A DNA stretch of 64,000 nt from Paracidovorax konjaci (GTDB lineage: Bacteria; Pseudomonadota; Gammaproteobacteria; Burkholderiales; Burkholderiaceae_C), in the NCBI RefSeq assembly GCF_900112675.1, contig NZ_FOMQ01000007.1, positions 162,750 to 226,749 on the forward strand, read 5' to 3'. Position 1 is the first letter of the stretch; each line of letters begins with the position of its first letter. The notes under the pieces are model-generated. The model was not told the DNA's origin. It did no database searches and saw nothing but the letters and a program-made list of their open reading frames with translations. Below, piece after piece: positions 1 through 64,000 of this stretch. Both the position numbers and the translations under genes were made by a program.

Positions 1-494
1 TACTGGCGCTTGTATTCCTTGCGCTGGTAGATGCCCTTGATGTCGAGCGCGGCGATCTTCTGCCCCAGCTCCCAGTCGAGCTGGCGCTTGATCCAGACGA
101 AGGTCTTGTCTTCGTCTGCCAAGCGCGACTGCAGCGCCGGCAGCGGCATCTCCAGCAGCTTGGCCAGCTCCTGCAGCTTGGCGCGCACTTCCGGCTTGTC
201 CTGCTCCACGTCCTCGGGAATGGCCCAGATGCTCGCGGCCGGCACGCTGGAGGCCAGGATCAGGCCATTGCGGTCCACGATGCGGCCGCGGTTGGCGGGC
301 AGTTCGAGCGTGCGGGCGAAACGCACTTCGCCCTGCCGCTGGAAGAACGCGTTGCCGAACACCTGCACATAGGCCGCGCGCCCCCCCAGGGCCAGGAAGC
401 CCAGCGCCACCATGGCGACGATGAACTTGCTGCGCCACACGGGCGTCTTGCTCGCGAGCAGCGGGCTGGAGGTGTAGAGGACGCTGCGGCTCAT
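1..494 (-). CDS. ftsI: Peptidoglycan D,D-transpeptidase FtsI (PBP3), N-terminal part; the gene runs off the window start
   Basis: Reverse-strand translation from ATG at 494 gives MSRSVLYTSS...IVDRNGLILASS...IKGIYQRKEYKRQY, typical of the PBP3 N-terminus. It lies directly downstream of ftsL in dcw-cluster order. The 3' part is outside the window. Confidence 0.8.
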   Translation of the reverse strand, partial: MSRSVLYTSSPLLASKTPVWRSKFIVAMVALGFLALGGRAAYVQVFGNAFFQRQGEVRFARTLELPANRGRIVDRNGLILASSVPAASIWAIPEDVEQDKPEVRAKLQELAKLLEMPLPALQSRLADEDKTFVWIKRQLDWELGQKIAALDIKGIYQRKEYKRQ

Positions 495-829
495 CGGCGC
501 GCTCCCGCAGAGGCGGCACTCACGGAGGCGCCCGCCATGGGCGCGGCAGCCGTCACGACGGGCGTGCCGTCGTCGGCCACGTACTGCGTGATCGCAGGCG
601 TGGCCGTGCGCATGTGCAGTCGGTCGCGCGCGAGCTTTTCCACGCGCAGCGGCGTGGCCTGGGCGCGCTTCTCCACCTGCAGGCGCTGGTGTTCCGTTTC
701 CAGCCGGCGGGACTCGGCGATGGCGCGGTCCAGCTCGGTGAAGAGGCGGCGCGACTCGTATTGCGTGTGCACGAGATAGAGCGCGCTGGCCAGCACGGCC
801 AGCAGCAGGACGAGGCTCAGCCGGGTCAT
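491..829 (-). CDS. ftsL: Cell division protein FtsL
   Basis: 112-aa ORF with an N-terminal transmembrane segment (LSLVLLLAVLASALYLV) and a coiled-coil region. It sits between rsmH and ftsI; its stop overlaps the ftsI start (ATGA). Confidence 0.75.
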   Translation of the reverse strand: MTRLSLVLLLAVLASALYLVHTQYESRRLFTELDRAIAESRRLETEHQRLQVEKRAQATPLRVEKLARDRLHMRTATPAITQYVADDGTPVVTAAAPMAGASVSAASAGARR

Positions 830-887
830 GGCAGCAGCCCCGCTGTCGCACGCCGCGCCGCCGGGCCCGCCCGGAAAAAGGCCGCGT

Positions 888-1826
888 TCATGCCGCCACC
901 TCGGTGCGTTCGGCCACGCGCATCACGGCACTGCGCGCACGCGGATTGGCCTCCACTTCGGCGGCGCCGGGCTTGATGCGCTCCAGGGCCCGCAAGCGCA
1001 TCGGCTGGGGCGCGGCGAACGGCGCTCGGCGGTCGTAGACCTCCTTGGAGTGCTGCGCGATGAATTGCTTGGCGATGCGGTCTTCCAGCGAATGGAAGCT
1101 GATGACCACCAGCCGCCCACCCGGGGCGAGCACGCGCAGGCTGGCTTCCAGCGCTACCTGCAGCTCTTCCAGTTCAGCGTTGATGAAAATCCGAAGAGCT
1201 TGAAAGGTCCGTGTCGCGGGGTTCTGGCCAGCCTCGCGGGTCTTGACCGCGCCAGCCACGAGCTGGGCCAGCTCGGCGGTGGTGCGGAGCGGGCCGCGTT
1301 CCGTGCGCCAAGCAACAATCGCCTTTGCAATGGGGCCAGCAAACCGTTCTTCACCGTATTCACGAATCACCTCCGCAATCTGCCCCACATCGGCCGAGGC
1401 CAGCCAGTCGGCCACGCTTTCGCCGCGCGTGGTGTCCATGCGCATGTCGAGGGGGCCGTCGAAACGGAAACTGAAGCCCCGCCCGGGGCTGTCGATCTGC
1501 GGCGAACTCACGCCCAGGTCCATCAGGATGCCGGCGGCGCTGGCGGCCGGCAGGTCGGCCACGTGGCGAAAGCCCTCGTGCCGAATGGAAAAGCGCGCAT
1601 CGGTGATGCGCGCTGCTTCCTGGATGGCCTCGGGGTCCTTGTCGAACGCCACGAGGCGGCCCTGCGGCCCCAGCCTCTCCAATATCCGCCGGGAATGACC
1701 GCCCCGGCCGAAGGTCGCATCGACCCAGGTGCCGGCCGGCGACGGGCCGGCGCCCCCCAGCAGGGCGTCGACCGCTTCGTCCAGGAGGACGGTGGTGTGC
1801 CGAAGCAGCGATGTGGTGTCTTCCAT
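888..1826 (-). CDS. rsmH: 16S rRNA (cytosine1402-N4)-methyltransferase RsmH (MraW)
   Basis: Protein [22 protein letters not shown]...[10 protein letters not shown]...[12 protein letters not shown] has the RsmH signature. The start was trimmed from the long ORF 888..2108 to the MEDTT methionine at 1826. Confidence 0.9.
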
Positions 1827-1831
1827 GGCCT

Positions 1832-2260
1832 TCAGAAAGAAAAGTCCTTGAAGGCTTCGGGCATCTCGCCCTGCATGGCCTGGGCTTCCTGGGCCTCGTA
1901 GGTGGCCTTGTCCCAGAGTTCGAAATGGTGGCCCATGCCCAGCAGCATGGTGTCCTTGGAGATGCCGGCGGCCTGGCGCAGCTCGGGTGCGACGAGCACG
2001 CGGCCCGTGCCGTCCATGTCGACGTCCTGGGCGTTGCCGAGGAAGATCCGCTTCCACCACTGGGCGGACATCGGCAGTTCGGCGATGCGCTCGCGGAACT
2101 TCTCCCATTCGGGGCGGGGAAAGACCATGAGACAGCCGTGCGGGTGTTTGGTGATGGTGAGCTGGCCGCCGGCCGTCGCGCTGAGGACGTCACGATGCCG
2201 GGTGGGCACCGAAAGCCTCCCCTTTGCATCCAGACTTAGCGATGACGCCCCTTGAAACAC
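1832..2260 (-). CDS. mraZ: Transcriptional regulator MraZ
   Basis: 142 aa, [24 protein letters not shown]... with the duplicated MraZ fold. It is the first gene of the dcw cluster. Confidence 0.9.
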
Positions 2261-2326
2261 GGATCAGACCTTGACATGTTGTCGCCGCCAACGTCCGTGA
2301 AAACGGGGTTGGAAGGCACTTTTCAC

Positions 2327-2364
2327 CACTTAATTGCACTTTTTTGCACTGTATCAGGAAAAGC
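2327..2364 (-). promoter_or_regulatory. Candidate MraZ operator: four direct hexamer repeats at 10-bp periodicity upstream of mraZ
   Basis: The plus strand reads GGCACT-TTTC-ACCACT-TAAT-TGCACT-TTTT-TGCACT. On the coding (minus) strand this is AGTGCA-N4-AGTGCA-N4-AGTGGT-N4-AGTGCC, 65-100 bp upstream of the mraZ ATG. The architecture matches the MraZ-box arrays (direct repeats on one helix face) described in E. coli and Bacillus. Confidence 0.35.
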
Positions 2365-2714
2365 CCCGAGCACATGGACAGGTGCAACAAAGTTTTGCAA
2401 TGAAATCAAGGACTTAGCGCTGATTGCGCAGAGAGCAGTTTGGGGAATTTCCTTCCTGGATAAGCACTTAGCCAACCCTGTGCATGTGTTACCTGAAGGT
2501 GAGCGGCCAAATCGGAATCCGGACAGGCGCCGGCGCCGGGGGAGGATCGGCGGTGGGGCGCCCCGCCGGCCTCCGGACGTCCGGGCGGCGCAGCCCCTCT
2601 ACCGGCGATCCACGCGGCCGCAAACGGCACCGCCGCCTGGACGGTCCCGTCCGGCGGCGGCACAGAGCGGTCCGCGCCGGGGCGCCACCGCAAGTCGGGG
2701 GAAAAGAGCGCTTC

Positions 2715-4031
2715 TTACAGGATGTAGCGCGAAAGGTCTTCGTTCTGGCTGAGGCTCTCCAGGCGCCCGTCCACATACGCGGCATCGATGCGCACGGTCT
2801 GCCCGGCGAGCCGGGTGGCACCGAAGCTCACTTCGTCCAGCAGCCGCTCCATGACGGTCGAGAGGCGCCGCGCGCCGATGTTCTCGGTGCGCTCGTTGAC
2901 CTCGAAGGCGATGTGCGCAAGCCGCGTGATGCCTTCGGGCACGAACTCCAGCGTCACCCCCTCGGTGGCCAGCAGCGCCTGGTACTGCTTCACGAGCGAG
3001 GCGTGCGTCTGGGTGAGGATGGCCTCGAAGTCGCCCACGGACAGCGATTCGAGTTCGACGCGGATGGGAAAGCGCCCCTGCAGTTCGGGGATCAGGTCGC
3101 TGGGCTTGGCGAGGTGGAAGGCGCCGGACGCGATGAAGAGGATGTGGTCGGTCTTCACCATGCCGTACTTGGTGCTGACCGTGGTGCCTTCCACCAGCGG
3201 CAGCAGGTCGCGCTGCACACCCTGGCGGGACACGTCGGAGCCGCTCGCCTCCTGCCGCGTGGCCACCTTGTCGATCTCGTCGATGAAGACGATGCCGTTC
3301 TGCTCGGCGTTCTGCACGGCCCGGGTCTTGATGTCCTCTTCGTTCACCAGCTTGCCGGCCTCCTCGTCGGTGATCAGCTTGAGGGCCTCGGCGATGCGGA
3401 GCTTGCGCGTCTTGCGCCGCTCCTGGCCCATCTGGCTGAACATGCCGCGCAGTTGATCGGCCATTTCCTCCATGCCCTGCGGGCCCATGATTTCCAGCTG
3501 CGGGCGCGCGTCGGCCACGTCGATCTCGATCTCCTTGTCGTCCAGCAGGCCTTCGCGCAGCTTCTTGCGGAACACCTGGCGCGCCGTGCTGTCCGCGGGC
3601 GCCTCGCCGGTGCGCGCGGGCGGAATGAGCACATCGAGGATGCGGTCCTCGGCGGCGTCTTCAGCGCGGGTGCGCACCTTCCTGGTGTCGGCCTCGCGCG
3701 TCTGCTTCACGGCCACCTCGATCAGGTCGCGGATGATCGAATCGACGTCCTTGCCCACATAGCCCACCTCGGTGAACTTGGTGGCCTCGACCTTGATGAA
3801 AGGCGCATCCGCCAGCCGCGCGAGGCGCCGTGCGATCTCGGTCTTGCCCACGCCCGTGGGGCCGATCATGAGGATGTTCTTGGGCGTGATCTCCTGGCGC
3901 AGGCCGGCATCGACCTGCTGGCGGCGCCAGCGGTTGCGCAATGCGATGGCAACGGCGCGCTTGGCACCGGCCTGGCCGACGATGTGGCGGTCCAGTTCGG
4001 AGACGATTTCCTGGGGGGTCATGGAAGACAT
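2715..4031 (-). CDS. hslU: ATP-dependent protease ATPase subunit HslU
   Basis: [37 protein letters not shown]... closely matches the E. coli HslU N-terminus, with Walker [16 protein letters not shown]. Start set at 4031 (the ORF track extends to 4109). Confidence 0.92.
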
Positions 4032-4042
4032 GGTGGACACTG

Positions 4043-4106
4043 GAAGCAAAAGGGGCCGTATGCCGGCGGATTCATTGAATACTTTGCTATTGATAACATA
4101 GCAAAG
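4043..4106 (-). repeat. 65-bp repeat element copy A (reverse orientation) in the hslV–hslU spacer
   Basis: The reverse complement reads TTTGCTATGTTATCAATAGCAAAGTATTCAATGAATCCGCCGGCATACGGCCCCTTTTTGCTTC, the same module order as copies at 8716, 13940, 34796 and 40632. Confidence 0.8.
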
Positions 4107-4127
4107 CACGGCAGGGGCGGACGGCGG

Positions 4128-4676
4128 TCAGAGCGTCTCGACGGTGTGGTGCATGTTGGTGTAGATGCACAGCTCGCCCGCAATGGCCAGCGACTTGCGC
4201 ACGATCTCCTCGGCCGGCAGCTCGGTGTGGTTCAGCAGCGCCTTGGCGGCCGAATGCGCATAGGCACCGCCCGAACCGATGGCCACGATGCCCTGCTCGG
4301 GCTCCAGCACGTCGCCGTTGCCCGTGATGATCAGCGAGGCGCTGGTGTCGGCCACGGCCAGCATGGCCTCCAGGCGGCGCAGCACCCGGTCGGTACGCCA
4401 GTCCTTGGTGAGCTCGATGGCGGCGCGGGTCAGGTGGCCTCCGTGCTTTTCGAGCTTGGCCTCGAAGCGCTCGAACAGCGTGAACGCATCGGCCGTGGCG
4501 CCCGCGAAGCCCGCGAGCACCTTGCCGTGGTGGAGCTTGCGCACCTTGCGCGCCGAGCCCTTGACGACGATGTTGCCGAGGGTGACCTGCCCGTCGCCGC
4601 CGATGGCGACCTGGATGGTGCCGTCCGCGGCCTGCCGGCGGACGCTGAGGATGGTGGTGCCGTGAAACTGTTCCAT
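4128..4676 (-). CDS. hslV: ATP-dependent protease subunit HslV
   Basis: [14 protein letters not shown]...[22 protein letters not shown] is the canonical HslV N-terminus (Thr active site after Met removal). Start trimmed to 4676. Confidence 0.9.
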
Positions 4677-4775
4677 AGCGTCCGGACTTGGGGGTGGACG
4701 CCGGGATTGCAACAGGGCGGCGGAGCACCGTACCCGCCAGGGACGCCGCCCTGCCGGAACGGCCGGAACGCCGGT

Positions 4776-6569
4776 TCAGTTCTTGCGCGGAACGATGCGC
4801 GCGTGCTCGTTGACGCCGATCACGTTGAAGAACACCGCCACCAGGCGCTGCACCTGCGTGAAATGCACCACGTTGCCCAGGGCCTGCTGCGCGGCAGCCC
4901 AGTTCAGCACCGAGCCGGCGGCCGCGAAATCGACGCGCGCCAGCCGGTCGCAGCCAATGGCGAAAGGCACGCCGCTGCGCAGGTGCGCCTCCAGGGGCTC
5001 CAGCATGGGCGTGGCGTCTCCCTCGATGTGCCCGGACAGCAGCGCGGCCGGCACGGCGGGCTCCAGGCCGCCCGACTGCGAGGCCGGATCGCCGAAGCCC
5101 GAGACGAAGGAATCGACCTCGAAGCCGGGCGCCGCGGCGGCGGCTTCGGGCACACCGCCCCCGTCATCCGAGTAGCTGCACCGCGGAGGCGCCCAGGACG
5201 GCGGCGACACCTCGTAGGTGACGCAGTAGTCCAGCGCGACCAGTTCGAATTCGTCGGGCTTGCCCATGAGCCGCAGCGCCGCCATGCGCAGGCGCCACCA
5301 TTCGGGCGAGATGTCCCGGTCGCCCGACGGGGTGCGCGCCTCCAGCAGGCTCACGAGCGCATCCACGCCCTTGAACACGATGGTGTCGGTGCGGTCCGCC
5401 CATTGGCCGAAAAGCTGCGCCAGGCCCGGCACGGCCGGCTCCTCGATGGTCATGAGGCGCGCCCAGGCGAAGGTCCAGGGCGGGGCGGAACGCGCGATGG
5501 CCGCCTGCAGCGCCGCCACCGACTGGGTGGCGAGCACGGACGGCGCGTTCCACAGGAATTCGCGCTGCGGTGCGGCCAGCGCGGCGGCGCTCGCTGCGGC
5601 CGGCACCTGCAGGCCGAGCAGTTCGGGCATGGAGAACCACAGTGGGGCCGAGCGGCCGAACCGCGCCGCGAAATCGATCGCGAGCGCGTCGAAGCGCTCG
5701 TGCTCCCCGATGGCGCGGTAGAGGTCGAACAGCGCCATCCAGAACTCGGCCTGGCGCTCCAGGTCGTCGCCCTCGTGCTGGGAGAGCACTTCGAGCAGGC
5801 CCGATTCAGCCCCGGCATAGTCGCCGTTCGCGAAGCGGATGGCGGCCTCTTCCAGGTCGGGCTCGTGGACGAAGGGCGGCGGCTCGGGTGCCACGAACAC
5901 GGGAGGGACCGGGTCGGCGCGCTCGGTGAGCATCGGCGGCACGAGCGGCCGGGCGCCCTCGGGCTGGCCGGCGCCGGGCAGCGGCAGGGGCACCGTGGCG
6001 GCCGCGAAGTCCGCGGCCGGCGGCAGGCTGTCGCCGGAGAAAAGGGGGTGGACGCCCGCGCCGGCCGCCAGCCCCGCCGGCAGGCTGGCCGGCGCGGTGG
6101 GGGCGAACGCGCGCGCATGCGCGTCGGTGGTGGAATCGGGGGCGCCGAGCGATGCCGGCTCGGTGGGCGCCAGCGCGCCGGGCGCCGTGGCGCCGGTGGC
6201 GGGCTGCTTGCTCTTCCACCACTGCTGGGACATCTGCGCCTCGATCTCGTCGATCTTCTTGAGCGTGACCGCCCGGTCGTCCGGGGAGGTCATGCTGGTA
6301 TGGAAGAACGAGGGGCGCGCGGTCTGGTCGTCCGAGCGCTGGCCGTGCAGCGCCTCGCGCTGGCGCAGCTTGCGCAACTGATCGAATTCGCGGCGCCGCA
6401 CGAAATCGTTGCGGCGCTTGCGCTCGATCATCTCCTTGAGCATCTGCTTGCTGTACTGGCTCTCGCGGTCCTCGTTGATCGAGTCGAGTTCGTTCCAGTT
6501 GACGGTGGGGTTGCGCACGAAGCGCACCACCTTGGACAGCAGGCCGCGGGAGGATTCTTCCTTGCTCAT
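4776..6569 (-). CDS. Hypothetical protein (597 aa) with a C-terminal STAS-like domain
   Basis: Long ORF with a charged N-terminus, a Pro/Ala-rich low-complexity linker, a helical-repeat-like middle, and a C-terminal segment (...PFAIGCDRLARVDFAAAGSVLNWAAAQQALGNVVHFTQVQRL...) that resembles STAS/anti-sigma-antagonist folds. No confident family assignment by eye. Confidence 0.55.
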   Translation of the reverse strand: MSKEESSRGLLSKVVRFVRNPTVNWNELDSINEDRESQYSKQMLKEMIERKRRNDFVRRREFDQLRKLRQREALHGQRSDDQTARPSFFHTSMTSPDDRAVTLKKIDEIEAQMSQQWWKSKQPATGATAPGALAPTEPASLGAPDSTTDAHARAFAPTAPASLPAGLAAGAGVHPLFSGDSLPPAADFAAATVPLPLPGAGQPEGARPLVPPMLTERADPVPPVFVAPEPPPFVHEPDLEEAAIRFANGDYAGAESGLLEVLSQHEGDDLERQAEFWMALFDLYRAIGEHERFDALAIDFAARFGRSAPLWFSMPELLGLQVPAAASAAALAAPQREFLWNAPSVLATQSVAALQAAIARSAPPWTFAWARLMTIEEPAVPGLAQLFGQWADRTDTIVFKGVDALVSLLEARTPSGDRDISPEWWRLRMAALRLMGKPDEFELVALDYCVTYEVSPPSWAPPRCSYSDDGGGVPEAAAAAPGFEVDSFVSGFGDPASQSGGLEPAVPAALLSGHIEGDATPMLEPLEAHLRSGVPFAIGCDRLARVDFAAAGSVLNWAAAQQALGNVVHFTQVQRLVAVFFNVIGVNEHARIVPRKN

Positions 6570-6674
6570 GGGTCGTCGTGGCTCAGGGGCAGGCGCCGCG
6601 GCGCATGGGTCGGAGGAAAGGGACGGACGGGCGGGAAGCGATGCCGTGCGGAGCGGGCGGCAGGCGGGGGCCTG

Positions 6675-7172
6675 TCAGTCCCCGAACATCTTCTGCTTCA
6701 GCTCGCGGCGCTGCTGTGCCTCCAGGGACAGGGTGGCCGTGGGGCGGGCCAGCAGGCGGCCCACGCCGATGGGTTCGCCGGTTTCGTCGCAGTAGCCGTA
6801 GTCGCCCGCATCGATGCGGCCGATGGACTGCTCGATCTTCTTGAGCAGCTTGCGCTCGCGGTCGCGGGTGCGCAGCTCCAGGGCGTGCTCTTCCTCGATG
6901 GTGGCGCGGTCGGCGGGATCGGGCACCACGACGGTGTCCTCACGCAGGTGCTCGGTGGTCTCGCCGGCGTTGTTGTGCATGTCCTGCTTGAGCATGACGA
7001 GCTTGTGCCGGAAGAAGGCCAGCTGCTTCTCGTTCATGTATTCGCTGTCGGGCATGGAAAGCACTTCGGCGTCGGAGAGTTCCTCCGCCGACTTGGTCTT
7101 CCAGTTGTTGGCCAGCTTCGGGTCTTTCTTGGCGGCCGCGACGGGCGATTGCGCTTGCAGGGTCGTAGGCAT
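6675..7172 (-). CDS. dksA: DksA/TraR family RNA polymerase-binding regulator that lacks the canonical Cys4 zinc finger (DksA2-like)
   Basis: 165 aa with a coiled-coil and the DksA C-terminal region ...DAGDYGYCDETGEPIGVGRLLARPTATLSLEAQ.... Only one of the four canonical cysteines is present: the first CxxC is C-D-E-T and the second is replaced by T-L-S. Confidence 0.85.
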   Translation of the reverse strand: MPTTLQAQSPVAAAKKDPKLANNWKTKSAEELSDAEVLSMPDSEYMNEKQLAFFRHKLVMLKQDMHNNAGETTEHLREDTVVVPDPADRATIEEEHALELRTRDRERKLLKKIEQSIGRIDAGDYGYCDETGEPIGVGRLLARPTATLSLEAQQRRELKQKMFGD

Positions 7173-7477
7173 GATGTGTATTGGCTGGCTGTGCCGGCGA
7201 GGGTGGCCGGCTGTGGTGCCGTGGATGGTACGGTCAATTGCTCCAAACGGGAAGAAGGCCGACTCCTATGCCCTCCCCCTTTTTCGCAGAGCGGGTTCGC
7301 AGGCGCGGAGTACCGCATTCCGCCCGGGCATCCGGCGGTCCGGGAAACGGACGGGGTGGCTTCTCTCCCCCGGTTTTTGCCGGGGCGCGATTGTATACAT
7401 CCACCCCCGCTGCGCGCGGCCGTCCCGATAGAAGTAGTGGTTATCCTACAAGCCCGGTCCGGCCACCGCCGCAGCCC

Positions 7478-8572
7478 TCAGGCCAGGCACTGTTCCAGCC
7501 CCTGCTGGAAGATGTCCTGCGGCAGGTCGATGCCGATGAAGACCATCTTGCTCTGGCGGCGCTCGCCCTCGGCCCACTGCGGGCCCAGGTCGCTGCCCAT
7601 GAGCTGGTGCACGCCCTGGAAGATCACCTTGCGCTCGGTGCCCTGCATGTTCAGCACGCCCTTGTAGCGCAGCATGCGGGGGCCGTAGATGTTGACGATG
7701 GCGCCCAGGAAATCCTCCAGCTTGGCGGGATCGAACGGGCGGTCGGCGCGGTAGACGAAGCTCTTTACATCGTCGTCGTGGTGATGGTGGTGGCCGTGGC
7801 TGCCGTGCTGGTGCGAAGGATGGCTGCACTGCTCGCCGTGCGCATGGTCGTGGTCGTGGTCATGGCCGTGCGCATGGTCACCATGGTCATGGTCATGGTC
7901 ATGGTGGCCGCCCTCTTCCTTGAGGAAGTCGGGATCGATGTCGAGCTTGGCGTTCAGGTTGAAGCCCCGCAGGTCCAGCACCTCGGAGATCGGCACTTCG
8001 CCGAAGTGCACGGCCTTCATCGGCGCGCGCGGGTTCATGTGCTTGAGGCGGTGGATCAGCGCGTCGGTCTCCTGCGCGGTCACCAGGTCGGTCTTGGACA
8101 GGAAGATCTGGTCCGCGAAGCCCACCTGGCGGCGCGCTTCCTGGCGGTCGTTCAGCTGCTGCGCCGCGTGCTTGGCGTCCACGAGCGTGATGATGGAGTC
8201 GATGAGGTAGGTCTCGGCGATCTCCTCGTCCATGAAGAAGGTCTGCGCGACCGGGCCCGGATCGGCCAGGCCCGTGGTCTCGATGACGATGCGGTCGAAC
8301 TCCAGCAGGCCCTTGCGGCGCTTGGCGGCCAGCAGCTGCAGGGTCTCGCGCAGGTCTTCGCGGATGGTGCAGCAGATGCAGCCGTTGCTCATCTGGACGA
8401 TCTGCTCCTTGGAATCGGTCACCAGGATGTCGTTGTCGATATTCTCTTCGCCGAATTCGTTCTCGATGACGGCGATCTTCTGGCCGTGCGCCTCGGTGAG
8501 CACGCGCTTGAGCAGCGTGGTCTTGCCCGAGCCCAGGAAGCCCGTGAGGATGGTGGTGGGAATGAGGGACAT
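7478..8572 (-). CDS. COG0523-family metal-chaperone GTPase (CobW/YjiA/ZigA-like) with a His-rich insert
   Basis: Walker A GFLGSGKTT, the COG0523 signature GCICCT, and a His/Asp-rich stretch HHDHDHDHGDHAHGHDHDHDHAHGEQCSHPSHQHGSHGHHHHH. Confidence 0.85.
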   Translation of the reverse strand: MSLIPTTILTGFLGSGKTTLLKRVLTEAHGQKIAVIENEFGEENIDNDILVTDSKEQIVQMSNGCICCTIREDLRETLQLLAAKRRKGLLEFDRIVIETTGLADPGPVAQTFFMDEEIAETYLIDSIITLVDAKHAAQQLNDRQEARRQVGFADQIFLSKTDLVTAQETDALIHRLKHMNPRAPMKAVHFGEVPISEVLDLRGFNLNAKLDIDPDFLKEEGGHHDHDHDHGDHAHGHDHDHDHAHGEQCSHPSHQHGSHGHHHHHDDDVKSFVYRADRPFDPAKLEDFLGAIVNIYGPRMLRYKGVLNMQGTERKVIFQGVHQLMGSDLGPQWAEGERRQSKMVFIGIDLPQDIFQQGLEQCLA

Positions 8573-8715
8573 GGGGGTCTTTCAGGAAGGAAACATCGCC
8601 GCGGCGCGGGACCGGAGAGCGGCGCGGGCCGGGCTCCGGGGAGGTCTCTTCAAAGTTTAGCGATCGTGTCAAGCCCCGCGCCGGGTGCGGAATTCGGGCG
8701 CCCGGCGGGTTTTGG

Positions 8716-8780
8716 TTTGCTATTAAATATATAGCAAACTATTGAATGGATACGGCGGCATGGAGCATATTTCATGCAGC
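8716..8780 (+). repeat. 65-bp repeat element copy B (forward orientation) between rlmI and the COG0523 gene
   Basis: TTTGCTATTAAATATATAGCAAACTATTGAATGGATACGGCGGCATGGAGCATATTTCATGCAGC. The left module is a perfect 8-bp inverted repeat, TTTGCTAT-N7-ATAGCAAA. Confidence 0.8.
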
Positions 8781-8818
8781 ACATCACTTCCAGCCCCGGC
8801 GTGGCCCGCCGGGGCGCC

Positions 8819-10003
8819 TCACAGCTTGCGCATCACGGCCAGGCCCTTGAGGTACTCCCCTTCGGGGAATTCCAGCGTCATCGGGTGGTCGGGCGCGCCG
8901 CCCAGGCGTTCGAGGATGTAGCCGTCCACGTTCGCGTCCGCGCCGGCCGAGGCCACGATCTTGTGGAACAGGTCGGCACCGATGCCGCCCGAGCACGAGA
9001 AGGTGTAGAGCAGCCCGCCGGGCGCCAGCAGTTGCAGCCCCAGGCGGTTGATGTCCTTGTAGGCGCGTGCGGCGCGCTCGGCATGGGCGGCCGTGGGCGC
9101 GAACTTCGGCGGATCGAGCACGATGGCATCGAAGGTGCGGCCCTCCTGCAGGAAGCGCCGCAGGGAGGCGTTCACATCGGCGTCGAGGAATTCCGTGCGG
9201 CCGGCATCGAAGCCGTTGAGCGCCACATGGGAGCGGGCGCGCTCCAGCGCGGGGCCCGAGGAATCGATCGAGGTGACGTGCTCCGCCCCGCCCGCGAGCG
9301 CGGCCACGGTGAAGCCGCCCGTGTAGCAGTAGCAATTGAGCACGCGCTGCGCGCCCAGGCGGCGCACGGCCTCGGAGAAGCGGTGGCGGCTGTCGCGCTG
9401 GTCGAGGTAGAAGCCGGTCTTGTGGCCCTCCGCGATGCTGAGCGTCAGGCGCCAGCCGTGCTCGCGGATCGAGAGTTCCGTCGCGCCCTCGCCGCGCAGC
9501 CAGCCGGTGGCGGGCTCCAGGCCCTCCAGCTGGCGCACGTTGGCGTCGGAGCGCTCGTAGAGCTTGTCGAGGCCAGTGGACTGCAGCAGCGCATCGGCGA
9601 TGGCGGATTTCCAGCGCTCGGTGCCGGCGCTGGTGAACTGCGCCACCAGGGTGTCGCCGTAGCGGTCCACGATGAGGCCGGGCAGGCCGTCGGATTCGCC
9701 GTGCACGAGGCGCACGCCGTCGCTGTCGATGGCAAAGCGCTCCCGGGCGCGCAGGGCCCGGGCGACGGCGGCCGCGAAGAAGGCCGCGTCGATGCGCTGG
9801 GCCTCGTCGAAGCTCCAGGCGCGCGCGCGGATGCGCGAGGCCGGGCTGAACGCCGCCCAGGCGAGGAACCGTCCCTCGGCGGACTCCACGCGCACGGTCT
9901 CGCCGCTGTCGCCGCCGCCCTTGGCGATGGCCGATTCGAAGATCCAGGGGTGGCGGCGCAGGAGGGAGCGCTCCTTGCCGGGGCGCAGGCGGATGGTTTT
10001 CAT
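8819..10003 (-). CDS. rlmI: 23S rRNA (cytosine1962-C5)-methyltransferase RlmI (YccW family, class I SAM-dependent)
   Basis: 394 aa, MKTIRLRPGKERSLLRRHPWIFESAI... (PUA-like N-terminus) followed by a SAM-methyltransferase fold (VLNCYCYTGGFTVAAL...DPPKF). Confidence 0.85.
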   Translation of the reverse strand: MKTIRLRPGKERSLLRRHPWIFESAIAKGGGDSGETVRVESAEGRFLAWAAFSPASRIRARAWSFDEAQRIDAAFFAAAVARALRARERFAIDSDGVRLVHGESDGLPGLIVDRYGDTLVAQFTSAGTERWKSAIADALLQSTGLDKLYERSDANVRQLEGLEPATGWLRGEGATELSIREHGWRLTLSIAEGHKTGFYLDQRDSRHRFSEAVRRLGAQRVLNCYCYTGGFTVAALAGGAEHVTSIDSSGPALERARSHVALNGFDAGRTEFLDADVNASLRRFLQEGRTFDAIVLDPPKFAPTAAHAERAARAYKDINRLGLQLLAPGGLLYTFSCSGGIGADLFHKIVASAGADANVDGYILERLGGAPDHPMTLEFPEGEYLKGLAVMRKL

Positions 10004-10161
10004 GGGCGCGTATTGTCCCGGAGCCCGCGGCCGGCCGCCCCCGGCCGATGCGCACGGATTTGAGGATTGTTGAGAAAGTTCCGGCCCGGTTTCCCTAGGA
10101 TTCGCCCCAGCCGGTCCGGAAGGTCCGCGCCCAGACCAACAACTCTCAGAGGGGAATCCAC

Positions 10162-11772
10162 ATGCATTACATCCATCGGCTCAAGGTGTCCACGCGGCTC
10201 GGCTGGCTCCTGGCGGCCCTGTGCCTGCTGGCGGCGGGCGTCGGCGGCGCGGGTCTGCTCGGCATGGGCAACTCGAACGCCGGCCTGGTCACCGTCTACC
10301 GCGACCGCGTCGTGCCGCTGCAACAGATCAAGGTGGTGGCCGATGCCTACGCGGTGAACGTCGTGGACACGGCGCACAAGGTGCGCGACGGCGCCATGAC
10401 GCCGCAGCAGGGCCTCGACTCGGTCGCCGCGGCGCGCAAGGACATCCGCACCCAGTGGGACGCCTACCTGGCGACCGACCTGCACGCCGAGGAGCACCGC
10501 CTGCTGGCGGAGTTCCGGCCGCTGCAGGCGCGCGCCGATGCCGCCGTCCAGACCCTCGAAGCGCTGCTGCGCGCCCAGGACATCCCCGGCCTCACCGCCT
10601 TCGCCGCGCGCGAGATGTACCCGGCGCTCGATCCGCTGCAGGCGGTGCTGGCCAGCCTCACGCAGGTGCAGCTCGACACGGCGCGCAGCACGTATGAAGC
10701 CGCCGAGGCGGATTACCACGCCACCCGCCAGGGCGTGATCGCCGCGGTGCTGGCCGGCATGCTGGCCGCCATCGGCTTCGGCGCGCTGGTGGTGCGCGGC
10801 ATCCTGCGCGAACTGGGCGCCGAGCCGTCCATGGCGGCGGCGGTGGCGCGCAGCGTGGCGCAGGGCGACCTGACCGTCGCCATTCCGACGCGCGACGGCG
10901 ACGCGGCCAGCCTGATGGCGCAGCTGCGGCGCATGCGCGACCAGCTCGCGGCGATGGTGGCGGCGATCCACGAGAGCGCCGAGAGCGTGTCTTCGGCGGC
11001 GCTGCAGATCGCGCAGGGCAACAGCGACCTGTCGGCCCGCACCGAGGGCCAGGCCGGCGCCCTGCAGCAGACGGCGGCCTCGATGGAGCAACTGAACGGC
11101 ACGGTGCGCCAGAACGCGGGCAACGCCCAGGAGGCCGACCGCGTGGCACAGGCCGCCTCGCGCGTGGCGGCCCAGGGCGGCGCGGCGGTGGCCGAGGTGG
11201 TGCGCACCATGCAGGACATCAACGACAGCAGCCGGCGCATCGCGGACATCACCGGCATCATCGACACCATCGCCTTCCAGACGAACATCCTGGCGCTGAA
11301 TGCCGCGGTCGAAGCGGCGCGCGCCGGCGAGCAGGGCCGCGGCTTCGCGGTGGTGGCGGGCGAGGTGCGGCAGCTCGCCCAGCGCGCGGGCCAGGCGGCC
11401 GGCGAGATCAAGGGCCTGGTCACCGCCAGCATGGAACGCGTGAACGCAGGCACCGACCAGGTCGCCCGCGCCGGCCAGACCATGGAGAGCGTGGTGCGCT
11501 CCATCCACGGCCTCTCGCAACTGGTGGAGCAGATCACGGCCGCCAGCCAGGAACAGAGCCAGGGCGTGGACCAGATCAACGACGCGGTGACCGACATGGA
11601 CCGCTCGACCCAGCACAACGCCGCGCTGGTGGAAGAGATGGCCGCCGCGGCCGCCGCCCTGAGCCAGCGCGCCCGGGAGCTGGTGGGTGCCGTATCGACC
11701 TTCCGGCTGCCCGGCGAGGCGCTGCTGGCCGCGCCGGCGGCGGGCCCGCTGCCGCGGCTGCGGCACGGCTGA
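10162..11772 (+). CDS. Methyl-accepting chemotaxis protein
   Basis: N-terminal TM segment, periplasmic four-helix-bundle-like sensor, second TM, HAMP domain, and the highly conserved signalling domain ...[34 protein letters not shown].... Confidence 0.9.
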
Positions 11773-11791
11773 AAACAGGGTGGATGCGGCC

Positions 11792-11809
11792 GCCGCCCGA
11801 AAGGGCGGC
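11792..11809. terminator. GC-rich hairpin between convergent MCP and xerC genes (possible intrinsic terminator, no U-tract)
   Basis: GCCGCCC-GAAA-GGGCGGC: a 7-bp stem with a GAAA tetraloop, 20 nt after the MCP stop codon. Confidence 0.25.
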
Positions 11810-11823
11810 GTCTGGCCAGGGGC

Positions 11824-12837
11824 TCAGCCCGGCTTGCGCCGGGCGCGCGGATGGGCCGCGTCGTACACCTTGGCCAGGTGCTGGAAATCCAGCCGCGTGT
11901 AGACCTGGGTGGTGGTGATGTTGGCGTGGCCTAGCAGCTCCTGCACGGCGCGCAGGTCGCCGCTGGACTGCAGCAGGTGGCTGGCGAAGGAATGGCGCAG
12001 CATGTGCGGGTGCACGGGCGTGGACAGGCCCGCGAGCTGGCTGCGCTGGCGCAGCCGCGACCAGATCGACTGGCCCGTGAGCCGCGCACCGCGCCGGCCC
12101 AGGAAGAGCGCCGCATCGGCGCCGGCCGCCCGGCTGCCGAAGGGCTGCAGGCGTACCGCGAGCCAGGCGCGCAGCGCTGCGAGCGCGGCCGACCCCACGG
12201 GCACGCTGCGCCGCTTGGAGCCCTTGCCGAACACATGCGCTTCGCCGGCGTCCAGATCGACCCAGCCCCGGCCGTCGCGCTGCGTGTCCGGCCCCGGCAC
12301 GGCATCGAGCCCCGCGAGTTCGCCCACGCGCAGGCCGCAGCCGTAGAGCAGCTCGACCATCGCCGCGTCGCGCGCCTCCAGCCAGGGGTCGGTGCCGGAC
12401 GATCCCTCGAACTCCGCCAGCCGCACCGCATCGTCCACGCCGAGCGCCTTGGGCAGCGGCTTGGGCGCGCGCGGCGCACGCACGCCCTGCACGGGGTTGT
12501 GGGGCACGAGGCCCTGGCGCGCGGCCCAGGTGAAGAACCCGCGCCAGCCCGAGAGGATCAGCGCGATGCCGCGCCCGCTGCGGCCGCCGCCATGCATCTG
12601 CGCCACGAAGCGGCGGATGTGCGCGGTCTGCAGCCGCAGCAGCGGCACGCCGGCCTCGCGCGCATGGGCGGCGAGCCGCTGCAGGTCGAGCGTGTAGAGC
12701 GTGACGGTGCGCGCCGCGAGGCGCTTCTCGACCCGCACGTGCTCCAGGTAGCGCAGCACCTCGGGGTCGGGCGGCGGCGCGGCCGCCGCGGCGTCCTCGC
12801 CGGGCGGGAGGCCTTGCGCAGGCGCGCTCTTCGCCAT
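11824..12837 (-). CDS. xerC: Tyrosine recombinase XerC (chromosome dimer resolution)
   Basis: Phage-integrase-family fold with catalytic R...HxxR...Y (LGHANITTTQVYTRLD). Conserved housekeeping context dapF–DUF484–xerC, so it is not a mobile-element integrase. Confidence 0.88.
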   Translation of the reverse strand: MAKSAPAQGLPPGEDAAAAAPPPDPEVLRYLEHVRVEKRLAARTVTLYTLDLQRLAAHAREAGVPLLRLQTAHIRRFVAQMHGGGRSGRGIALILSGWRGFFTWAARQGLVPHNPVQGVRAPRAPKPLPKALGVDDAVRLAEFEGSSGTDPWLEARDAAMVELLYGCGLRVGELAGLDAVPGPDTQRDGRGWVDLDAGEAHVFGKGSKRRSVPVGSAALAALRAWLAVRLQPFGSRAAGADAALFLGRRGARLTGQSIWSRLRQRSQLAGLSTPVHPHMLRHSFASHLLQSSGDLRAVQELLGHANITTTQVYTRLDFQHLAKVYDAAHPRARRKPG

Positions 12838-12857
12838 GGGGTCTGTCTGCTTCGGCC

Positions 12858-13559
12858 TCAGCGCAGGCGCGAGAGGGCCGCGCTGGCCAGCTCGGACATG
12901 CGCACGAGGAAATCGGTGCCCATGGTCGCGTCGAAACGCTTTTCGTCGGGCGAGCCCAGTACCAGCAGTCCGAAGGCCGGCGCATCGCCGTCGAGCGCGC
13001 CTTCGCGCAGCGGCAGCAGTGCCACCGACTGCACCTGGCCGGCGTCCGGCAGCCAGCCCGCGGGCTCGAAGCCGAGGTTGGGGCCGCAGAACGGCTGGGT
13101 GAGCGACGTGGCGAAGGAGCGCGCATCGGCGCTCGCGCCCTGGGCGAACGGCGCCCCGGCGTACTGCGGCGACAGGTCCCAGAGGCGCAGCGCGGCCTGC
13201 GGCACGTCGAAGAGGCGGCGGATGCCCTGCTCCACGCGGTGGGGCAGCATGGCCGGATCGGTGGCCTGGGCGAGTTCGCGCGTCCAGTGGTGGATCTTCT
13301 GCGCGATGGCGGTGTTCTCGTGGCTGTGGCGCACCATTTCCATGATGCGCTGCTCCAGCCCCTTGATCTTCTCGCGCAGCATCTCGGCCTGGCGCTCCTG
13401 CAGGCTCACGGCGCGCTGGCCGTGCGGGCTGGTCAGGGTCACGCCGGTCAGCAGCTCGGCATGGCGCTCGAAGAAGCCCGGGGTGTTGGCGAGGAATTCG
13501 GCGATGTCGTCCTCGGTGATGGGCGGCACGGCGTGGGCGGGGGAATGCGGTGTGGTCAT
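12858..13559 (-). CDS. DUF484 family protein (YigA-like)
   Basis: 233 aa. Lies between dapF and xerC, as in the enterobacterial dapF–yigA–xerC arrangement. Confidence 0.75.
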
Positions 13560-14434
13560 GGTGCGTCGGGAATGTCGATCTGGCCTTCGAAGACGGTGGT
13601 GGCCGGCCCGGTCATGAAGACCGGATCGGCGGGGTCCCCGCTCCAGGCGATGGTGAGCAGGCCGCCGCGCGTCTGCACGTCCACGCGCGCATCGAGCAGC
13701 CCCAGGCGGATGCCGGCGGCCACGGCCGCGCAGGCGCCCGTGCCGCAGGCGAGCGTCTCGCCCGCGCCGCGCTCGTACACGCGCAGCCGCACGTGGCCGC
13801 GGTCCACGACCTGCAGGTAGCCGGCGTTCACGCGCTGCGGAAACCGCGGGTGGCCCTCGATGGCGGGGCCGGTGCGCGCGACGGGCGCGGTGTCCACGTC
13901 GTCCACGAGCTGCACGGCGTGCGGATTGCCCATGGAGACGATTGCTATGAATATAGGAGCAAACTCTTCAATGGAACCGGCGGCAAGCGGCCATTTTTGC
14001 CCTGAACCCTGGGCCACCGGCTCCAGGCCCGAGGCATCGAAGGGCAGGTCCTCGGGCGCGAAGCGCGGGCGCCCCATGTCCACGGTGACGCGGCCGTCCT
14101 CCGTGAGGCGGGGGGCGATCACGCCGGCCAGCGTCTGCACGCGGATGGTGTCCTTGGCGGTGAGGCCCTTGTCGCGCACGTAGCGCGCGAAGCACCGCGC
14201 GCCGTTGCCGCACTGCTCCACCTCGCCGCCGTCGGCGTTGTGGATCACGTATTCGAAATCGATGCCTTCGGTGGGCGATGGCCGCACGGTCAGGATCTGG
14301 TCGGCGCCGACGCCGAAGTGGCGGTCGGCCAGGAAGCGGTACTGCGCGGGCGTGAGGCCCAGGCGGTGCTGCGTTTCGTCGAGCACGACGAAATCGTTGC
14401 CCGCGCCCTGCATCTTGGTGAAGCGGATCTGCAT
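13556..14434 (-). CDS. dapF: Diaminopimelate epimerase DapF, carrying an in-frame repeat-element insertion
   Basis: [20 protein letters not shown]...CGNGARC...[10 protein letters not shown] includes both catalytic Cys motifs. Start trimmed to 14434. Its stop overlaps the DUF484 start (ATGA). Confidence 0.9.
13940..14003 (+). repeat. Repeat element copy C (diverged), lying inside the dapF reading frame
   Basis: GATTGCTATGAATATAGGAGCAAACTCTTCAATGGAACCGGCGGCAAGCGGCCATTTTTGCCC aligns along its whole length with copies B and D. On the minus strand it is translated as ...[20 protein letters not shown]... immediately before the conserved VSMGNPH motif. Confidence 0.75.
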
Positions 14435-14584
14435 CCGCGGGATTATCGTTGCGCCGGCCGGGGCATGGCCCCGCGCGGGCAAGGGCCGGGCCGCCGCGCG
14501 ATGATGGCGGCCCGCCCTCCGGCGCGCTCCGTCCCTGGAGCGCGACCAGGAGCCGCGCCCCGTTCCACGCTTTCAGGAGCCCCG

Positions 14585-15298
14585 ATGACCGACGACGCCC
14601 TCGCCGCCTTTCCGATCACGCGCAAATGGCCCGCCCGGCAGCCCGACCGGCTGCAGCTCTATTCGCTGCCGACGCCCAACGGCGTGAAGGTGTCGATCCT
14701 GCTGGAGGAGACCGGCCTGCCCTACGAGCCGCACCTCGTGCGCTTCGACCAGGACGACCAGACCTCGCCCGAGTTCCTCTCGCTCAATCCCAACAACAAG
14801 ATCCCCGCCATCCTGGACCCCCACGGGCCCGGCGGCCAGCCGCTCGCGCTGTTCGAGTCGGGCGCCATCCTGGTCTACCTGGCCGACAAGACCGGCCGCT
14901 TCCTCGCGCCGGCCGGCGCGCAGCGCTATGCGGCGCTGCAGTGGCTGATGTGGCAGATGGGCGGGGTCGGGCCGATGTTCGGCCAGCTCGGCTTCTTCCA
15001 CAAGTTCGCCGGCAAGGACTACGAGGACAAGCGCCCGCGCGACCGCTACGTGGCCGAGACGAAGCGCCTGCTCGGCGTGCTGGACCGCCACCTGGCCGAC
15101 GGCCGCGCCTGGATCGTGGGCAGCGACTACACCATCGCCGACATCGCGGTCTTCCCGTGGGTGCGCAACCTCGTGGGCTTCTACGAAGCGGGCGATCTGG
15201 TGGAGTTCGACCGCTTCACGAACGTGCGCCGGGTGCTGGACGCCTTCGTGGCGCGGCCCGCCGTGGCGCGCGGGCTGGAGATTCCGGCCCGGGCCTGA
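14585..15298 (+). CDS. Glutathione S-transferase family protein
   Basis: Thioredoxin-like N-terminal domain (LQLYSLPTPNGVKVSILLEETGLPYE...ESGAILVYLADK) plus a helical C-terminal domain. Confidence 0.8.
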   Translation: MTDDALAAFPITRKWPARQPDRLQLYSLPTPNGVKVSILLEETGLPYEPHLVRFDQDDQTSPEFLSLNPNNKIPAILDPHGPGGQPLALFESGAILVYLADKTGRFLAPAGAQRYAALQWLMWQMGGVGPMFGQLGFFHKFAGKDYEDKRPRDRYVAETKRLLGVLDRHLADGRAWIVGSDYTIADIAVFPWVRNLVGFYEAGDLVEFDRFTNVRRVLDAFVARPAVARGLEIPARA

Positions 15299-15322
15299 CG
15301 GAAGCGCCGGGCCGCGCACCGC

Positions 15323-16693
15323 TCAGAGCCGAAAGGCGAAGCCCGCGGCCCCGGCGGCCAGGATCACCGGGATGACCCCTGCCCGGTAGCGCATCAGCGC
15401 GACCGCCGCCGCCAGGCCGATCAGCACCGAGGGCCCATCGATGCCGCCGGACAGCCCGCCCGGCCAGAAGACGTGCCAGGCGAAGAACACGGCCAGGTTC
15501 ACGATCACGCCGACCACCGCCGCGGTGATGCCCGTCAGGGGCGCCGTGAACCGAAGGTTGCCGTGCGTGGATTCGATGAACGGGCCGCCCAGCAGGATGA
15601 AGACGAACGACGGCAGGAAGGTGAAGAAGGTCACCACCACCGCCGCGGCCGCCCCGGCGAGCATCGGCGCGTCGGGGCCGAAGAGCGCCCGCGTCCAGCC
15701 GCCGACGAAGGCGACGAACGACACCACCATGATGAGCGGCCCCGGCGTGGTCTCGCCCAGCGCCAGGCCATCGATCATCTGGGCCGGCGTGATCCAGTGG
15801 AAATGCTCGACGGCGCCCTGGTAGACATACGGCAGCACCGCATAGGCGCCCCCGAAGGTCATCAACGCCGCCTTGGTGAAGAACCATCCCATCTGCACGA
15901 GGACCGAGTTCCAGCCGAAAGCCGCGCACAGGCCTCCCATGGCGAGGAGCCAGACCCCCAGCCCGGCCACGAGCACATTGCGCAGCCGCCGCCACGAGAA
16001 CTGCGCATGGGGCGGCGCGGGCGTGTCGTCGTCGATCAGCGCGCTCCCGCCCGTCGCGGCCCGCCCCGCATGCCCTGCCGGCGCCGGGCCGGCCCGCGCT
16101 CCGAAGGCCTCGGGGCGCCACCGCCCCCCCGCATGGCCCAGCACGGCCGCGGCCACCACGATCGCCGGGAACGGCACGTCGAAAGCGAAGAGCGCCACGA
16201 AGGCGGCGACGGCGATCGCCGCCAGCCAGCCGTTGCGCAGCGACCGCGAGCCCACCCGCACGGCGGCTTGCGCCACCAGCGCCGTCACCGCCGGCTTGAT
16301 GCCGTAGAAGATGCCCGCCACCGCGGGCGTGCTGCCATGGGCCATGTACAGCCATCCCAGCGCCAGCATGATGAACAGCGACGGCAGCACGAAGAGCGCG
16401 CCCGCCAGGATCCCGCCCCAGGTGCGGTGCAGCAGCCAGCCGAGGTAGGTGGCGAGCTGCTGCGCCTCCGGCCCGGGCAGCAGCATGCAGTAGTTGAGGG
16501 CATGCAGGAACCGCCGCTCCGAAATCCAGCGGCGGCGCTCCACCAGTTCGTCGTGCATGAGCGCGATCTGGCCGGCCGGGCCGCCGAAGCCGATGAACCC
16601 GAGCTTCAGCCAGAAGCGCAGGGCTTCGGGCAGGGAGACGGAATGGGGGAGGGCGCGCGCCGGATCGGCGGCGGAGGGCGGCAAGGTGTCCAT
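15323..16693 (-). CDS. chrA: Chromate efflux transporter ChrA
   Basis: 456 aa, duplicated CHR domains (GFIGFGGPAGQIALMHDELVERRRWISERRF...). Polytopic membrane protein. Confidence 0.85.
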   Translation of the reverse strand: MDTLPPSAADPARALPHSVSLPEALRFWLKLGFIGFGGPAGQIALMHDELVERRRWISERRFLHALNYCMLLPGPEAQQLATYLGWLLHRTWGGILAGALFVLPSLFIMLALGWLYMAHGSTPAVAGIFYGIKPAVTALVAQAAVRVGSRSLRNGWLAAIAVAAFVALFAFDVPFPAIVVAAAVLGHAGGRWRPEAFGARAGPAPAGHAGRAATGGSALIDDDTPAPPHAQFSWRRLRNVLVAGLGVWLLAMGGLCAAFGWNSVLVQMGWFFTKAALMTFGGAYAVLPYVYQGAVEHFHWITPAQMIDGLALGETTPGPLIMVVSFVAFVGGWTRALFGPDAPMLAGAAAAVVVTFFTFLPSFVFILLGGPFIESTHGNLRFTAPLTGITAAVVGVIVNLAVFFAWHVFWPGGLSGGIDGPSVLIGLAAAVALMRYRAGVIPVILAAGAAGFAFRL

Positions 16694-16837
16694 GGAAACT
16701 CCGATGAGTCGCTCCAGCGCTTGGACGGGACACCGTCTACCCTCGCGGGACGGGAGGCTGTTTTCCCGGATAGGCGGATTCTAGTGCGCCCCGGCACGGC
16801 CTCACCAGCCCTCATCCCCCTTCCGGATGCCGCTGCC

Positions 16838-17860
16838 CTACTCTTCCGACGAGAAGCCCGAGGCGGCCACGACCGGCGCCCAGCGGTCGCGCTCCTGGGC
16901 CAGCTGGCGCGCGAACTCCTCGGGCGTGCCCGAGGCGGGCTCGAAGCCCAGCTTGGCGAGCGCCTCCACCACCGCCGGATCGCGCACCGCCTGCCGGGCG
17001 GCGTCGGCCCAGCGCTCCACCACCGCGGCGGGCGCCCGCGCGGGCAGGTAGAGGCCGTAGCTCTCCACGCCCTGGATGCCGGCGAAGCCCTGCTCGGCGA
17101 ACGTGGGCACATCGGGCAGGAAGCGCGAGCGGCGCGTGTCGCTCACGGCCAGCACGCGCACGCGGCCCGTGGGAATGTGCGGCAGGCAGTCGCCGACGCT
17201 GAAGCAGCCAGAGGCCACCTGCCCGCCCATCAGGTCCTGCAGCCCCGGCGCGGCGCCGCGGTAGGGCACGTGCGTGAGCGCGATGCCGGCGGCATGCGCG
17301 AACTGGTTGCCGATGAAATGCGGCATGGCCCCGGCGGCCGGCGATGCGTAGCCCTCGGGCTCGGCGCGGCCCTTGGTCCATTCGGCGAACTGGCGCAGGG
17401 TCTTCACCGACTCGGGCACCTTGGGGCCCACCATGAAGCCGCAGGTGGACAGCGCCACCGGCGCCACGGCGGCGAAATCGGTGGCCGGCCGGTACTGCAG
17501 GCGCTTGTAGACGTGCGGGTAGATCGTGAGCATGGACGACGGGCTCAGCACCATCGTGAGCCCGTCGGGCGGCGCGTCCTTGAGCGCAGTGAGCGCGATG
17601 CGCCCCCCCGCGCCGACGCGGGATTCGACCACGGTGGTCGCGCCGGTGCGCGCGCGCCAGCTCTCGGCCAGCCGGCGCGCCACCACATCGATGGAGCCCC
17701 CCGCAGGGAAGCCGACCAGGATGCGCTGAACGCCCTGCTGCGCCGCGGCAGGCCCGCCCGCGCCCAGGCACAGCGCGGCCATCGCGAGGCCGGCCTCGCG
17801 GCGGCGGATGCCCGGGGGCGGCACGTTGCGGGCCCGCGCCCGCGAGGAATTCATAGCCAT
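16838..17860 (-). CDS. Tripartite tricarboxylate transporter substrate-binding protein (Bug/TctC family), orphan
   Basis: Signal peptide followed by a Bug-family core (...PDGLTMVLSPSSMLTIYPHVYK...GVESYGLYLPARAP...). Start trimmed to MAMNSS at 17860, with a GGAGA RBS upstream. Confidence 0.8.
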   Translation of the reverse strand: MAMNSSRARARNVPPPGIRRREAGLAMAALCLGAGGPAAAQQGVQRILVGFPAGGSIDVVARRLAESWRARTGATTVVESRVGAGGRIALTALKDAPPDGLTMVLSPSSMLTIYPHVYKRLQYRPATDFAAVAPVALSTCGFMVGPKVPESVKTLRQFAEWTKGRAEPEGYASPAAGAMPHFIGNQFAHAAGIALTHVPYRGAAPGLQDLMGGQVASGCFSVGDCLPHIPTGRVRVLAVSDTRRSRFLPDVPTFAEQGFAGIQGVESYGLYLPARAPAAVVERWADAARQAVRDPAVVEALAKLGFEPASGTPEEFARQLAQERDRWAPVVAASGFSSEE

Positions 17861-17940
17861 GTTGTTGTCTCCTTTGGGGGTCGAATCATGCCGGACGGGC
17901 GCGCTGCCCGCCGGCCCTTTGCAGCCCGGGGCGGGCACCT

Positions 17941-18513
17941 TCAGCCCGGGTTCTCCGTGCGGGCCAGCCGGTCCAGCAGGGGCCGCAGCGCCGCGCCCTC
18001 CGGCCCGAGCGCGGCGAGCATGGCGGCATCGTGCGCCTGCACGCGGGCAGAAATCGCGGCCAGCGCCGCCTCGCCTCCCGGAGTGGGGTGCAGCGTCCAG
18101 GAGCGGCGGTCCTGCGGGTCGGCCGCGCGCTGCACCCAGCCCTGTCGGACCAGCCAGTCCACGAGGCGCATGCCGCCGCTGCGGTGCAGCCCCATGGCTT
18201 CGGCCAGCAGGCCCTGGCGCAGGCCCGGATTGCCCACCACCAGCACCAGCGCGGCGAACCGCTGCGGGCTCACGTCGTCCCCCACGGCCCGCTGGAAATC
18301 CAGGTAGAGCGCGTTCTGCGCGCGGCGCAGTGCATACCCCATCAGCGCATCCAGAACGCCGTAGCGCAGGCCGGGCACGGGCCGCAGCGGCCCTTCGGTC
18401 GCATCGCCGGGCTGTGCCGGCGGATGCGCCTGCGCCGCTCGGGGACACGGAGGCACCGTGCCGAGCCGTGCGGCGTCACCACGGGTTTTTGCGGAGCGTG
18501 GATTTTGTTGCAT
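17941..18513 (-). CDS. MarR family transcriptional regulator
   Basis: Winged-helix MarR core (...LVLVVGNPGLRQGLLAEAMGLHRSGGMRLVDWLVRQGWVQRAADPQDRRS...). Start trimmed to MQQNP at 18513. Confidence 0.8.
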   Translation of the reverse strand: MQQNPRSAKTRGDAARLGTVPPCPRAAQAHPPAQPGDATEGPLRPVPGLRYGVLDALMGYALRRAQNALYLDFQRAVGDDVSPQRFAALVLVVGNPGLRQGLLAEAMGLHRSGGMRLVDWLVRQGWVQRAADPQDRRSWTLHPTPGGEAALAAISARVQAHDAAMLAALGPEGAALRPLLDRLARTENPG

Positions 18514-18523
18514 GGCGCAACAA
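18505..18523. promoter_or_regulatory. Perfect 7-bp inverted repeat overlapping the marR start codon (putative MarR operator)
   Basis: TTGTTGC-ATGGC-GCAACAA. It lies in the divergent region between marR and the monooxygenase gene; the marR ATG (minus strand) falls in the spacer. Confidence 0.4.
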
Positions 18524-18590
18524 TAGGAGCACACATTGACCGGCGTCAAGCGGCAAGACCCTGAGACGCCCCCCCCTGCGGACCTCTGCC

Positions 18591-19907
18591 ATGACCTCCT
18601 CCCCCACCACGCCCTCCGCCGCCGCGCAGACACCGCGCCCCCTGGACATCGTGATCGCCGGCGGCGGCATCGGCGGCCTGGCCGCCGCGCTGGCGCTGCA
18701 CGAACAGGGGCACCGGGTCACTGTCTGCGAAGCCGCCGCGCGGCCCCAGCCGCTGGGCGTGGGCATCAACCTGCTGCCGCATGCCGTGGAGGTGCTGGAC
18801 AGCGTGGGCCTGCTGCCCGCGCTGGACGGCATGGCCGTGCGCACGCGGGCGCTGGTGTTCGCCAACCGCCACGGCCAGCCGATCTACGAAGACCTGCGTG
18901 GCGCGGAAGCGGGCTACAGCCACCCGCAGTTCAGCGTGCACCGCGGCGACCTGCAGATGCTGCTGTGGAACACCTGCCTGCAGCGGCTGGGCGCGCACCA
19001 GGTGCGTGCCGGCATCCGCGTCACGGGCTGCGTGCAGGAGGCAGATGGGCGCGTGCTGGCGCAGGCCGATCTGGCGGACGGCGGCACGGCCGCGCTGCGC
19101 TGCGATCTGCTGATCGGCGCGGACGGCATCCACTCGGCCCTGCGGCGGCAGTTCCATCCCCGCGAGGGCGCTCCGCGATGGAACGGCATGATGATGTGGC
19201 GCGGCACCACCTGGGCCCGGCCCTTCCTGGACGGGCGCACCATGGTGCAGGCGGGCCACCGCCGCGCGAAGTTCGTGGTCTACCCCATCGCCCCGCCGCG
19301 CGCGGACGGCCTGCAGCTCATCAACTGGGTGGCCGACCGCCGGTTGCGCGAGGACGGCTTCGGCGGCGGCCTGGAGGCGCCCGGCCGCGAGGACTGGAGC
19401 CGCCCGGGCTCGGTGGACGACCTGCTGCCCACCTTCGGCAACTGGCGCTTCGGCTTCGTGGACGTGCCCGGGCTCATCGCTGGCGCCACCCAGATCCTCG
19501 AATGGCCCATGGTGGACCGCGATCCGCTGCCGCGATGGCGCCAGGGCCGGGGCGTGACGCTGCTGGGCGATGCCGCGCACCCGATGTACCCGATCGGCTC
19601 CAACGGCGCCACCCAGGCGCTGCTGGATGCGCGCGCGATAGCCGATGCGCTGGCCCGGCACCCGCACGACCTGCCCGCGGCCCTCGACGCCTACGAAGCC
19701 GGCCGCCGCCCGATGACGGCGCGCATCGTGGAACTCAACCGTGCCGAAGGGCTGGACGCCATCCTCGACATGGTGGAAGAGCGTGCGCCCGAGGGCTTCG
19801 AGCGCATCGGGGACGTGCTCGACCCGGCCGTGCTCGCCGGCTGGGTGCGCGACTACAAGACGGCGGCCGGGCACCGGCAGGCCGCACCCCGCGCGGCAGC
19901 GGGCTGA
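18591..19907 (+). CDS. FAD-dependent aromatic-ring monooxygenase (salicylate/3-hydroxybenzoate hydroxylase-like)
   Basis: GxGxxG FAD motif LDIVIAGGGIGGLAAALAL, a DG motif LLIGADGIHSALR, and a C-terminal FAD-binding GD motif LLGDAAHPMYPIGSNGA. Confidence 0.85.
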   Translation: MTSSPTTPSAAAQTPRPLDIVIAGGGIGGLAAALALHEQGHRVTVCEAAARPQPLGVGINLLPHAVEVLDSVGLLPALDGMAVRTRALVFANRHGQPIYEDLRGAEAGYSHPQFSVHRGDLQMLLWNTCLQRLGAHQVRAGIRVTGCVQEADGRVLAQADLADGGTAALRCDLLIGADGIHSALRRQFHPREGAPRWNGMMMWRGTTWARPFLDGRTMVQAGHRRAKFVVYPIAPPRADGLQLINWVADRRLREDGFGGGLEAPGREDWSRPGSVDDLLPTFGNWRFGFVDVPGLIAGATQILEWPMVDRDPLPRWRQGRGVTLLGDAAHPMYPIGSNGATQALLDARAIADALARHPHDLPAALDAYEAGRRPMTARIVELNRAEGLDAILDMVEERAPEGFERIGDVLDPAVLAGWVRDYKTAAGHRQAAPRAAAG

Positions 19908-19971
19908 TCCGGCCGCCGGGCCGGGAAGGCCCCTCTCCCGCAGCGGGAGGGCCGCTGCCGATAATCGCCCG

Positions 19972-21645
19972 ATGCCCCGCCCCTCCCAACAACTCCATCC
20001 CCACCGCGAACCCGCCGCCACCCGCGCGGCGGCGACCGTGCTGCTGCTGCGCGATGCGCCCGGCGGCACGGGCCTCGAAGTGCTCATGACGCGGCGCTCG
20101 CCGCAGGCCAGCTTCGCGCCGGGCGCCTACGTTTTCCCCGGCGGCGCCATCGATGCACTGGACGGCGAGCCCGCCACGCAGGCCCTGGCCGACCGACGCC
20201 CCGCGCAGACGCACGAACGCACCACCCAGGCGATCGCGGCCATCCGCGAAAGCTTCGAAGAACTGGGCGTGCTGCTCGCGCGCCGCGCGGACGGCCGCTT
20301 TGCCGGGGCCGACGACATCGCCGCGCTCGACCGCGGCGCGCCCTTCGCCGCGCAGTGCGCCGCGCGCGGCCTGCGCCTCGCGGCCGATGCCGTGTTCCTG
20401 CTCGCGCACTGGACCGCCGACCGCGACCTGCCCAAGCGCTTCGACGTGCCGTTCCTGGTCGCGCGCATGCCCGAGGGGCAGGAGCCCGTGGCCGACGAGA
20501 CCGAGCAGTTCGAACCCGTGTGGCTGCGCCCGCAGGACGCACTGGACCGCCATGCGGCCGGGCAGTTCTTCATGATCTTCCCCACCATCCGCACGCTGGA
20601 GCGGCTGGCGGCGTTCGCCAGCGCCGATGCGGTGCTGGCCGCCGTGGCGCACGAGCAGCCGCTGTGGACGAGCTGCCCGCGCGCGGGCCTGCTCGGTGGG
20701 CGCGAGGCGCGCTACATGGAGCACGAGCCGCCCTACGGCGAACTCGCCCTGGTCTGCCCGGATGGGCAGATCGTGCACCCGCTCGACTGGCAGCCAGAGC
20801 GCCCGGTGGCGCTGCTGAAGAACCTGCAGCGCCTGACTGCGCCCAACCCCGGGGCGATGACCGGCCCGGGTACGAACAGCTACCTGGTGGGCGACCCGTC
20901 CACCGGCTACATCGCCATCGACCCCGGCCCGGCCGACGAGGCCCACCTCGAACGCCTCTGGCATGCCGCGGGCGGCGACATCCGCGCCATCGTCTGCACC
21001 CATTCCCATGCCGACCACGCCCCCGGCGCCGCGCCGCTCGCGGAGCGCGTGGCGGCCACGGGCCGTTCCCGGCCCTCCGTGCTGGGCCTGGCGTCGGCGC
21101 CCACCGCGCGTGCGGCCAGCCGCTTCGTGCCCGACCGGCCGCTGGCGGACGGAGAGCGCCTCACGCTCACCGGACACCGGCTGGAAGGCGATGTCACGCA
21201 CACCCTCGAAGTGGTGCACACGCCCGGCCACGCGGCCAACCACCTCTGCCTGCTGCTGCGGGAGGACGGCCTGCTCTTCAGCGGCGACCACATCCTGAAC
21301 GGCAGCACCACCGTGATCGACCCACCCGACGGCAACATGGACGACTACCTCGCATCGCTCGACCGGCTGGACGCGCTCTGCGCGCAGCATGGCGCCGAAT
21401 TCATCCTGCCGGCGCACGGATACGCGCTGGCCGACGCGCGCGGCGCCATCGCCCGGCTGAAGGCCCACCGCATGGCGCGCGAGTCGAAGGTGCTGGCGGC
21501 CATGCAGGCGCTGCCGGAAGGCAGCATGGACGACTGGGTCCGGCAGGCCTATGCCGATGTGCCCGAGCGCCTGTGGCCCGTGGCGCAGCGTTCGCTGCTG
21601 GCGCATGTGGAGCGCATCCGCGCGATGGAGGCAGGCCATGCGTGA
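19972..21645 (+). CDS. Fusion protein: N-terminal Nudix hydrolase domain plus C-terminal MBL-fold metallo-hydrolase
   Basis: N-terminus with Nudix-box-like AAIRESFEELGVLLA. C-terminus with the beta-lactamase-fold motif CTHSHADH plus downstream His/Asp ligands. Start trimmed to MPRPSQQ at 19972. Confidence 0.75.
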   Translation: MPRPSQQLHPHREPAATRAAATVLLLRDAPGGTGLEVLMTRRSPQASFAPGAYVFPGGAIDALDGEPATQALADRRPAQTHERTTQAIAAIRESFEELGVLLARRADGRFAGADDIAALDRGAPFAAQCAARGLRLAADAVFLLAHWTADRDLPKRFDVPFLVARMPEGQEPVADETEQFEPVWLRPQDALDRHAAGQFFMIFPTIRTLERLAAFASADAVLAAVAHEQPLWTSCPRAGLLGGREARYMEHEPPYGELALVCPDGQIVHPLDWQPERPVALLKNLQRLTAPNPGAMTGPGTNSYLVGDPSTGYIAIDPGPADEAHLERLWHAAGGDIRAIVCTHSHADHAPGAAPLAERVAATGRSRPSVLGLASAPTARAASRFVPDRPLADGERLTLTGHRLEGDVTHTLEVVHTPGHAANHLCLLLREDGLLFSGDHILNGSTTVIDPPDGNMDDYLASLDRLDALCAQHGAEFILPAHGYALADARGAIARLKAHRMARESKVLAAMQALPEGSMDDWVRQAYADVPERLWPVAQRSLLAHVERIRAMEAGHA

Positions 21646-21682
21646 ACACCAGGATGGAACCGGGGGCGCCGACGGGGACAGC

Positions 21683-22438
21683 ATGCGCCTGGCCAAGCGC
21701 GTGGCGGAGCTGCAGGGCTGCTCGCGCCGCGAAGCCGAATGGCTGGTCGAGGGCGGCTCTGTGCAGGTCGATGGGCAGGTGAGCGAACTGCCGGGCGCGC
21801 GCGTTCGGCCGGACCAGGCCATCGTGGTCGCCGCCGGCGCCCGGGCGCAGGAGATTCCGCCCGTCACGCTGCTGCTGCACAAGCCGGCGGGCTGGGAAGC
21901 CGGCCTCGGCCAGGGCCCCGCCGGCGATCCGCGGCATGCCCGCGGCAGCGGGGCGCCCGATGCCGTCGCGCTGCTGGAGCCCGCCGCGCGGTATGCCGGC
22001 GACAGCCCGCCGGTGCGCGTGCTGCAGCGGCACTTCCGCCAACTGGAATGCTTCACGCCGCTCGCCTCCGCGGCCAGCGGGCTCGTGGTCTTCACGCAGG
22101 ACCGCCGCATGGCCCGGCGTCTGGAGGAAGACATCGAGACGCTGGAGCAGGAATGCGTCGTGACGGTGGAAGGCCGCATCGCCGAAGGCGGCCTCGCACG
22201 GCTGTGCCAGGGGCTGGAATTCAACGGCCGCCCCCTTCCGCCGGCCAAGGTGAGCTGGCAGAGCGAGACCCGGCTGCGCTTTGCGGCGAAGGGCATCCGC
22301 CCCGGGCAGATTCCCGCCATGTGCGAGGCCGTGGGGCTGCGCGTCACCGCCCTCAAACGCCTGCGCATCGGGCGCGTTGCGCTCGCCAAGCTGCCCGAGG
22401 GGCAATGGCGCTATCTGCTGCCCTGGGAACGGTTCTGA
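21683..22438 (+). CDS. Pseudouridine synthase (RsuA/RluB/RluF-type) with an N-terminal S4 domain
   Basis: MRLAKRVAELQGCSRREAEWLVEGGSVQVDGQ (S4 domain) followed by a pseudouridine-synthase catalytic core. An alternative start at 21638 overlaps the stop of the previous gene. Confidence 0.75.
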   Translation: MRLAKRVAELQGCSRREAEWLVEGGSVQVDGQVSELPGARVRPDQAIVVAAGARAQEIPPVTLLLHKPAGWEAGLGQGPAGDPRHARGSGAPDAVALLEPAARYAGDSPPVRVLQRHFRQLECFTPLASAASGLVVFTQDRRMARRLEEDIETLEQECVVTVEGRIAEGGLARLCQGLEFNGRPLPPAKVSWQSETRLRFAAKGIRPGQIPAMCEAVGLRVTALKRLRIGRVALAKLPEGQWRYLLPWERF

Positions 22439-22572
22439 GCCGCGGTGCCGGCATTCGCTATCAAAACGATAGCTGCCTGCGCCCGCAGGATGGCGGCTGT
22501 GCGGCCGCGCAACGCCATCCTGCGCGGCCGTGCTGCGCTACACTGCCCGGCTCTTCGAGGGGGGTCAATTCC

Positions 22573-23814
22573 ATGGATCAACGCGTCGAGCCCCATCCGG
22601 GCCGCATGTCGTCATCGTTCGCATCGCACGGCATCGAGCCGCATCCGCTCCGGTTCACGGGCAGCGGTGGCGAATATTTCCGCGTCTGGATCGTCAACGT
22701 GCTGCTGGGCATCGTCACGCTGGGGCTCTACACGCCCTGGGCACGACGGCGCACCGCGCAGTATTTCTACGGCCACACCCTGGTGGCCGGCAGCCCGCTC
22801 GAATTCACGGGCCAGCAGCGGCGCATGGTGTTCGGCTTCCTGGTGCTGGTGGGCATCACGGCGGCCTACCAGATCGCCGCGCGCTCGGGGCAGGACACGG
22901 CCGTGGGCCTGTTCATCATCGCCGGCGCCCTGCTCTCGCCGCTCATCTGGGGCAGCGCGATGCGCTTCCGGCTCGGCAACACGCGCTGGCGCGGCCTGCG
23001 CCTGCAGTTCACCGCGAATTGGCGCCAGGTCTATGCCGCCAGCTGGCCGGTGTTCGCCATCGCGGCCGTGTGGCTGGTGGCCGTTTTCGGCCTGCGCGCC
23101 ATTGCGCCGGAGGCGCAGATCGGCCCCTCGGGCCGCAAGCTTCCGCAGGTCACCGGCGCCATGTGGGGCCTGATCGCCGTGGCGCTGGCGATCACGGTGC
23201 TGTGCTTCATCCGGCTCGAATACAACTACCGCAGCATGCTGGTGCTGCATTCCCGCCTGGGCAGCGAGCCGGGGCGCTGGAAGCCGGTGTACATGGATTT
23301 CGTGAAGGTATGGCTCGCCACGGTGGCGGTGTTCATCCTCTCCGTGCTGCTGATCGGCGCCGTGCTCGGCGTGGCCTTCGGCGGCTCGTGGATGCTGATC
23401 GCCGGCAAGGTGCAGCGCCTCGGGATGTGGCTGTTCGTGTTCATCGTCGCCGGCATCTTCCTCTTCGGCTTCCTGATGCTGCTGGCCTCCGCGCCGGCCC
23501 GCGCCTACCGCGAGGCCCGCATGTTCCAGCTCACCTGGGACCAGATCGGCGTGAGCCGCATGGCCCGCTTCAAATGCAACCTGCGCGCGGGCCGTTTCGT
23601 GGGGCTGAGGATCAAGAACCTCTTCCTCACGCTGCTCACGCTCGGCTTCTACCGGCCCTTCGCCCGCGTGAGCGAATACCGCATGAAGCTCGAATCCGTC
23701 ACGCTGCACGTCAAGGGCGGCGTGGACCAGGTCACGGGCCAGCTCGTGCGGCAGCAACAGAGCGGCGTGGGCGACGCCCTGGCGGACGCTGCGGGGCTGG
23801 ACCTCATCGGCTGA
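22573..23814 (+). CDS. DUF898 (YjgN-like) inner-membrane protein
   Basis: FTGSGGEYFRVWIVNVLLGIVTLGLYTPWARRRTAQYFYGHT is the DUF898 hallmark. Multiple TM helices, duplicated architecture. Confidence 0.75.
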   Translation: MDQRVEPHPGRMSSSFASHGIEPHPLRFTGSGGEYFRVWIVNVLLGIVTLGLYTPWARRRTAQYFYGHTLVAGSPLEFTGQQRRMVFGFLVLVGITAAYQIAARSGQDTAVGLFIIAGALLSPLIWGSAMRFRLGNTRWRGLRLQFTANWRQVYAASWPVFAIAAVWLVAVFGLRAIAPEAQIGPSGRKLPQVTGAMWGLIAVALAITVLCFIRLEYNYRSMLVLHSRLGSEPGRWKPVYMDFVKVWLATVAVFILSVLLIGAVLGVAFGGSWMLIAGKVQRLGMWLFVFIVAGIFLFGFLMLLASAPARAYREARMFQLTWDQIGVSRMARFKCNLRAGRFVGLRIKNLFLTLLTLGFYRPFARVSEYRMKLESVTLHVKGGVDQVTGQLVRQQQSGVGDALADAAGLDLIG

Positions 23815-23832
23815 ACGGCCACGCCCGCTCCC

Positions 23833-25080
23833 ATGGCGCACCCGTCCCCGCCCGCTTCCCACGCCCGCACCGATGACGCCGGGGGGCCGGCGCTTCCGGT
23901 GCCCGCGCGCTGGTTCGACGGGCGCGGCAGCCAGGGCCAGGCCGTGCTGGCAGCCATCGCTCCCGGCCCCCGCGGCCCCACGCTCGCACTGCACCCGGTG
24001 GGCCAGCCCGCAGCGGCGACGGAGCGTTTCGCACACGGCGCGGTGGACTGGCCGGAGCCCTGGAACCCCCGCCGCCCGCCCCCGCGGCTGGTGGTGGACC
24101 TGGGCGACCGCGGCAGCCTCGAAGTCGCGGGCGATGCCGTCGCCCGCTGGCACGAAGCCCTGCAGGCGGCGGGCCACCGCGCCGGCATCGCGCAGCGCAT
24201 GCAGACCCGCTGGCCGGCGTTCGTCGCGGTGCTGCTCGCCTCCGTGCTGGCGCTCGTGCTCTTCTACCGGTACGGCACGCCGTGGCTCGCAACGCAGCTC
24301 ACGCGGCACGTTCCCCTGGCCTGGGAAACCACGCTCTCGCAGGAGACGCTGGAACGCATGGACCACGGCACCCTGAAGCCCTCGCGCCTGGCGCGGGAGC
24401 GCCAGGACCAGTTGCGCGCACGCTTTGATGCGCTCGTGCGGGGGATGCCGGCCTCGCTGCAGCGCTATCCGGGCTATGCGCCCGCGCTGCGGCTCGAATT
24501 CCGCCGCGGGCTCGGCGCCAATGCCCTGGCCCTGCCGGGAGGCACCGTGGTGATGACCGACGGCCTCGCCGAAACCGCTCAGCGCATCGGGCTTGGAGAC
24601 GACGCGCTGATGGGCGTGCTCGCGCACGAGGTGGGCCATGTCGTGCACCGCCACACCACGCGCACGGTGGTCGAGCAGGGCGTGCTCAACGTGGGGCTGG
24701 GGTTGGCGCTGGGCGATGTGTCGAGCCTGGTGTCGATGGGCGGTGCCATGCTCACCGGCTTCGCGTACAGCCGCGCGCACGAACGCGAGGCCGACTGCCA
24801 TGCCATCGCGCTCATGGCCCATGCCGGCCTGCCGACGGCGCCCATGGCGGATCTGCTGCTCGCCGTATCGCACGACGCGCAAGAGGCCGCCGGAACCGGC
24901 ACCGATGCCAAGGACGGCGCGAAGCAACCCCCACGGGAGCGCGCCAGCGGCGCATCGGCGGCGCGCGCCGCGCCCACGGACGACACCGGCCTGCTCGCCT
25001 TGCTGGCCACGCACCCCGGCACGCAGGAGCGCGCCGAACAGTTGCGGGCGGGCCGCGCCCCACACTGCGCGCGGCCATGA
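23833..25080 (+). CDS. M48-family zinc metallopeptidase
   Basis: HEVGHVVHRH zincin motif, downstream E ligand, and an N-terminal TM segment. Immediately follows the DUF898 gene. Confidence 0.8.
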   Translation: MAHPSPPASHARTDDAGGPALPVPARWFDGRGSQGQAVLAAIAPGPRGPTLALHPVGQPAAATERFAHGAVDWPEPWNPRRPPPRLVVDLGDRGSLEVAGDAVARWHEALQAAGHRAGIAQRMQTRWPAFVAVLLASVLALVLFYRYGTPWLATQLTRHVPLAWETTLSQETLERMDHGTLKPSRLARERQDQLRARFDALVRGMPASLQRYPGYAPALRLEFRRGLGANALALPGGTVVMTDGLAETAQRIGLGDDALMGVLAHEVGHVVHRHTTRTVVEQGVLNVGLGLALGDVSSLVSMGGAMLTGFAYSRAHEREADCHAIALMAHAGLPTAPMADLLLAVSHDAQEAAGTGTDAKDGAKQPPRERASGASAARAAPTDDTGLLALLATHPGTQERAEQLRAGRAPHCARP

Positions 25081-25127
25081 AAAACGGCCCGTGCCCGCGC
25101 GGCAGCGGGACAGGCCGTGATGGAACC

Positions 25128-25474
25128 CCAAAGTGTGAAGCGCGCCGATAAGCCGGATTCTGTGCATGCGGTCGCCCGCATGTGACCGCCATTACTCTGG
25201 GCCGGGGGTCGCCCACCCGGCTCGATGCTACCTACCCGCCAGCTCCGCGGAACCACGTCAACGCTGGCCTACTTGGTATTGCTGCGCGTAGAGATTGCCC
25301 GTTTCACCCCGGCTGGTCTACCTTGCGGTACTCCCGCCGGACTCGTCTCTGTTGCTCTGATCCTCACCTCGCGGTGGACAGCCGTTAGCTGCTACGCCGT
25401 CCTGTGCAGTCCGGACGTTCCTCCAGTGCCTGGTTTCCCAGATCGCACCAGCGGCGGTCTGGCGCGCTTCACGG
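25128..25474 (-). ncRNA. rnpB: RNase P RNA (bacterial type A)
   Basis: Reverse complement contains GGAGGAACGTCCGGACTGCACAGG (P4 5' strand region, cf. GGAAAGTCCGGGCT), ...ACAGAATCCGGCTTATCGG... (P4 3' strand) and complementary P1 ends CGTGAAGCGCGCC / GGCGCGCTTCACA. Length is about 347 nt. Confidence 0.8.
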
Positions 25475-25512
25475 GCGGGATTATCCCCCAGCCCGGGGGG
25501 CGCCCGCAGGAT

Positions 25513-25857
25513 TCAGCCGGCCCCGGGCTTGCGGCCCCGCGTTGCCGGCCTGGCCAGAACGCTCGCGCCGTATTCGGTCCACCAGCGCGTGAGCGCTTCC
25601 ATCGTGGGGCCGAGCCCGCGGGCCTTGGCGGTGATCGCGTACTCCACGCGCGGAGGCACTTCGGCGAAAACGGTGCGCGACACCAGGCCATCGGCCTCCA
25701 GCTCCCGCAATTGCGCCGTCAGCATGTGCTGGGTGATGCCCGGGATGGCCTTGCGCAGCTCGCCGAAGCGGTAGACCCGCTGGTTGAGCAGCCACATGAT
25801 TTCGAGCTTCCATTTGCCGGAAAGCAGCGCGAATGCCCTGCGCATCTGCTCGTGCAT
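25513..25857 (-). CDS. HxlR-family winged-helix transcriptional regulator
   Basis: LSGKWKLEIMWLLNQRVYRFGELRKAIPGITQHMLTAQLRELEADGLVSRTVFAEVPPRVEYAIT is a typical HxlR/YtcD core. Confidence 0.75.
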   Translation of the reverse strand: MHEQMRRAFALLSGKWKLEIMWLLNQRVYRFGELRKAIPGITQHMLTAQLRELEADGLVSRTVFAEVPPRVEYAITAKARGLGPTMEALTRWWTEYGASVLARPATRGRKPGAG

Positions 25858-25954
25858 GTTGCCCGCGAGCATCCGCTCGGCGCCAGGGATCAGCGCCGGC
25901 TGAGCCGCACGAGGCATCGCCCACCGAGCAGGGCGGGCGGCAGCGGTGGATTCC

Positions 25955-27736
25955 TCAGAAGGTTTCCCATTCGCCGTTGTCCTTGCTCGCCTGGCTGCTG
26001 GCCGCCGCCTTCGGTGCATTCGCAGAGGCGAGCGCGGGCCGCGGTGCTGCGGCAGGCCGCGGCAGCGGGGCCGGCGCGGGGCGCTTGCCCGCCTGCGCCG
26101 GGAGTGCCCGGGCCTGCGGCCGGGCAGCGCCGGGCACTGCCGCGGCAGGCGGCCGTGGCGCGGCGGGTGCCGCGTCGTCGATCTTGAACACGTCCACGGC
26201 CGCGACCAGTTGCTTGACCTGCAGGTTGAGGCTGTCGGCGGCGGCGGCAGACTCTTCCACCAGCGCGGCATTCTGCTGCGTGACCTGGTCGATCTGCATC
26301 ACCGCTTCATTGATCTGGCTGAGCCCGGAGGTCTGCTCCTGCGTGGCCGACGTGATCTCCTGGATCAGGTTGCTGACCCTGCGGACCTGCCCGACGATGT
26401 CTTCCATGGAAGTGCCCGCCGCATTCACGAGCTGGCCTCCGTTGGCCACCTTCTCCACGCTGTCGTGGATCAGCGTCTTGATTTCCTTGGCGGCTTCGGC
26501 GCTCTTCTGGGCCAGGCTGCGCACCTCGCTCGCCACCACCGCGAAGCCGCGGCCCTGCTCACCGGCGCGCGCGGCTTCGACCGCGGCGTTGAGCGCCAGG
26601 ATGTTGGTCTGGAACGCGATGCCATCGATCACGCCGATGATGTCGGCGATCTTCTGGGAGGATGTGTTGATCTCCCCCATCATCGACACGACCTGCCCGA
26701 CCACCTCGCCGCCCCTCTGGGCGGCCTGGCTCGCAGACTGGGCCAGCTCCGCCGCCTGCCTTGCCGTGTCGGCACTGCTCATCACCGTGCTGGTCAGCTC
26801 TTCCATCGATGCCGCGGTTTCCTCCAGGTTGCTGGCCTGCTCTTCGGTCCGCTGGGACAGGTCGGCATTGCCCGTGGCGATCTGGGTGGCGCCCACGGCG
26901 ATGTTGCCGCTGCTGCTGCGGACCGTCCCCACCACTTCGCGCAACGAGGCCTGCATCCTCTGCATCGCGGAAACCACGCTGCCGGGCTTCGCGCGCGACA
27001 CGTCGATCGGGTAGGTGAGGTCTCCGCGCGCGATGGCGCCGGCCACCAGCGCCACGTCCGCCGGCTCGCCGCCCAACTGGCCGGTGAGACCGCGCGTCAG
27101 CAGGGCCCCGATGGCCACGCCCAGGATCACGCCGCCGACCGTGAGGCTGATCAGGATCAGGCGCACCCGCTGGTAGATCACGCTCGTCTGGTCGTTCAGT
27201 TCCTTGGCGTTGAGCTTCTTGCGGTCGACCAATTGCCCCAGCAGCTCATCGGCCTTGTCCGCGATCTGCCGGACCTCGTTGATTTTCAGCATGGAAGCGC
27301 GCGTGTTCGACAGATCCTCGGTCTGCAGCAGCGCCAGGACCGACTGCAGGCCGGCGTCGTAGGCCTGCACGGCCTGCTGGGTCTCCAGGACGCGGGCCCT
27401 GCCTTCGTCGGTGACGAAGAAGTTCCCGGTCTTGGCCAACTCCTCGTGCATGGCCTTCAGGCGCATCTGCACCGAGGCGATGTGCGCGCGCCGCTCGTCC
27501 TGCGTGACGGCCAGCACCGCGCTGCGGATCGCCCGGCTGGCACCGATCAACTGGATGTTGGCCTCGGAGGCGTGCGACAGGCCCGCGATCTCGCGGTCAT
27601 ACATGAGGTCGGCAAGGTCGTTGATCTCGCTGGAACGCAGGATCCCGGCGGTTCCGATCAGGGCACCGATCGCCGCCACGGCCAGAAACCCGGCGATGAG
27701 CTTGGTGCCTACCTTCAGTCGTTTGAACCATTCCAT
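25955..27736 (-). CDS. Methyl-accepting chemotaxis protein
   Basis: [23 protein letters not shown]... (TM1), sensor domain, TM2, HAMP, conserved signalling domain [34 protein letters not shown], and a C-terminal Pro/Ala-rich tail. Confidence 0.88.
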
Positions 27737-27945
27737 TTTCTGGTTGCCTTGTTTGAAAGAGGTTGCTGTTGCAAGGGCACGCGGGCCTGCGTGCATGGGC
27801 AGTTGCCTGCCCGCTGGCGCCGCCCGGAGCGTCGAGTTCAGAGGTACGACAAGAAGAAGCGCGTCCCATCAGGGTGCGTTGACCGTGGCCCCTCCCACCA
27901 CCGGCTCTTCCATGATGTAACCAAGGATTTCAAATGCTAGCACCG

Positions 27946-27967
27946 AATGAAACTTATTCGTTTCATT
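27946..27967. other. Perfect 8-bp hairpin within an AT-rich intergenic island upstream of the MCP gene
   Basis: AATGAAAC-TTATTC-GTTTCATT, flanked by an A-run on the plus strand. Local GC is far below the window average. Confidence 0.3.
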
Positions 27968-28194
27968 AAAAACTGTCATGCGGAATTTGCGCAGAGAAAA
28001 CAACACGCCATACCGCCCTGTCGCGAAATGCCTGCGGACGGGCTCGGAAAAGAGCCCTGCCGCGCCGGCAAGAGACGGCGACGGCGAGGCAGGGACGCGG
28101 CGTCATATGTGCCTTTCGGCAAGGGGCGGTCACGGCCGGCAAGCCGCGCAGGAGGGCAGGCGCAGCGACCCGTCCGCCGGCCGCGGAGGCAGGC

Positions 28195-28848
28195 TCAGGC
28201 CTTGGAGCAGCCGGCGAGGAACAGGACCGCGGCTTTCCGGATGAAGTCCGCCTGCTCCTCCCGGGACCCGGGCGGCAGGGAGAACGTGACGAGGTTGTGG
28301 GCCGGCGCCGAGATCAAGGTGGCGAAGATCTTCACCGCGGCGGGGAAGTCATCCACGCGCAGTGATTCGCTGGCCAGTGCCGGCGCCAGCATCCGGGCCA
28401 GCAGCTCCAGATACTGTTCGATCAACGCATGGACGAACGGGGCCAGTTCGGGGCGTTGCGCAATGCCGCCGATGGCGAATCGGAGCCAACGCTGCATATC
28501 GGGATGCAGCAAGGTGTCGTTCATCTCCATCCCGATCCGCTCCAGCTTTTCCTGGGCTCCGAGACCGGGAAGGAACTCGGGCTCGAGCCGCAATGCCGGC
28601 AGCGCCGCGGTCGTCAGCACTTCGCGCAGCAGGTTTTCCTTGGACGCGAAGCGCGAGTAGATCGTCCGTTTGGTGACGCCGGCTGCCGCTGCGATGGCAT
28701 CGATGCTGGTGCCTTCGTAGCCGCTCTGGAGCATGAGCGCGGACGCCACTTCGATGATGGTCTGCCGCAGTTCCTGCGCCCGCTGCGCGGTGGGGCGGCC
28801 CCGGGGAGAGGGGCGCGTGGACTTCTCACGACCTTCGGTTTTCGGCAT
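28195..28848 (-). CDS. TetR/AcrR family transcriptional regulator
   Basis: N-terminal HTH (RTIIEVASALMLQSGYEGTSIDAIAAAAGVTKRTIYSRFASKENLL) plus a helical ligand-binding domain. Confidence 0.85.
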   Translation of the reverse strand: MPKTEGREKSTRPSPRGRPTAQRAQELRQTIIEVASALMLQSGYEGTSIDAIAAAAGVTKRTIYSRFASKENLLREVLTTAALPALRLEPEFLPGLGAQEKLERIGMEMNDTLLHPDMQRWLRFAIGGIAQRPELAPFVHALIEQYLELLARMLAPALASESLRVDDFPAAVKIFATLISAPAHNLVTFSLPPGSREEQADFIRKAAVLFLAGCSKA

Positions 28849-28926
28849 GGCTTCTGGTCATGGGAACTCGGTGATGTACGAATGCTACGCCTGCGTCAAA
28901 GACACCGGAGGGGGTAAACCCTTCAT

Positions 28927-28940
28927 GGCGGCATGCCGCC
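28927..28940. promoter_or_regulatory. Perfect 14-bp palindrome upstream of tetR (candidate operator)
   Basis: GGCGGCATGCCGCC, about 80 bp upstream of the tetR start. Degenerate direct repeats (CCATTGCTCGG / CCGTTGCTCGA) follow it. Confidence 0.25.
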
Positions 28941-29069
28941 GACAGGCATGCGGCTCGGCCATTGCTCGGCCATTACCCGACCGTTGCTCGACCTTGAAAG
29001 GCCGCCCCCATGCGTTCGGCGCAAGCCCGCGCGCCGCTCACCGCGGTCGCGAGACGCCGTCGCAAGCCC

Positions 29070-30686
29070 TCACGACAACCGGTCCCACGCCAGCCCGAAA
29101 CGGCCCAGGTATTTGCGCAGGCGGTCCGCATCGTTGACGGCCGTGCGCTGCGCACGCGAGGCCTGGAACAGTTGCCGCCCCGCATCCGACAGGCTGCGCG
29201 ACTGCCGGCACACCCGCACCACGGCCGCGAGCTGCAGGCGATCGAACAGGTCCAGCGCGTCCATCTGCGCGGGCCCCAGCAGGGCTTCGAGTTCAGGCAG
29301 CCCGTCCGTGCCCGCGGAATGCGCCCCCTGCGGCGGCTGCGCCGGCTGCCACAGCCAACGCAGCCGGGCGATCTCGGCCTCCACCAGCGCGAGCCCGATG
29401 CGCCCGCCTTCGGCCAGGGTCGCCAGGCGCACCACACTCGCAGACAGGTCGCGGAAGTTGCCGGACCAGAGCGCTTCCGGCGACTGCGCATAGCGCAGGT
29501 AGCCCTGCCGGGCCTCGGCCGAAAAGCGCACGCTGCGGCCCAGTTCCTCGCCGGCCCGGGCCAGCAGGTGGTCCACGTTGGGTTCGATGTCTTCCGGCCG
29601 CTGCGCCAGCCCCGGCAACTGGTAGCTCCAGAGGTTGATGCGCGCGAACAGGTCTTCGCGGAAGCGGCCTTGCGCCACTTCCGCGCGCAGGTCGCGGTTG
29701 GTGCCGGCGATGAGCTGGAAATCGCTCTCCACCTCGCGGTCGCTGCCCATCGGATAGAAGCGCTTTTCCTCCACGGCCTTGAGCAGCATGGCCTGCTCGT
29801 CCAGGCCCAGTTCACCGATCTCGTCGAGGAACAGCACACCGCCGTGGGCCGAGCGCAGCAGGCCCGCCCGGTCGGCTGCTGCGCCGGTGAAGGCACCCTT
29901 GCGGTGGCCGAACAGCGTGGATGCGGCGCCATCGCCGCGCAGCGTGGCGCAGTTGACCTCGACGAACCCGCCCTCCACCTGGTGCCGGGATTTCTTCAGT
30001 TCGTACATGCGCCGCGCGAGGTGCGACTTGCCCGCACCCGTGGGACCGGTGAAGAGGATGGGCGCGCGCGATCGCACCGCCACGCGTTCCACCTCCTCGA
30101 TGAGCGCGTTGAACGCCGGGTTGCGCGTGGCGATGCCGCTTTTGAGAAAGTCCAGCGCATCGCGCTGCTCCGCCTGGAAGCGCTGGGCCAGCGCGTCGTA
30201 GCGGGACAGATCCAGGTCGATGAGCGCGTAGCTGCCCGGGTCGCCCTCGCGCTGGCGCCGGGGCGGCGCCGTCTGCGCGAGCACACCCGGGATGCGGCGC
30301 GATTCCACCAGCAGGAAAAGGCAGATCTGCGCCACGTGCGTGCCGGTGGTGATGTGCACCCAGTACTCCTCGCGCTCCATGCGGAAGCGATAGGCCTGCA
30401 CCCAGTCGTACAGCGCGCCGTACACCTCGCCGAAATCCCACGGATCGCCGATGTCCAGCGACACCAGGCGCACGTCGGTTTCCGGCGACACCGCAGCCAG
30501 GTCGGCCTTCACCTGCGCGGCCAGGGGCGCGTGCGCCGGTGTATGGAGCAGCTCCATCCGGCGCACGACCACGTCCTCGTGCTGGGCGAGCGACACCGTG
30601 GGCCGCCATTTCTCCCACCGACCGGCGCCCTTGCCTGCATCCAGTTGGGTGCCGATGAAGCCGATGACCACTTTGCTTTTTGCCAT
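29070..30686 (-). CDS. rtcR: Sigma-54-dependent transcriptional activator RtcR (CARF sensor domain, AAA+ domain, HTH)
   Basis: N-terminal RtcR/CARF-type domain (MAKSKVVIGFIGTQLDAGKG...), AAA+ sigma-54 activator core with the GAFTGA motif (GHRKGAFTGAAADRAGLL) and Walker A GPTGAGKSHLAR. Divergent from an rtcB/rtcA operon. Confidence 0.9.
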   Translation of the reverse strand: MAKSKVVIGFIGTQLDAGKGAGRWEKWRPTVSLAQHEDVVVRRMELLHTPAHAPLAAQVKADLAAVSPETDVRLVSLDIGDPWDFGEVYGALYDWVQAYRFRMEREEYWVHITTGTHVAQICLFLLVESRRIPGVLAQTAPPRRQREGDPGSYALIDLDLSRYDALAQRFQAEQRDALDFLKSGIATRNPAFNALIEEVERVAVRSRAPILFTGPTGAGKSHLARRMYELKKSRHQVEGGFVEVNCATLRGDGAASTLFGHRKGAFTGAAADRAGLLRSAHGGVLFLDEIGELGLDEQAMLLKAVEEKRFYPMGSDREVESDFQLIAGTNRDLRAEVAQGRFREDLFARINLWSYQLPGLAQRPEDIEPNVDHLLARAGEELGRSVRFSAEARQGYLRYAQSPEALWSGNFRDLSASVVRLATLAEGGRIGLALVEAEIARLRWLWQPAQPPQGAHSAGTDGLPELEALLGPAQMDALDLFDRLQLAAVVRVCRQSRSLSDAGRQLFQASRAQRTAVNDADRLRKYLGRFGLAWDRLS

Positions 30687-30815
30687 ATCCCATTTTCTAT
30701 TTATTTATCTTTTTATATCAACTAAGAACCAACCAGTAAAGTCCGAAATCCGAGGCGCTGAGAAATATCCTTTGCAGATCAATCACTTGCAGGCAGTTCG
30801 CCCCAGATCCAGGAG

Positions 30816-30834
30816 CTGGCACGCATCTCGCAAT
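30816..30834 (+). promoter_or_regulatory. Sigma-54 (-24/-12) promoter reading toward the rtc operon
   Basis: CTGGCACGCATCTCGCAAT: TGGCAC-N5-TCGC with canonical -24 GG / -12 GC spacing (cf. glnAp2 TGGCACAGATTTCGC). It lies about 130 bp from rtcR and is preceded by an AT-rich tract (30700-30780) typical of a UAS/IHF region. Confidence 0.6.
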
Positions 30835-31007
30835 GACAAGGAGGCCAGAGACCCGTGGCGACGCTCACAGGTTGAGGGTTGTGGCGAAACGCCAGCCCTT
30901 CCGGTGCGGTGCATCCGCCGCGGGCCATCCCGCCCGGACGTCGATGCACCGCATGCCGCCCGCCACCGGGTCGCTGGCACGGCCTGCAGGTTGCAGCCCT
31001 CCGGGGT

Positions 31008-31110
31008 GCTCCGGTTCGATTCCGGGAAGGCCACTTCTGTAGCTCAGAGGTAGAGCAGCCTTGTGTCCCAAGGCCTGGCGCAGGTTCGACTCCTGCCGGA
31101 AAAACCGACC
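31008..31110 (+). ncRNA. tRNA-like structured RNA in the rtc operon leader (Y-RNA/YrlA-like candidate); not a canonical tRNA
   Basis: D-arm-like TAGCTCAGAGGTAGAGC; anticodon-arm-like GCCTT-GTGTCCC-AAGGC; T-arm-like GCAGG-TTCGACT-CCTGC. A second T-arm-like hairpin TCCGG-TTCGATT-CCGGG lies just upstream. No pairing 7-bp acceptor stem could be found. Confidence 0.45.
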
Positions 31111-31433
31111 CGGTTTCACCGCCGGGACCTTAGACGGTCGCAAGACCACCCCGCCGGACGCGGGTGCAGCGCCACGGAGCGGCCCCGCCGCCACGGTGCT
31201 GCACCCGTCAGAGGCGGCGGTTCGTGCCAGACCCGGGCACGGCCCGCGCAAGCAGCCAGCCACTCCGCAGCCCCCAGGGCCCGCGGACACGGCGCACTGC
31301 GATGCCCGTGCCGCGCCCCCTGGCTCCACCGCCACCGCTGTAACGGCACCTATTTTTGGGAACGGGCTCGTCGCCGCCAGCGGCAGCTCTCCCCTGCAGG
31401 CCGCAACGCAAGAAAGACAAAGAGGAAACCACC

Positions 31434-32567
31434 ATGCTGAAGATCCAACGCATCAAGAAGAACGAACGCGCGCTGCTGCTGCGCAACGGCGACTTCGAGC
31501 GCGTGCTGCACAGCGGCGCGCACTGGCTCTTCGCCGGCACCGACCAGCTGCGCGTGGAGACCTTCGCGCTGGAGCAGCCCGCCTTCACCCACGGCCTGGC
31601 CGATTACCTGATGGCCCGTGAACCCGAGGTGGTGGCCCGCGAGTTCGTGCGTGCCGAACTGACCGAAACCCAGGCGGGCCTGCGCACCGAGAACGGCGTG
31701 CTGGTCGAGATCCTGCCGCCGGGCACCCGGCGCCTCTACTGGAAGGGGCTGGTGGACGTGGCCGTGGAGGTGGTGGACCTGTCGCAGGGCGTGGACGTGC
31801 CCGCCGCGCTGGCCGCGCGGCTGGTGCAGACGCAGCTGCGCCACAAGCCCGTGGCCGGCCTGAACGGCGTGCTGCAGGTGCAGGTGCCCGAGGCGATGTG
31901 CGCCATCCTCACCATCGACGGCAAGGTCGAGCGGCTGCTGGGCGCCGGAATGCACGCGTTCTGGAAGTTCGGCCGCCACATCGGCGCGGAGCTGGTGGAC
32001 CTGCGCCTGCAGACGCTGGACGTGTCGGGCCAGGACATCATGACGCGCGACAAGGTCGGCCTGCGGATCAACCTGTGCGCCACCTGGCGCTACGCGGACG
32101 TTCTGCTGGCGCACCGGCGCCTGCCCAAGCCTGCCGATCACCTCTACCGCGAGCTGCAGTTCGCGCTGCGCTCCGCCGTGGGCACCCGCACGCTCGACGA
32201 GCTGCTGGAGGACAAGACGGCGATCGACGACGTGGTGCGCGCGCACCTGGTCGGCAAGCTGCCGGCCTACGGCATGGAACTCGACGGCGTGGGCGTGAAG
32301 GACATCGTGCTGCCCGGCGACATGAAGGCCATCCTGACCCAGGTGGTGCAGGCGGAAAAGCAGGCCCAGGCCAACGTGATCCGCCGCCGCGAGGAAACCG
32401 CCGCGACGCGCTCGCTGCTCAACACCGCCAAGGTGATGGAAGACAACCCCGTGGCCCTGCGCATGAAAGAGCTGGAAACGCTCGAGCGCGTGGCCGAACG
32501 CATCGACAAGATCTCCGTGTTCGGCGGGCTGGACCAGGTGCTGAACGGCCTGGTGAAGATGCGCTGA
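31434..32567 (+). CDS. SPFH/band-7 (stomatin/prohibitin/flotillin-like) domain protein, first gene of the RtcR-controlled operon
   Basis: C-terminal half GVKDIVLPGDMKAILTQVVQAEKQAQANVIRRREETAATRSLLNTAKVMEDNPVALRMKELETLERVAE is a typical SPFH core plus coiled-coil. AAGAGGA RBS before the ATG at 31434. Confidence 0.8.
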   Translation: MLKIQRIKKNERALLLRNGDFERVLHSGAHWLFAGTDQLRVETFALEQPAFTHGLADYLMAREPEVVAREFVRAELTETQAGLRTENGVLVEILPPGTRRLYWKGLVDVAVEVVDLSQGVDVPAALAARLVQTQLRHKPVAGLNGVLQVQVPEAMCAILTIDGKVERLLGAGMHAFWKFGRHIGAELVDLRLQTLDVSGQDIMTRDKVGLRINLCATWRYADVLLAHRRLPKPADHLYRELQFALRSAVGTRTLDELLEDKTAIDDVVRAHLVGKLPAYGMELDGVGVKDIVLPGDMKAILTQVVQAEKQAQANVIRRREETAATRSLLNTAKVMEDNPVALRMKELETLERVAERIDKISVFGGLDQVLNGLVKMR

Positions 32568-32618
32568 CCGACCGCCGTCGCCGCCCTGCGGCGCCGGCAC
32601 CCCAGAAAGAAGACGACC

Positions 32619-33467
32619 ATGAACAAGAAGAAAGCCATGGCACCCGGCGCCGGGCCCCAGCCGCCGCGGGAGGGCCTGCAGGCCGCGCTGGACGCGTCCA
32701 TCGAAGCGGCCTACCGCGTGTTCGGCGCGTACCGCGCGCCCGCCGGGCTGCTGGATGTGTGCACGGCCTGCTGCATGAACGCGGCCCTGGAACGCGAGAT
32801 GCGCAGCCGCCCCCTGCGCTCGCTCACCGAGCGGCATTTCTACGAATACAACGACAGCGCGAAAAGCGCCACCCAGCCCGCGGACGAGATCAAGTACCTG
32901 CTGCCCCGGCTGCTGGAACTGCTTGTCCAGGGCGCGCGGCTGCACCATTCGACCGAGCTGTACATCGACCGCGTGGGCCGTTGCGAACCGGGCGCCTTCT
33001 CCGCACGCGAGCAGCAGGCGCTGCAGGACGTCGCACTGGCGCACTTCGCGCTGGGCCTGGAGCAGTGGGCCGAGCCGGACCAGGGCGTCTTCCAGAAGGA
33101 CGATGCCTTCACGGTGCTGCTCATGTGGGACCATGCCGGCGTGGATCTCGCGCCGCTGCTGGACCACTGGCTCGCCTGCGACAGCGACTCGTCCGCGCTG
33201 CATTACGTGGATGCCTCGTACTGGGGCTTCGTGCTGAACGGCCGGCAGATCGGCGGCGCCTTCTCGAAGGACCGCCCGCGCTACCGCGAAGCCGTGGAGC
33301 ACTGGCTGACGGCCCCGGAGCACCAGGACCGGTTCACGGCCAAGCTGCTGCAGATGATGGACCGCCGCCCCGCGGATGGCTGGCTGCCGCCGGGCACGCC
33401 CGAATGCGGCTGCCACTCCACGCTGAACGACCGCATCGACGCCGTGTTCGACACCATCGCGCGATGA
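32619..33467 (+). CDS. Hypothetical Cys-rich protein (282 aa) between the SPFH gene and rtcB
   Basis: No recognisable domain by eye. Contains CTACCMNAA and PECGCH motifs. Same strand, with short spacers to neighbours (52 bp and 59 bp). Confidence 0.55.
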   Translation: MNKKKAMAPGAGPQPPREGLQAALDASIEAAYRVFGAYRAPAGLLDVCTACCMNAALEREMRSRPLRSLTERHFYEYNDSAKSATQPADEIKYLLPRLLELLVQGARLHHSTELYIDRVGRCEPGAFSAREQQALQDVALAHFALGLEQWAEPDQGVFQKDDAFTVLLMWDHAGVDLAPLLDHWLACDSDSSALHYVDASYWGFVLNGRQIGGAFSKDRPRYREAVEHWLTAPEHQDRFTAKLLQMMDRRPADGWLPPGTPECGCHSTLNDRIDAVFDTIAR

Positions 33468-33526
33468 CCCGTCCACGGACCGGCGCCGCGCTCTCCCCCC
33501 GATCCCCTCGAAATTTCCGAAGAACC

Positions 33527-34774
33527 ATGAACGAACCACAGAACCATCCCTCCGCCCCCTCCCACCAGGTCCACCGCGTCGAAGGCGGCGTGCCCGTGAA
33601 GATGTGGACGCAGGGCGTGCCCGTCGAGGACGAGGCGCGCCAGCAGCTCGAGAACGCCGCGCGCCTGCCCATCGTGTTCAAGCACATCGCGGCCATGCCC
33701 GACGTGCACTACGGCATCGGCGCCACCGTGGGCTCGGTGATCCCGACCTTCAAGGCCATCATCCCGGCCGCCGTGGGCGTGGACATCGGCTGCGGCATGA
33801 TGGCCTGCAAGACCACGCTGCACGCGAACGACCTGCCCGACAACCTGGGCCCGCTGCGCTCGGCCATCGAGCGGGCGGTACCGCACGGCAGCAACCCGAA
33901 GCGCCAGGGCCGCGACAAGGGTGCGTGGGACACCCCGCCGGACGAGACCGACCGCGCCTGGGCCGGCCTGAAGGACGAGTTCGACCGCCTCTGCGAGGAC
34001 TATCCGCGCCTGGCGAACACCAACAACCACAAGCACCTGGGCACGCTCGGCACCGGCAACCACTTCATCGAGGTGTGCCTGGACGAGCACGGCGCCGTGT
34101 GGTTCATGCTGCACTCGGGCTCGCGCGGGGTGGGCAACGCCATCGGCACGCACTTCATCGAACTGGCGAAGAAGGATGCCGAACTGCACCAGCGCAACCT
34201 GCCGGACCGCGACCTCGCGTACTTCGAGGAAGGCGCCCGCTACTTCGGCGACTACGTGCGCGCCGTCGGCTGGGCGCAGAAGTTCGCGCGCGCCAACCGC
34301 GAGGTGATGATGCACCGCCTGATCGGCGCCGTGCGCTCGGTGATCGCCAAGCCGTTCGAGACCCACCTCGAAGCGGTGAACTGCCACCACAACTACGTGA
34401 GCCGCGAGACGCATTTCGGCGAAGACGTGCTCGTCACCCGCAAGGGCGCCGTGAGCGCCAAGGCCGGCGAGCTGGGGATCATCCCCGGAAGCATGGGCGC
34501 CAAGAGCTACATCGTGCGCGGCAAGGGCAACCCCGAGAGCTTCATGAGCTGCAGCCACGGCGCAGGCCGCAAGATGAGCCGCACCAAGGCGAAGAAGCTC
34601 TACAGCGTGGCCGACCAGATCGCCGCGACCGAGGGCGTCGAGTGCCGCAAGGATGCCGACGTGATCGACGAGATCCCGATGGCCTACAAGGACATCGACG
34701 CCGTGATGGCGGCCCAGAAGGACCTGGTGGACGTGGTGTACACGCTCAAGCAGGTGGTGTGCGTGAAGGGATAG
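33527..34774 (+). CDS. rtcB: RNA-splicing ligase RtcB (3'-phosphate/2',3'-cyclic phosphate RNA ligase)
   Basis: 416 aa with the hallmark metal/GTP-binding motifs (...GTLGTGNHFIEV..., ...HSGSRGVGN..., ...CHHNY..., ...SHGAGR...). Confidence 0.92.
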   Translation: MNEPQNHPSAPSHQVHRVEGGVPVKMWTQGVPVEDEARQQLENAARLPIVFKHIAAMPDVHYGIGATVGSVIPTFKAIIPAAVGVDIGCGMMACKTTLHANDLPDNLGPLRSAIERAVPHGSNPKRQGRDKGAWDTPPDETDRAWAGLKDEFDRLCEDYPRLANTNNHKHLGTLGTGNHFIEVCLDEHGAVWFMLHSGSRGVGNAIGTHFIELAKKDAELHQRNLPDRDLAYFEEGARYFGDYVRAVGWAQKFARANREVMMHRLIGAVRSVIAKPFETHLEAVNCHHNYVSRETHFGEDVLVTRKGAVSAKAGELGIIPGSMGAKSYIVRGKGNPESFMSCSHGAGRKMSRTKAKKLYSVADQIAATEGVECRKDADVIDEIPMAYKDIDAVMAAQKDLVDVVYTLKQVVCVKG

Positions 34775-34795
34775 ACGGAACGCCTTCCCAGACGT

Positions 34796-34859
34796 TCGCT
34801 ACATATTTAATAGCAAACTATTGAATGAATCCGGCGGCATGAGGCCATTTTTATGCAAC
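34796..34859 (+). repeat. Repeat element copy D (forward, left arm partly missing) between rtcB and rtcA
   Basis: GCTACATATTTAATAGCAAACTATTGAATGAATCCGGCGGCATGAGGCCATTTTTATGCAAC. Its terminal ATGCAAC is the first ATG of the rtcA ORF called in the ORF track (34853). Confidence 0.75.
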
Positions 34860-34903
34860 AACAAGAAGAATTCCCGCGATCGGCGCATCCGATCGCCCCG
34901 GAC

Positions 34904-36046
34904 ATGCGCGTGGAATCTCCGCAAGGCGTTACCGTCCACCGCGGCGGACCGGGGGGTGCCGTGGCGCTTTCTCCGCAACCCCTGGTCCTCGACGGCTCGC
35001 ACGGCGAGGGCGGCGGGCAGATCCTGCGCACGGGCCTGGCGCTCTCGATGGTGACGGGGCGCCCGCTGCGGATCGACCGCATCCGCGCCGGGCGGCCCAA
35101 GCCCGGGCTCATGCGCCAACACCTCGCGTGCGTGCAGGCCGCCGCCGAGGTCTGCGGCGCGCAGGCCGAGGGCGCCGAGCCGGGATCGACCGCCCTGCAT
35201 TTCAGGCCCGGTGCCGTGCGCGCGGGCGACTACCGGTTCGCGATCTCGGGCGCCGGCAGTTGCCTGCTGGTGCTGCAGACCGTGCTGCCCGCGCTGCTGC
35301 TGGCGCAGGCGCCGAGCCGCGTGCAGCTCACGGGCGGCACGCACAACCCGATGGCGCCGCCGTTCGACTTCCTGGAGCTGGCCTTCGCGCCGCTGGTGCG
35401 GCGGCTGGGCGCGGGGCTGGACCTCACGCTGCGCCGCCGGGGTTTCTACCCCGCGGGCGGCGGCGAGGTGCAGGCCACCGTCACACCCGCCGCCACGGGG
35501 CTGGAGCCTTTCGACCTGCTCGATCGCGGCCCCTGCCGCGGTGCCTGGGCGCAGGCGGTGGCGCCGGGGCTGGCGCGCGGGATCGCGCGGCGCGAACTGG
35601 AAGCGCTGCGCCGCCACCTCGGCTGGCCGGGCGACCTGGCGGCCGGGCAACTGCGGGTGGCTCCCGCCCGGCAGAACGAAGGGCCCGGCAACGCGCTGCT
35701 CGCCGTGCTGGAGCACGGCGGGGTGACCGAGGTGTTCTGCGCGCTGGGCGAGCGCGGCGTCTCCGCCGAGGCCGTGGCGCACACGCTGGCCGCCGAGGTC
35801 ATCGGCTACCGGCAAGGCGGCGGCGCGGTGGGCCCGCACCTGGCCGACCAGTGGATGCTGCCGCTCGCGCTGGCCGTCTGGCGCAGCGGGCGCAGCGCCG
35901 CCTACACCGCCACGCAGGCCACCCTGCACACGCGCACGCATGCCGAACTGATTCCCCGGGGGCTGCCCGTGCGGATCACGCTGACGGAGCAGGCCGGGGG
36001 AACGCGCATCGACATCGCCCCGGCGGAGGGCCCGGCGCCGGCATAA
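34904..36046 (+). CDS. rtcA: RNA 3'-terminal phosphate cyclase RtcA
   Basis: ...[46 protein letters not shown]... matches the RtcA N-terminus. Start is uncertain: an in-frame ATG at 34853 lies inside the repeat element, and the ATG at 34904 is used here. Confidence 0.85.
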
Positions 36047-36150
36047 CCATATGCGGACGGGTTCGAAGGAGTGGTCCAAAATGCCCCGTTCCCTTTTGTC
36101 CCTCCCCTGGCCCGGCCCTGCCGGAACCCCCTTCCCACCCTGGAGACGCC

Positions 36151-37068
36151 ATGAAAATCGACAGCATCCTGCAATCCATCGGCAACACGCCGCACGTGCG
36201 CATCAACCGCCTCTTCGGCGCGGGAGCGAACGTCTGGGTCAAGTCCGAGCGCAGCAACCCGGGCGGCTCCATCAAGGACCGCATCGCGCTCTCCATGGTC
36301 GAGGACGCGGAGCGCTCCGGCGCGCTGCAGCCCGGCGGCACGATCATCGAGCCCACCTCGGGCAACACCGGCATCGGCCTCGCGCTGGTCGCCGCGGTGA
36401 AGGGCTACCGGCTCATCCTCGTGATGCCCGACAGCATGAGCATCGAGCGCCGCCGCCTGATGCTGGCCTACGGAGCGCAGTTCGACCTGACCCCGCGCGA
36501 GAAGGGCATGAAAGGCGCCATCGCGCGTGCGCAGGAACTGGCCGCGCAGACGCCCGGCGCCTGGGTGCCGCAGCAGTTCGAGAACCCCGCCAACATCGAC
36601 GTGCACGTGCGCACCACGGCGCAGGAGATCCTGGCCGACTTCCCCGAGGGCTTCGACGCGCTCATCACCGGCGTGGGCACGGGCGGCCACATCACGGGCG
36701 TGGCGCGCGTGCTGAAGGCGCAGTTCCCCCAGCTCAAGGTGTTCGCCGTGGAGCCCGTCGCCTCGCCGGTGATCTCCGGCGGCCAGCCCGCACCGCACCC
36801 GATCCAGGGCATCGGCGCGGGCTTCGTGCCGAAGAACCTCGACACCAGCCTGCTCGACGGCGTGGTGCAGGTCGATGCCGAACCCGCGCGCGAATACGCC
36901 CGCCGTGCCGCGCGCGAGGAAGGCCTGCTCGTGGGCATCTCGTCGGGCGCCACGCTGGCGGCCATCGCCCAGAAGCTGCCCGAACTGCCGCAGGGCGCGC
37001 GCGTGCTGGGCTTCAACTACGACACGGGCGAGCGCTACCTGTCGGTCGAAGGCTTCCTGCCGGGGTGA
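36151..37068 (+). CDS. cysK: Cysteine synthase (O-acetylserine sulfhydrylase, CysK/CysM family)
   Basis: PLP-binding Lys motif [11 protein letters not shown], glycine-rich loop [13 protein letters not shown] motif. Confidence 0.9.
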
Positions 37069-37408
37069 CAGGGGAGCATCCCCCTGAGGCGCTTCGCGCC
37101 TTCCCCCTTCTCTCGCCGCGCTGCGCGCTGCGGGAAGGGGAACGACGCCAGTGGCCGGGCGGAGCCCGTTCCACGGCGTCTGCTGGCTTGGCCTGCTCCG
37201 CGGCCTTCTGAAGGGGTGGCGCCGGGCCGGGCCGGTGCGTGCGCCGCGTGCGATGCGCAGGCAAACGCCCGCTCTCGGGCCGTCGCGCGCTCCACAAGCG
37301 GTCGGCCCACCGTCCTACAGCACGGCCGTGTCGCCATCGGAACAATCGATTCGAACCCTGCGCCGCGGCCGCCGGCCTCCCGCCCTGGCCTGCGGTGCCT
37401 CTACTTCG

Positions 37409-38188
37409 ATGGCATCCATGGCTTCTCACGCAGAAACACCCTCCTCCGTCGCGTTCAAGGTGCTCACCGTGAACGTGCACAAGGGCTTCACTTCCTTCAA
37501 CCGCCGTTTCATGCTCCACGAGCTGCGCGAAGCCGTGCGCGGCGTGGGGGCGGACCTCGTCTTCCTCCAGGAAGTGCTGGGCACGCACCAGCGCCACGCC
37601 AACCGCGTCGCCAACTTCCCGCAGGAGCCCCACTACGAATTCCTGGCCGACACGATCTGGGGCCAGTACGCCTACGGCCGCAACGCCGTGTACGACAGCG
37701 GCCACCACGGCAATGCGCTGCTCTCCAAGTTCCCCATCGTCCATTACGAGAACCACGACATCTCCGTGAGCGGCCCCGAGCGGCGGGGCATGCTGCACTG
37801 CGTGCTGCAGCCGCCCGGCCATGCGCGCCAGGTGCATGCGATCTGCGTGCATCTGGGCCTGCAGGAGGCGCACCGCCAGCGCCAGCTGCGGCGCGTGTGC
37901 GATCTGGTGGGCACCTTTCCGCCCGAAGACCCGGTGATCGTGGCGGGCGATTTCAACGACTGGCGCGGCCGTGCGCACGAGGTGCTGCGCAAGGGCGCGG
38001 GCCTGAACGAGGTGTTCGTGCATGCGGGCGGCCGGGCCGTGCGCACGTTCCCCGCCTCGATGCCGCTGCTGGCGCTCGACCGCATCTACGTGCGCAACGC
38101 GGCCGTGCATGCGCCGGTGGTGCTGCCGCGCAAGCCCTGGCACAAGCTGTCGGACCATGCGCCGCTGGCCGCGGAGATCGCGCTGTGA
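37409..38188 (+). CDS. Endonuclease/exonuclease/phosphatase (EEP) family protein, YbhP-like
   Basis: EEP motifs (VLTVNVHKG..., LVFLQEV..., GDFNDW..., SDHAPL). Its stop overlaps the clsB start. Confidence 0.8.
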
Positions 38189-39567
38189 GGCCGGTGCGCC
38201 GCTCCTCCCGGTGGGTGCCGGGCAACCGCTTCGATCTGCTGGAAAACGGCGAGGCGTTCTTCCCCCGCGTGTTCGAGGCGATCGCTGGCGCGCGGCGCGA
38301 GGTGCTGCTGGAGACCTTCATCCTGTTCGACGACAAGATTGGCCAGGGGCTGCACGCCGCGCTGCTGAAGGCCGCGCACAATGGTGCCGAGGTGCACGTG
38401 CTCGTGGACGGCTTCGGTTCGCCCGACCTCTCCGAATCCTTCATCGGCCCGCTGGTGGCGGCGGGCGTGCGCTTTCGCATCTTCGATCCGGGCGGCCTGC
38501 GCCTGTTCGGCCAGCGCCTGAACGTGCTGCGCCGCATGCACCGCAAGATCGTGGTGGTGGACGGCGAAGTCGGCTTCATCGGCGGCATCAACTACTCGGC
38601 CGACCACGTCGCGGATTTCGGGCCCGAGGCCAAGCAGGACTATTCCGTCGAAGTGCGCGGTCCCATAGTGGCGCAGATGCGCGCCTTCGCCCGCAGCGTG
38701 GTCGAGAAGGGCGACAAGGGCCGCCGCACGAACCCGCAGGCGACGACCACCGCCGAACCCGCGCCCGATGCGGCCGGGGCGCCGGCCCCTGATGCCGCGC
38801 AGGCCGGGGCGCCGCGGGCGGCGCGCCGCAAGTGGCCGTTCGGCGCGCGCGCCGCCGATGCGCAGCACCCTGCGGCCGGCCCGGCCGACGCCATCTTCGT
38901 CACGCGCGACAACCATGCGCACACCAACGACATCGAGCGCCACTACCGCGTGGCGCTGCGCGCGGCGCGCGAGCGCGTGGTGATCGCCAATGCGTATTTC
39001 TTCCCGGGCTACCGCTTCATCCGCGAGATGCGCCGCGCCGCGCGCCGCGGCGTCGAGGTGCGGCTGATCCTGCAGGGCCAGCCCGACATGCCGATCGTGC
39101 GCACGGCGGCCAGCATGCTCTACGACCACCTCATCCGCGGCGGCGTGCGCATCTACGAATACTGCGACCGCCCACTGCACGGCAAGGTGGCGCTGGTCGA
39201 CAGCGAATGGTCCACGGTGGGGTCGAGCAACCTCGACCCGCTCAGCCTGTCGCTGAACCTGGAGGCCAACGTGGTCATCCGCGACCGCGCGTTCAACGCC
39301 ACGCTGCACGAGCGCCTGTCGCACCTCATGGACAACAGCTGCCGGCAGGTCGAGCCCACCCCGCCCGGCCGCTGGGACGGGCTGCGCCTGCTGCGCAGCT
39401 ACTGCCTCTTCCACCTGATGCGCTGGTTCCCCGCCTGGGCGGGGTGGCTGCCGCGCCACGAGCCGGAAATCTCCCTGGTGCAGCCCGAGGCCGCCGCCAC
39501 CGCCGCGGCTGCCGGTGCGGCCCCCGTGCCCGGCAGCGACGGCGGCCGCTGGCCTTCTGCCACCTGA
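38185..39567 (+). CDS. clsB: Cardiolipin synthase ClsB (PLD superfamily, two HKD motifs)
   Basis: Strong colinearity with E. coli ClsB (...ILETFI..., [40 protein letters not shown]...). GTG start overlapping the upstream stop (GTGA). Confidence 0.85.
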
Positions 39568-39593
39568 GCCCCGCCACCGCACCGCCGCACCCC

Positions 39594-40676
39594 ATGTCCT
39601 CCGCCTCGCACGCCCCCGCCCTGCCCGACGAATCTGCCGGCCCGCAGGGCGACGGCACGCCCCCCAGCCGCTGGCAGCGGCTGCGCTCGCAGCGCTGGTG
39701 GCCCTGGGCCATGACGCTGGTCACCGGCGCCTTCGTGGTCTTCGTCGTCGGCCTGCTGGTGCGGCAGGCGCGCACCGTGGACTGGGGCGCCGTGTGGGAG
39801 GCCTTCCTCGCGCTGCCCCCGGCCACGCTGGCCGTGGGCGGTGCGCTGGCGCTCGCGAGCCACGGGCTCTACAGCACCTTCGACCTCTTCGGCCGGCATT
39901 TCACGCGGCACGGCCTGTCCGTGGGGCGCACGGTGGGCATCACGCTCATCGCCTATCCGTTCACGCTGAACCTCGGTTCGATCATCGGCGGAGTGAGCGT
40001 GCGCTACCGCCTCTATTCACGCCAGGGCGTGTCCGTCGGCGCGATCGGGCAGGTGATCGGGCAAAGCATCGTCACCAACTGGCTGGGCTACTTCGTGCTC
40101 GCGGGCGCGGTGTTCTGGGTCTGGTCGCCACGGCTGCCGGAGGGCTGGCACGTGGGCCCCGGCGAGCTGCGCTGGATCGGCACCGCGCTGGCGGCCATCA
40201 CGGTGGCGTACGTCGCCGCCTGCGCGGTCCGGCGCGGCAGGCCCCTGGCCTGGCGGGGGCACGACTTTCCGCTGCCGGGCTGGCGCGTGGCGCTGCTGCA
40301 GGTGGCCGTGTCGTCCGTGAACTGGATGGTGATGGGGGCTGCCGTGTGGGCCCTCACGGGCTACCAGCCGCCCTATGCCGCCGCGCTGGCCACCGTGCTG
40401 CTGGGCGCCGTGGCCGGGCTGATCTCCCGCATCCCGGCGGGCCTGGGCGTGCTGGAGGCCGTGGGCACCGCCGTGCTGTCGGCCTACATGCCCGCCTCCC
40501 AGGCGCTGGCGGCGGTGCTGGCCTACCGCGCCCTCTACTTCTTCGCGCCGCTGGTGCTGGCGGCGCTGGCCTTCGGCGCGGTCGAATGGGCCGGCCGCGG
40601 CGCGCCGGCCCCGGAAACGGACGCCCACAAGGAATCCGATGAAAATCAGCCCCATGCCGCCGGATCCATTCAATAG
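39594..40676 (+). CDS. YbhN-family membrane protein (lysylphosphatidylglycerol-synthase-like TM region, UPF0104)
   Basis: Polytopic membrane protein directly after clsB, as in the E. coli ybhP–clsB–ybhN operon. The last ~15 codons and the stop codon lie inside repeat copy E. Confidence 0.8.
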   Translation: MSSASHAPALPDESAGPQGDGTPPSRWQRLRSQRWWPWAMTLVTGAFVVFVVGLLVRQARTVDWGAVWEAFLALPPATLAVGGALALASHGLYSTFDLFGRHFTRHGLSVGRTVGITLIAYPFTLNLGSIIGGVSVRYRLYSRQGVSVGAIGQVIGQSIVTNWLGYFVLAGAVFWVWSPRLPEGWHVGPGELRWIGTALAAITVAYVAACAVRRGRPLAWRGHDFPLPGWRVALLQVAVSSVNWMVMGAAVWALTGYQPPYAAALATVLLGAVAGLISRIPAGLGVLEAVGTAVLSAYMPASQALAAVLAYRALYFFAPLVLAALAFGAVEWAGRGAPAPETDAHKESDENQPHAAGSIQ

Positions 40677-40697
40677 TTTGCTATAAATAATAGCAAA
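40632..40697 (-). repeat. Repeat element copy E (reverse orientation) overlapping the 3' end of the ybhN-like gene
   Basis: The reverse complement reads TTTGCTATTATTTATAGCAAACTATTGAATGGATCCGGCGGCATGGGGCTGATTTTCATCGGATTC. On the plus strand it encodes ...KESDENQPHAAGSIQ-stop. Confidence 0.8.
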
Positions 40698-40802
40698 CCG
40701 AGCCCTGCGGCCACCCGCATGCGCGGTGACAGCGCGGGGGGCTGCGGCGTATCATCGCGGCCGTTTTCCTGCACCGCCCGATCGACACGGGCCGCACACC
40801 CC

Positions 40803-42530
40803 ATGATCCGCCTCTCCGAAATCAAGCTGCCGCTGGCCGCCCTGCCGGCCGACGGCACGCAGCACCCCGAACCCGCCCTGCGCGCCGCCGCCGCGCGCAT
40901 CCTGGACATCGCCCCCGGCGACATCGCCCGGCTCCAGGTGTTCAAGCGCAGCTTCGACGCGCGCAAGGCCGAACTGCTGGCCGTCTACATCGTCGATCTC
41001 GACCTGCCCGACGCCGCGCAGGCGGCCGCGCTGCTGGCCCGGCACGCCGGCCACCCGCACATCCTGCCCACGCCCGACATGGCCTGGAAGCCGGTCGGCC
41101 AGGCGCCTGCCGGCCTCTCCGAGCGCCCGGTGGTCGTGGGTTTCGGCCCCTGCGGCATCTTCGCCGCACTGGTGCTCGCGCAGATGGGGCTGCGCCCCAT
41201 CGTGCTGGAGCGCGGCCGGGCGGTGCGCGAGCGCACCCAGGACACCTGGGGCCTGTGGCGCCGCCGCGAACTGCAGGCGGAATCGAACGTGCAGTTCGGC
41301 GAAGGCGGGGCCGGAACGTTCAGCGACGGCAAGCTCTACAGCCAGATCAAGGACCCGCGCCACCTGGGCCGCAAGGTGATGCAAGAGTTCGTGCAGGCCG
41401 GCGCGCCGCCGGAGATCCTCTACGCCGCGCACCCCCACATCGGCACCTTCAAGCTCGTGAAGGTGGTGGAGACGCTGCGCGAGCAGATCATCGCCCTGGG
41501 CGGCGAGGTGCGCTTCGGCCAGCGCGTGGTCGATGTGGCGGTGGAGGAAGACGCCGCCGGCCGCCGGCACCTGCGGGGCCTGCGCGTGCTCGACCAGGCG
41601 GCGGGGCAGGAATACGACCTTGCCGCCTCGCAGGCCGTGATCGCGCTGGGCCACAGTGCGCGCGACACCTTCGCGATGCTGTATGCGCGCGGCGTCCACA
41701 TGGAATCCAAGCCGTTCTCGGTGGGCTTTCGCATCGAGCACCCGCAGGGGCTGATCGACCGCGCCCGCTGGGGCCGGCACGCCGGCCATCCGCTGCTGGG
41801 CGCGGCCGACTACAAGCTGGTGCACCACGCGAGCAACGGGCGCGCGGTGTACAGCTTCTGCATGTGCCCGGGCGGCACCGTGGTGGCCGCCACCAGCGAG
41901 CCCGGCCGCGTGGTGACGAACGGCATGAGCCAGTATTCGCGCAACGAGCGCAACGCCAACGCGGGCATGGTGGTGGGCATCGACCCGCGCGATTACCCCT
42001 CCGACCCTGCCGCCTTCGAAGCCGCGCTAGGCGCCACCCACGGGGTCGAATCGCTGCCGGCCGGCGCGGCCCATCCGCTGGCCGGCATCGTGCTGCAGCG
42101 GCAGCTCGAATCCGGCGCCTATGCGCTGGGCGGCGGCGACTACAACGCGCCCGGCCAACTGGTGGGCGACTTCATCGCGGGGCGCGCATCGCAAGGCTTC
42201 GGCGAGGTCGAGCCCTCGTACCGGCCCGGTGTCACGCCCACCGACCTGGCGGCCGCCCTGCCCGGCTACGCCATCGCGGCGCTGCGCGAAGCCTTGCCAG
42301 CCTTCGGCCGCAAGATCCAGGGCTTCGACCGCCACGACGCGGTGCTGACGGGCGTGGAGACGCGCACCTCGTCACCGCTCAAGATCGGCCGGGGCGAGGA
42401 TTTCCAGAGCCTCAACACCGCCGGCCTCTACCCCGCGGGCGAAGGCGCCAGCTACGCGGGCGGCATCCTGTCGGCCGGTGTGGACGGCATTAAGGTGGGC
42501 GAAGCCGTCGCCCGTGCGCTGCTGCAGTGA
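40803..42530 (+). CDS. NAD(P)/FAD-dependent oxidoreductase (COG2509-like, uncharacterised FAD-dependent dehydrogenase)
   Basis: Rossmann motif VVVGFGPCGIFAALVLAQMG...ERG and a C-terminal GEGASYAGGILSAGVDG motif. Confidence 0.8.
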   Translation: MIRLSEIKLPLAALPADGTQHPEPALRAAAARILDIAPGDIARLQVFKRSFDARKAELLAVYIVDLDLPDAAQAAALLARHAGHPHILPTPDMAWKPVGQAPAGLSERPVVVGFGPCGIFAALVLAQMGLRPIVLERGRAVRERTQDTWGLWRRRELQAESNVQFGEGGAGTFSDGKLYSQIKDPRHLGRKVMQEFVQAGAPPEILYAAHPHIGTFKLVKVVETLREQIIALGGEVRFGQRVVDVAVEEDAAGRRHLRGLRVLDQAAGQEYDLAASQAVIALGHSARDTFAMLYARGVHMESKPFSVGFRIEHPQGLIDRARWGRHAGHPLLGAADYKLVHHASNGRAVYSFCMCPGGTVVAATSEPGRVVTNGMSQYSRNERNANAGMVVGIDPRDYPSDPAAFEAALGATHGVESLPAGAAHPLAGIVLQRQLESGAYALGGGDYNAPGQLVGDFIAGRASQGFGEVEPSYRPGVTPTDLAAALPGYAIAALREALPAFGRKIQGFDRHDAVLTGVETRTSSPLKIGRGEDFQSLNTAGLYPAGEGASYAGGILSAGVDGIKVGEAVARALLQ

Positions 42531-42629
42531 GGCGCGAGGGCGCCCGCCGTTCGCCCTGAAGGGGACGGTGGCCGCCGGCCCGGAACGGCCCGTCCACCGG
42601 CGATCCCGCGGCGGGCAGGCAGCGCGGTG

Positions 42630-43019
42630 TCAGCGTGGCGCCCAATGGCCGGGCCGCATGTGCCATCCGCCCGGACCCGGCTCCCAGCGGTGCGGCACCC
42701 AGGCCCAGCCTGCGCGCGGCGGCGCAGCCCAGTGGCCAGGGCGCCAGGCGTAGCGGCCGCCCCCCCATTCCCAGAAGCCGCCCACCCACACATGCACGGG
42801 CGAGGGAGCGACGGTCACGGTTTCCACATACGGCACCGGGGGCGCCATGGGCGCGACCACCACGGGGCCCTGCTGCTCCACCACCACCTGCCGCGCGGGG
42901 GGGGCGACCACGCAGCCCGAGAGGGCCGCCGCGGCGGCGAGGCCCAGGCCCCAACGCAGTGCAGTGGTACGGGCAGGGGCCCGGGGCGAGGGGTTGCGAT
43001 CGCGGGAGAGGAAAAGCAT
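42630..43019 (-). CDS. YXWGXW-repeat lipoprotein (small, Trp/Gly/Pro-rich)
   Basis: Signal peptide with lipobox LSGC and repeated W-x-W-G/HWAAP motifs (GGFWEWGGGRYAWRPGHWAAP...). Confidence 0.65.
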   Translation of the reverse strand: MLFLSRDRNPSPRAPARTTALRWGLGLAAAAALSGCVVAPPARQVVVEQQGPVVVAPMAPPVPYVETVTVAPSPVHVWVGGFWEWGGGRYAWRPGHWAAPPRAGWAWVPHRWEPGPGGWHMRPGHWAPR

Positions 43020-43156
43020 CGGGAAGCTCCAGAGTCGAGGGTGCTTGCTGAACGCGCGCGCCCCCGCGCACTGTTGACTTCCGGCGTGTAAAGAAAAGGC
43101 CGCGTTGTGTGAACGGCGCAGGAAACCGGTGCGGTCCGGTGGACCGCGAAACCGTC

Positions 43157-44764
43157 TCAGCGCAGCCGCGCCACGCCCGGAGCGCCTGGCAGGGCGCCGC
43201 CGCCAGCGGCCCCTTCCGGCAGGCGGAAGGCCGCCACCAGGTCGGCCAGCTGCTGCGCCTGCATGCGCAAGCCCTGCGCCGCGGCGGACGACTCCTCCAC
43301 CAGCGCGGCATTCTGCTGCGTCATCTGGTCGAGCTGGCTCACCGCCTCGCCGACCTGGCCCAGCCCCGTGCTCTGCTCGCGCGCGGCGGTGCTGATCTCT
43401 CCGATGATGGTCGCCACCTGTTCCACCGACCCGACGATCTCGCCCATCGTGCCGCCGGCGGCATGCACCTGCTGCGTGCCTTCGTCCACCTTGCGCACGC
43501 TGTCGCCGATCAGCGCGCCGATTTCCTTGGCGGCCGTGGCCGAGCGCTGCGCGAGGCTGCGCACCTCGGCCGCCACCACCGCGAAGCCCCGGCCCTGCTC
43601 GCCCGCGCGCGCGGCCTCCACGGCGGCATTGAGCGCCAGGATGTTGGTCTGGAAGGCGATGCCGTCGATCACGCTCGTGATGTCGGCGATCCTGCGGGAC
43701 GATTGCGCGATGCCGTCCATCGTGCCCACCACCCGCTCCACCGCATCGCGGCCCCGGCGGGCCACGTCGCTCGCGGTGCCGGCCAGGCTGCTGGCCTGCT
43801 GCGCCGCATCGGCGCTGTGGCGCACGGTAGCGATCAGCTCCTCCATGCTGGCGGCGATCTCCTCCAGGTTGGAGGCCGTCTGCTCGGTGCGCGCCGAGAG
43901 GTCGGAATTGCCCGCGGCGATCTCGGCGCTGGCGCCCGCCACCGAGGCGCTGGCCTGGCGCATGCCCACCACGAGGCTTGCGAGCCGATGCTGCATTCCG
44001 CCCAGGCGCGCCAGCAGCGCGCTCACCTCGTCGCGGTTGCCCTCGCTCGCCGGGGGAACCACGGAGGTGAGGTCGCCCTCGGCGATGCGGTCCGACACGG
44101 ACGAGGCACCGGACAGCGGCTTCAGGATGGAGCGCGAGAGCAGCAGCGCACAGCCCAGGCTGAGCAGCAGCCCCAGCAGGGAGCCCCCCACGAGCAGCGC
44201 GATGCCCTGGCGCTCGCTGGCCTCGGCCTCCGCGCGCGCCTGGATGACGCGCTTGCGCTGGTACTCCGCCAGCTCGTCCACCGCGGCGGCGTAGCGGTCG
44301 GCCGCGGGCCGCAGCAGCTTGCCCACGGCTTCGGGCGGAAGCACCTCACCGGCCTTGCGGCGCTTGACCAGGTCGTCGCGCGCCGCACGGAAGGCATTGC
44401 CCGTGGTGTCGATGGTCTCGAAGATGCGCTTCGATTCGGCGTCCTCGGCCAGGGCTTCGAGCCGCTTGCGCACCTCGGAGGAGCGCGCCGAGGTGAGCTT
44501 GCGGTCGGCCTCGATGCGCGCCGCGTAGGCGGGGTTGTCGATTTCCAGCAGCGTCTCGGCGCGCACGGAGCTGAGCACCACGATGGAATGCAGCTCGCGC
44601 GCGAGCAGCGCACGCTCGGACGACGCGCCGCCCAGGTCATCGGTGATGTCCTGCAGTTCCGAGAGCCGCCAGACCCCCACGGCCGCGGACAGGGACATCA
44701 CGACACAGATCGCGCCGAAGGCGATCGCGAGGCGGAAGGACAGGCGGGCGTTGTGCAGTTTCAT
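43157..44764 (-). CDS. Methyl-accepting chemotaxis protein
   Basis: [23 protein letters not shown]... (TM1), helical sensor, TM2, HAMP, and the conserved signalling domain [34 protein letters not shown]. Start trimmed to 44764. Confidence 0.88.
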
Positions 44765-44887
44765 GGCGTGCGGTACGTGGCGGTCGGTGGGGCAGAAAGA
44801 ATACCGGCTCCCGGTGACGCGGCTGGACCGCAGGCGGGGTTTTGGCTTTATCGGCGCCCCCACATCGAACTTGAACGCCCCGTGCCC

Positions 44888-45874
44888 CTATTCCGCCACC
44901 ACTCCGGCCGACTGGATCACCCGGGCCCACTTGGCGGTCTCCGCCGCGATGAAGGCATTGCATTCCTGCGGGGTGGAGCCTTCGGGAAAGGTTCCCATGG
45001 TCTGCTCCAGCCGACGCGAGACCTCCGGGCTGCGGACGATGCGCGCCACCTCTTCGGACATGCGCTGCACGATCTCGGGCGGCGTGCCTGCGGGGGCCAG
45101 CATGGCCGCCCAGGTGCTGCCGACCAGCGCCGGATAACCCAGCTCGCCGAACGTGGGCACCTCCGGCAGCGCAGGCACGCGCTTGTCGCTGGCCACGCCG
45201 ATCAGCCGGATCTTGCCCGCCTTGGCCGGCTGGATCAGGTTGGGCGGCGGATCGAGGAAGAGCGGCACCTGCCCGCCCATGAGGTCGGCCAGGGCGGGCG
45301 ACGCGCCCTTGTACGGCACATGCACCATCTCGACGCCGGTGACCATGCGCATCAGCTCCGAAGTGAGGTGCGCAGCCGAGCCGCTGCCCGACGAGGCATA
45401 GCTGATCTTGCCGGGGTGGGCGCGGCCGTAGGCCACCAGTTCGGCCAGGGTCTTGAAGGGCGCGTTCATCGACACCGCCGCCACCAGCGGCGACACACCC
45501 ATGAGCGATACACCCGTCAGGTCCTTCTTCGGGTCGTAGGGCAGCTTGGGATAGAGCGTGGTGTTGGCGGCATAGGCGGCGATGAACACGCCGAAGGTGG
45601 TGCCATCCGGCGCGGCCTTCGCCACCGCGTCCACTCCGATGATGCTGTTGGCGCCGGGCTTGTTGTCCACGATGACGGGCTGGCCCAGGCGCTGCTGCAG
45701 GCCCACCTGCAGCAGGCGCGCCATCTGGTCGGTGAAGCCGCCGGCCGTATAAGGCACGACGATGCGGATGGGTTTGGCGGGCCAGGGGCTCTGCGCTCGG
45801 GCCGGCAGCGCGGCGCCCGCCGCCAGGGCCGAGCCCGCGTGCAGGAAGGCGCGGCGGGAGGGGTTCGATTGCAT
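44888..45874 (-). CDS. Bug/TctC-family periplasmic substrate-binding protein (orphan)
   Basis: Tat/Sec-like signal sequence, then IRIVVPYTAGGFTDQMARLL...PDGTTFGV..., a typical Bug-family fold. Confidence 0.8.
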   Translation of the reverse strand: MQSNPSRRAFLHAGSALAAGAALPARAQSPWPAKPIRIVVPYTAGGFTDQMARLLQVGLQQRLGQPVIVDNKPGANSIIGVDAVAKAAPDGTTFGVFIAAYAANTTLYPKLPYDPKKDLTGVSLMGVSPLVAAVSMNAPFKTLAELVAYGRAHPGKISYASSGSGSAAHLTSELMRMVTGVEMVHVPYKGASPALADLMGGQVPLFLDPPPNLIQPAKAGKIRLIGVASDKRVPALPEVPTFGELGYPALVGSTWAAMLAPAGTPPEIVQRMSEEVARIVRSPEVSRRLEQTMGTFPEGSTPQECNAFIAAETAKWARVIQSAGVVAE

Positions 45875-45920
45875 GGTGCTGTCGTCTCCTGCGTTTTTTG
45901 GGATGCAACGGGTGCCGGGA

Positions 45921-46700
45921 TCAGTTCCTGTAGCTGGGGTCGATGCGGTCGAGCCGGCGCAGCAGCCCCGGCCACGCGAGGCCCGCGCCCTTGCCCTTGG
46001 TCACCTGGCGCGATTGCTCCAGCGAGGTGGCGACGATGTCGGCCGGGATGCGCGTGAGCGCGCCCCCGCCGGCCTGTGCCAGGATCTGGATGCGGCAGGC
46101 CGATTCGAGCGTGTACATGGCCAGCAGGGCCTCGGGCACACTGCGGCCGCAGGTCAGCAGGCCGTGGTTGCGCAGGACCAGGTAGTTGCCGGTTCCCAGG
46201 TCGGCCACCAGGCGCGGCCGCTCGTCGTCGCGCAGGGCCACGCCTTCGTAGTCGTGATAGGCCAGTTGCGCGAGCGGAAAGATGGATTGCTGCGAGATCG
46301 GCAGCAGCCCGCCTTCCTGCGCGGACACCGCCACGCCGTACTGCGTGTGCGTGTGCAGCACGCACTGCACTTCGGGGCGGCCGTCATGGATGGCGCTGTG
46401 GATCAGGAAGCCGGCCGGGTTCACGTCGTAGTCGGTGGCCATCACGGGCTCGCCGTGGTGGTCCACCTTGACCAGGCTGGAGGCCGTGATCTCGTCGAAC
46501 AGCATGCCGTAGGGGTTGATGAGGAATCGATCGGGCTCACCCGGCACGCGGGCCGAGATGTGCGTGAAGATCAGATCGTCCCAGCCGAAGTGGGCCACCA
46601 GCCGGTAGGCGGCGGCCAGTTCGATGCGGGTCTGCCATTCCTGGGGCGAGACCTGGCCGCGCACATCGGGGGCGGTGGCGTGGGCGGTGGTTGCATTCAT
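45921..46700 (-). CDS. Class II aldolase/adducin-family protein
   Basis: ...HTHTQYGVAVS..., ...RNHGLLTCGRSVPEA..., metal-binding His motifs of the class II aldolase fold. Start set at MNATT (46700) with a GGAG RBS. Confidence 0.8.
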   Translation of the reverse strand: MNATTAHATAPDVRGQVSPQEWQTRIELAAAYRLVAHFGWDDLIFTHISARVPGEPDRFLINPYGMLFDEITASSLVKVDHHGEPVMATDYDVNPAGFLIHSAIHDGRPEVQCVLHTHTQYGVAVSAQEGGLLPISQQSIFPLAQLAYHDYEGVALRDDERPRLVADLGTGNYLVLRNHGLLTCGRSVPEALLAMYTLESACRIQILAQAGGGALTRIPADIVATSLEQSRQVTKGKGAGLAWPGLLRRLDRIDPSYRN

Positions 46701-46773
46701 GGAAATCACTCCTGAAAAAGAGACAAGGGAGCCGCCCCTGGCGGCTCCGGCCCTGGCACTGCGGCGGGCGCCG

Positions 46774-47781
46774 TCAGTCCAGCCTGGCGCCAGCAGCGTC
46801 GACCAGCGCCTTCCAGACCGGCATGTCGCGGCGGTAGTTCTCGCGGAAAGCCTCGGGCGTGTTCATCAGCGGCATGAAGCCTGCGCCGGCGATGCGCTCC
46901 AGCACCTTCGGATCCTTCGCGATTTCGCGCAGGTGCTGCTGGAGTGCCTCCATCACGTCGCGCGGCAGGTTCGCCGGGCCGCCCATGGCCACCCAGCCGA
47001 AGATGGCGTAGGCATCGTCGGTCACGCCCTGCTCGTGGATCGTGGGCACCTGGGGCAGGATGTCCATGCGCCGAAGTCCGGTGACGCCGATGGCCTTCAG
47101 GCGGCCCGAATCGATGAAGGGCTTGGTGTTCTGCGCGCTGGAAAAGCAAAGCTGCAGCTGGCCGCCGATCAGGTCCTGGATCATCGGCGCCTCGCCTTTG
47201 TAGGCGACGTGGGCCATGTCGGCATCCTGCGTCTTGCCCATGTAGGCCCCGGCCAGATGCGCATAGGAGCCCACGCCCCAGGAACCGTACGAGAGCTTGC
47301 CCCGGTTCGCCTTCGCATAGGCCAGCAGCTCCTTCATGTTGCCGGCGGGCACGGAGGGGTGCACCACCAGCGTGACGGGCGCTGCGGCGATCTGGGTGAT
47401 CAGCGTCAGGTCCTTCTGCGGGTTGTAGGGCAGGCTGGTGTAGAGGAACTGGTTGATCAGCATCGACGTGCTGAGCGAGAGCAGCAGCGTGTAGCCGTCC
47501 GGCGCCGCCTTGGCCACCGCGTCGGTGCCCAGGATGCCGGCCGCGCCGCCCCGGTTGTCCACCACCACCGGCTGGCCCACGCGCTGCGACAGGGCGTCGC
47601 CCACGGTGCGGGCGATGATGTCGGTGGCGCCGCCTGCATTGAACGGCACGATCAGCCGGATGGGTTTGGACGGCCACGCCGCCTTGGCCGTCTGGGCCGA
47701 GGCGGAGCCCAGCCAGCTGCCGCCTCCGAGGGCGGCCAGGCCGCACAGCACGGTGCGGCGGTGGAATCGGGAACCTGTCAT
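46774..47781 (-). CDS. Bug/TctC-family periplasmic substrate-binding protein (orphan)
   Basis: MTGSRFHRRTVLCGLAALGGGSWLGSASA (Tat-like signal), then IRLIVPFNAGGATDIIARTV...PDGYTLLL.... Start trimmed from ORF 46774..48486; RBS GGAGACAAAGCC before the ATG. Confidence 0.8.
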   Translation of the reverse strand: MTGSRFHRRTVLCGLAALGGGSWLGSASAQTAKAAWPSKPIRLIVPFNAGGATDIIARTVGDALSQRVGQPVVVDNRGGAAGILGTDAVAKAAPDGYTLLLSLSTSMLINQFLYTSLPYNPQKDLTLITQIAAAPVTLVVHPSVPAGNMKELLAYAKANRGKLSYGSWGVGSYAHLAGAYMGKTQDADMAHVAYKGEAPMIQDLIGGQLQLCFSSAQNTKPFIDSGRLKAIGVTGLRRMDILPQVPTIHEQGVTDDAYAIFGWVAMGGPANLPRDVMEALQQHLREIAKDPKVLERIAGAGFMPLMNTPEAFRENYRRDMPVWKALVDAAGARLD

Positions 47782-47870
47782 GGCTTTGTCTCCTGGGGTT
47801 CTCTCACGAAAGAAGCCGGCCCCGTTGCGCCGTCTGCGCGGCATGCATGGCACGGGGCCGGCAGCGGAAA

Positions 47871-49130
47871 TCAGGCGTGCGGCGGTGCCTCCGGCAGGGT
47901 GAGCACGCCGCGCTGTTGCAACTGCTGCAGTTCCTCGTCGCTCATCTGCAGGAGCCGCTGCAGCACATCGCGCGTGCCTTCCCCCAGCGTGGGCGGCGCA
48001 TGGCGGATCGGCAGGCGCTGGCCGTCGATGCGGTAGGGCGGGGCGAACACCGGCGTGGTGCCCACGACGGGGTGCGGCATGTCCTGCAGCAGGCCGCCGC
48101 GGCGCGTGCGCTCGCTGGTCAGCGCCTCGTGCAGGCCGGCCACCTTCCCGCAGGGAATGCCGCAGGCGGTCATGCGCTCCAGCAGCAGGTCGCGCGGGAA
48201 GGCGCGGATCAGCGCGGTCAGCATCGGGCCGATCACCTGCCGGTTCTTCGCGCGCTCCACGTTGGTGGCGAAGCGCGGGTCTTCCACGATGTCGGGCCGT
48301 TCGATCACCTGGCGGCAGAACTTGTCGAACTGCGCGTTGTTGCCCACGGCGATGATGAGCGGGCCATCGGCCGCATCGAACATGCCGTAGGGCACGATGG
48401 AGGGGTGCGCATTGCCGTAGCGCGCCGGGTCTTGGCCCAGCTGCATGGCGTCGAGACCGTAGTAGCCGGTGACCATCAGGCCGCAATCGTAGAGCGCCAT
48501 CTCGATCAGCCGTCCGCGGCCCGTGCGCCCGCGCTGGAAAAGCGCCGCCAGCACGGCCTGCGCGGCGTACATGCCGGTCATCAGGTCCACCACCGCCACG
48601 CCGAACTTCAGCGGCGGCTGCGCGGCTTCGCCGTTCAGCGCCATCAGGCCGGCCTCACCCTGGATCACCAGGTCGTAGCCGGGCCGCTTCGCCTCGGGGC
48701 CGGTCACGTCGTAGCCGGCCACCGCGCAGTAGATGAGGTCGGGCTTGATCGCCCTGAGCTGCTCGTAGCCCAGCCCCAGCTTCTCGGCGCCGCCGGTCTT
48801 GAAGTTGTGGATCACCACGTCGAACTGCGGCAGCAGATCGTGCACGATGCGCACGCCCTCGGGGCTTTGCAGGTCCAGCGTGACCGACCGCTTGTTGCGG
48901 TTCATGCTGTTGTAGTAGGTGGTCTCGGTCCGGCCGATGCGCATGCCCCAGTCGCGCGTGTCATCGCCGCGGCCGGGGTGTTCCACCTTTACCACCTCGG
49001 CACCGAAGTCGGCCAGCACCTGGCCGCACAGCGGACCGGCGAAGACGCGCGACAGGTCGAGGACGCGCACGCCTTCGAGGGGGAAGTCGATGCCGCCGGC
49101 GGTGGCGTCGGCAGGGGAAGCGGCGTTCAT
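47871..49130 (-). CDS. CoA-transferase family III (CaiB/BaiF) protein
   Basis: ...GVRVLDLSRVFAGPLCGQVLADFGAEVVKVE... and the conserved Asp region of family III CoA transferases. Confidence 0.85.
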   Translation of the reverse strand: MNAASPADATAGGIDFPLEGVRVLDLSRVFAGPLCGQVLADFGAEVVKVEHPGRGDDTRDWGMRIGRTETTYYNSMNRNKRSVTLDLQSPEGVRIVHDLLPQFDVVIHNFKTGGAEKLGLGYEQLRAIKPDLIYCAVAGYDVTGPEAKRPGYDLVIQGEAGLMALNGEAAQPPLKFGVAVVDLMTGMYAAQAVLAALFQRGRTGRGRLIEMALYDCGLMVTGYYGLDAMQLGQDPARYGNAHPSIVPYGMFDAADGPLIIAVGNNAQFDKFCRQVIERPDIVEDPRFATNVERAKNRQVIGPMLTALIRAFPRDLLLERMTACGIPCGKVAGLHEALTSERTRRGGLLQDMPHPVVGTTPVFAPPYRIDGQRLPIRHAPPTLGEGTRDVLQRLLQMSDEELQQLQQRGVLTLPEAPPHA

Positions 49131-49210
49131 GTTCTTGTCTCCAATGCTCATGTGTCAGGGGACCAGGCCCCGGCGCTGCGCGGGCGCATGTCGCCGCGCG
49201 CGCCTTCGTC

Positions 49211-50350
49211 TCACTGCTGCCGGCCGAGCGCGATGTAGCGCGCCAGGTGGTGGTCTTCATCGCCCAGTTGGTGGTCGATCATGACCAGCCGCTTGGCATA
49301 GTGCGCCAGCGGCAGTTCCCAGGTCATGCCGATGCCCCCGTGCATCTGGATGCTTTCCTCGGCCACCCGCGTGCCGATGCGGCCGATGCTGTACTTGGCG
49401 GCCGACAGCGCCTTTTCGCGCGCGATGCGGTCCACCGCATCGATGGCGGCGGCCGCATTGATGACCGCCGAGCGGGCTTGCTCCACTTCCAGCAGCAGAT
49501 CGGCCATGCGGTGCTGCAGCGCCTGGAAGCTGCCGATGGGCACGCCGAACTGCTTGCGCATGCGCAGGTATTCCAGCGTGTGCTGCTTGGCCACCTCCAT
49601 CGCGCCCACGGCCTCGGCGCAGAGCGCCAGCACGCCCCAACCCACGGCCCGCTCCAGCAGCGCGGCGCCCTGGCCTTCCGCGCCCAGCAGCGCATCGGCC
49701 CCCACGGCCACATTCCTGAACACCAGCTCGGCCGTGCGGCCGCCGTCGATGCGGCCATGGCCCTGGCGTGCCAGACCCGCGGCATCGCCGGGCACCAGGA
49801 ACAGGGAGATGCCTCCTTCGTCGAATGTGCCGCCGCTCGTGCGGGCCGACACCAGCAGCCAGTCGGCCCCGTCGCCGAACAGCACCACGCCCTTGGCGCC
49901 ATCGATGGCCCAGCCGCCGCCCGAGCGGCGCGCGGTGGCCGCCACGCGTGTCGGCTCGTAGTGCCCACCCGGCTCGCCATGCGCCAGCGCGGCCACGGCC
50001 GCTCCCGCCATCAGCGGCGCCAGCACGGCATCCTTCTGCGCAGCGGTGCCGGCGGCCGCGACGGCGCGGCCCACCATCAGCGCATCCAGCAAGGGCTCGG
50101 CCACCAGGCCCCGGCCCAGGCTCTCGAACACCACGCTCACGTCGAAGCCGGCGCCGCCGAAGCCGCCGTCGGCGTCGGCGAAGAGCGCGCCGATGGTGCC
50201 CAGATCGGCGAACCGGCGGTACAGATCGGGGCTGTGGCCCGCGGCGCCGTATGCGGCGCGGTTGCGATGTTCGATGCCGGACTGCCCGGCAATGAAGCGG
50301 TCCAGCGTGTCCGCCAGCATGCGGCGGTCTTCCGTGTGCTCGAAGTTCAT
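49211..50350 (-). CDS. Acyl-CoA dehydrogenase family protein
   Basis: ACAD three-domain architecture. C-terminal ...QMHGGIGMTWELPLAHYAKR.... Confidence 0.85.
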   Translation of the reverse strand: MNFEHTEDRRMLADTLDRFIAGQSGIEHRNRAAYGAAGHSPDLYRRFADLGTIGALFADADGGFGGAGFDVSVVFESLGRGLVAEPLLDALMVGRAVAAAGTAAQKDAVLAPLMAGAAVAALAHGEPGGHYEPTRVAATARRSGGGWAIDGAKGVVLFGDGADWLLVSARTSGGTFDEGGISLFLVPGDAAGLARQGHGRIDGGRTAELVFRNVAVGADALLGAEGQGAALLERAVGWGVLALCAEAVGAMEVAKQHTLEYLRMRKQFGVPIGSFQALQHRMADLLLEVEQARSAVINAAAAIDAVDRIAREKALSAAKYSIGRIGTRVAEESIQMHGGIGMTWELPLAHYAKRLVMIDHQLGDEDHHLARYIALGRQQ

Positions 50351-50354
50351 GGCG

Positions 50355-51551
50355 TCATAGCCCCAGGATCATCTTGGAGATGATGTTTTTCTGGATTTCG
50401 TTGGAGCCGCCGAAGATCGACAGCTTGCGGTAATTGAAGTAGTTCGCCGCGGCCGCGGAGGCGCCCTCGGGGCCCACGGCCAGCGCTTCATGGCCTGCGT
50501 GCAGCGCATCTTCCTCGAAGGGCAGCGCATACGGTCCCATGGCGCGACGCGTGAGCGACAGGATCTCCTGCCGGATCTCGGTGCCGCGGATCTTCAGCAT
50601 GGAGCTTTCCGCCCCCGGCACGCCGCCGCCCTCCACGGCGGCGATCACGCGCAGGTTGGTGGTCTTCATGTTCTCCAGGTCGATCTCCACCCTTGCGAGG
50701 CGCGCGGCAAAGAGCGGATCGTGCGCCAACGGCTGGCCATTGCACTGCACCGTGGCGGCCACGCGCCTGAGCTTCGCCAGCGCCGCCACCGAGAAGCCCA
50801 CGCCAGCGATGTTGGTGCGCTCGTAGGTGAGCAGGTACTTGGCGTAGGTCCAGCCCTTGTTCTCCTCGCCCACCAGGTTGGCGGCGGGCACCTTCACATC
50901 GGTGAAGAACACCTCGTTCACCTCGTGCTCGCCGTCCAGCGTGATGATGGGGCGCACCTCCACGCCGGGGGAATGCATGTCCACCAGCAGGAAGCTGATG
51001 CCCGCCTGCGCCTTGGCCTCGCGGTGGGTTCGCACCAGGCAGAAGATCATGTTGGCGTGCTGGCCCAGCGTGGTCCAGGTCTTCTGGCCGTTGACGACGT
51101 AATGGTCGCCCTGCAGGACGGCCGTGGTCTTGACCGAAGCCAGGTCCGAGCCCGCGCCAGGCTCCGAGTAGCCCTGGCACCACCAGTCGTCGCCGTTCAG
51201 GATGCGCGGCAGCCAGTACTGTTTCTGGGCCTCGCTGCCGTACTGGATGAGCACCGGCCCCAGCATGTTGACGCCGAAGGGAACGATGCGCGGGGCACCG
51301 GCCAGCGCACACTCGTTCTCGAAGATGAACTTCTGCACGGCGCTCCAGCCCGGGCCCCCGTATTGCTCGGGCCAGTGGTTGGCCAGCCAGCCGCGGGCGT
51401 TGAGGATGGCGTGCCAACGCTCCAGGTCGGCCTTGTCCAGCCGCAGGCCGGCTTGCACCTTGTGCGACAGGTCGGCGGGCAGATGCGCTGCCAGGAAGGC
51501 CTGCACTTCGTCGCGAAAGGCCTGTTCTCGGGGGGTGAATTGCAGATCCAT
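50355..51551 (-). CDS. Acyl-CoA dehydrogenase family protein
   Basis: ...WWCQGYSEPGAGSDLASVKTTA... and ...IFGGSNEIQKNIIS..., hallmarks of ACADs. Confidence 0.85.
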   Translation of the reverse strand: MDLQFTPREQAFRDEVQAFLAAHLPADLSHKVQAGLRLDKADLERWHAILNARGWLANHWPEQYGGPGWSAVQKFIFENECALAGAPRIVPFGVNMLGPVLIQYGSEAQKQYWLPRILNGDDWWCQGYSEPGAGSDLASVKTTAVLQGDHYVVNGQKTWTTLGQHANMIFCLVRTHREAKAQAGISFLLVDMHSPGVEVRPIITLDGEHEVNEVFFTDVKVPAANLVGEENKGWTYAKYLLTYERTNIAGVGFSVAALAKLRRVAATVQCNGQPLAHDPLFAARLARVEIDLENMKTTNLRVIAAVEGGGVPGAESSMLKIRGTEIRQEILSLTRRAMGPYALPFEEDALHAGHEALAVGPEGASAAAANYFNYRKLSIFGGSNEIQKNIISKMILGL

Positions 51552-51570
51552 GTCGTCCTTCGCAGGGTGG

Positions 51571-53703
51571 TCAACGCGCTTCGACGGCCGCGCGGTTCAG
51601 GCTGTCGAAGTAGCGGCCGTCGGCCACCAGCCGTTCCAGCAGCGGCGCGGGTTGCCAGAAAAGCGGGTCCTGCCGTGCGAATTCCCGGATGTCGGCCAGG
51701 ATCCTCGGCAGGCCCACCGTGTCGGCGTAGTGCATCGGCCCGCCCCGGAAGCGCGGAAAGCCGTAGCCCGACAGAAAAGTCACGTCCACGTCCAGCGGCC
51801 GCAGGGCGATGCCCTCGGCCACCACCTTCGCGCCTTCGTTGACCATGGCCGCCAAGTAGCGGCGCAGGATTTCGTCCGGCGTGAAGCTGCGCGGCGCGAT
51901 GCCTTTCCTGACGCGCTCGGCATCGACGATGGCCAGCACTTCCGGATCGGGCTGCCCGGTGCGGGCACCTTCGGGATAGAGGTAGAAGCCGCGCCCCGTC
52001 TTCTGGCCGAACCAGCCGCGCTCGCAAATGCGGTCGGCGATCTCCACATAGCGCGCCCTCGGGTCGCGCGTGGCGGCGCGCCGCTTGCGCGTGGCCCATC
52101 CGATGTCGCCTCCCGCCAGGTCGGTCACCTGGAAAGGTCCCATCGGGTAGCCGAAGCCGCGCAGGGCCGCGTCAATCTCGTAAGGAGACGCTCCGTCTTC
52201 CATCAGGTAATCGGCCGCCTGCTTGTAAACGGCCAGGATGCGGTTGCCGATGAAGCCGTCGCACACGCCGGCGCGCACGGGTACTTTCTTCAATTGCTTC
52301 GCCAGCTCGAAGGCGGTGGCGACCACGTCGGCACTCACCTGGGCCGGCACCACGATCTCCAGCAGCTTCATGATGTTGGCGGGGCTGAAGAAGTGCAGGC
52401 CGATCACGTCCTGCGGGCGTTGGGTGACCTCCGCGATCGCGTCGATGTCGAGGTACGAGGTGTTCGTGGCGAGCACGGCGCCGGGTTTGCAGACGCGGTC
52501 CAGTTCGCGGAAGACGGCCTTCTTGACCTCCAGGTCTTCGAACACGGCCTCGATCACCAGATCGGCCCCGGCAATGTCTTCGTAGCGCGTGCTGCCGGTG
52601 TAGCGCGCCATGACGGCGGCTTTGTCCTCGGCCGCCATGCGCCCCTTGGCGACCAGCGCGTCGTAGACCTTTTCGACATGCGCGCGGCCCCGGGCCAGCG
52701 ACGCGTCATCGCGCTCGATCATGGTCACGGGCAGGCCGGAATCCAGCGCCGATACGGTGATGCCCGCGCCCATGGTGCCGCCGCCGATGACGGCGATGGA
52801 GGCCACGGTGCGCGGCGCGGCGGCCTGGGCCTCCGGCACCTTGGCGACTTCCCGTTCGGCGAAGAAGGCATGGATCAGGCCGGCGCGCTGGGGGCTGGCC
52901 AGGCACTCCGCGAATGCGGCGCGCTCGCGCTGCATGCCTTCGTCGAAAGGCAGCTCGACGGCGTTGCGCACGCACTCGACGATTTTCTGCGGCGAGATCA
53001 GGCCACGCGACTTCTTGGCCGTCTCGGCCGCCAGTGCGTCCAGTTCGGCCAGCGCAGCGGCGGGCTCGGCGATGGCCCGGTCGCGCGTGCGGCGCACCGG
53101 CGCTCGCGCAGCCAGCAGTTGCCGCACATAGTCCAGTCCCGCGGCGGTGGGGTCCGAGCCTTCTCCGCATTGGTCGATGAGCCCGGCCACCAGCGCCGCC
53201 CTGGCACCCAGAGGCTTGCCGCTGAGCATCAGCTCGGCGGCCGCCCTGGCACCCATCAGGCGCGGAGCCCGCTGCGTGCCGCCGGCACCCGGCAAGAGGC
53301 CCAGGTTCACCTCCGGCAGGCCCAGTTGGGCGGCAGGCAAAGCCAGGCGGTAGTGCGCCGACAGCGCCACTTCCAGCCCGCCGCCCAGCGCAGCGCCGTG
53401 GATGGCGGCCACCACCGGCTTGCTGCACGACTCGATGCGCTCGCAGACCTCGGGCAGCGACGGCAGCACGGCGGGCTTGCCGAATTCGCGGATATCGGCA
53501 CCGGCGATGAAGGCCTTGCCCGCGCCGACGATCAGCACCGCCTGCACGCCTGCCTGCGCCTGCGCCCTTTCCATGGCGGCGACCAGTCCCTGCCGCACGG
53601 TGGCGCCCAGCGCATTCACCGGCGGGTTGTCGATGCGTACGACCAGGACGTTGCCCTGCTCATGGAATTGCACGGGCGATGCCGTTGCCGCTTCAAAGGC
53701 CAT
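51571..53703 (-). CDS. Fatty-acid oxidation multifunctional protein (enoyl-CoA hydratase + 3-hydroxyacyl-CoA dehydrogenase, FadB/FadJ-like)
   Basis: N-terminal crotonase fold (...AFIAGADIREF..., ...AAIHGAALGGGLEVAL...), then NAD-binding VIGGGTMGAGI and a 3HCDH C-terminal domain. Start trimmed to MAFEAAT at 53703 with a GGAGACAAGG RBS. Confidence 0.88.
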   Translation of the reverse strand: MAFEAATASPVQFHEQGNVLVVRIDNPPVNALGATVRQGLVAAMERAQAQAGVQAVLIVGAGKAFIAGADIREFGKPAVLPSLPEVCERIESCSKPVVAAIHGAALGGGLEVALSAHYRLALPAAQLGLPEVNLGLLPGAGGTQRAPRLMGARAAAELMLSGKPLGARAALVAGLIDQCGEGSDPTAAGLDYVRQLLAARAPVRRTRDRAIAEPAAALAELDALAAETAKKSRGLISPQKIVECVRNAVELPFDEGMQRERAAFAECLASPQRAGLIHAFFAEREVAKVPEAQAAAPRTVASIAVIGGGTMGAGITVSALDSGLPVTMIERDDASLARGRAHVEKVYDALVAKGRMAAEDKAAVMARYTGSTRYEDIAGADLVIEAVFEDLEVKKAVFRELDRVCKPGAVLATNTSYLDIDAIAEVTQRPQDVIGLHFFSPANIMKLLEIVVPAQVSADVVATAFELAKQLKKVPVRAGVCDGFIGNRILAVYKQAADYLMEDGASPYEIDAALRGFGYPMGPFQVTDLAGGDIGWATRKRRAATRDPRARYVEIADRICERGWFGQKTGRGFYLYPEGARTGQPDPEVLAIVDAERVRKGIAPRSFTPDEILRRYLAAMVNEGAKVVAEGIALRPLDVDVTFLSGYGFPRFRGGPMHYADTVGLPRILADIREFARQDPLFWQPAPLLERLVADGRYFDSLNRAAVEAR

Positions 53704-53791
53704 TGCCTTGTCTCCTTCTGGGTGCGCCGGCGCGCTGCACTGCGAAGGGCATTCTTGCGGCGACAATCTTTTCTGACAATCCCATCAATCA

Positions 53792-53806
53792 TTGACAGAC
53801 TGTCAA
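53792..53806. promoter_or_regulatory. LysR-type T-N11-A palindrome in the divergent LysR/fad-like intergenic region
   Basis: TTGACAG-A-CTGTCAA: a perfect 7-bp inverted repeat, 30 bp upstream of the lysR ATG and about 90 bp upstream of the divergent operon start. Confidence 0.4.
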
Positions 53807-53835
53807 ATGATTTAGACCAATCAAAACCCTGCACC

Positions 53836-54762
53836 ATGGACCTGCCATCCCTGACGCTGCTGGTCGAGATCATCGACAGCGGCAACCTGAGCCAGGCCGC
53901 GCGCAAGCTGAAGATGACGCGTGCCAACGTGAGCTACCACCTCACCAAGCTGGAGAAGGCCGTGGGCGTGCAGTTGGTGCAGCGCACCACGCGCCGGGTC
54001 GAACCCACCGAGATCGGGCTGCGCCTGTACGAACACGGCCGCACCATCCGCAACGAAATGCGGGCTGCGCAGGAGGCCGTCACCACGCTGGGCCAGGGCC
54101 TGCAGGGTCGCGTGGGCCTCAGCGTGCCCAGCGGCTATGGGCAGATCGTGATGGGCGACTGGCTGATCGAATTCAAGCGCACCTATCCCGGCATCGTGCT
54201 GGACGTGCTGTTCGAGAACCGCGCCGACAACCTGCGCGACGAAGTGGACATCGCCATCCGCGTGGTGCAGGAGCCTCCGCTGTCGCTGGTGGCCCGCAGC
54301 ATGGGCACCGTGCGCTACCTGGCCTGCGCATCGGCCGACTACGCAGGCCGGCACGGCCTGCCGCGCACGTTGCATGCGCTGCGCGCCAGCCCGGTCATCA
54401 CGGCCGGCGTGACCGGGCGGCAACTGCGCCTGTCGGCCTACCGGGGCAGCGAGCGGCACGAAGTGATGCTGGAGCCCACCCTGATCTCGGAACACTTTCC
54501 GTTCCTGCGCCAGGGCATCCTGGCCGGGCTGGGCGTGGGACTGGTGCCCGACTACGTGGTGCAGGACAAGCTGGCGACCGGCGAGGTGCTGACCACGCTG
54601 GACGAATACCGCCTCAGCATCTTCGGCACGCACATGTACCTGCTGTATCTGCCGAACCGCCACCAGACGCGGGCGGTCCGCACCTGCATCGACTTCCTGC
54701 TGGACAAGGCGCAAGGCGGCGAGCACGGCGGTATGCCGCAGGGCGCTGCGGCAGTTGGTTGA
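53836..54762 (+). CDS. LysR family transcriptional regulator
   Basis: N-terminal HTH (LTLLVEIIDSGNLSQAARKLKMTRANVSYHLTKLEKAVGVQLVQR) and a LysR substrate-binding domain. Confidence 0.85.
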   Translation: MDLPSLTLLVEIIDSGNLSQAARKLKMTRANVSYHLTKLEKAVGVQLVQRTTRRVEPTEIGLRLYEHGRTIRNEMRAAQEAVTTLGQGLQGRVGLSVPSGYGQIVMGDWLIEFKRTYPGIVLDVLFENRADNLRDEVDIAIRVVQEPPLSLVARSMGTVRYLACASADYAGRHGLPRTLHALRASPVITAGVTGRQLRLSAYRGSERHEVMLEPTLISEHFPFLRQGILAGLGVGLVPDYVVQDKLATGEVLTTLDEYRLSIFGTHMYLLYLPNRHQTRAVRTCIDFLLDKAQGGEHGGMPQGAAAVG

Positions 54763-54804
54763 GCTGCCTCGCACCGCCGCAACGCGGTCGCTGGCGCGCA
54801 AATG

Positions 54805-54833
54805 AAAAAGCCCCGGCCGTGGAGGGCCGGGGC
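54805..54833 (-). terminator. Rho-independent terminator downstream of htpX (minus strand)
   Basis: GCCCCGGCC-GTGGAG-GGCCGGGGC, a 9-bp GC stem, followed on the minus strand by TTTTT. It sits between convergent lysR and htpX. Confidence 0.5.
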
Positions 54834-54889
54834 TCGGGACAGGTGGGCACCGCGTTCCGCGCTGGCGGCAGGGCCGCAGCGCCGGCGCA

Positions 54890-55768
54890 TTACCGGCCCT
54901 GGGCGTTTTGCAGGGCAGCGATCCGCTCCTCGATGGGAGGATGGGTGCTGAACAGCTTGCCGATGCCGCCAGCAATGCCCATGGCCTGCATGCCCTTCGG
55001 CAATTCGGCGGGGTGCATGCCGCCCAGGCGGGCCAGGGCGTTGATCATCGGTTGCTGGCGGCCCATCAGCTTGGCAGCGCCCGCATCGGCACGGAACTCG
55101 CGCTGGCGGCTGAACCAGGCAACGATCATCGAAGCCAGGAAGCCCAGCACGATATCGAGCACCAGCGTCGTGACCATGTAGCCGATGCCGGGGCCGGAGC
55201 TGTTCTCGTCGTTCTTGCGCAGGAAGCTGTCCACCGCATAGCCGATGACGCGCGAGAGGAAGACCACGAAGGTGTTCATCACGCCCTGGATGAGGGTCAT
55301 GGTGACCATGTCGCCGTTGGCGATGTGGGCCACCTCATGGCCGATCACGGCCTCGACTTCTTCTCGGGTCATGCCCTGCAGCAGGCCGGTGGAAACGGCC
55401 ACGAGGGCGTTGTTCTTGAAGGCGCCGGTGGCGAAAGCGTTGGGATCGCCCTCGAAGATGCCGACCTCGGGCATGCCGATGCCGGCCTGGTCGGCGAACT
55501 TGCGGACGGTCTGGACGATCCAGGCCTCATCGGCCGAGCCCGTGCCGTCGATCACCCGCACACCGGAACTCCACTTGGCGACGGGCTTGCTGATGAGCAG
55601 CGAGATGATGGCGCCGCCAAAGCCCATGATGAAGGCGAAGCCGAGCAGCGCCCCCAGGTTGAGCCCGTTGGATGTCAGGTACCGGTTGACGCCCAACAGG
55701 CTGGCGACGACGCCCAGCACCGCCACGACGGCAAGGTTGGTCAGCAGAAATAGCGCGATTCGTTTCAT
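54890..55768 (-). CDS. htpX: Heat-shock membrane zinc protease HtpX (M48B)
   Basis: [15 protein letters not shown]..., [12 protein letters not shown] zincin motif, four TM segments. Start set at MKRIA (55768). Confidence 0.88.
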
Positions 55769-55843
55769 CGAAGGTTTCTCCACGAAGGGGAAGTGTGTTT
55801 GGGTGCGGGGTCATCGGCGATGCCGCGCCGCTACACGACCGGA

Positions 55844-55872
55844 AGGTGGGGATGGCGGGCGGGCGTTCAAGC
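55844..55872 (-). promoter_or_regulatory. Candidate sigma-32 (heat-shock) promoter for htpX
   Basis: The minus strand reads CTTGAAC-N13-TCCCCACCT (consensus CTTGAAA-N13-15-CCCCATNT), about 75 nt upstream of the htpX ATG. Confidence 0.4.
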
Positions 55873-56673
55873 CGCCGTTGCAGCGCGGAGGGACCCCTGT
55901 TGTGTACTTTGTGCGGGGCGGGCGCTGCGGAATACGGAAGAGTCATCATAGAAGCAAAAGTTCTCGTTATCCGCGCACCAGCCCGGCACCCCCAGCACCG
56001 GCAGGGGCGCAAACGGCTTTTCCCGCAGCAGCGCCGGGTCGAGCGCACCGGCCAGCCAGGCGTCCAGGTCCGCGGTATCTACCGGTGTGCACGCCCCCAT
56101 GAGCACATGGGCCGTGAGGGATTTGCGCGGCGCGGCGAGTTGCTCCAGGAGCGCGTGGCCGAAGATCGCCAGACGCGCCTCCTTCCACAGCGGACGCAGA
56201 TCCACGAACAGCCGGCGCCAGGCCCGCGCTGCGAGCGCCTCCTGCAACGCGGCCGGCGCCAGCAGGACCGCTCCGTTCTCGTCGAACACCGTGATCGCAT
56301 CCCGCAGCGGCCCGCGGACGGCGCCGATGCCCTGCGCCGCGATGGCTTCGGCCTGCCAGCGGTTCAATAGCCGCTTGGTCTGCGGATAGTGCAGCCAGAT
56401 GACCCCGTTGAAAAAGTCGTGCAGATTGTCGCGGGTCGGTACGGTGCCGGTCGCATGGACGAATTGCTCATAGGGCACGCCCTTTCCCAATGCGGCCTGG
56501 GGTGCGAAGCGAACGCTGCAGAGGCCGGCGCCCCGGGCCGCAGCGACAGGCCCAGCCAGACGGTTCAACGCACCAGACACCGGCAGGCCGGCGCGCCACT
56601 GTGCCTCCACCTGCGCTCCCACGGCAGCCAATGGCTCCAGCCACGGGGATGCGGGACCGAAGAGGGGTTGCAT
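55867..56673 (-). CDS. DUF3025 domain-containing protein
   Basis: 268-aa conserved hypothetical immediately downstream of pyrC. Start chosen at MQPLFG (56673), 8 nt after the pyrC stop. Confidence 0.6.
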   Translation of the reverse strand: MQPLFGPASPWLEPLAAVGAQVEAQWRAGLPVSGALNRLAGPVAAARGAGLCSVRFAPQAALGKGVPYEQFVHATGTVPTRDNLHDFFNGVIWLHYPQTKRLLNRWQAEAIAAQGIGAVRGPLRDAITVFDENGAVLLAPAALQEALAARAWRRLFVDLRPLWKEARLAIFGHALLEQLAAPRKSLTAHVLMGACTPVDTADLDAWLAGALDPALLREKPFAPLPVLGVPGWCADNENFCFYDDSSVFRSARPAQSTQQGSLRAATAA

Positions 56674-56681
56674 CCGGACGC

Positions 56682-57770
56682 CTATGCGCCCACCACGCGC
56701 CACGGCAAAGCCTCGCCCGAGCGCAGCGGCTTCAACTGCGCTTCGCCGAACGGGAAGCTCTCGGGCGGCACCCAGGATTCGCGGCGCAGGGTCAGCGTTC
56801 CCTGGTTGCGCGGCAGGCCGTAGAAGGCCGGGCCGTGGACGCTTGCGAAGCCCTCCAGCTGGTGCAGGGCGCCCGCGTTGTCGAAAGCCTCGGCATACAG
56901 CTCCATGGCCGCATGCGCGCTGTAACAGCCGGCACAGCCGGTGGCATGCTCCTTGAGGTGCGCGGCATGGGGTGCGCTGTCGGTGCCCAGGAAGAACTTG
57001 GCGCTGCCGCTGGTCGCTGCCTCCACCAGCGCGAGCCGGTGGGTTTCACGCTTGAGCACGGGCAGGCAGTAGTAATGGGGACGGATACCGCCGGTGAAGA
57101 TCGCATTGCGGTTGAACAGCAGATGCTGGGGCGTGATCGTGGCGGCCGTGAAACCATCGCTGGAAGCCACGTACTGAGCGGCGTCGCGCGTGGTGATGTG
57201 CTCGAAGACAATCTTCAGTTCCGGGAAATCGCGGCGCAGAGGGATGAACTGCCGCTCGATGAAAACGGCCTCACGGTCGAAAAGATCGACCTCGCTGCCC
57301 GTGACCTCGCCATGCACCAGCAACAGCAAACCGGCTTTCTGCATGGCTTCCAGCACCGGGTAGATCTTGCGCAGCTCGGTCACGCCGGCATCGCTGTTGG
57401 TCGTCGCTCCAGCGGGATAGAGCTTGCAGGCCACGATGCCGGCCTCTTTCGCGCGGGCGATTTCCTCGGGCGGAAGGTTGTCGGTGAGGTAGAGCGTCAT
57501 AAGCGGCTCGAAGGACACGCCGGCCGGCACGGCCGCGAGAATGCGCTCCTTGTAGGCCAGGGCCTGCGCTGCGGTGGTGACCGGAGGCCGCAGGTTGGGC
57601 ATGATCACGGCGCGCCCGAACTGCGCGGCGGTATGGGGAACCACGGTCAACAGGGGCTCGCCATCGCGCACGTGCAGATGCCAGTCGTCTGGACGGGTGA
57701 TCGTGAGGGTATCCACCGGCGCGGAGCCAGCGGGGACGGATGGAGTGGGGGATGGTGCGGCAGCGGTCAT
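56682..57770 (-). CDS. pyrC: Dihydroorotase PyrC (class II, homodimeric type)
   Basis: ...[14 protein letters not shown]... (HxH metal site), ...VMPNLRPP..., ...[11 protein letters not shown]..., ...FLGTDSAPH.... Start trimmed to MTAAAP at 57770. Confidence 0.88.
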
Positions 57771-57909
57771 GGGGCGGGATTCTCCCACCAGACCCGCCGC
57801 AAGCCCTTCACCTTCCGGACGCGGCCTCCTCCAATAAAAAACCCTGTCCGCCGGTGGGCGAACAGGGTGAAACCCCAGAGGTTGGGGTGAGGGGGGATCG
57901 GTCGGCGAA

Positions 57910-58395
57910 TCAGCAGCCGGAGGGGCGGTTGGTTCGCATGGGCACAACGCCCGAAACAGTGAGGCGGTCGCCCGAGCCATCGGTGGCCGTGAGTGTCTTG
58001 CTCACGATACGGACTTGGTTGGCATCGCGGACCACCGAGGTGTCGCTCCAGTCCGACGCGCTGAACTCGCGCCCGGCAAAGGTCAGGAATGCAACGTACA
58101 GCCGGGTGGCATTCGGCTCGTAGCGGACATCGCCAAACGCCTGTCCACTCGCGCCCACCTTGTTGGCGCCATCGAAACGGAAAGCGCAGACTTCCGGCGC
58201 GGAGCCGATGGGGTTGCGCTTCTCTACATCGGTGAGGTTGATATTGCCGTCACCGTAGACACCGTTCAGTCCGGACGCTGTAGACCCGGTGACGGTGAAG
58301 ACACCTGCCTGGTCGCTGGGCGTTGGATCGTCGTCGTTGCCACCTCCGCAGGCACTCAGCAGCGCGGCGGTGGCCAGGACGGCACAGGTCTTCAT
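57910..58395 (-). CDS. Hypothetical lipoprotein
   Basis: Signal peptide with lipobox LLSAC. No recognisable domain. Confidence 0.55.
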
Positions 58396-58593
58396 CAGGG
58401 CAGAGGGCATTGTTCGTTCTTGGATAGGGATGAATCTGTGTGGGCGACGTATCGCTCACGGCAGCTGCCATCGTAGAAACCGCCCCCGTTCGCCCCTGTG
58501 GTCCGTGGGCGGCACGCCCTGTAGGACTCGGTGCCGCCCACCGGCACGCACTCATCCGGAACCGGGTGCCCAGCGCCAGGCTCGCCAGGCCCG

Positions 58594-59748
58594 TCAGGCG
58601 GCCAGAGGGAAAACGGCAGTGAACCGCGCGCCACCCTCTGCGCGGTTTTCCACGTGCACACGGCCGCTCTGCCGCTGCACCAGGGCCTGCACGATCGAGA
58701 GCCCGAGCCCGGATCCCTCGCCGCGCCGCCCGGGTTCGTGGGGAAATCGCTCGAAAGGACGTTTCAGCAGCCGCGGCGGCAGGCCCGGCCCCGCGTCACT
58801 GACGACCAGCACCACCCACGACTCCTCCACGGCCACATCCACCCCCAACCAGCCACCGGCTGCCGCGTGGCGCAGCACGTTCTCCACTAGGTTGAAGAGG
58901 ATCTGGCGCATGCGGTCCGGATCGAGCACCACACGCGCCGCTCCGTCCACCTCCGGCAGGCGCAGGTCGAGCCGCACGCCGTGGTCGGCGATGCGCTGCG
59001 CGTGGCCGGCCAGCGCATCGCGGACCAGCTCGGCCAGATCCACGGTGAAGGTCTCCAGAGACAGCTGGCCGGCTTCCGCCATCGACAGGGTGTGCAGGTC
59101 GCCCACGAGCCGCCCCAGGTATTCGACCTGGTCCAGCAACGCCCGGGATTCGGCTGCATCGGCCTCGATGACCCCATCGCAGATCGCGTGCAGGCGCGCG
59201 CGCAGCACGGTGAGCGGAGTGCGCAGCTCGTGCGATATGGATGCGGCATTGGCACGGCGCTCCTTCGCCGAGCGTTCGAGTGCATCGATCATCTGGTTGA
59301 AATGCCGCACCATCACGGCCATTTCGTCGTGGTAGCGCCCGGGCTGCGCCCGCCGCGAAAAATCCCCGACGGCCACATGCGTGGCCACCTCCGCCATCGA
59401 AGCCAGCGGCTGGGTCACGAGCCGGGATACCCAGAAACCCACCACCAGGCCGACGGGAAGGCACACGACCAGCCCGACCACGAGCGACCACTTCTCCCCG
59501 AAAAGCAGGTCGCCATGCCAGTAATGGCCGTAGATCTCCATTGCGCGCGGGCTGTCTTCCATGTCACGCTCGCGCAAGTCGTCCAGTTCGCGCTGGATGT
59601 CGGTGGGCAGGCTGCGGTAGAAGTCGCGGTATTGGACTTCGGAAAACAGCATCACGCTCGCCGTGAGCAGCGCCATCGTGGCCAGCACCGTGGCCGCGAT
59701 CCACAGCCCGAAGCGCACCCAGACCCGGTTGAACAATGACCCTTGCAT
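58594..59748 (-). CDS. Two-component sensor histidine kinase
   Basis: Two TM segments, HAMP, H-box SHELRTPLTVL, and N/G boxes of the HATPase_c domain (...VSDAGPGLPP..., GSGLGLSIV). Confidence 0.85.
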   Translation of the reverse strand: MQGSLFNRVWVRFGLWIAATVLATMALLTASVMLFSEVQYRDFYRSLPTDIQRELDDLRERDMEDSPRAMEIYGHYWHGDLLFGEKWSLVVGLVVCLPVGLVVGFWVSRLVTQPLASMAEVATHVAVGDFSRRAQPGRYHDEMAVMVRHFNQMIDALERSAKERRANAASISHELRTPLTVLRARLHAICDGVIEADAAESRALLDQVEYLGRLVGDLHTLSMAEAGQLSLETFTVDLAELVRDALAGHAQRIADHGVRLDLRLPEVDGAARVVLDPDRMRQILFNLVENVLRHAAAGGWLGVDVAVEESWVVLVVSDAGPGLPPRLLKRPFERFPHEPGRRGEGSGLGLSIVQALVQRQSGRVHVENRAEGGARFTAVFPLAA

Positions 59749-59760
59749 TGCGCGGACGCC

Positions 59761-60510
59761 TCAGGCCGGCGGGCCCTCGCCGGGCCAGAGCCGGTAGCCG
59801 ATGCCGCGTACGGTCTCGATCAGGTCGCCTTGACCGGCCTGCTGCAGCTTGCGGCGCAGCTTGGAGAGATGGGAGTCGATCACGCGGTCCAGGGCATCGC
59901 TTTCGGGAAGGCAGTGGTCGATGAGGTGGCTCCGGGAAAAACATCGCCGGGGCTGCGCCGCCAGGCAGGCGAGCAAGCGGTATTCGGTCAGCGTGAGCGG
60001 CAGGCCCAGCGCCCTGCCATCGTCGCCATGGACGAACGCCGCGTGCGCTTCCTGGTCGATCTCGATGCGTCCCACCCGGATGGGCGGGGCCGAACGCACG
60101 GGTGCCGTGGGCTGCCCCTGAGCGCGCCGCAGCACGGCGCGCACGCGTGCCACCACTTCCGGCGGGCTGAACGGCTTGACCACGTAATCGTCCGCACCCA
60201 GCCGCAGGCCCACGAGCTTGTCCACATCGTCTGCGAGCGCCGTCACCATGATGACGGGTGTCTGGCCGTCCTCCCGGATGGCGCGCAGCAGGTCCAGGCC
60301 GTCCATGCCGGGCAGATGGATGTCGAGCAGGACCATGTCGGGCTTGATCTGCCGGAAGAGGCGCAGAGCCTCCAGGCCGTCGGAGACGTGGCGCGCGCGC
60401 AGTCCGTCGCGCTGGAGATAGGCCGTGAGGATGGTGGCAATGCCCGGTTCGTCCTCGACCACGAGGACGAGGGGGCCTGAGGCCTGCGGTGCGGCGGCGG
60501 GAAGGTTCAT
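59761..60510 (-). CDS. OmpR-family response regulator
   Basis: Receiver domain (LVLVVEDEP...DMVLLDIHLPGMDGL...) plus a winged-helix output domain (...TLTEYRLLACLA...IETVRGIGYRL). Start trimmed to MNLPAAA at 60510. Confidence 0.85.
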   Translation of the reverse strand: MNLPAAAPQASGPLVLVVEDEPGIATILTAYLQRDGLRARHVSDGLEALRLFRQIKPDMVLLDIHLPGMDGLDLLRAIREDGQTPVIMVTALADDVDKLVGLRLGADDYVVKPFSPPEVVARVRAVLRRAQGQPTAPVRSAPPIRVGRIEIDQEAHAAFVHGDDGRALGLPLTLTEYRLLACLAAQPRRCFSRSHLIDHCLPESDALDRVIDSHLSKLRRKLQQAGQGDLIETVRGIGYRLWPGEGPPA

Positions 60511-60629
60511 GGCGTCGGGACGGTGCTGGCCGGAATTATCCACAGGCTCGCCGGCTGCCGGGCAATTCCCCTGCGTCTCCACGAAGCCTCCATATCCCAT
60601 GCAACGCTGCGCAAGCTTCGGGCGATCCA

Positions 60630-62129
60630 ATGCGCCACAGCCCCTTCCGCCATGGACGGCTTTTCGTCTTTTCACCTGTGACGCCGCGCGTGCCCTTCCT
60701 GCCCCCATCTCCGCATCGCCTGCGCTTCGGCCTGCTCGCCGCGGTGCTGGTGGTTCTGGCCGGCTGTACCACGCCGGCCCCCCGCCCGTCCGCAGCCCCG
60801 GCACTTCCCGGCGCCTGGACCTCGCCGCAGCCCCAGGGCACCGCCACGCCGGAGTTGCGTGCCTGGTGGACATATTTCCATGATCCGGCCCTCGACGCGC
60901 TGGTCGGCGAAGCCCTCGAACGCAATCTCGACCTGGCGATCGCCAACCGCCGGCTGCGCGAGGCCCGGCTGCAGGCCGGTCGCGCGGCGGTGCAATTCCG
61001 TCCCTCGTTCAGTGCGGGCGCGCGGACACTGCAGGACATTGCCGCCACGGACACCTACTTCCACGCCAGCATCGACATGGTGTGGGAGCTGGGGCTGTTC
61101 GGCGCCGCGGACGGCGTGCGCGAAGCAGCCGAAGCCGATGTGGAGGCCTCCGCCGCAGACCGCCAGGGCACTCGCGTTGCCGTCGTGGCCGACGTGGTAC
61201 GCAACTATCTGGACCTGCAGGCGGCGCGCCGGCAGCTCCGCCTGATCGACCGGTTGGTGCAGATCGACGACCGCGCCCTGCAACTGGCGGAAGTGCGGCG
61301 GCGCACGTCGACCGGCACTGCCGAAGAGACCGCCCAGGCGCGCGTGCGCCGCGCGCAGGCGCTGGCGGCACGCGCCGTTCCCGAAGAGGCCCGCGCCCGT
61401 GCCGCCCAGGCCCTGTCGGTGTTGCTGGGCCGCATGGCCCCGGACCCGGCGTGGGGCACCACCGGACCGGGCGAGCCGCCCGCCCTCGCGCCCTTTGCCT
61501 TTGCGTCGCTGCCCGCCGACCTGCTGCGCACGCGGCCCGACGTGCAGGCGGCCGAGGCCGACGTGCGCAAGGCCGCCGCCGAACTGGGCCTGGCCCGCTC
61601 CGAGCTGTTTCCGCGGATCTCGATCATGGGATCGCTGCTGTATTCGTACAACCTCACGCGCAACCGCCGCACGACCAGCGACAACGCCCCGGCCATCGGC
61701 CCCGCGATCGACATCCCGCTGTTCGACTGGGGCCGCCGCCGCATGCAGGTCGATGCACGGCAGGAAGCGCTGGAAGGCGCGTCGCTGGCCTATGAGCGTG
61801 CCGTGCGCGGTGCGGTCGCCGAGGCCGAAGGCGCACTGGCCGCCCTGGCGGCGCAGCAAGGCCGTGCGGACGCCCTGGCGCAGGCGCAGCCGGCCCTGGC
61901 GGAGCGTGTCCGGGTGGGCCGCATACAGGCCCGCCTCGGCCTGTCCAGCGAATACGACACCCTGACCGCACAGCGTGCGGCATTGCAGGGCGAGGCGGAA
62001 TGGTCCACCGCGCAGGATGCCCGGTCTCTGGCATTCGTCGCGCTCTACAAGGCGCTGGGGGGAGCGCCGCTGCCCCCGGCGGAAACCGCGGCAGCACCGC
62101 CTTCCGAAACGCCTCGGGAGACGCCGTGA
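60630..62129 (+). CDS. Efflux outer-membrane factor lipoprotein (NodT/OprM/TolC family)
   Basis: Lipobox LAGC and tandem TolC-like repeats. The N-terminal 46 aa before the lipobox Cys are unusually long, so the true start may be an internal non-ATG codon. Confidence 0.75.
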   Translation: MRHSPFRHGRLFVFSPVTPRVPFLPPSPHRLRFGLLAAVLVVLAGCTTPAPRPSAAPALPGAWTSPQPQGTATPELRAWWTYFHDPALDALVGEALERNLDLAIANRRLREARLQAGRAAVQFRPSFSAGARTLQDIAATDTYFHASIDMVWELGLFGAADGVREAAEADVEASAADRQGTRVAVVADVVRNYLDLQAARRQLRLIDRLVQIDDRALQLAEVRRRTSTGTAEETAQARVRRAQALAARAVPEEARARAAQALSVLLGRMAPDPAWGTTGPGEPPALAPFAFASLPADLLRTRPDVQAAEADVRKAAAELGLARSELFPRISIMGSLLYSYNLTRNRRTTSDNAPAIGPAIDIPLFDWGRRRMQVDARQEALEGASLAYERAVRGAVAEAEGALAALAAQQGRADALAQAQPALAERVRVGRIQARLGLSSEYDTLTAQRAALQGEAEWSTAQDARSLAFVALYKALGGAPLPPAETAAAPPSETPRETP

Positions 62130-63265
62130 TCGCGCTGGCCCGCAAGACACTGGTCCATGAGTGGCGCCGCTTCGTGCCCGCGGTGTTCGCGGTGGGGTTC
62201 TCGTGCGTGCTGCTCGTCGTACAGGCTGCGCTCGTGCTGGGCATCTTCGGCAGCGCGGCGCTGTATGTGCGGGCGTCGGGTGCGGACCTGTGGGCCGGCT
62301 ATCCGGGCACGCAGAGCGTGAACTTCGGCCGGGCGATCGGCCGCGACGTGGACCTGCGCCTCGCCATGGACCCCGCTGTCAGCGCCACCGAACCCTACCT
62401 CTGGGTGGATGGAGACTGGCGCAGCAGCCGGGCCGGCGGCGGTGGCGTGTCGATCTACCTCTCCGGAATTCGCACCGCACCGGACGGCATGCTGTTCTCG
62501 CGCCTGCTCAATGACTGGCAACGTGCGGCACTCAGGGACCCGGGCGCGGTCATCGTGGACCACGAGGACATGGGCACCCTGGGTACGCGGGTGGGCGGTA
62601 CGGCCTGGATCAACGCACGCCCCGTCCGCGTGGTGGCGGCGGTGGACGGGCTGCGCGGCCTGGGCGGCGTCAACGTGCTGGCCTCGCTCGATACCGCACG
62701 CGAGATCGCCGGCGCGGAGGCCGCCGCGGCAGGGCCGACCTACGTCGTCGCCCGGACCCACACGCCCGCACAGGCGGCACAGGCGCAGGCCCGGCTGTCC
62801 GCGGGCGCCCCGGGGTTCGGCCCCTTCGAGGTCTGGACGGCGCCCCAGTTCGCGCGCCGCTCCCAGCTCTACTGGCTGCTGGACACGGGCGCGGGCGTGG
62901 CCGTACTGTTCATGGTGGGCATCGTGTGCCTCGTCGGCACGGTGGTCACCAGCCAGTCGCTGATGGGCATCGTGGCCGGCTCGGCGCGCGAATATGCCGT
63001 GCTCAACGCGCTCGGGGTCAGCCGCCGCGCACTGGGCCGGCTGGTGGTCGAGCAGGCATGCTGGATCGGCGGACTCGGCCTGCTCCTGGGCGCCGCTGCC
63101 AGTGCCGCGCTGCTCTGGCTGGCCGGGGTGCAGGGCGTGCCGGTGGCGATGACGCCGGCCATCGCGCTGGCCTGCGCGGCGCTCGTGGCACTCGTTTCGC
63201 TGCTTTCGGGCCTTCTGGCCATGCGCGGCCTCATGGCGGCGGACCCTGCACTGCTCCTGCGATGA
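62126..63265 (+). CDS. ABC transporter permease, FtsX/MacB-like (one N-terminal TM, large periplasmic domain, three C-terminal TMs)
   Basis: GTG start overlapping the upstream stop (GTGA). Topology inferred from hydrophobic segments at residues ~15-40 and ~280-380. Confidence 0.7.
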   Translation: MIALARKTLVHEWRRFVPAVFAVGFSCVLLVVQAALVLGIFGSAALYVRASGADLWAGYPGTQSVNFGRAIGRDVDLRLAMDPAVSATEPYLWVDGDWRSSRAGGGGVSIYLSGIRTAPDGMLFSRLLNDWQRAALRDPGAVIVDHEDMGTLGTRVGGTAWINARPVRVVAAVDGLRGLGGVNVLASLDTAREIAGAEAAAAGPTYVVARTHTPAQAAQAQARLSAGAPGFGPFEVWTAPQFARRSQLYWLLDTGAGVAVLFMVGIVCLVGTVVTSQSLMGIVAGSAREYAVLNALGVSRRALGRLVVEQACWIGGLGLLLGAAASAALLWLAGVQGVPVAMTPAIALACAALVALVSLLSGLLAMRGLMAADPALLLR

Positions 63266-64000
63266 ACGAGACCCCCCTCCCCCGCTCCCGGGCCGCGGAA
63301 CGCAGCGCGCCCAGCCTGCAGGCCGTGGACCTGCACAAGTCCTTCGTGTCCGGCGTGGTGCAGGTCCCTGTCCTGCGCCAACTGAGCCTGTCCATCCAGC
63401 CGGCAGAACTGACGCTCATTTCGGGCCCTTCCGGATGCGGCAAGAGCACGCTGCTGTCGCTGCTGTCCGGCCTGCAGAAGCCGGATGCCGGCCATGCCCT
63501 GGCGCTGGGCGAAGACCTGGGCACGCTCGGCCCGCGGGCGCTGGAGCGCTTCAGGCTCCAGCACACGGGGTTCGTTTTCCAGGGCTTCAACCTGTTTCCG
63601 GCGCTCACCGCCCTGGAGCAGGTGCAGTTGCCCCTGGGCTACCTGGGCCTGGACGCGCGCGAAAGCGCACGCCGCGCCCGGCAGGCGCTGGACGAGGTGG
63701 GCCTGACGCAGCGGGTGCACATGCGCCCGGCCCAGCTCTCGGGCGGCGAGAAGCAGCGCGTCGCCATCGCACGCGCCATCGCCAAGTCGCCGCAACTGCT
63801 GTTCGCCGACGAGCCCACCAGCGCGCTGGATGCCGACAGCGGCCAGCGCGTGATCGACATCCTTCACCGCATCGCGCGCATCCATGGCACCACCGTGCTT
63901 TGCGTGAGCCACGACCCGCGCCTCGTGCGCCATGCCGACCGCGTGCTCGGCATGGAGGACGGCGCCATCCGCAGCGACTGGCGCCAACCGGACGCCACCA
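63262..64000 (+). CDS. ABC transporter ATP-binding protein (partial, runs off the window end)
   Basis: Walker [11 protein letters not shown]-loop, signature [14 protein letters not shown], Walker [13 protein letters not shown]. The ATG overlaps the permease stop (ATGA). Confidence 0.85.

Follow-up and report, generated by a model that had tools for sequence, protein, structure and literature searches.

A dispersed AT-rich repeat encodes the C-terminal end of a YbhN-family protein in Paracidovorax konjaci, probably as a by-product of an old insertion

The ybhN-like gene lies within a 64-kb stretch of P. konjaci DNA, the whole of which is called the window here. It is the final gene of a ybhP-like, clsB-like, and ybhN-like cluster. 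In E. coli, the operon order is ybhP-clsB-ybhN, for an endonuclease/exonuclease/phosphatase, a PLD-type cardiolipin synthase, and YbhN. The order PF03372 (Exo_endo_phos), PF13091/PF00614 (PLDc_2), and PF03706 (LPG_synthase_TM) was found in the window and at all orthologous loci; in other words, the neighbourhood corresponds to the E. coli arrangement. The features at and beyond the end of the cluster are as follows.

39594..40676, plus strand: ybhN-like gene (YbhN family, UPF0104, LPG_synthase_TM), 360 aa; Pfam PF03706
About 40628-40699, minus strand: repeat copy E, located with nhmmer, overlapping the end of ybhN (39594-40676)
40638..40673, plus strand: codons D349-Q360, DENQPHAAGSIQ, reverse complement of the repeat by direct sequence reading
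40674-40676, plus strand: ybhN stop codon TAG, inside repeat copy E
40676-40698, no strand assigned: hairpin HP1, GTTTGCTAT-AAATA-ATAGCAAAC, 9 bp, AT-rich, from strand folding
40726..40755, plus strand: sigma-70-like promoter candidate GTGACA-18-TATCAT, a consensus match only, downstream of repeat copy E
40803..42530, plus strand: gene for an FAD-dependent protein (PF21688), a Pfam match; this neighbour is kept at all orthologous loci

The translation of the ybhN-like ORF (GC3 = 0.93) is identical to RefSeq WP_092952852.1 of P. konjaci, which is named "YbhN family protein". PF03706 matches it with 54.3 bits (cut-off 33.4) over residues 48-322; the score exceeds the gathering threshold across the multi-helix membrane core, and the assignment to the YbhN family made in the initial annotation is confirmed. 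The Pfam domain stops at residue 322, ahead of the repeat-derived tail. In the AlphaFold2 model, the protein is an all-helical membrane protein with a mean pLDDT of 85.9. The last helix comprises residues 301-334, and residues 335-360 are predicted to be coil, with a pLDDT of about 54 falling to 47. Among 123 homologues, the tails past the conserved Glu331 are 5-41 aa long (median 18) and show no conservation; some homologues stop only 5-7 residues after this glutamate. The tail of the konjaci protein, as predicted from the ORF, thus appears in the model as a disordered, non-conserved appendage. Its predicted C-terminal tryptic peptide, after Lys346, is ESDENQPHAAGSIQ.

Copy E is one of five copies (A-E) of an AT-rich repeat of ~60-75 nt in the window. 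The other four, together with the gene that contains one of them, are located as follows.

4047-4105, minus strand: repeat copy A, intergenic, flanked by two co-directional genes of the minus strand; forward orientation
8714-8786, plus strand: repeat copy B, between convergent genes
13556-14434, minus strand: dapF, which carries repeat copy C antisense
13939-14013 (13940-14004 by a narrower delimitation), plus strand: repeat copy C, antisense inside dapF
34793-34864, plus strand: repeat copy D, intergenic, between rtcB (which ends at 34774) and rtcA (ORF from 34853)

The repeat consists of a TTTGCTAT/ATAGCAAA hairpin, then CTATTGAATGGATCCGGCGGCATG. Its 28-nt core pattern, AGCAAANTNTTNAATGNANNCGNCGGCA, occurs five times in the window, against 0 occurrences in 100 shuffles. 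The copies are 60-75 nt long with 38-52% GC, and they are single, never tandem, in the DNA read for repeats (the whole window plus some 130 kb from related loci). Two of the five, C and E, touch coding sequence, and they are read in the same frame (AAGSI...). HP1 is the only helix supported across copies in the RNAalifold analysis of nine copies. A second hairpin, GCAUGRG...YUYAUGC, was suggested by single-sequence folds and rejected, as it was unsupported in the same analysis.

Copy E was aligned on the minus strand by two nhmmer models, at 40699-40628 (E=2e-20) and at 40699-40625 (E=7e-20); both models had copy E among their members. Model-free pairwise matches of 46 nt, with 87-89% complementarity, were obtained to copies B and D. 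The initial annotation had placed a repeat copy at 40632-40697, and the nhmmer bounds agree with this to within a few bases at each end. In its own orientation, copy E reads as the hairpin followed by CTATTGAATGGATCCGGCGGCATGGGGCTGATTTTCATC. The ybhN ORF ends with ...KESDENQPHAAGSIQ-TAG, and its codons ~350-360 (ENQPHAAGSIQ) and the TAG are repeat DNA. The G of this TAG is also the first stem base of HP1, whose arms occupy 40676-40684 and 40690-40698 and whose free energy is -9.8 kcal/mol in the sense of the ybhN mRNA. Both direct reading and nhmmer therefore bear out the annotated origin of the ybhN C-terminal end and its stop codon from the reverse-oriented repeat. The number of codons given there, about 15, stands as an upper estimate. 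The far boundary of copy E is soft (40628-40645). The stretch common to every copy extends as far as the T-run/CAT (about 40638-40645) and accounts for 11-12 repeat-encoded codons; with the looser distal part (CTTCCAG-like, reaching about 40628) included, the count would rise to 15-16. In the orientation in which copy E lies on ybhN, there are stops in all three frames inside the element. These stops follow from the AT-richness of the element within a genome of 70% GC, and any ORF entering it in this orientation therefore ends within about 20 codons.

The C-termini of YbhN were compared across 120 listed homologues and three members of the query's own cluster. Among the homologues listed, a tail ending in NQPHAAGSIQ occurs only in P. 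konjaci, Acidovorax sp. NCPPB 4044, and GBBC 3334 (95% identity). In NCPPB 4044, the strain in which the DNA was read, this same copy of the repeat likewise supplies the codons of the tail. Tail and repeat co-occur only in these closest strains, as expected from a repeat origin, and no orthologue with the konjaci tail encoded by non-repeat DNA was found in the same set; such an orthologue had been named beforehand as the finding that would speak against the claim. The element is missing at the ybhN end in P. citrulli and a relative, P0003, whose YbhN tails are unrelated and GC-rich (...PSGRSSGKAPGKAAA and ...APSKAPA, each followed by a stop). Beyond the last helix, the tail is 28 aa long in konjaci and 32 aa in citrulli. 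This means that, of the "C-terminal extension or replacement" originally proposed, replacement agrees with the comparison and a net extension does not. It should be mentioned that neither the exact place of insertion nor the count of codons displaced is certain, because the nearest genome without the element, P. citrulli, is distant (82% protein identity) and the spacer alignment is ambiguous, two different alignments having been obtained.

These data also bear on whether there was an insertion at all. The tail might be native and resemble the repeat by chance, or the 3' end of ybhN might have seeded the repeat family. Nothing specific speaks for either form, though the purine-rich stretch at the distal end of the element (10-15 nt, GAAAAT..) also admits an alignment with the acidic tail codons of P. 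citrulli. Copy E is recognized by nhmmer at E=7e-20 (with copy E in the model), and its GC content is 43%, against 70% in the gene and in the window. The pairwise matches to copies B and D, the absence of the segment from orthologues, and the shuffle counts effectively refute both forms of this reading, which we regard as extremely improbable.

The reading that we prefer, with a probability of roughly 0.8, is that an old reverse insertion of the repeat replaced a dispensable tail of ybhN and was tolerated as a by-product, with no net extension. An AT-rich, hairpin-bearing dispersed repeat of ~60-75 nt would have landed, reversed, at the 3' end of ybhN. The insertion probably took place once the P. 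citrulli lineage had split off, in an ancestor shared by P. konjaci and the anthurii-like NCPPB 2350. The native end of the gene, a variable hydrophilic tail with its stop codon, would have been displaced or lost in this event. The ybhN frame now enters the element and halts at the first in-frame stop, which is the TAG at the foot of the hairpin. The predicted tail of 11-15 residues that results, ...(KESD)ENQPHAAGSIQ, projects past the last transmembrane helix. The change of the tail seems to have been tolerated as a neutral by-product, because the region is predicted to be disordered and has no conserved length or sequence. Neither the tail peptide nor copy E would require a function, and the ybhN case, although genuine, is an unremarkable consequence of a repeat that inserted long ago.

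The age of the insertion is suggested by the locus of Acidovorax sp. NCPPB 2350, where a diverged family member lies at the same ybhN site in the same orientation (nhmmer E=8e-7); because of this diverged copy, the insertion appears to be old. The ybhN ORF of NCPPB 2350 stops ~45 nt earlier, at or near the far edge of the element. When its copy is compared with copy E of konjaci, the hairpin stem is identical at 18/18 positions and the remainder at 19/39. This contrast hints at constraint, conversion, or independent insertions. The last of these would make the site beside the ybhN stop a hot spot, at which different subfamily members were inserted independently in the konjaci group, in NCPPB 2350, and in P. 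valerianellae and SUPP3434. The strong difference outside the hairpin is consistent with this, and so is the lack of the element in P. citrulli, whose YbhN is as close to that of konjaci (82% identity) as the YbhN of NCPPB 2350 (80%). Furthermore, P. valerianellae and SUPP3434 have at the same place an AT-rich TGCTA...TAGCA hairpin sequence whose similarity to the konjaci family is weak (nhmmer E about 1e-3). On the other hand, konjaci and NCPPB 2350 share an identical hairpin-side junction, AGCAAAC joined to CGA, as well as the orientation. Copies A, B, C, and E have counterparts at the orthologous sites of NCPPB 4044, as do B, C, and E at those of NCPPB 2350. Copies B and C, which these genomes thus share, are decayed to a similar degree in NCPPB 2350; this fits one old burst, and there is no sign of recent movement, because the copies occupy orthologous sites in both strains. 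By DapF identity, too, konjaci, anthurii, and NCPPB 2350 form one group (93%), with the next relatives at 86-89%. Repeated insertion at this site is therefore considered unlikely. In P. valerianellae and SUPP3434, the hairpin sequence is read in two frames with different stops, ending the proteins with ESKRPPAQ and SHQNGLQHNKH; since the frames differ, the tail peptide is not what is conserved at this position.

A different possibility is that the hairpin at the stop is itself functional. It might act as a REP-like 3' element on the ybhN mRNA, either by shielding the 3' end of the operon from exonucleases or by stalling the terminating ribosome and thereby tuning the output of YbhN, and the repeat-encoded tail would be the price of this. 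Liang and Deutscher reportedly observed in 2015-2016 that, in E. coli, a REP no more than about 15 nt away from a stop codon lowers the expression of the upstream gene via ribosome stalling and trans-translation. The overlap of the ybhN stop with the first stem base of HP1 and the intact stem in NCPPB 2350, where about 50% of the rest of the copy has diverged, are in line with such a role. When NCPPB 4044 is compared with konjaci, copy E also differs at only 1/63 positions, whereas third positions in the flanking genes differ by 7-8%. REPs are mostly downstream of coding regions and many of them are thought to be RNA elements (PMC3733652). However, the divergence of the family as a whole does not point in the same direction. 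The konjaci and NCPPB 4044 versions of copies A, B, C, and E differ by 4.8%, 9.5%, 6.2%, and 1.6%, respectively. With a pooled value of 5.5%, against 5-8% at third codon positions, the repeat copies evolve at about the neutral rate. Purifying selection on the repeat was rejected on this ground; copy E alone is low, and marginally so (one change where ~4.7 would be expected from third positions, Poisson P ~0.05). In both NCPPB 4044 and NCPPB 2350, the hairpin at locus B has a decayed 5' arm. The copies are found in all sorts of surroundings (ahead of genes, between convergent genes, and within dapF), and the family therefore lacks a uniform cis role. As a structure, the hairpin is weak, AT-rich, and without a U-tract, and P. 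citrulli manages without the element. A selected role of the hairpin at the ybhN stop thus seems quite doubtful, and the tolerated by-product remains our interpretation of copy E.

The initial annotation had counted ybhN as the second case in the window in which the repeat was absorbed into a coding sequence. The other case, copy C in dapF, is real: a model built without copy C still recovered it (nhmmer E=1.7e-11). It is not a simple absorption, however. Whether or not the repeat-like patch is present, DapF is 292 aa long, and copy C contributes no extra residues; a simple insertion is ruled out, as this length is kept throughout the family. Copy C is a length-preserving patch in a loop (codons ~143-166) and is a more puzzling case than ybhN. 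Diaphorobacter and an uncultured genome, both distant Comamonadaceae, have dapF genes that lack the patch, and even there the best ungapped match is to repeat copy D in exactly the same register, with 28-30/61 nt including a 12-nt exact match, AAAAATGGCCTC, which encodes the conserved QKWP.

From the reverse frame shared by ybhN and dapF (..AAGSI..), the replacement of a loop of the essential DapF by copy C, and this match in register, one might picture the repeat as a "coding-compatible" module that exchanges sequence with genes, and not as an inert intergenic fossil. This picture, including the variants with a dapF origin or exaptation and with a selected ybhN hairpin, is rather improbable. 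If it were true, an ancient element might have been exapted into DapF in an ancestor of the Comamonadaceae and "refreshed" later by gene conversion from dispersed copies, or the repeat family might have been seeded from dapF. The hairpin kept perfectly at the ybhN stop in two diverged lineages could then be a selected 3'-end element.

The rewriting of gene ends by repeats is already known as a phenomenon from REP, ERIC, and RPE elements. As in REP/BIME elements, the unit is a short hairpin repeat that lies mainly between genes and often just 3' of coding regions, and its hairpin abuts a stop codon; PMC3733652 also describes some REP copies that overlap genes or lie inside them. According to the same source, REPs, which are palindromes mobilised by RAYT, are marked at one end by a GTAG or CGTC tag that stays unpaired. 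No GTAG/CTAC or CGTC/GACG tag was conserved beside the stem in the aligned copies, and the repeat is not a tagged REP; only copy D has CTAC, and there it is within the 5' arm. The unit is also longer than a REP and AT-rich in a GC-rich genome. In a REP, the imperfect palindrome of 20-40 bp is the whole unit, whereas the 23-nt hairpin is one third of the present repeat, and the conserved non-palindromic sequence of about 40 nt on its 3' side is equally conserved.

In-frame fusions of MITEs and RPEs with host ORFs have been described as "not unusual" (review PMC10969869). Like RPEs, the repeat forms part of host ORFs, and copies C and E share the frame. Unlike them, the element is much shorter (RPEs are ~150 bp), only two of five copies touch coding sequence, the length of dapF is unchanged, and copy E provides only a C-terminal end. 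Terminal inverted repeats were not found in the copies, the best match per copy being 7-8/12 nt, which is the chance level; on this basis a classical MITE was rejected. Nor were target-site duplications found: the flanks of the copies show no shared or consistent direct repeat, with a distal boundary too soft for a strict comparison. The repeat resembles ERIC and Correia (NEMIS) elements, which are small non-autonomous repeats co-transcribed with their neighbours and able to alter gene ends. It has no sequence similarity to them and no long terminal inverted repeats, and it has one short hairpin in place of a long imperfect palindrome. The element contains a near-consensus IHF-like motif, ATTCAATAGTTTG, against the consensus, WATCAANNNNTTR; this is a lead only. 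BRE repeats of Comamonadaceae, including Acidovorax, are usually intergenic and sometimes overlap ORF ends or are wholly coding (Hot et al. 2011, PMC3110155). The present repeat is similar in its host family, in its intergenic copies, in the overlap with an ORF end, and in a copy within coding sequence. Identity with BRE is ruled out, since BRE is described as ~90 bp, 69% GC, and often tandem (VNTR-like) (PMC3110155), in contrast to the short, AT-rich, single copies seen here.

Searches for the repeat elsewhere gave few matches. Rfam release 15 had no match to the repeats at gathering thresholds, and around copy E the best score was 13 bits (E 0.5-9.5), which is noise. In the literature searched on MITE or REP elements of Acidovorax and Comamonadaceae, nothing on this repeat was found. 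The repeat was likewise not found in metagenomes (strict and degenerate pattern), viral contigs (pattern), or 72,556 plasmids (blastn). When concatenated five-frame translations of the repeat were compared with 5.8 billion proteins, 72 short-word candidates were obtained, none at E<=10; the query pieces were short, so the outcome is a poor guide to the frequency with which the repeat is translated. The pattern scan of genome contigs gave at least one locus, in P. anthurii, among the matches listed.

The analysis defines a repeat family with no Rfam match, and the ybhN case is a clean, dated example of a dispersed non-coding repeat rewriting a gene end in a free-living, GC-rich, plant-associated beta-proteobacterium. 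In annotation and in protein comparison, it should be noted that the final 10-15 residues of this YbhN come from the repeat and have no homology to the tails of its orthologues; the same is probably true of other Paracidovorax proteins. The finding has no bearing on YbhN function and opens no long-standing question.

No promoter or terminator consensus was found inside the element, and no terminator or promoter sites were found in copies A, B, and D. HP1 was not called as a terminator on either strand in the terminator scan, and an intrinsic (Rho-independent) terminator was rejected, as the element has no GC-rich stem with a U-tract. The sole minus-strand call near copy E, at 40712-40696, overlaps only the proximal end of the element. 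A terminator-like hairpin is located farther downstream of copy E, at 40740-40762. The promoter candidate at 40726..40755 probably serves the downstream gene for the FAD-dependent protein, and its TAT(C/G)AT is conserved in all orthologous spacers.

The YbhN-family gene ends inside copy E, one of five copies of a single repeat family found within the window by a repeat search and nhmmer. The region is arranged as follows.

Features at the ybhN locus
Farther upstream than the PLD-type gene: Exo_endo_phos gene
Ending at 39567, immediately upstream of ybhN: PLD-type (ClsB-like) gene
39594–40676, plus strand: YbhN-family ORF, 360 aa (Pfam LPG_synthase_TM/UPF0104 PF03706, 54.3 bits, residues 48–322)
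About 40628–40699, minus strand: repeat copy E, antisense over the end of ybhN
ATG at 40803, downstream of ybhN: FAD-dependent protein gene

The product is identical to RefSeq WP_092952852.1 ("YbhN family protein", Paracidovorax konjaci). Its final codons are ...AHKESDENQPHAAGSIQ, followed by TAG at 40674–40676. Because copy E is on the minus strand, ybhN reads the reverse complement of the repeat. The initial annotation had proposed that copy E supplies the C-terminal tail and the TAG of this gene, and this was confirmed, with repeat DNA making up the stop and 11 or more of the codons before it. The repeat-derived segment is GAT GAA AAT CAG CCC CAT GCC GCC GGA TCC ATT CAA TAG (40638–40676), and the G of the TAG is the first stem base of a hairpin at 40676–40698 (−9.8 kcal/mol). 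The section of the element common to every copy ends near 40638–40645, and a weaker CTTCCAG-like distal stretch would extend copy E to about 40628. These two possible edges mean that 11 to 16 codons, in addition to the stop, are repeat-encoded; the earlier figure of about 15 lies within this range, but is an upper estimate. In the orientation of copy E in ybhN, the element contains stops in all three frames.

Among 120 homologues and three members of the query's own cluster, no case of the same tail encoded by non-repeat DNA was found. The ...NQPHAAGSIQ tail is present only in P. konjaci and in Acidovorax sp. NCPPB 4044 and GBBC 3334 (95% identity) among those surveyed. This repeat copy is also in the DNA of NCPPB 4044, where it differs by one substitution and by a 2-nt indel in the loop. 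At the corresponding site, NCPPB 2350, which is anthurii-like by DapF, carries a diverged member of the family in the same orientation (nhmmer E=8e-7). Its junction, AGCAAAC/CGA, is identical to that of P. konjaci, and its ybhN stop is a TAA at or next to the far edge of the element. P. citrulli (82% identity) and a relative, P0003, are without the repeat, and their tails are GC-rich and unrelated (...DESPSGRSSGKAPGKAAA and ...APSKAPA, each followed by the stop). Homology of these two with P. konjaci restarts just past the hairpin (CCGCGAAC... vs CCGAGCCC...), and also at a TAT(C/G)AT promoter-like box. P. valerianellae and Acidovorax sp. SUPP3434 have, at the same place in ybhN, an AT-rich hairpin sequence (TGCTA...TAGCA) whose similarity to the konjaci family is only weak (E about 1e-3); the ORFs enter it in two different frames and their stops differ.

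In the P. valerianellae locus (L005, 4100–4215) and the SUPP3434 locus (L008, 11100–11165), this ybhN 3'-end sequence forms a larger imperfect palindrome, in which the TGCTA...TAGCA hairpin has CAAAAAGGCC...GTTCC to one side and GGTTCC...GGCCTCTTTC to the opposite side. It may represent a distinct and longer element related to the konjaci repeat. P0054, a YbhN homologue of JGI metagenome origin, has the tail ...KSASSAYPSSASSY. This resembles the translation of another AT-rich repeat that is common in Comamonadaceae genomes; repeat-derived YbhN tails may therefore have more than one origin.

The tail region varies, and structure prediction indicates disorder there. The PF03706 domain ends at residue 322. 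In an AlphaFold2 model with an orthologue alignment (mean pLDDT 85.9), the last helix spans residues 301–334, and residues 335–360 are coil, with the pLDDT falling from about 54 to 47. The tails of 123 homologues after the invariant Glu331 have 5–41 residues (median 18) and no common sequence; several finish 5–7 residues past this glutamate. The tail of P. konjaci after Glu331 has 28 residues, versus 32 in P. citrulli. This means that the tail was replaced with no net extension, so that only the second part of the earlier "extension or replacement" stands. In the non-repeat part of the tail (40591–40636, plus strand), P. konjaci and NCPPB 4044 differ at 9 of 46 nt and 7 of 15 residues. This divergence is about 2.5-fold that of third codon positions in the same genes, next to 1 of 63 in the adjoining copy E. 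Such fast change fits an unconstrained tail. The biological significance is low, the tail being tolerated at a C-terminus that is probably dispensable and predicted to be disordered.

An ancestral insertion probably occurred beside the 3' end of ybhN or within it. The original stop would have been lost, the frame would have continued to the first stop in the AT-rich element, and the outcome would have been tolerated as neutral. Divergence at the nearest empty site is too great for the exact breakpoint to be placed, and MAFFT aligned the tail region in two different ways. The interpretation of the initial annotation is supported, as a tail replacement and as an old event. The repeat copies occur in heterogeneous contexts.

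Other repeat copies in the window
4047–4105, minus strand: copy A, between co-directional genes in forward orientation
8714–8786, plus strand: copy B, between convergent genes
13939–14013, plus strand: copy C, antisense inside dapF
34793–34864, plus strand: copy D, between co-directional genes in forward orientation

NCPPB 4044 has copies A, B, C, and E at the orthologous sites, and NCPPB 2350 has copies B, C (weakly), and E. Such sharing indicates that the family has long been present in this lineage, and the comparison of the three genomes showed no recent mobility.

Divergence between P. konjaci and NCPPB 4044
Copy A: 4.8%
Copy B: 9.5%
Copy C: 6.2%
Copy E: 1.6% (1/63)
Repeat copies, pooled: 5.5%
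Third codon positions of ybhN, the FAD-dependent protein gene, and dapF: 5–8%
Whole 20.7-kb aligned overlap around dapF: 3.9%

The pooled value, compared with that of third codon positions, suggests that the copies evolve at about the neutral rate. This rate argues against a functional hairpin at the ybhN stop codon, as does locus B, where the hairpin's 5' arm is degraded in NCPPB 4044 and in NCPPB 2350. Copy E alone is low, with one difference where about 4.7 were expected (P about 0.05), and its stem is identical in NCPPB 2350 (18/18; the rest of that copy, 19/39). Both points, weighed post hoc, hint only weakly at constraint or conversion, and a functional hairpin seems quite improbable. 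It is likewise unlikely that the repeat is a coding-compatible element that exchanges sequence with genes, or a selected hairpin at the stop codon.

A degenerate 28-nt core occurred in each of the five copies, and 100 shuffled sequences had no match to it. Read in its own orientation, the unit comprises an AT-rich hairpin of 9 bp (GTTTGCTAT-N5-7-ATAGCAAAC), a linear stretch that is conserved (CTATTGAATGGATCCGGCGGCATG), and a looser end (GGCC-A-TTTTT). The GC content of the copies is 38–52%, and that of the window is 70%. The first hairpin is the sole structure supported by RNAalifold (nine copies). Its covariation is almost nil, which means that the sequence itself, beyond mere pairing, is conserved. 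A second hairpin, seen in single-sequence folds, was not supported over the nine copies. Neither terminal inverted repeats nor consistent target duplications were found in the family, and no sigma-70 promoter or intrinsic-terminator consensus inside the element. Rfam gave no match, the core pattern was not found in viral contigs or JGI metagenomes, and copy B had no blastn match among 72,556 plasmids. Among the genome-contig matches listed, the core pattern had at least one further locus, from P. anthurii.

Entry of repeat DNA into coding sequence is already well known. REPs inside genes and at gene ends have been described (PMC3733652), in-frame MITE fusions, above all Rickettsia RPEs, are reviewed as "not unusual" (PMC10969869), and the BRE of beta-proteobacteria overlaps ORF ends in some cases (PMC3110155). 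The konjaci repeat is not a tagged REP, since it has no GTAG or CGTC tag and its unit is more than a palindrome; nor a classical MITE, lacking terminal inverted repeats; nor a BRE, from which it differs in GC content, size, and tandem habit. Nor is it a terminator. The most fitting description is that of an unclassified dispersed repeat of REP/MITE-like type; a search of the accessible Acidovorax and Comamonadaceae MITE/REP literature found no paper on it.

The ybhN tail had been counted as a second case of absorption into coding sequence, after copy C in the essential gene dapF (13556–14434, minus strand). Copy C is real: a model built without it recovers 13940–14004 (plus strand, E=1.7e-11), and its reading frame matches that of copy E in ybhN. 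An ordinary insertion does not fit, since DapF keeps 292 residues in P. konjaci and nearly all Comamonadaceae. The difference is confined to a 15-residue loop between KWPL and VSMGNPH, the alternative loop being ALDGQASAATLLVAV. The codons of this patch are rare and AT-rich in P. konjaci, and partly ameliorated in anthurii and NCPPB 2350. In dapF of Diaphorobacter and an uncultured relative, both without the patch, the best ungapped locus match of copy D is in the same register (28–30/61 nt, z 4.4–5.2); the other four copies have no such match. The patch points to length-preserving conversion or an ancient exapted element. The simplest reading would be that a dispersed copy converted, with no change of length, a dapF segment that was weakly similar to it and may share an ancient origin with it.

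Several other features were observed. Before the FAD-dependent protein gene, the stretch TTTTCC(T/C)GCACCGCCCGAT(C/G)(A/G)CCACGGGCCGCAC...ATG (40756–40802, plus strand) is near-invariant across species in the window and the orthologous spacers L001, L003, L004, L005, L008, and L009, of which the adjoining parts are unalignable. Upstream of it are the conserved TAT(C/G)AT box and a terminator-like hairpin (40740–40762). This stretch may represent a conserved 5' leader or an element with a regulatory role. A weak tRNA-model match (38.3 bits; 31033–31104, plus strand) lies upstream of an rtc-type RNA repair cluster, in which rtcB ends at 34774 and the ORF of rtcA begins at 34853. In SUPP3434, the orthologous locus encodes RtcR, a Ro60/TROVE protein, RtcB, RlaP, and RtcA. 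Operons of this type carry Y-RNA-like (YrlA) RNAs with a tRNA-like module, and the match may be such an RNA. Rfam matches were as follows.

25133–25470, minus strand: bacterial RNase P class A RNA (199.9 bits)
16714–16769, minus strand: chrB-b cis-regulatory RNA (41.6 bits), adjoining a chromate transporter gene
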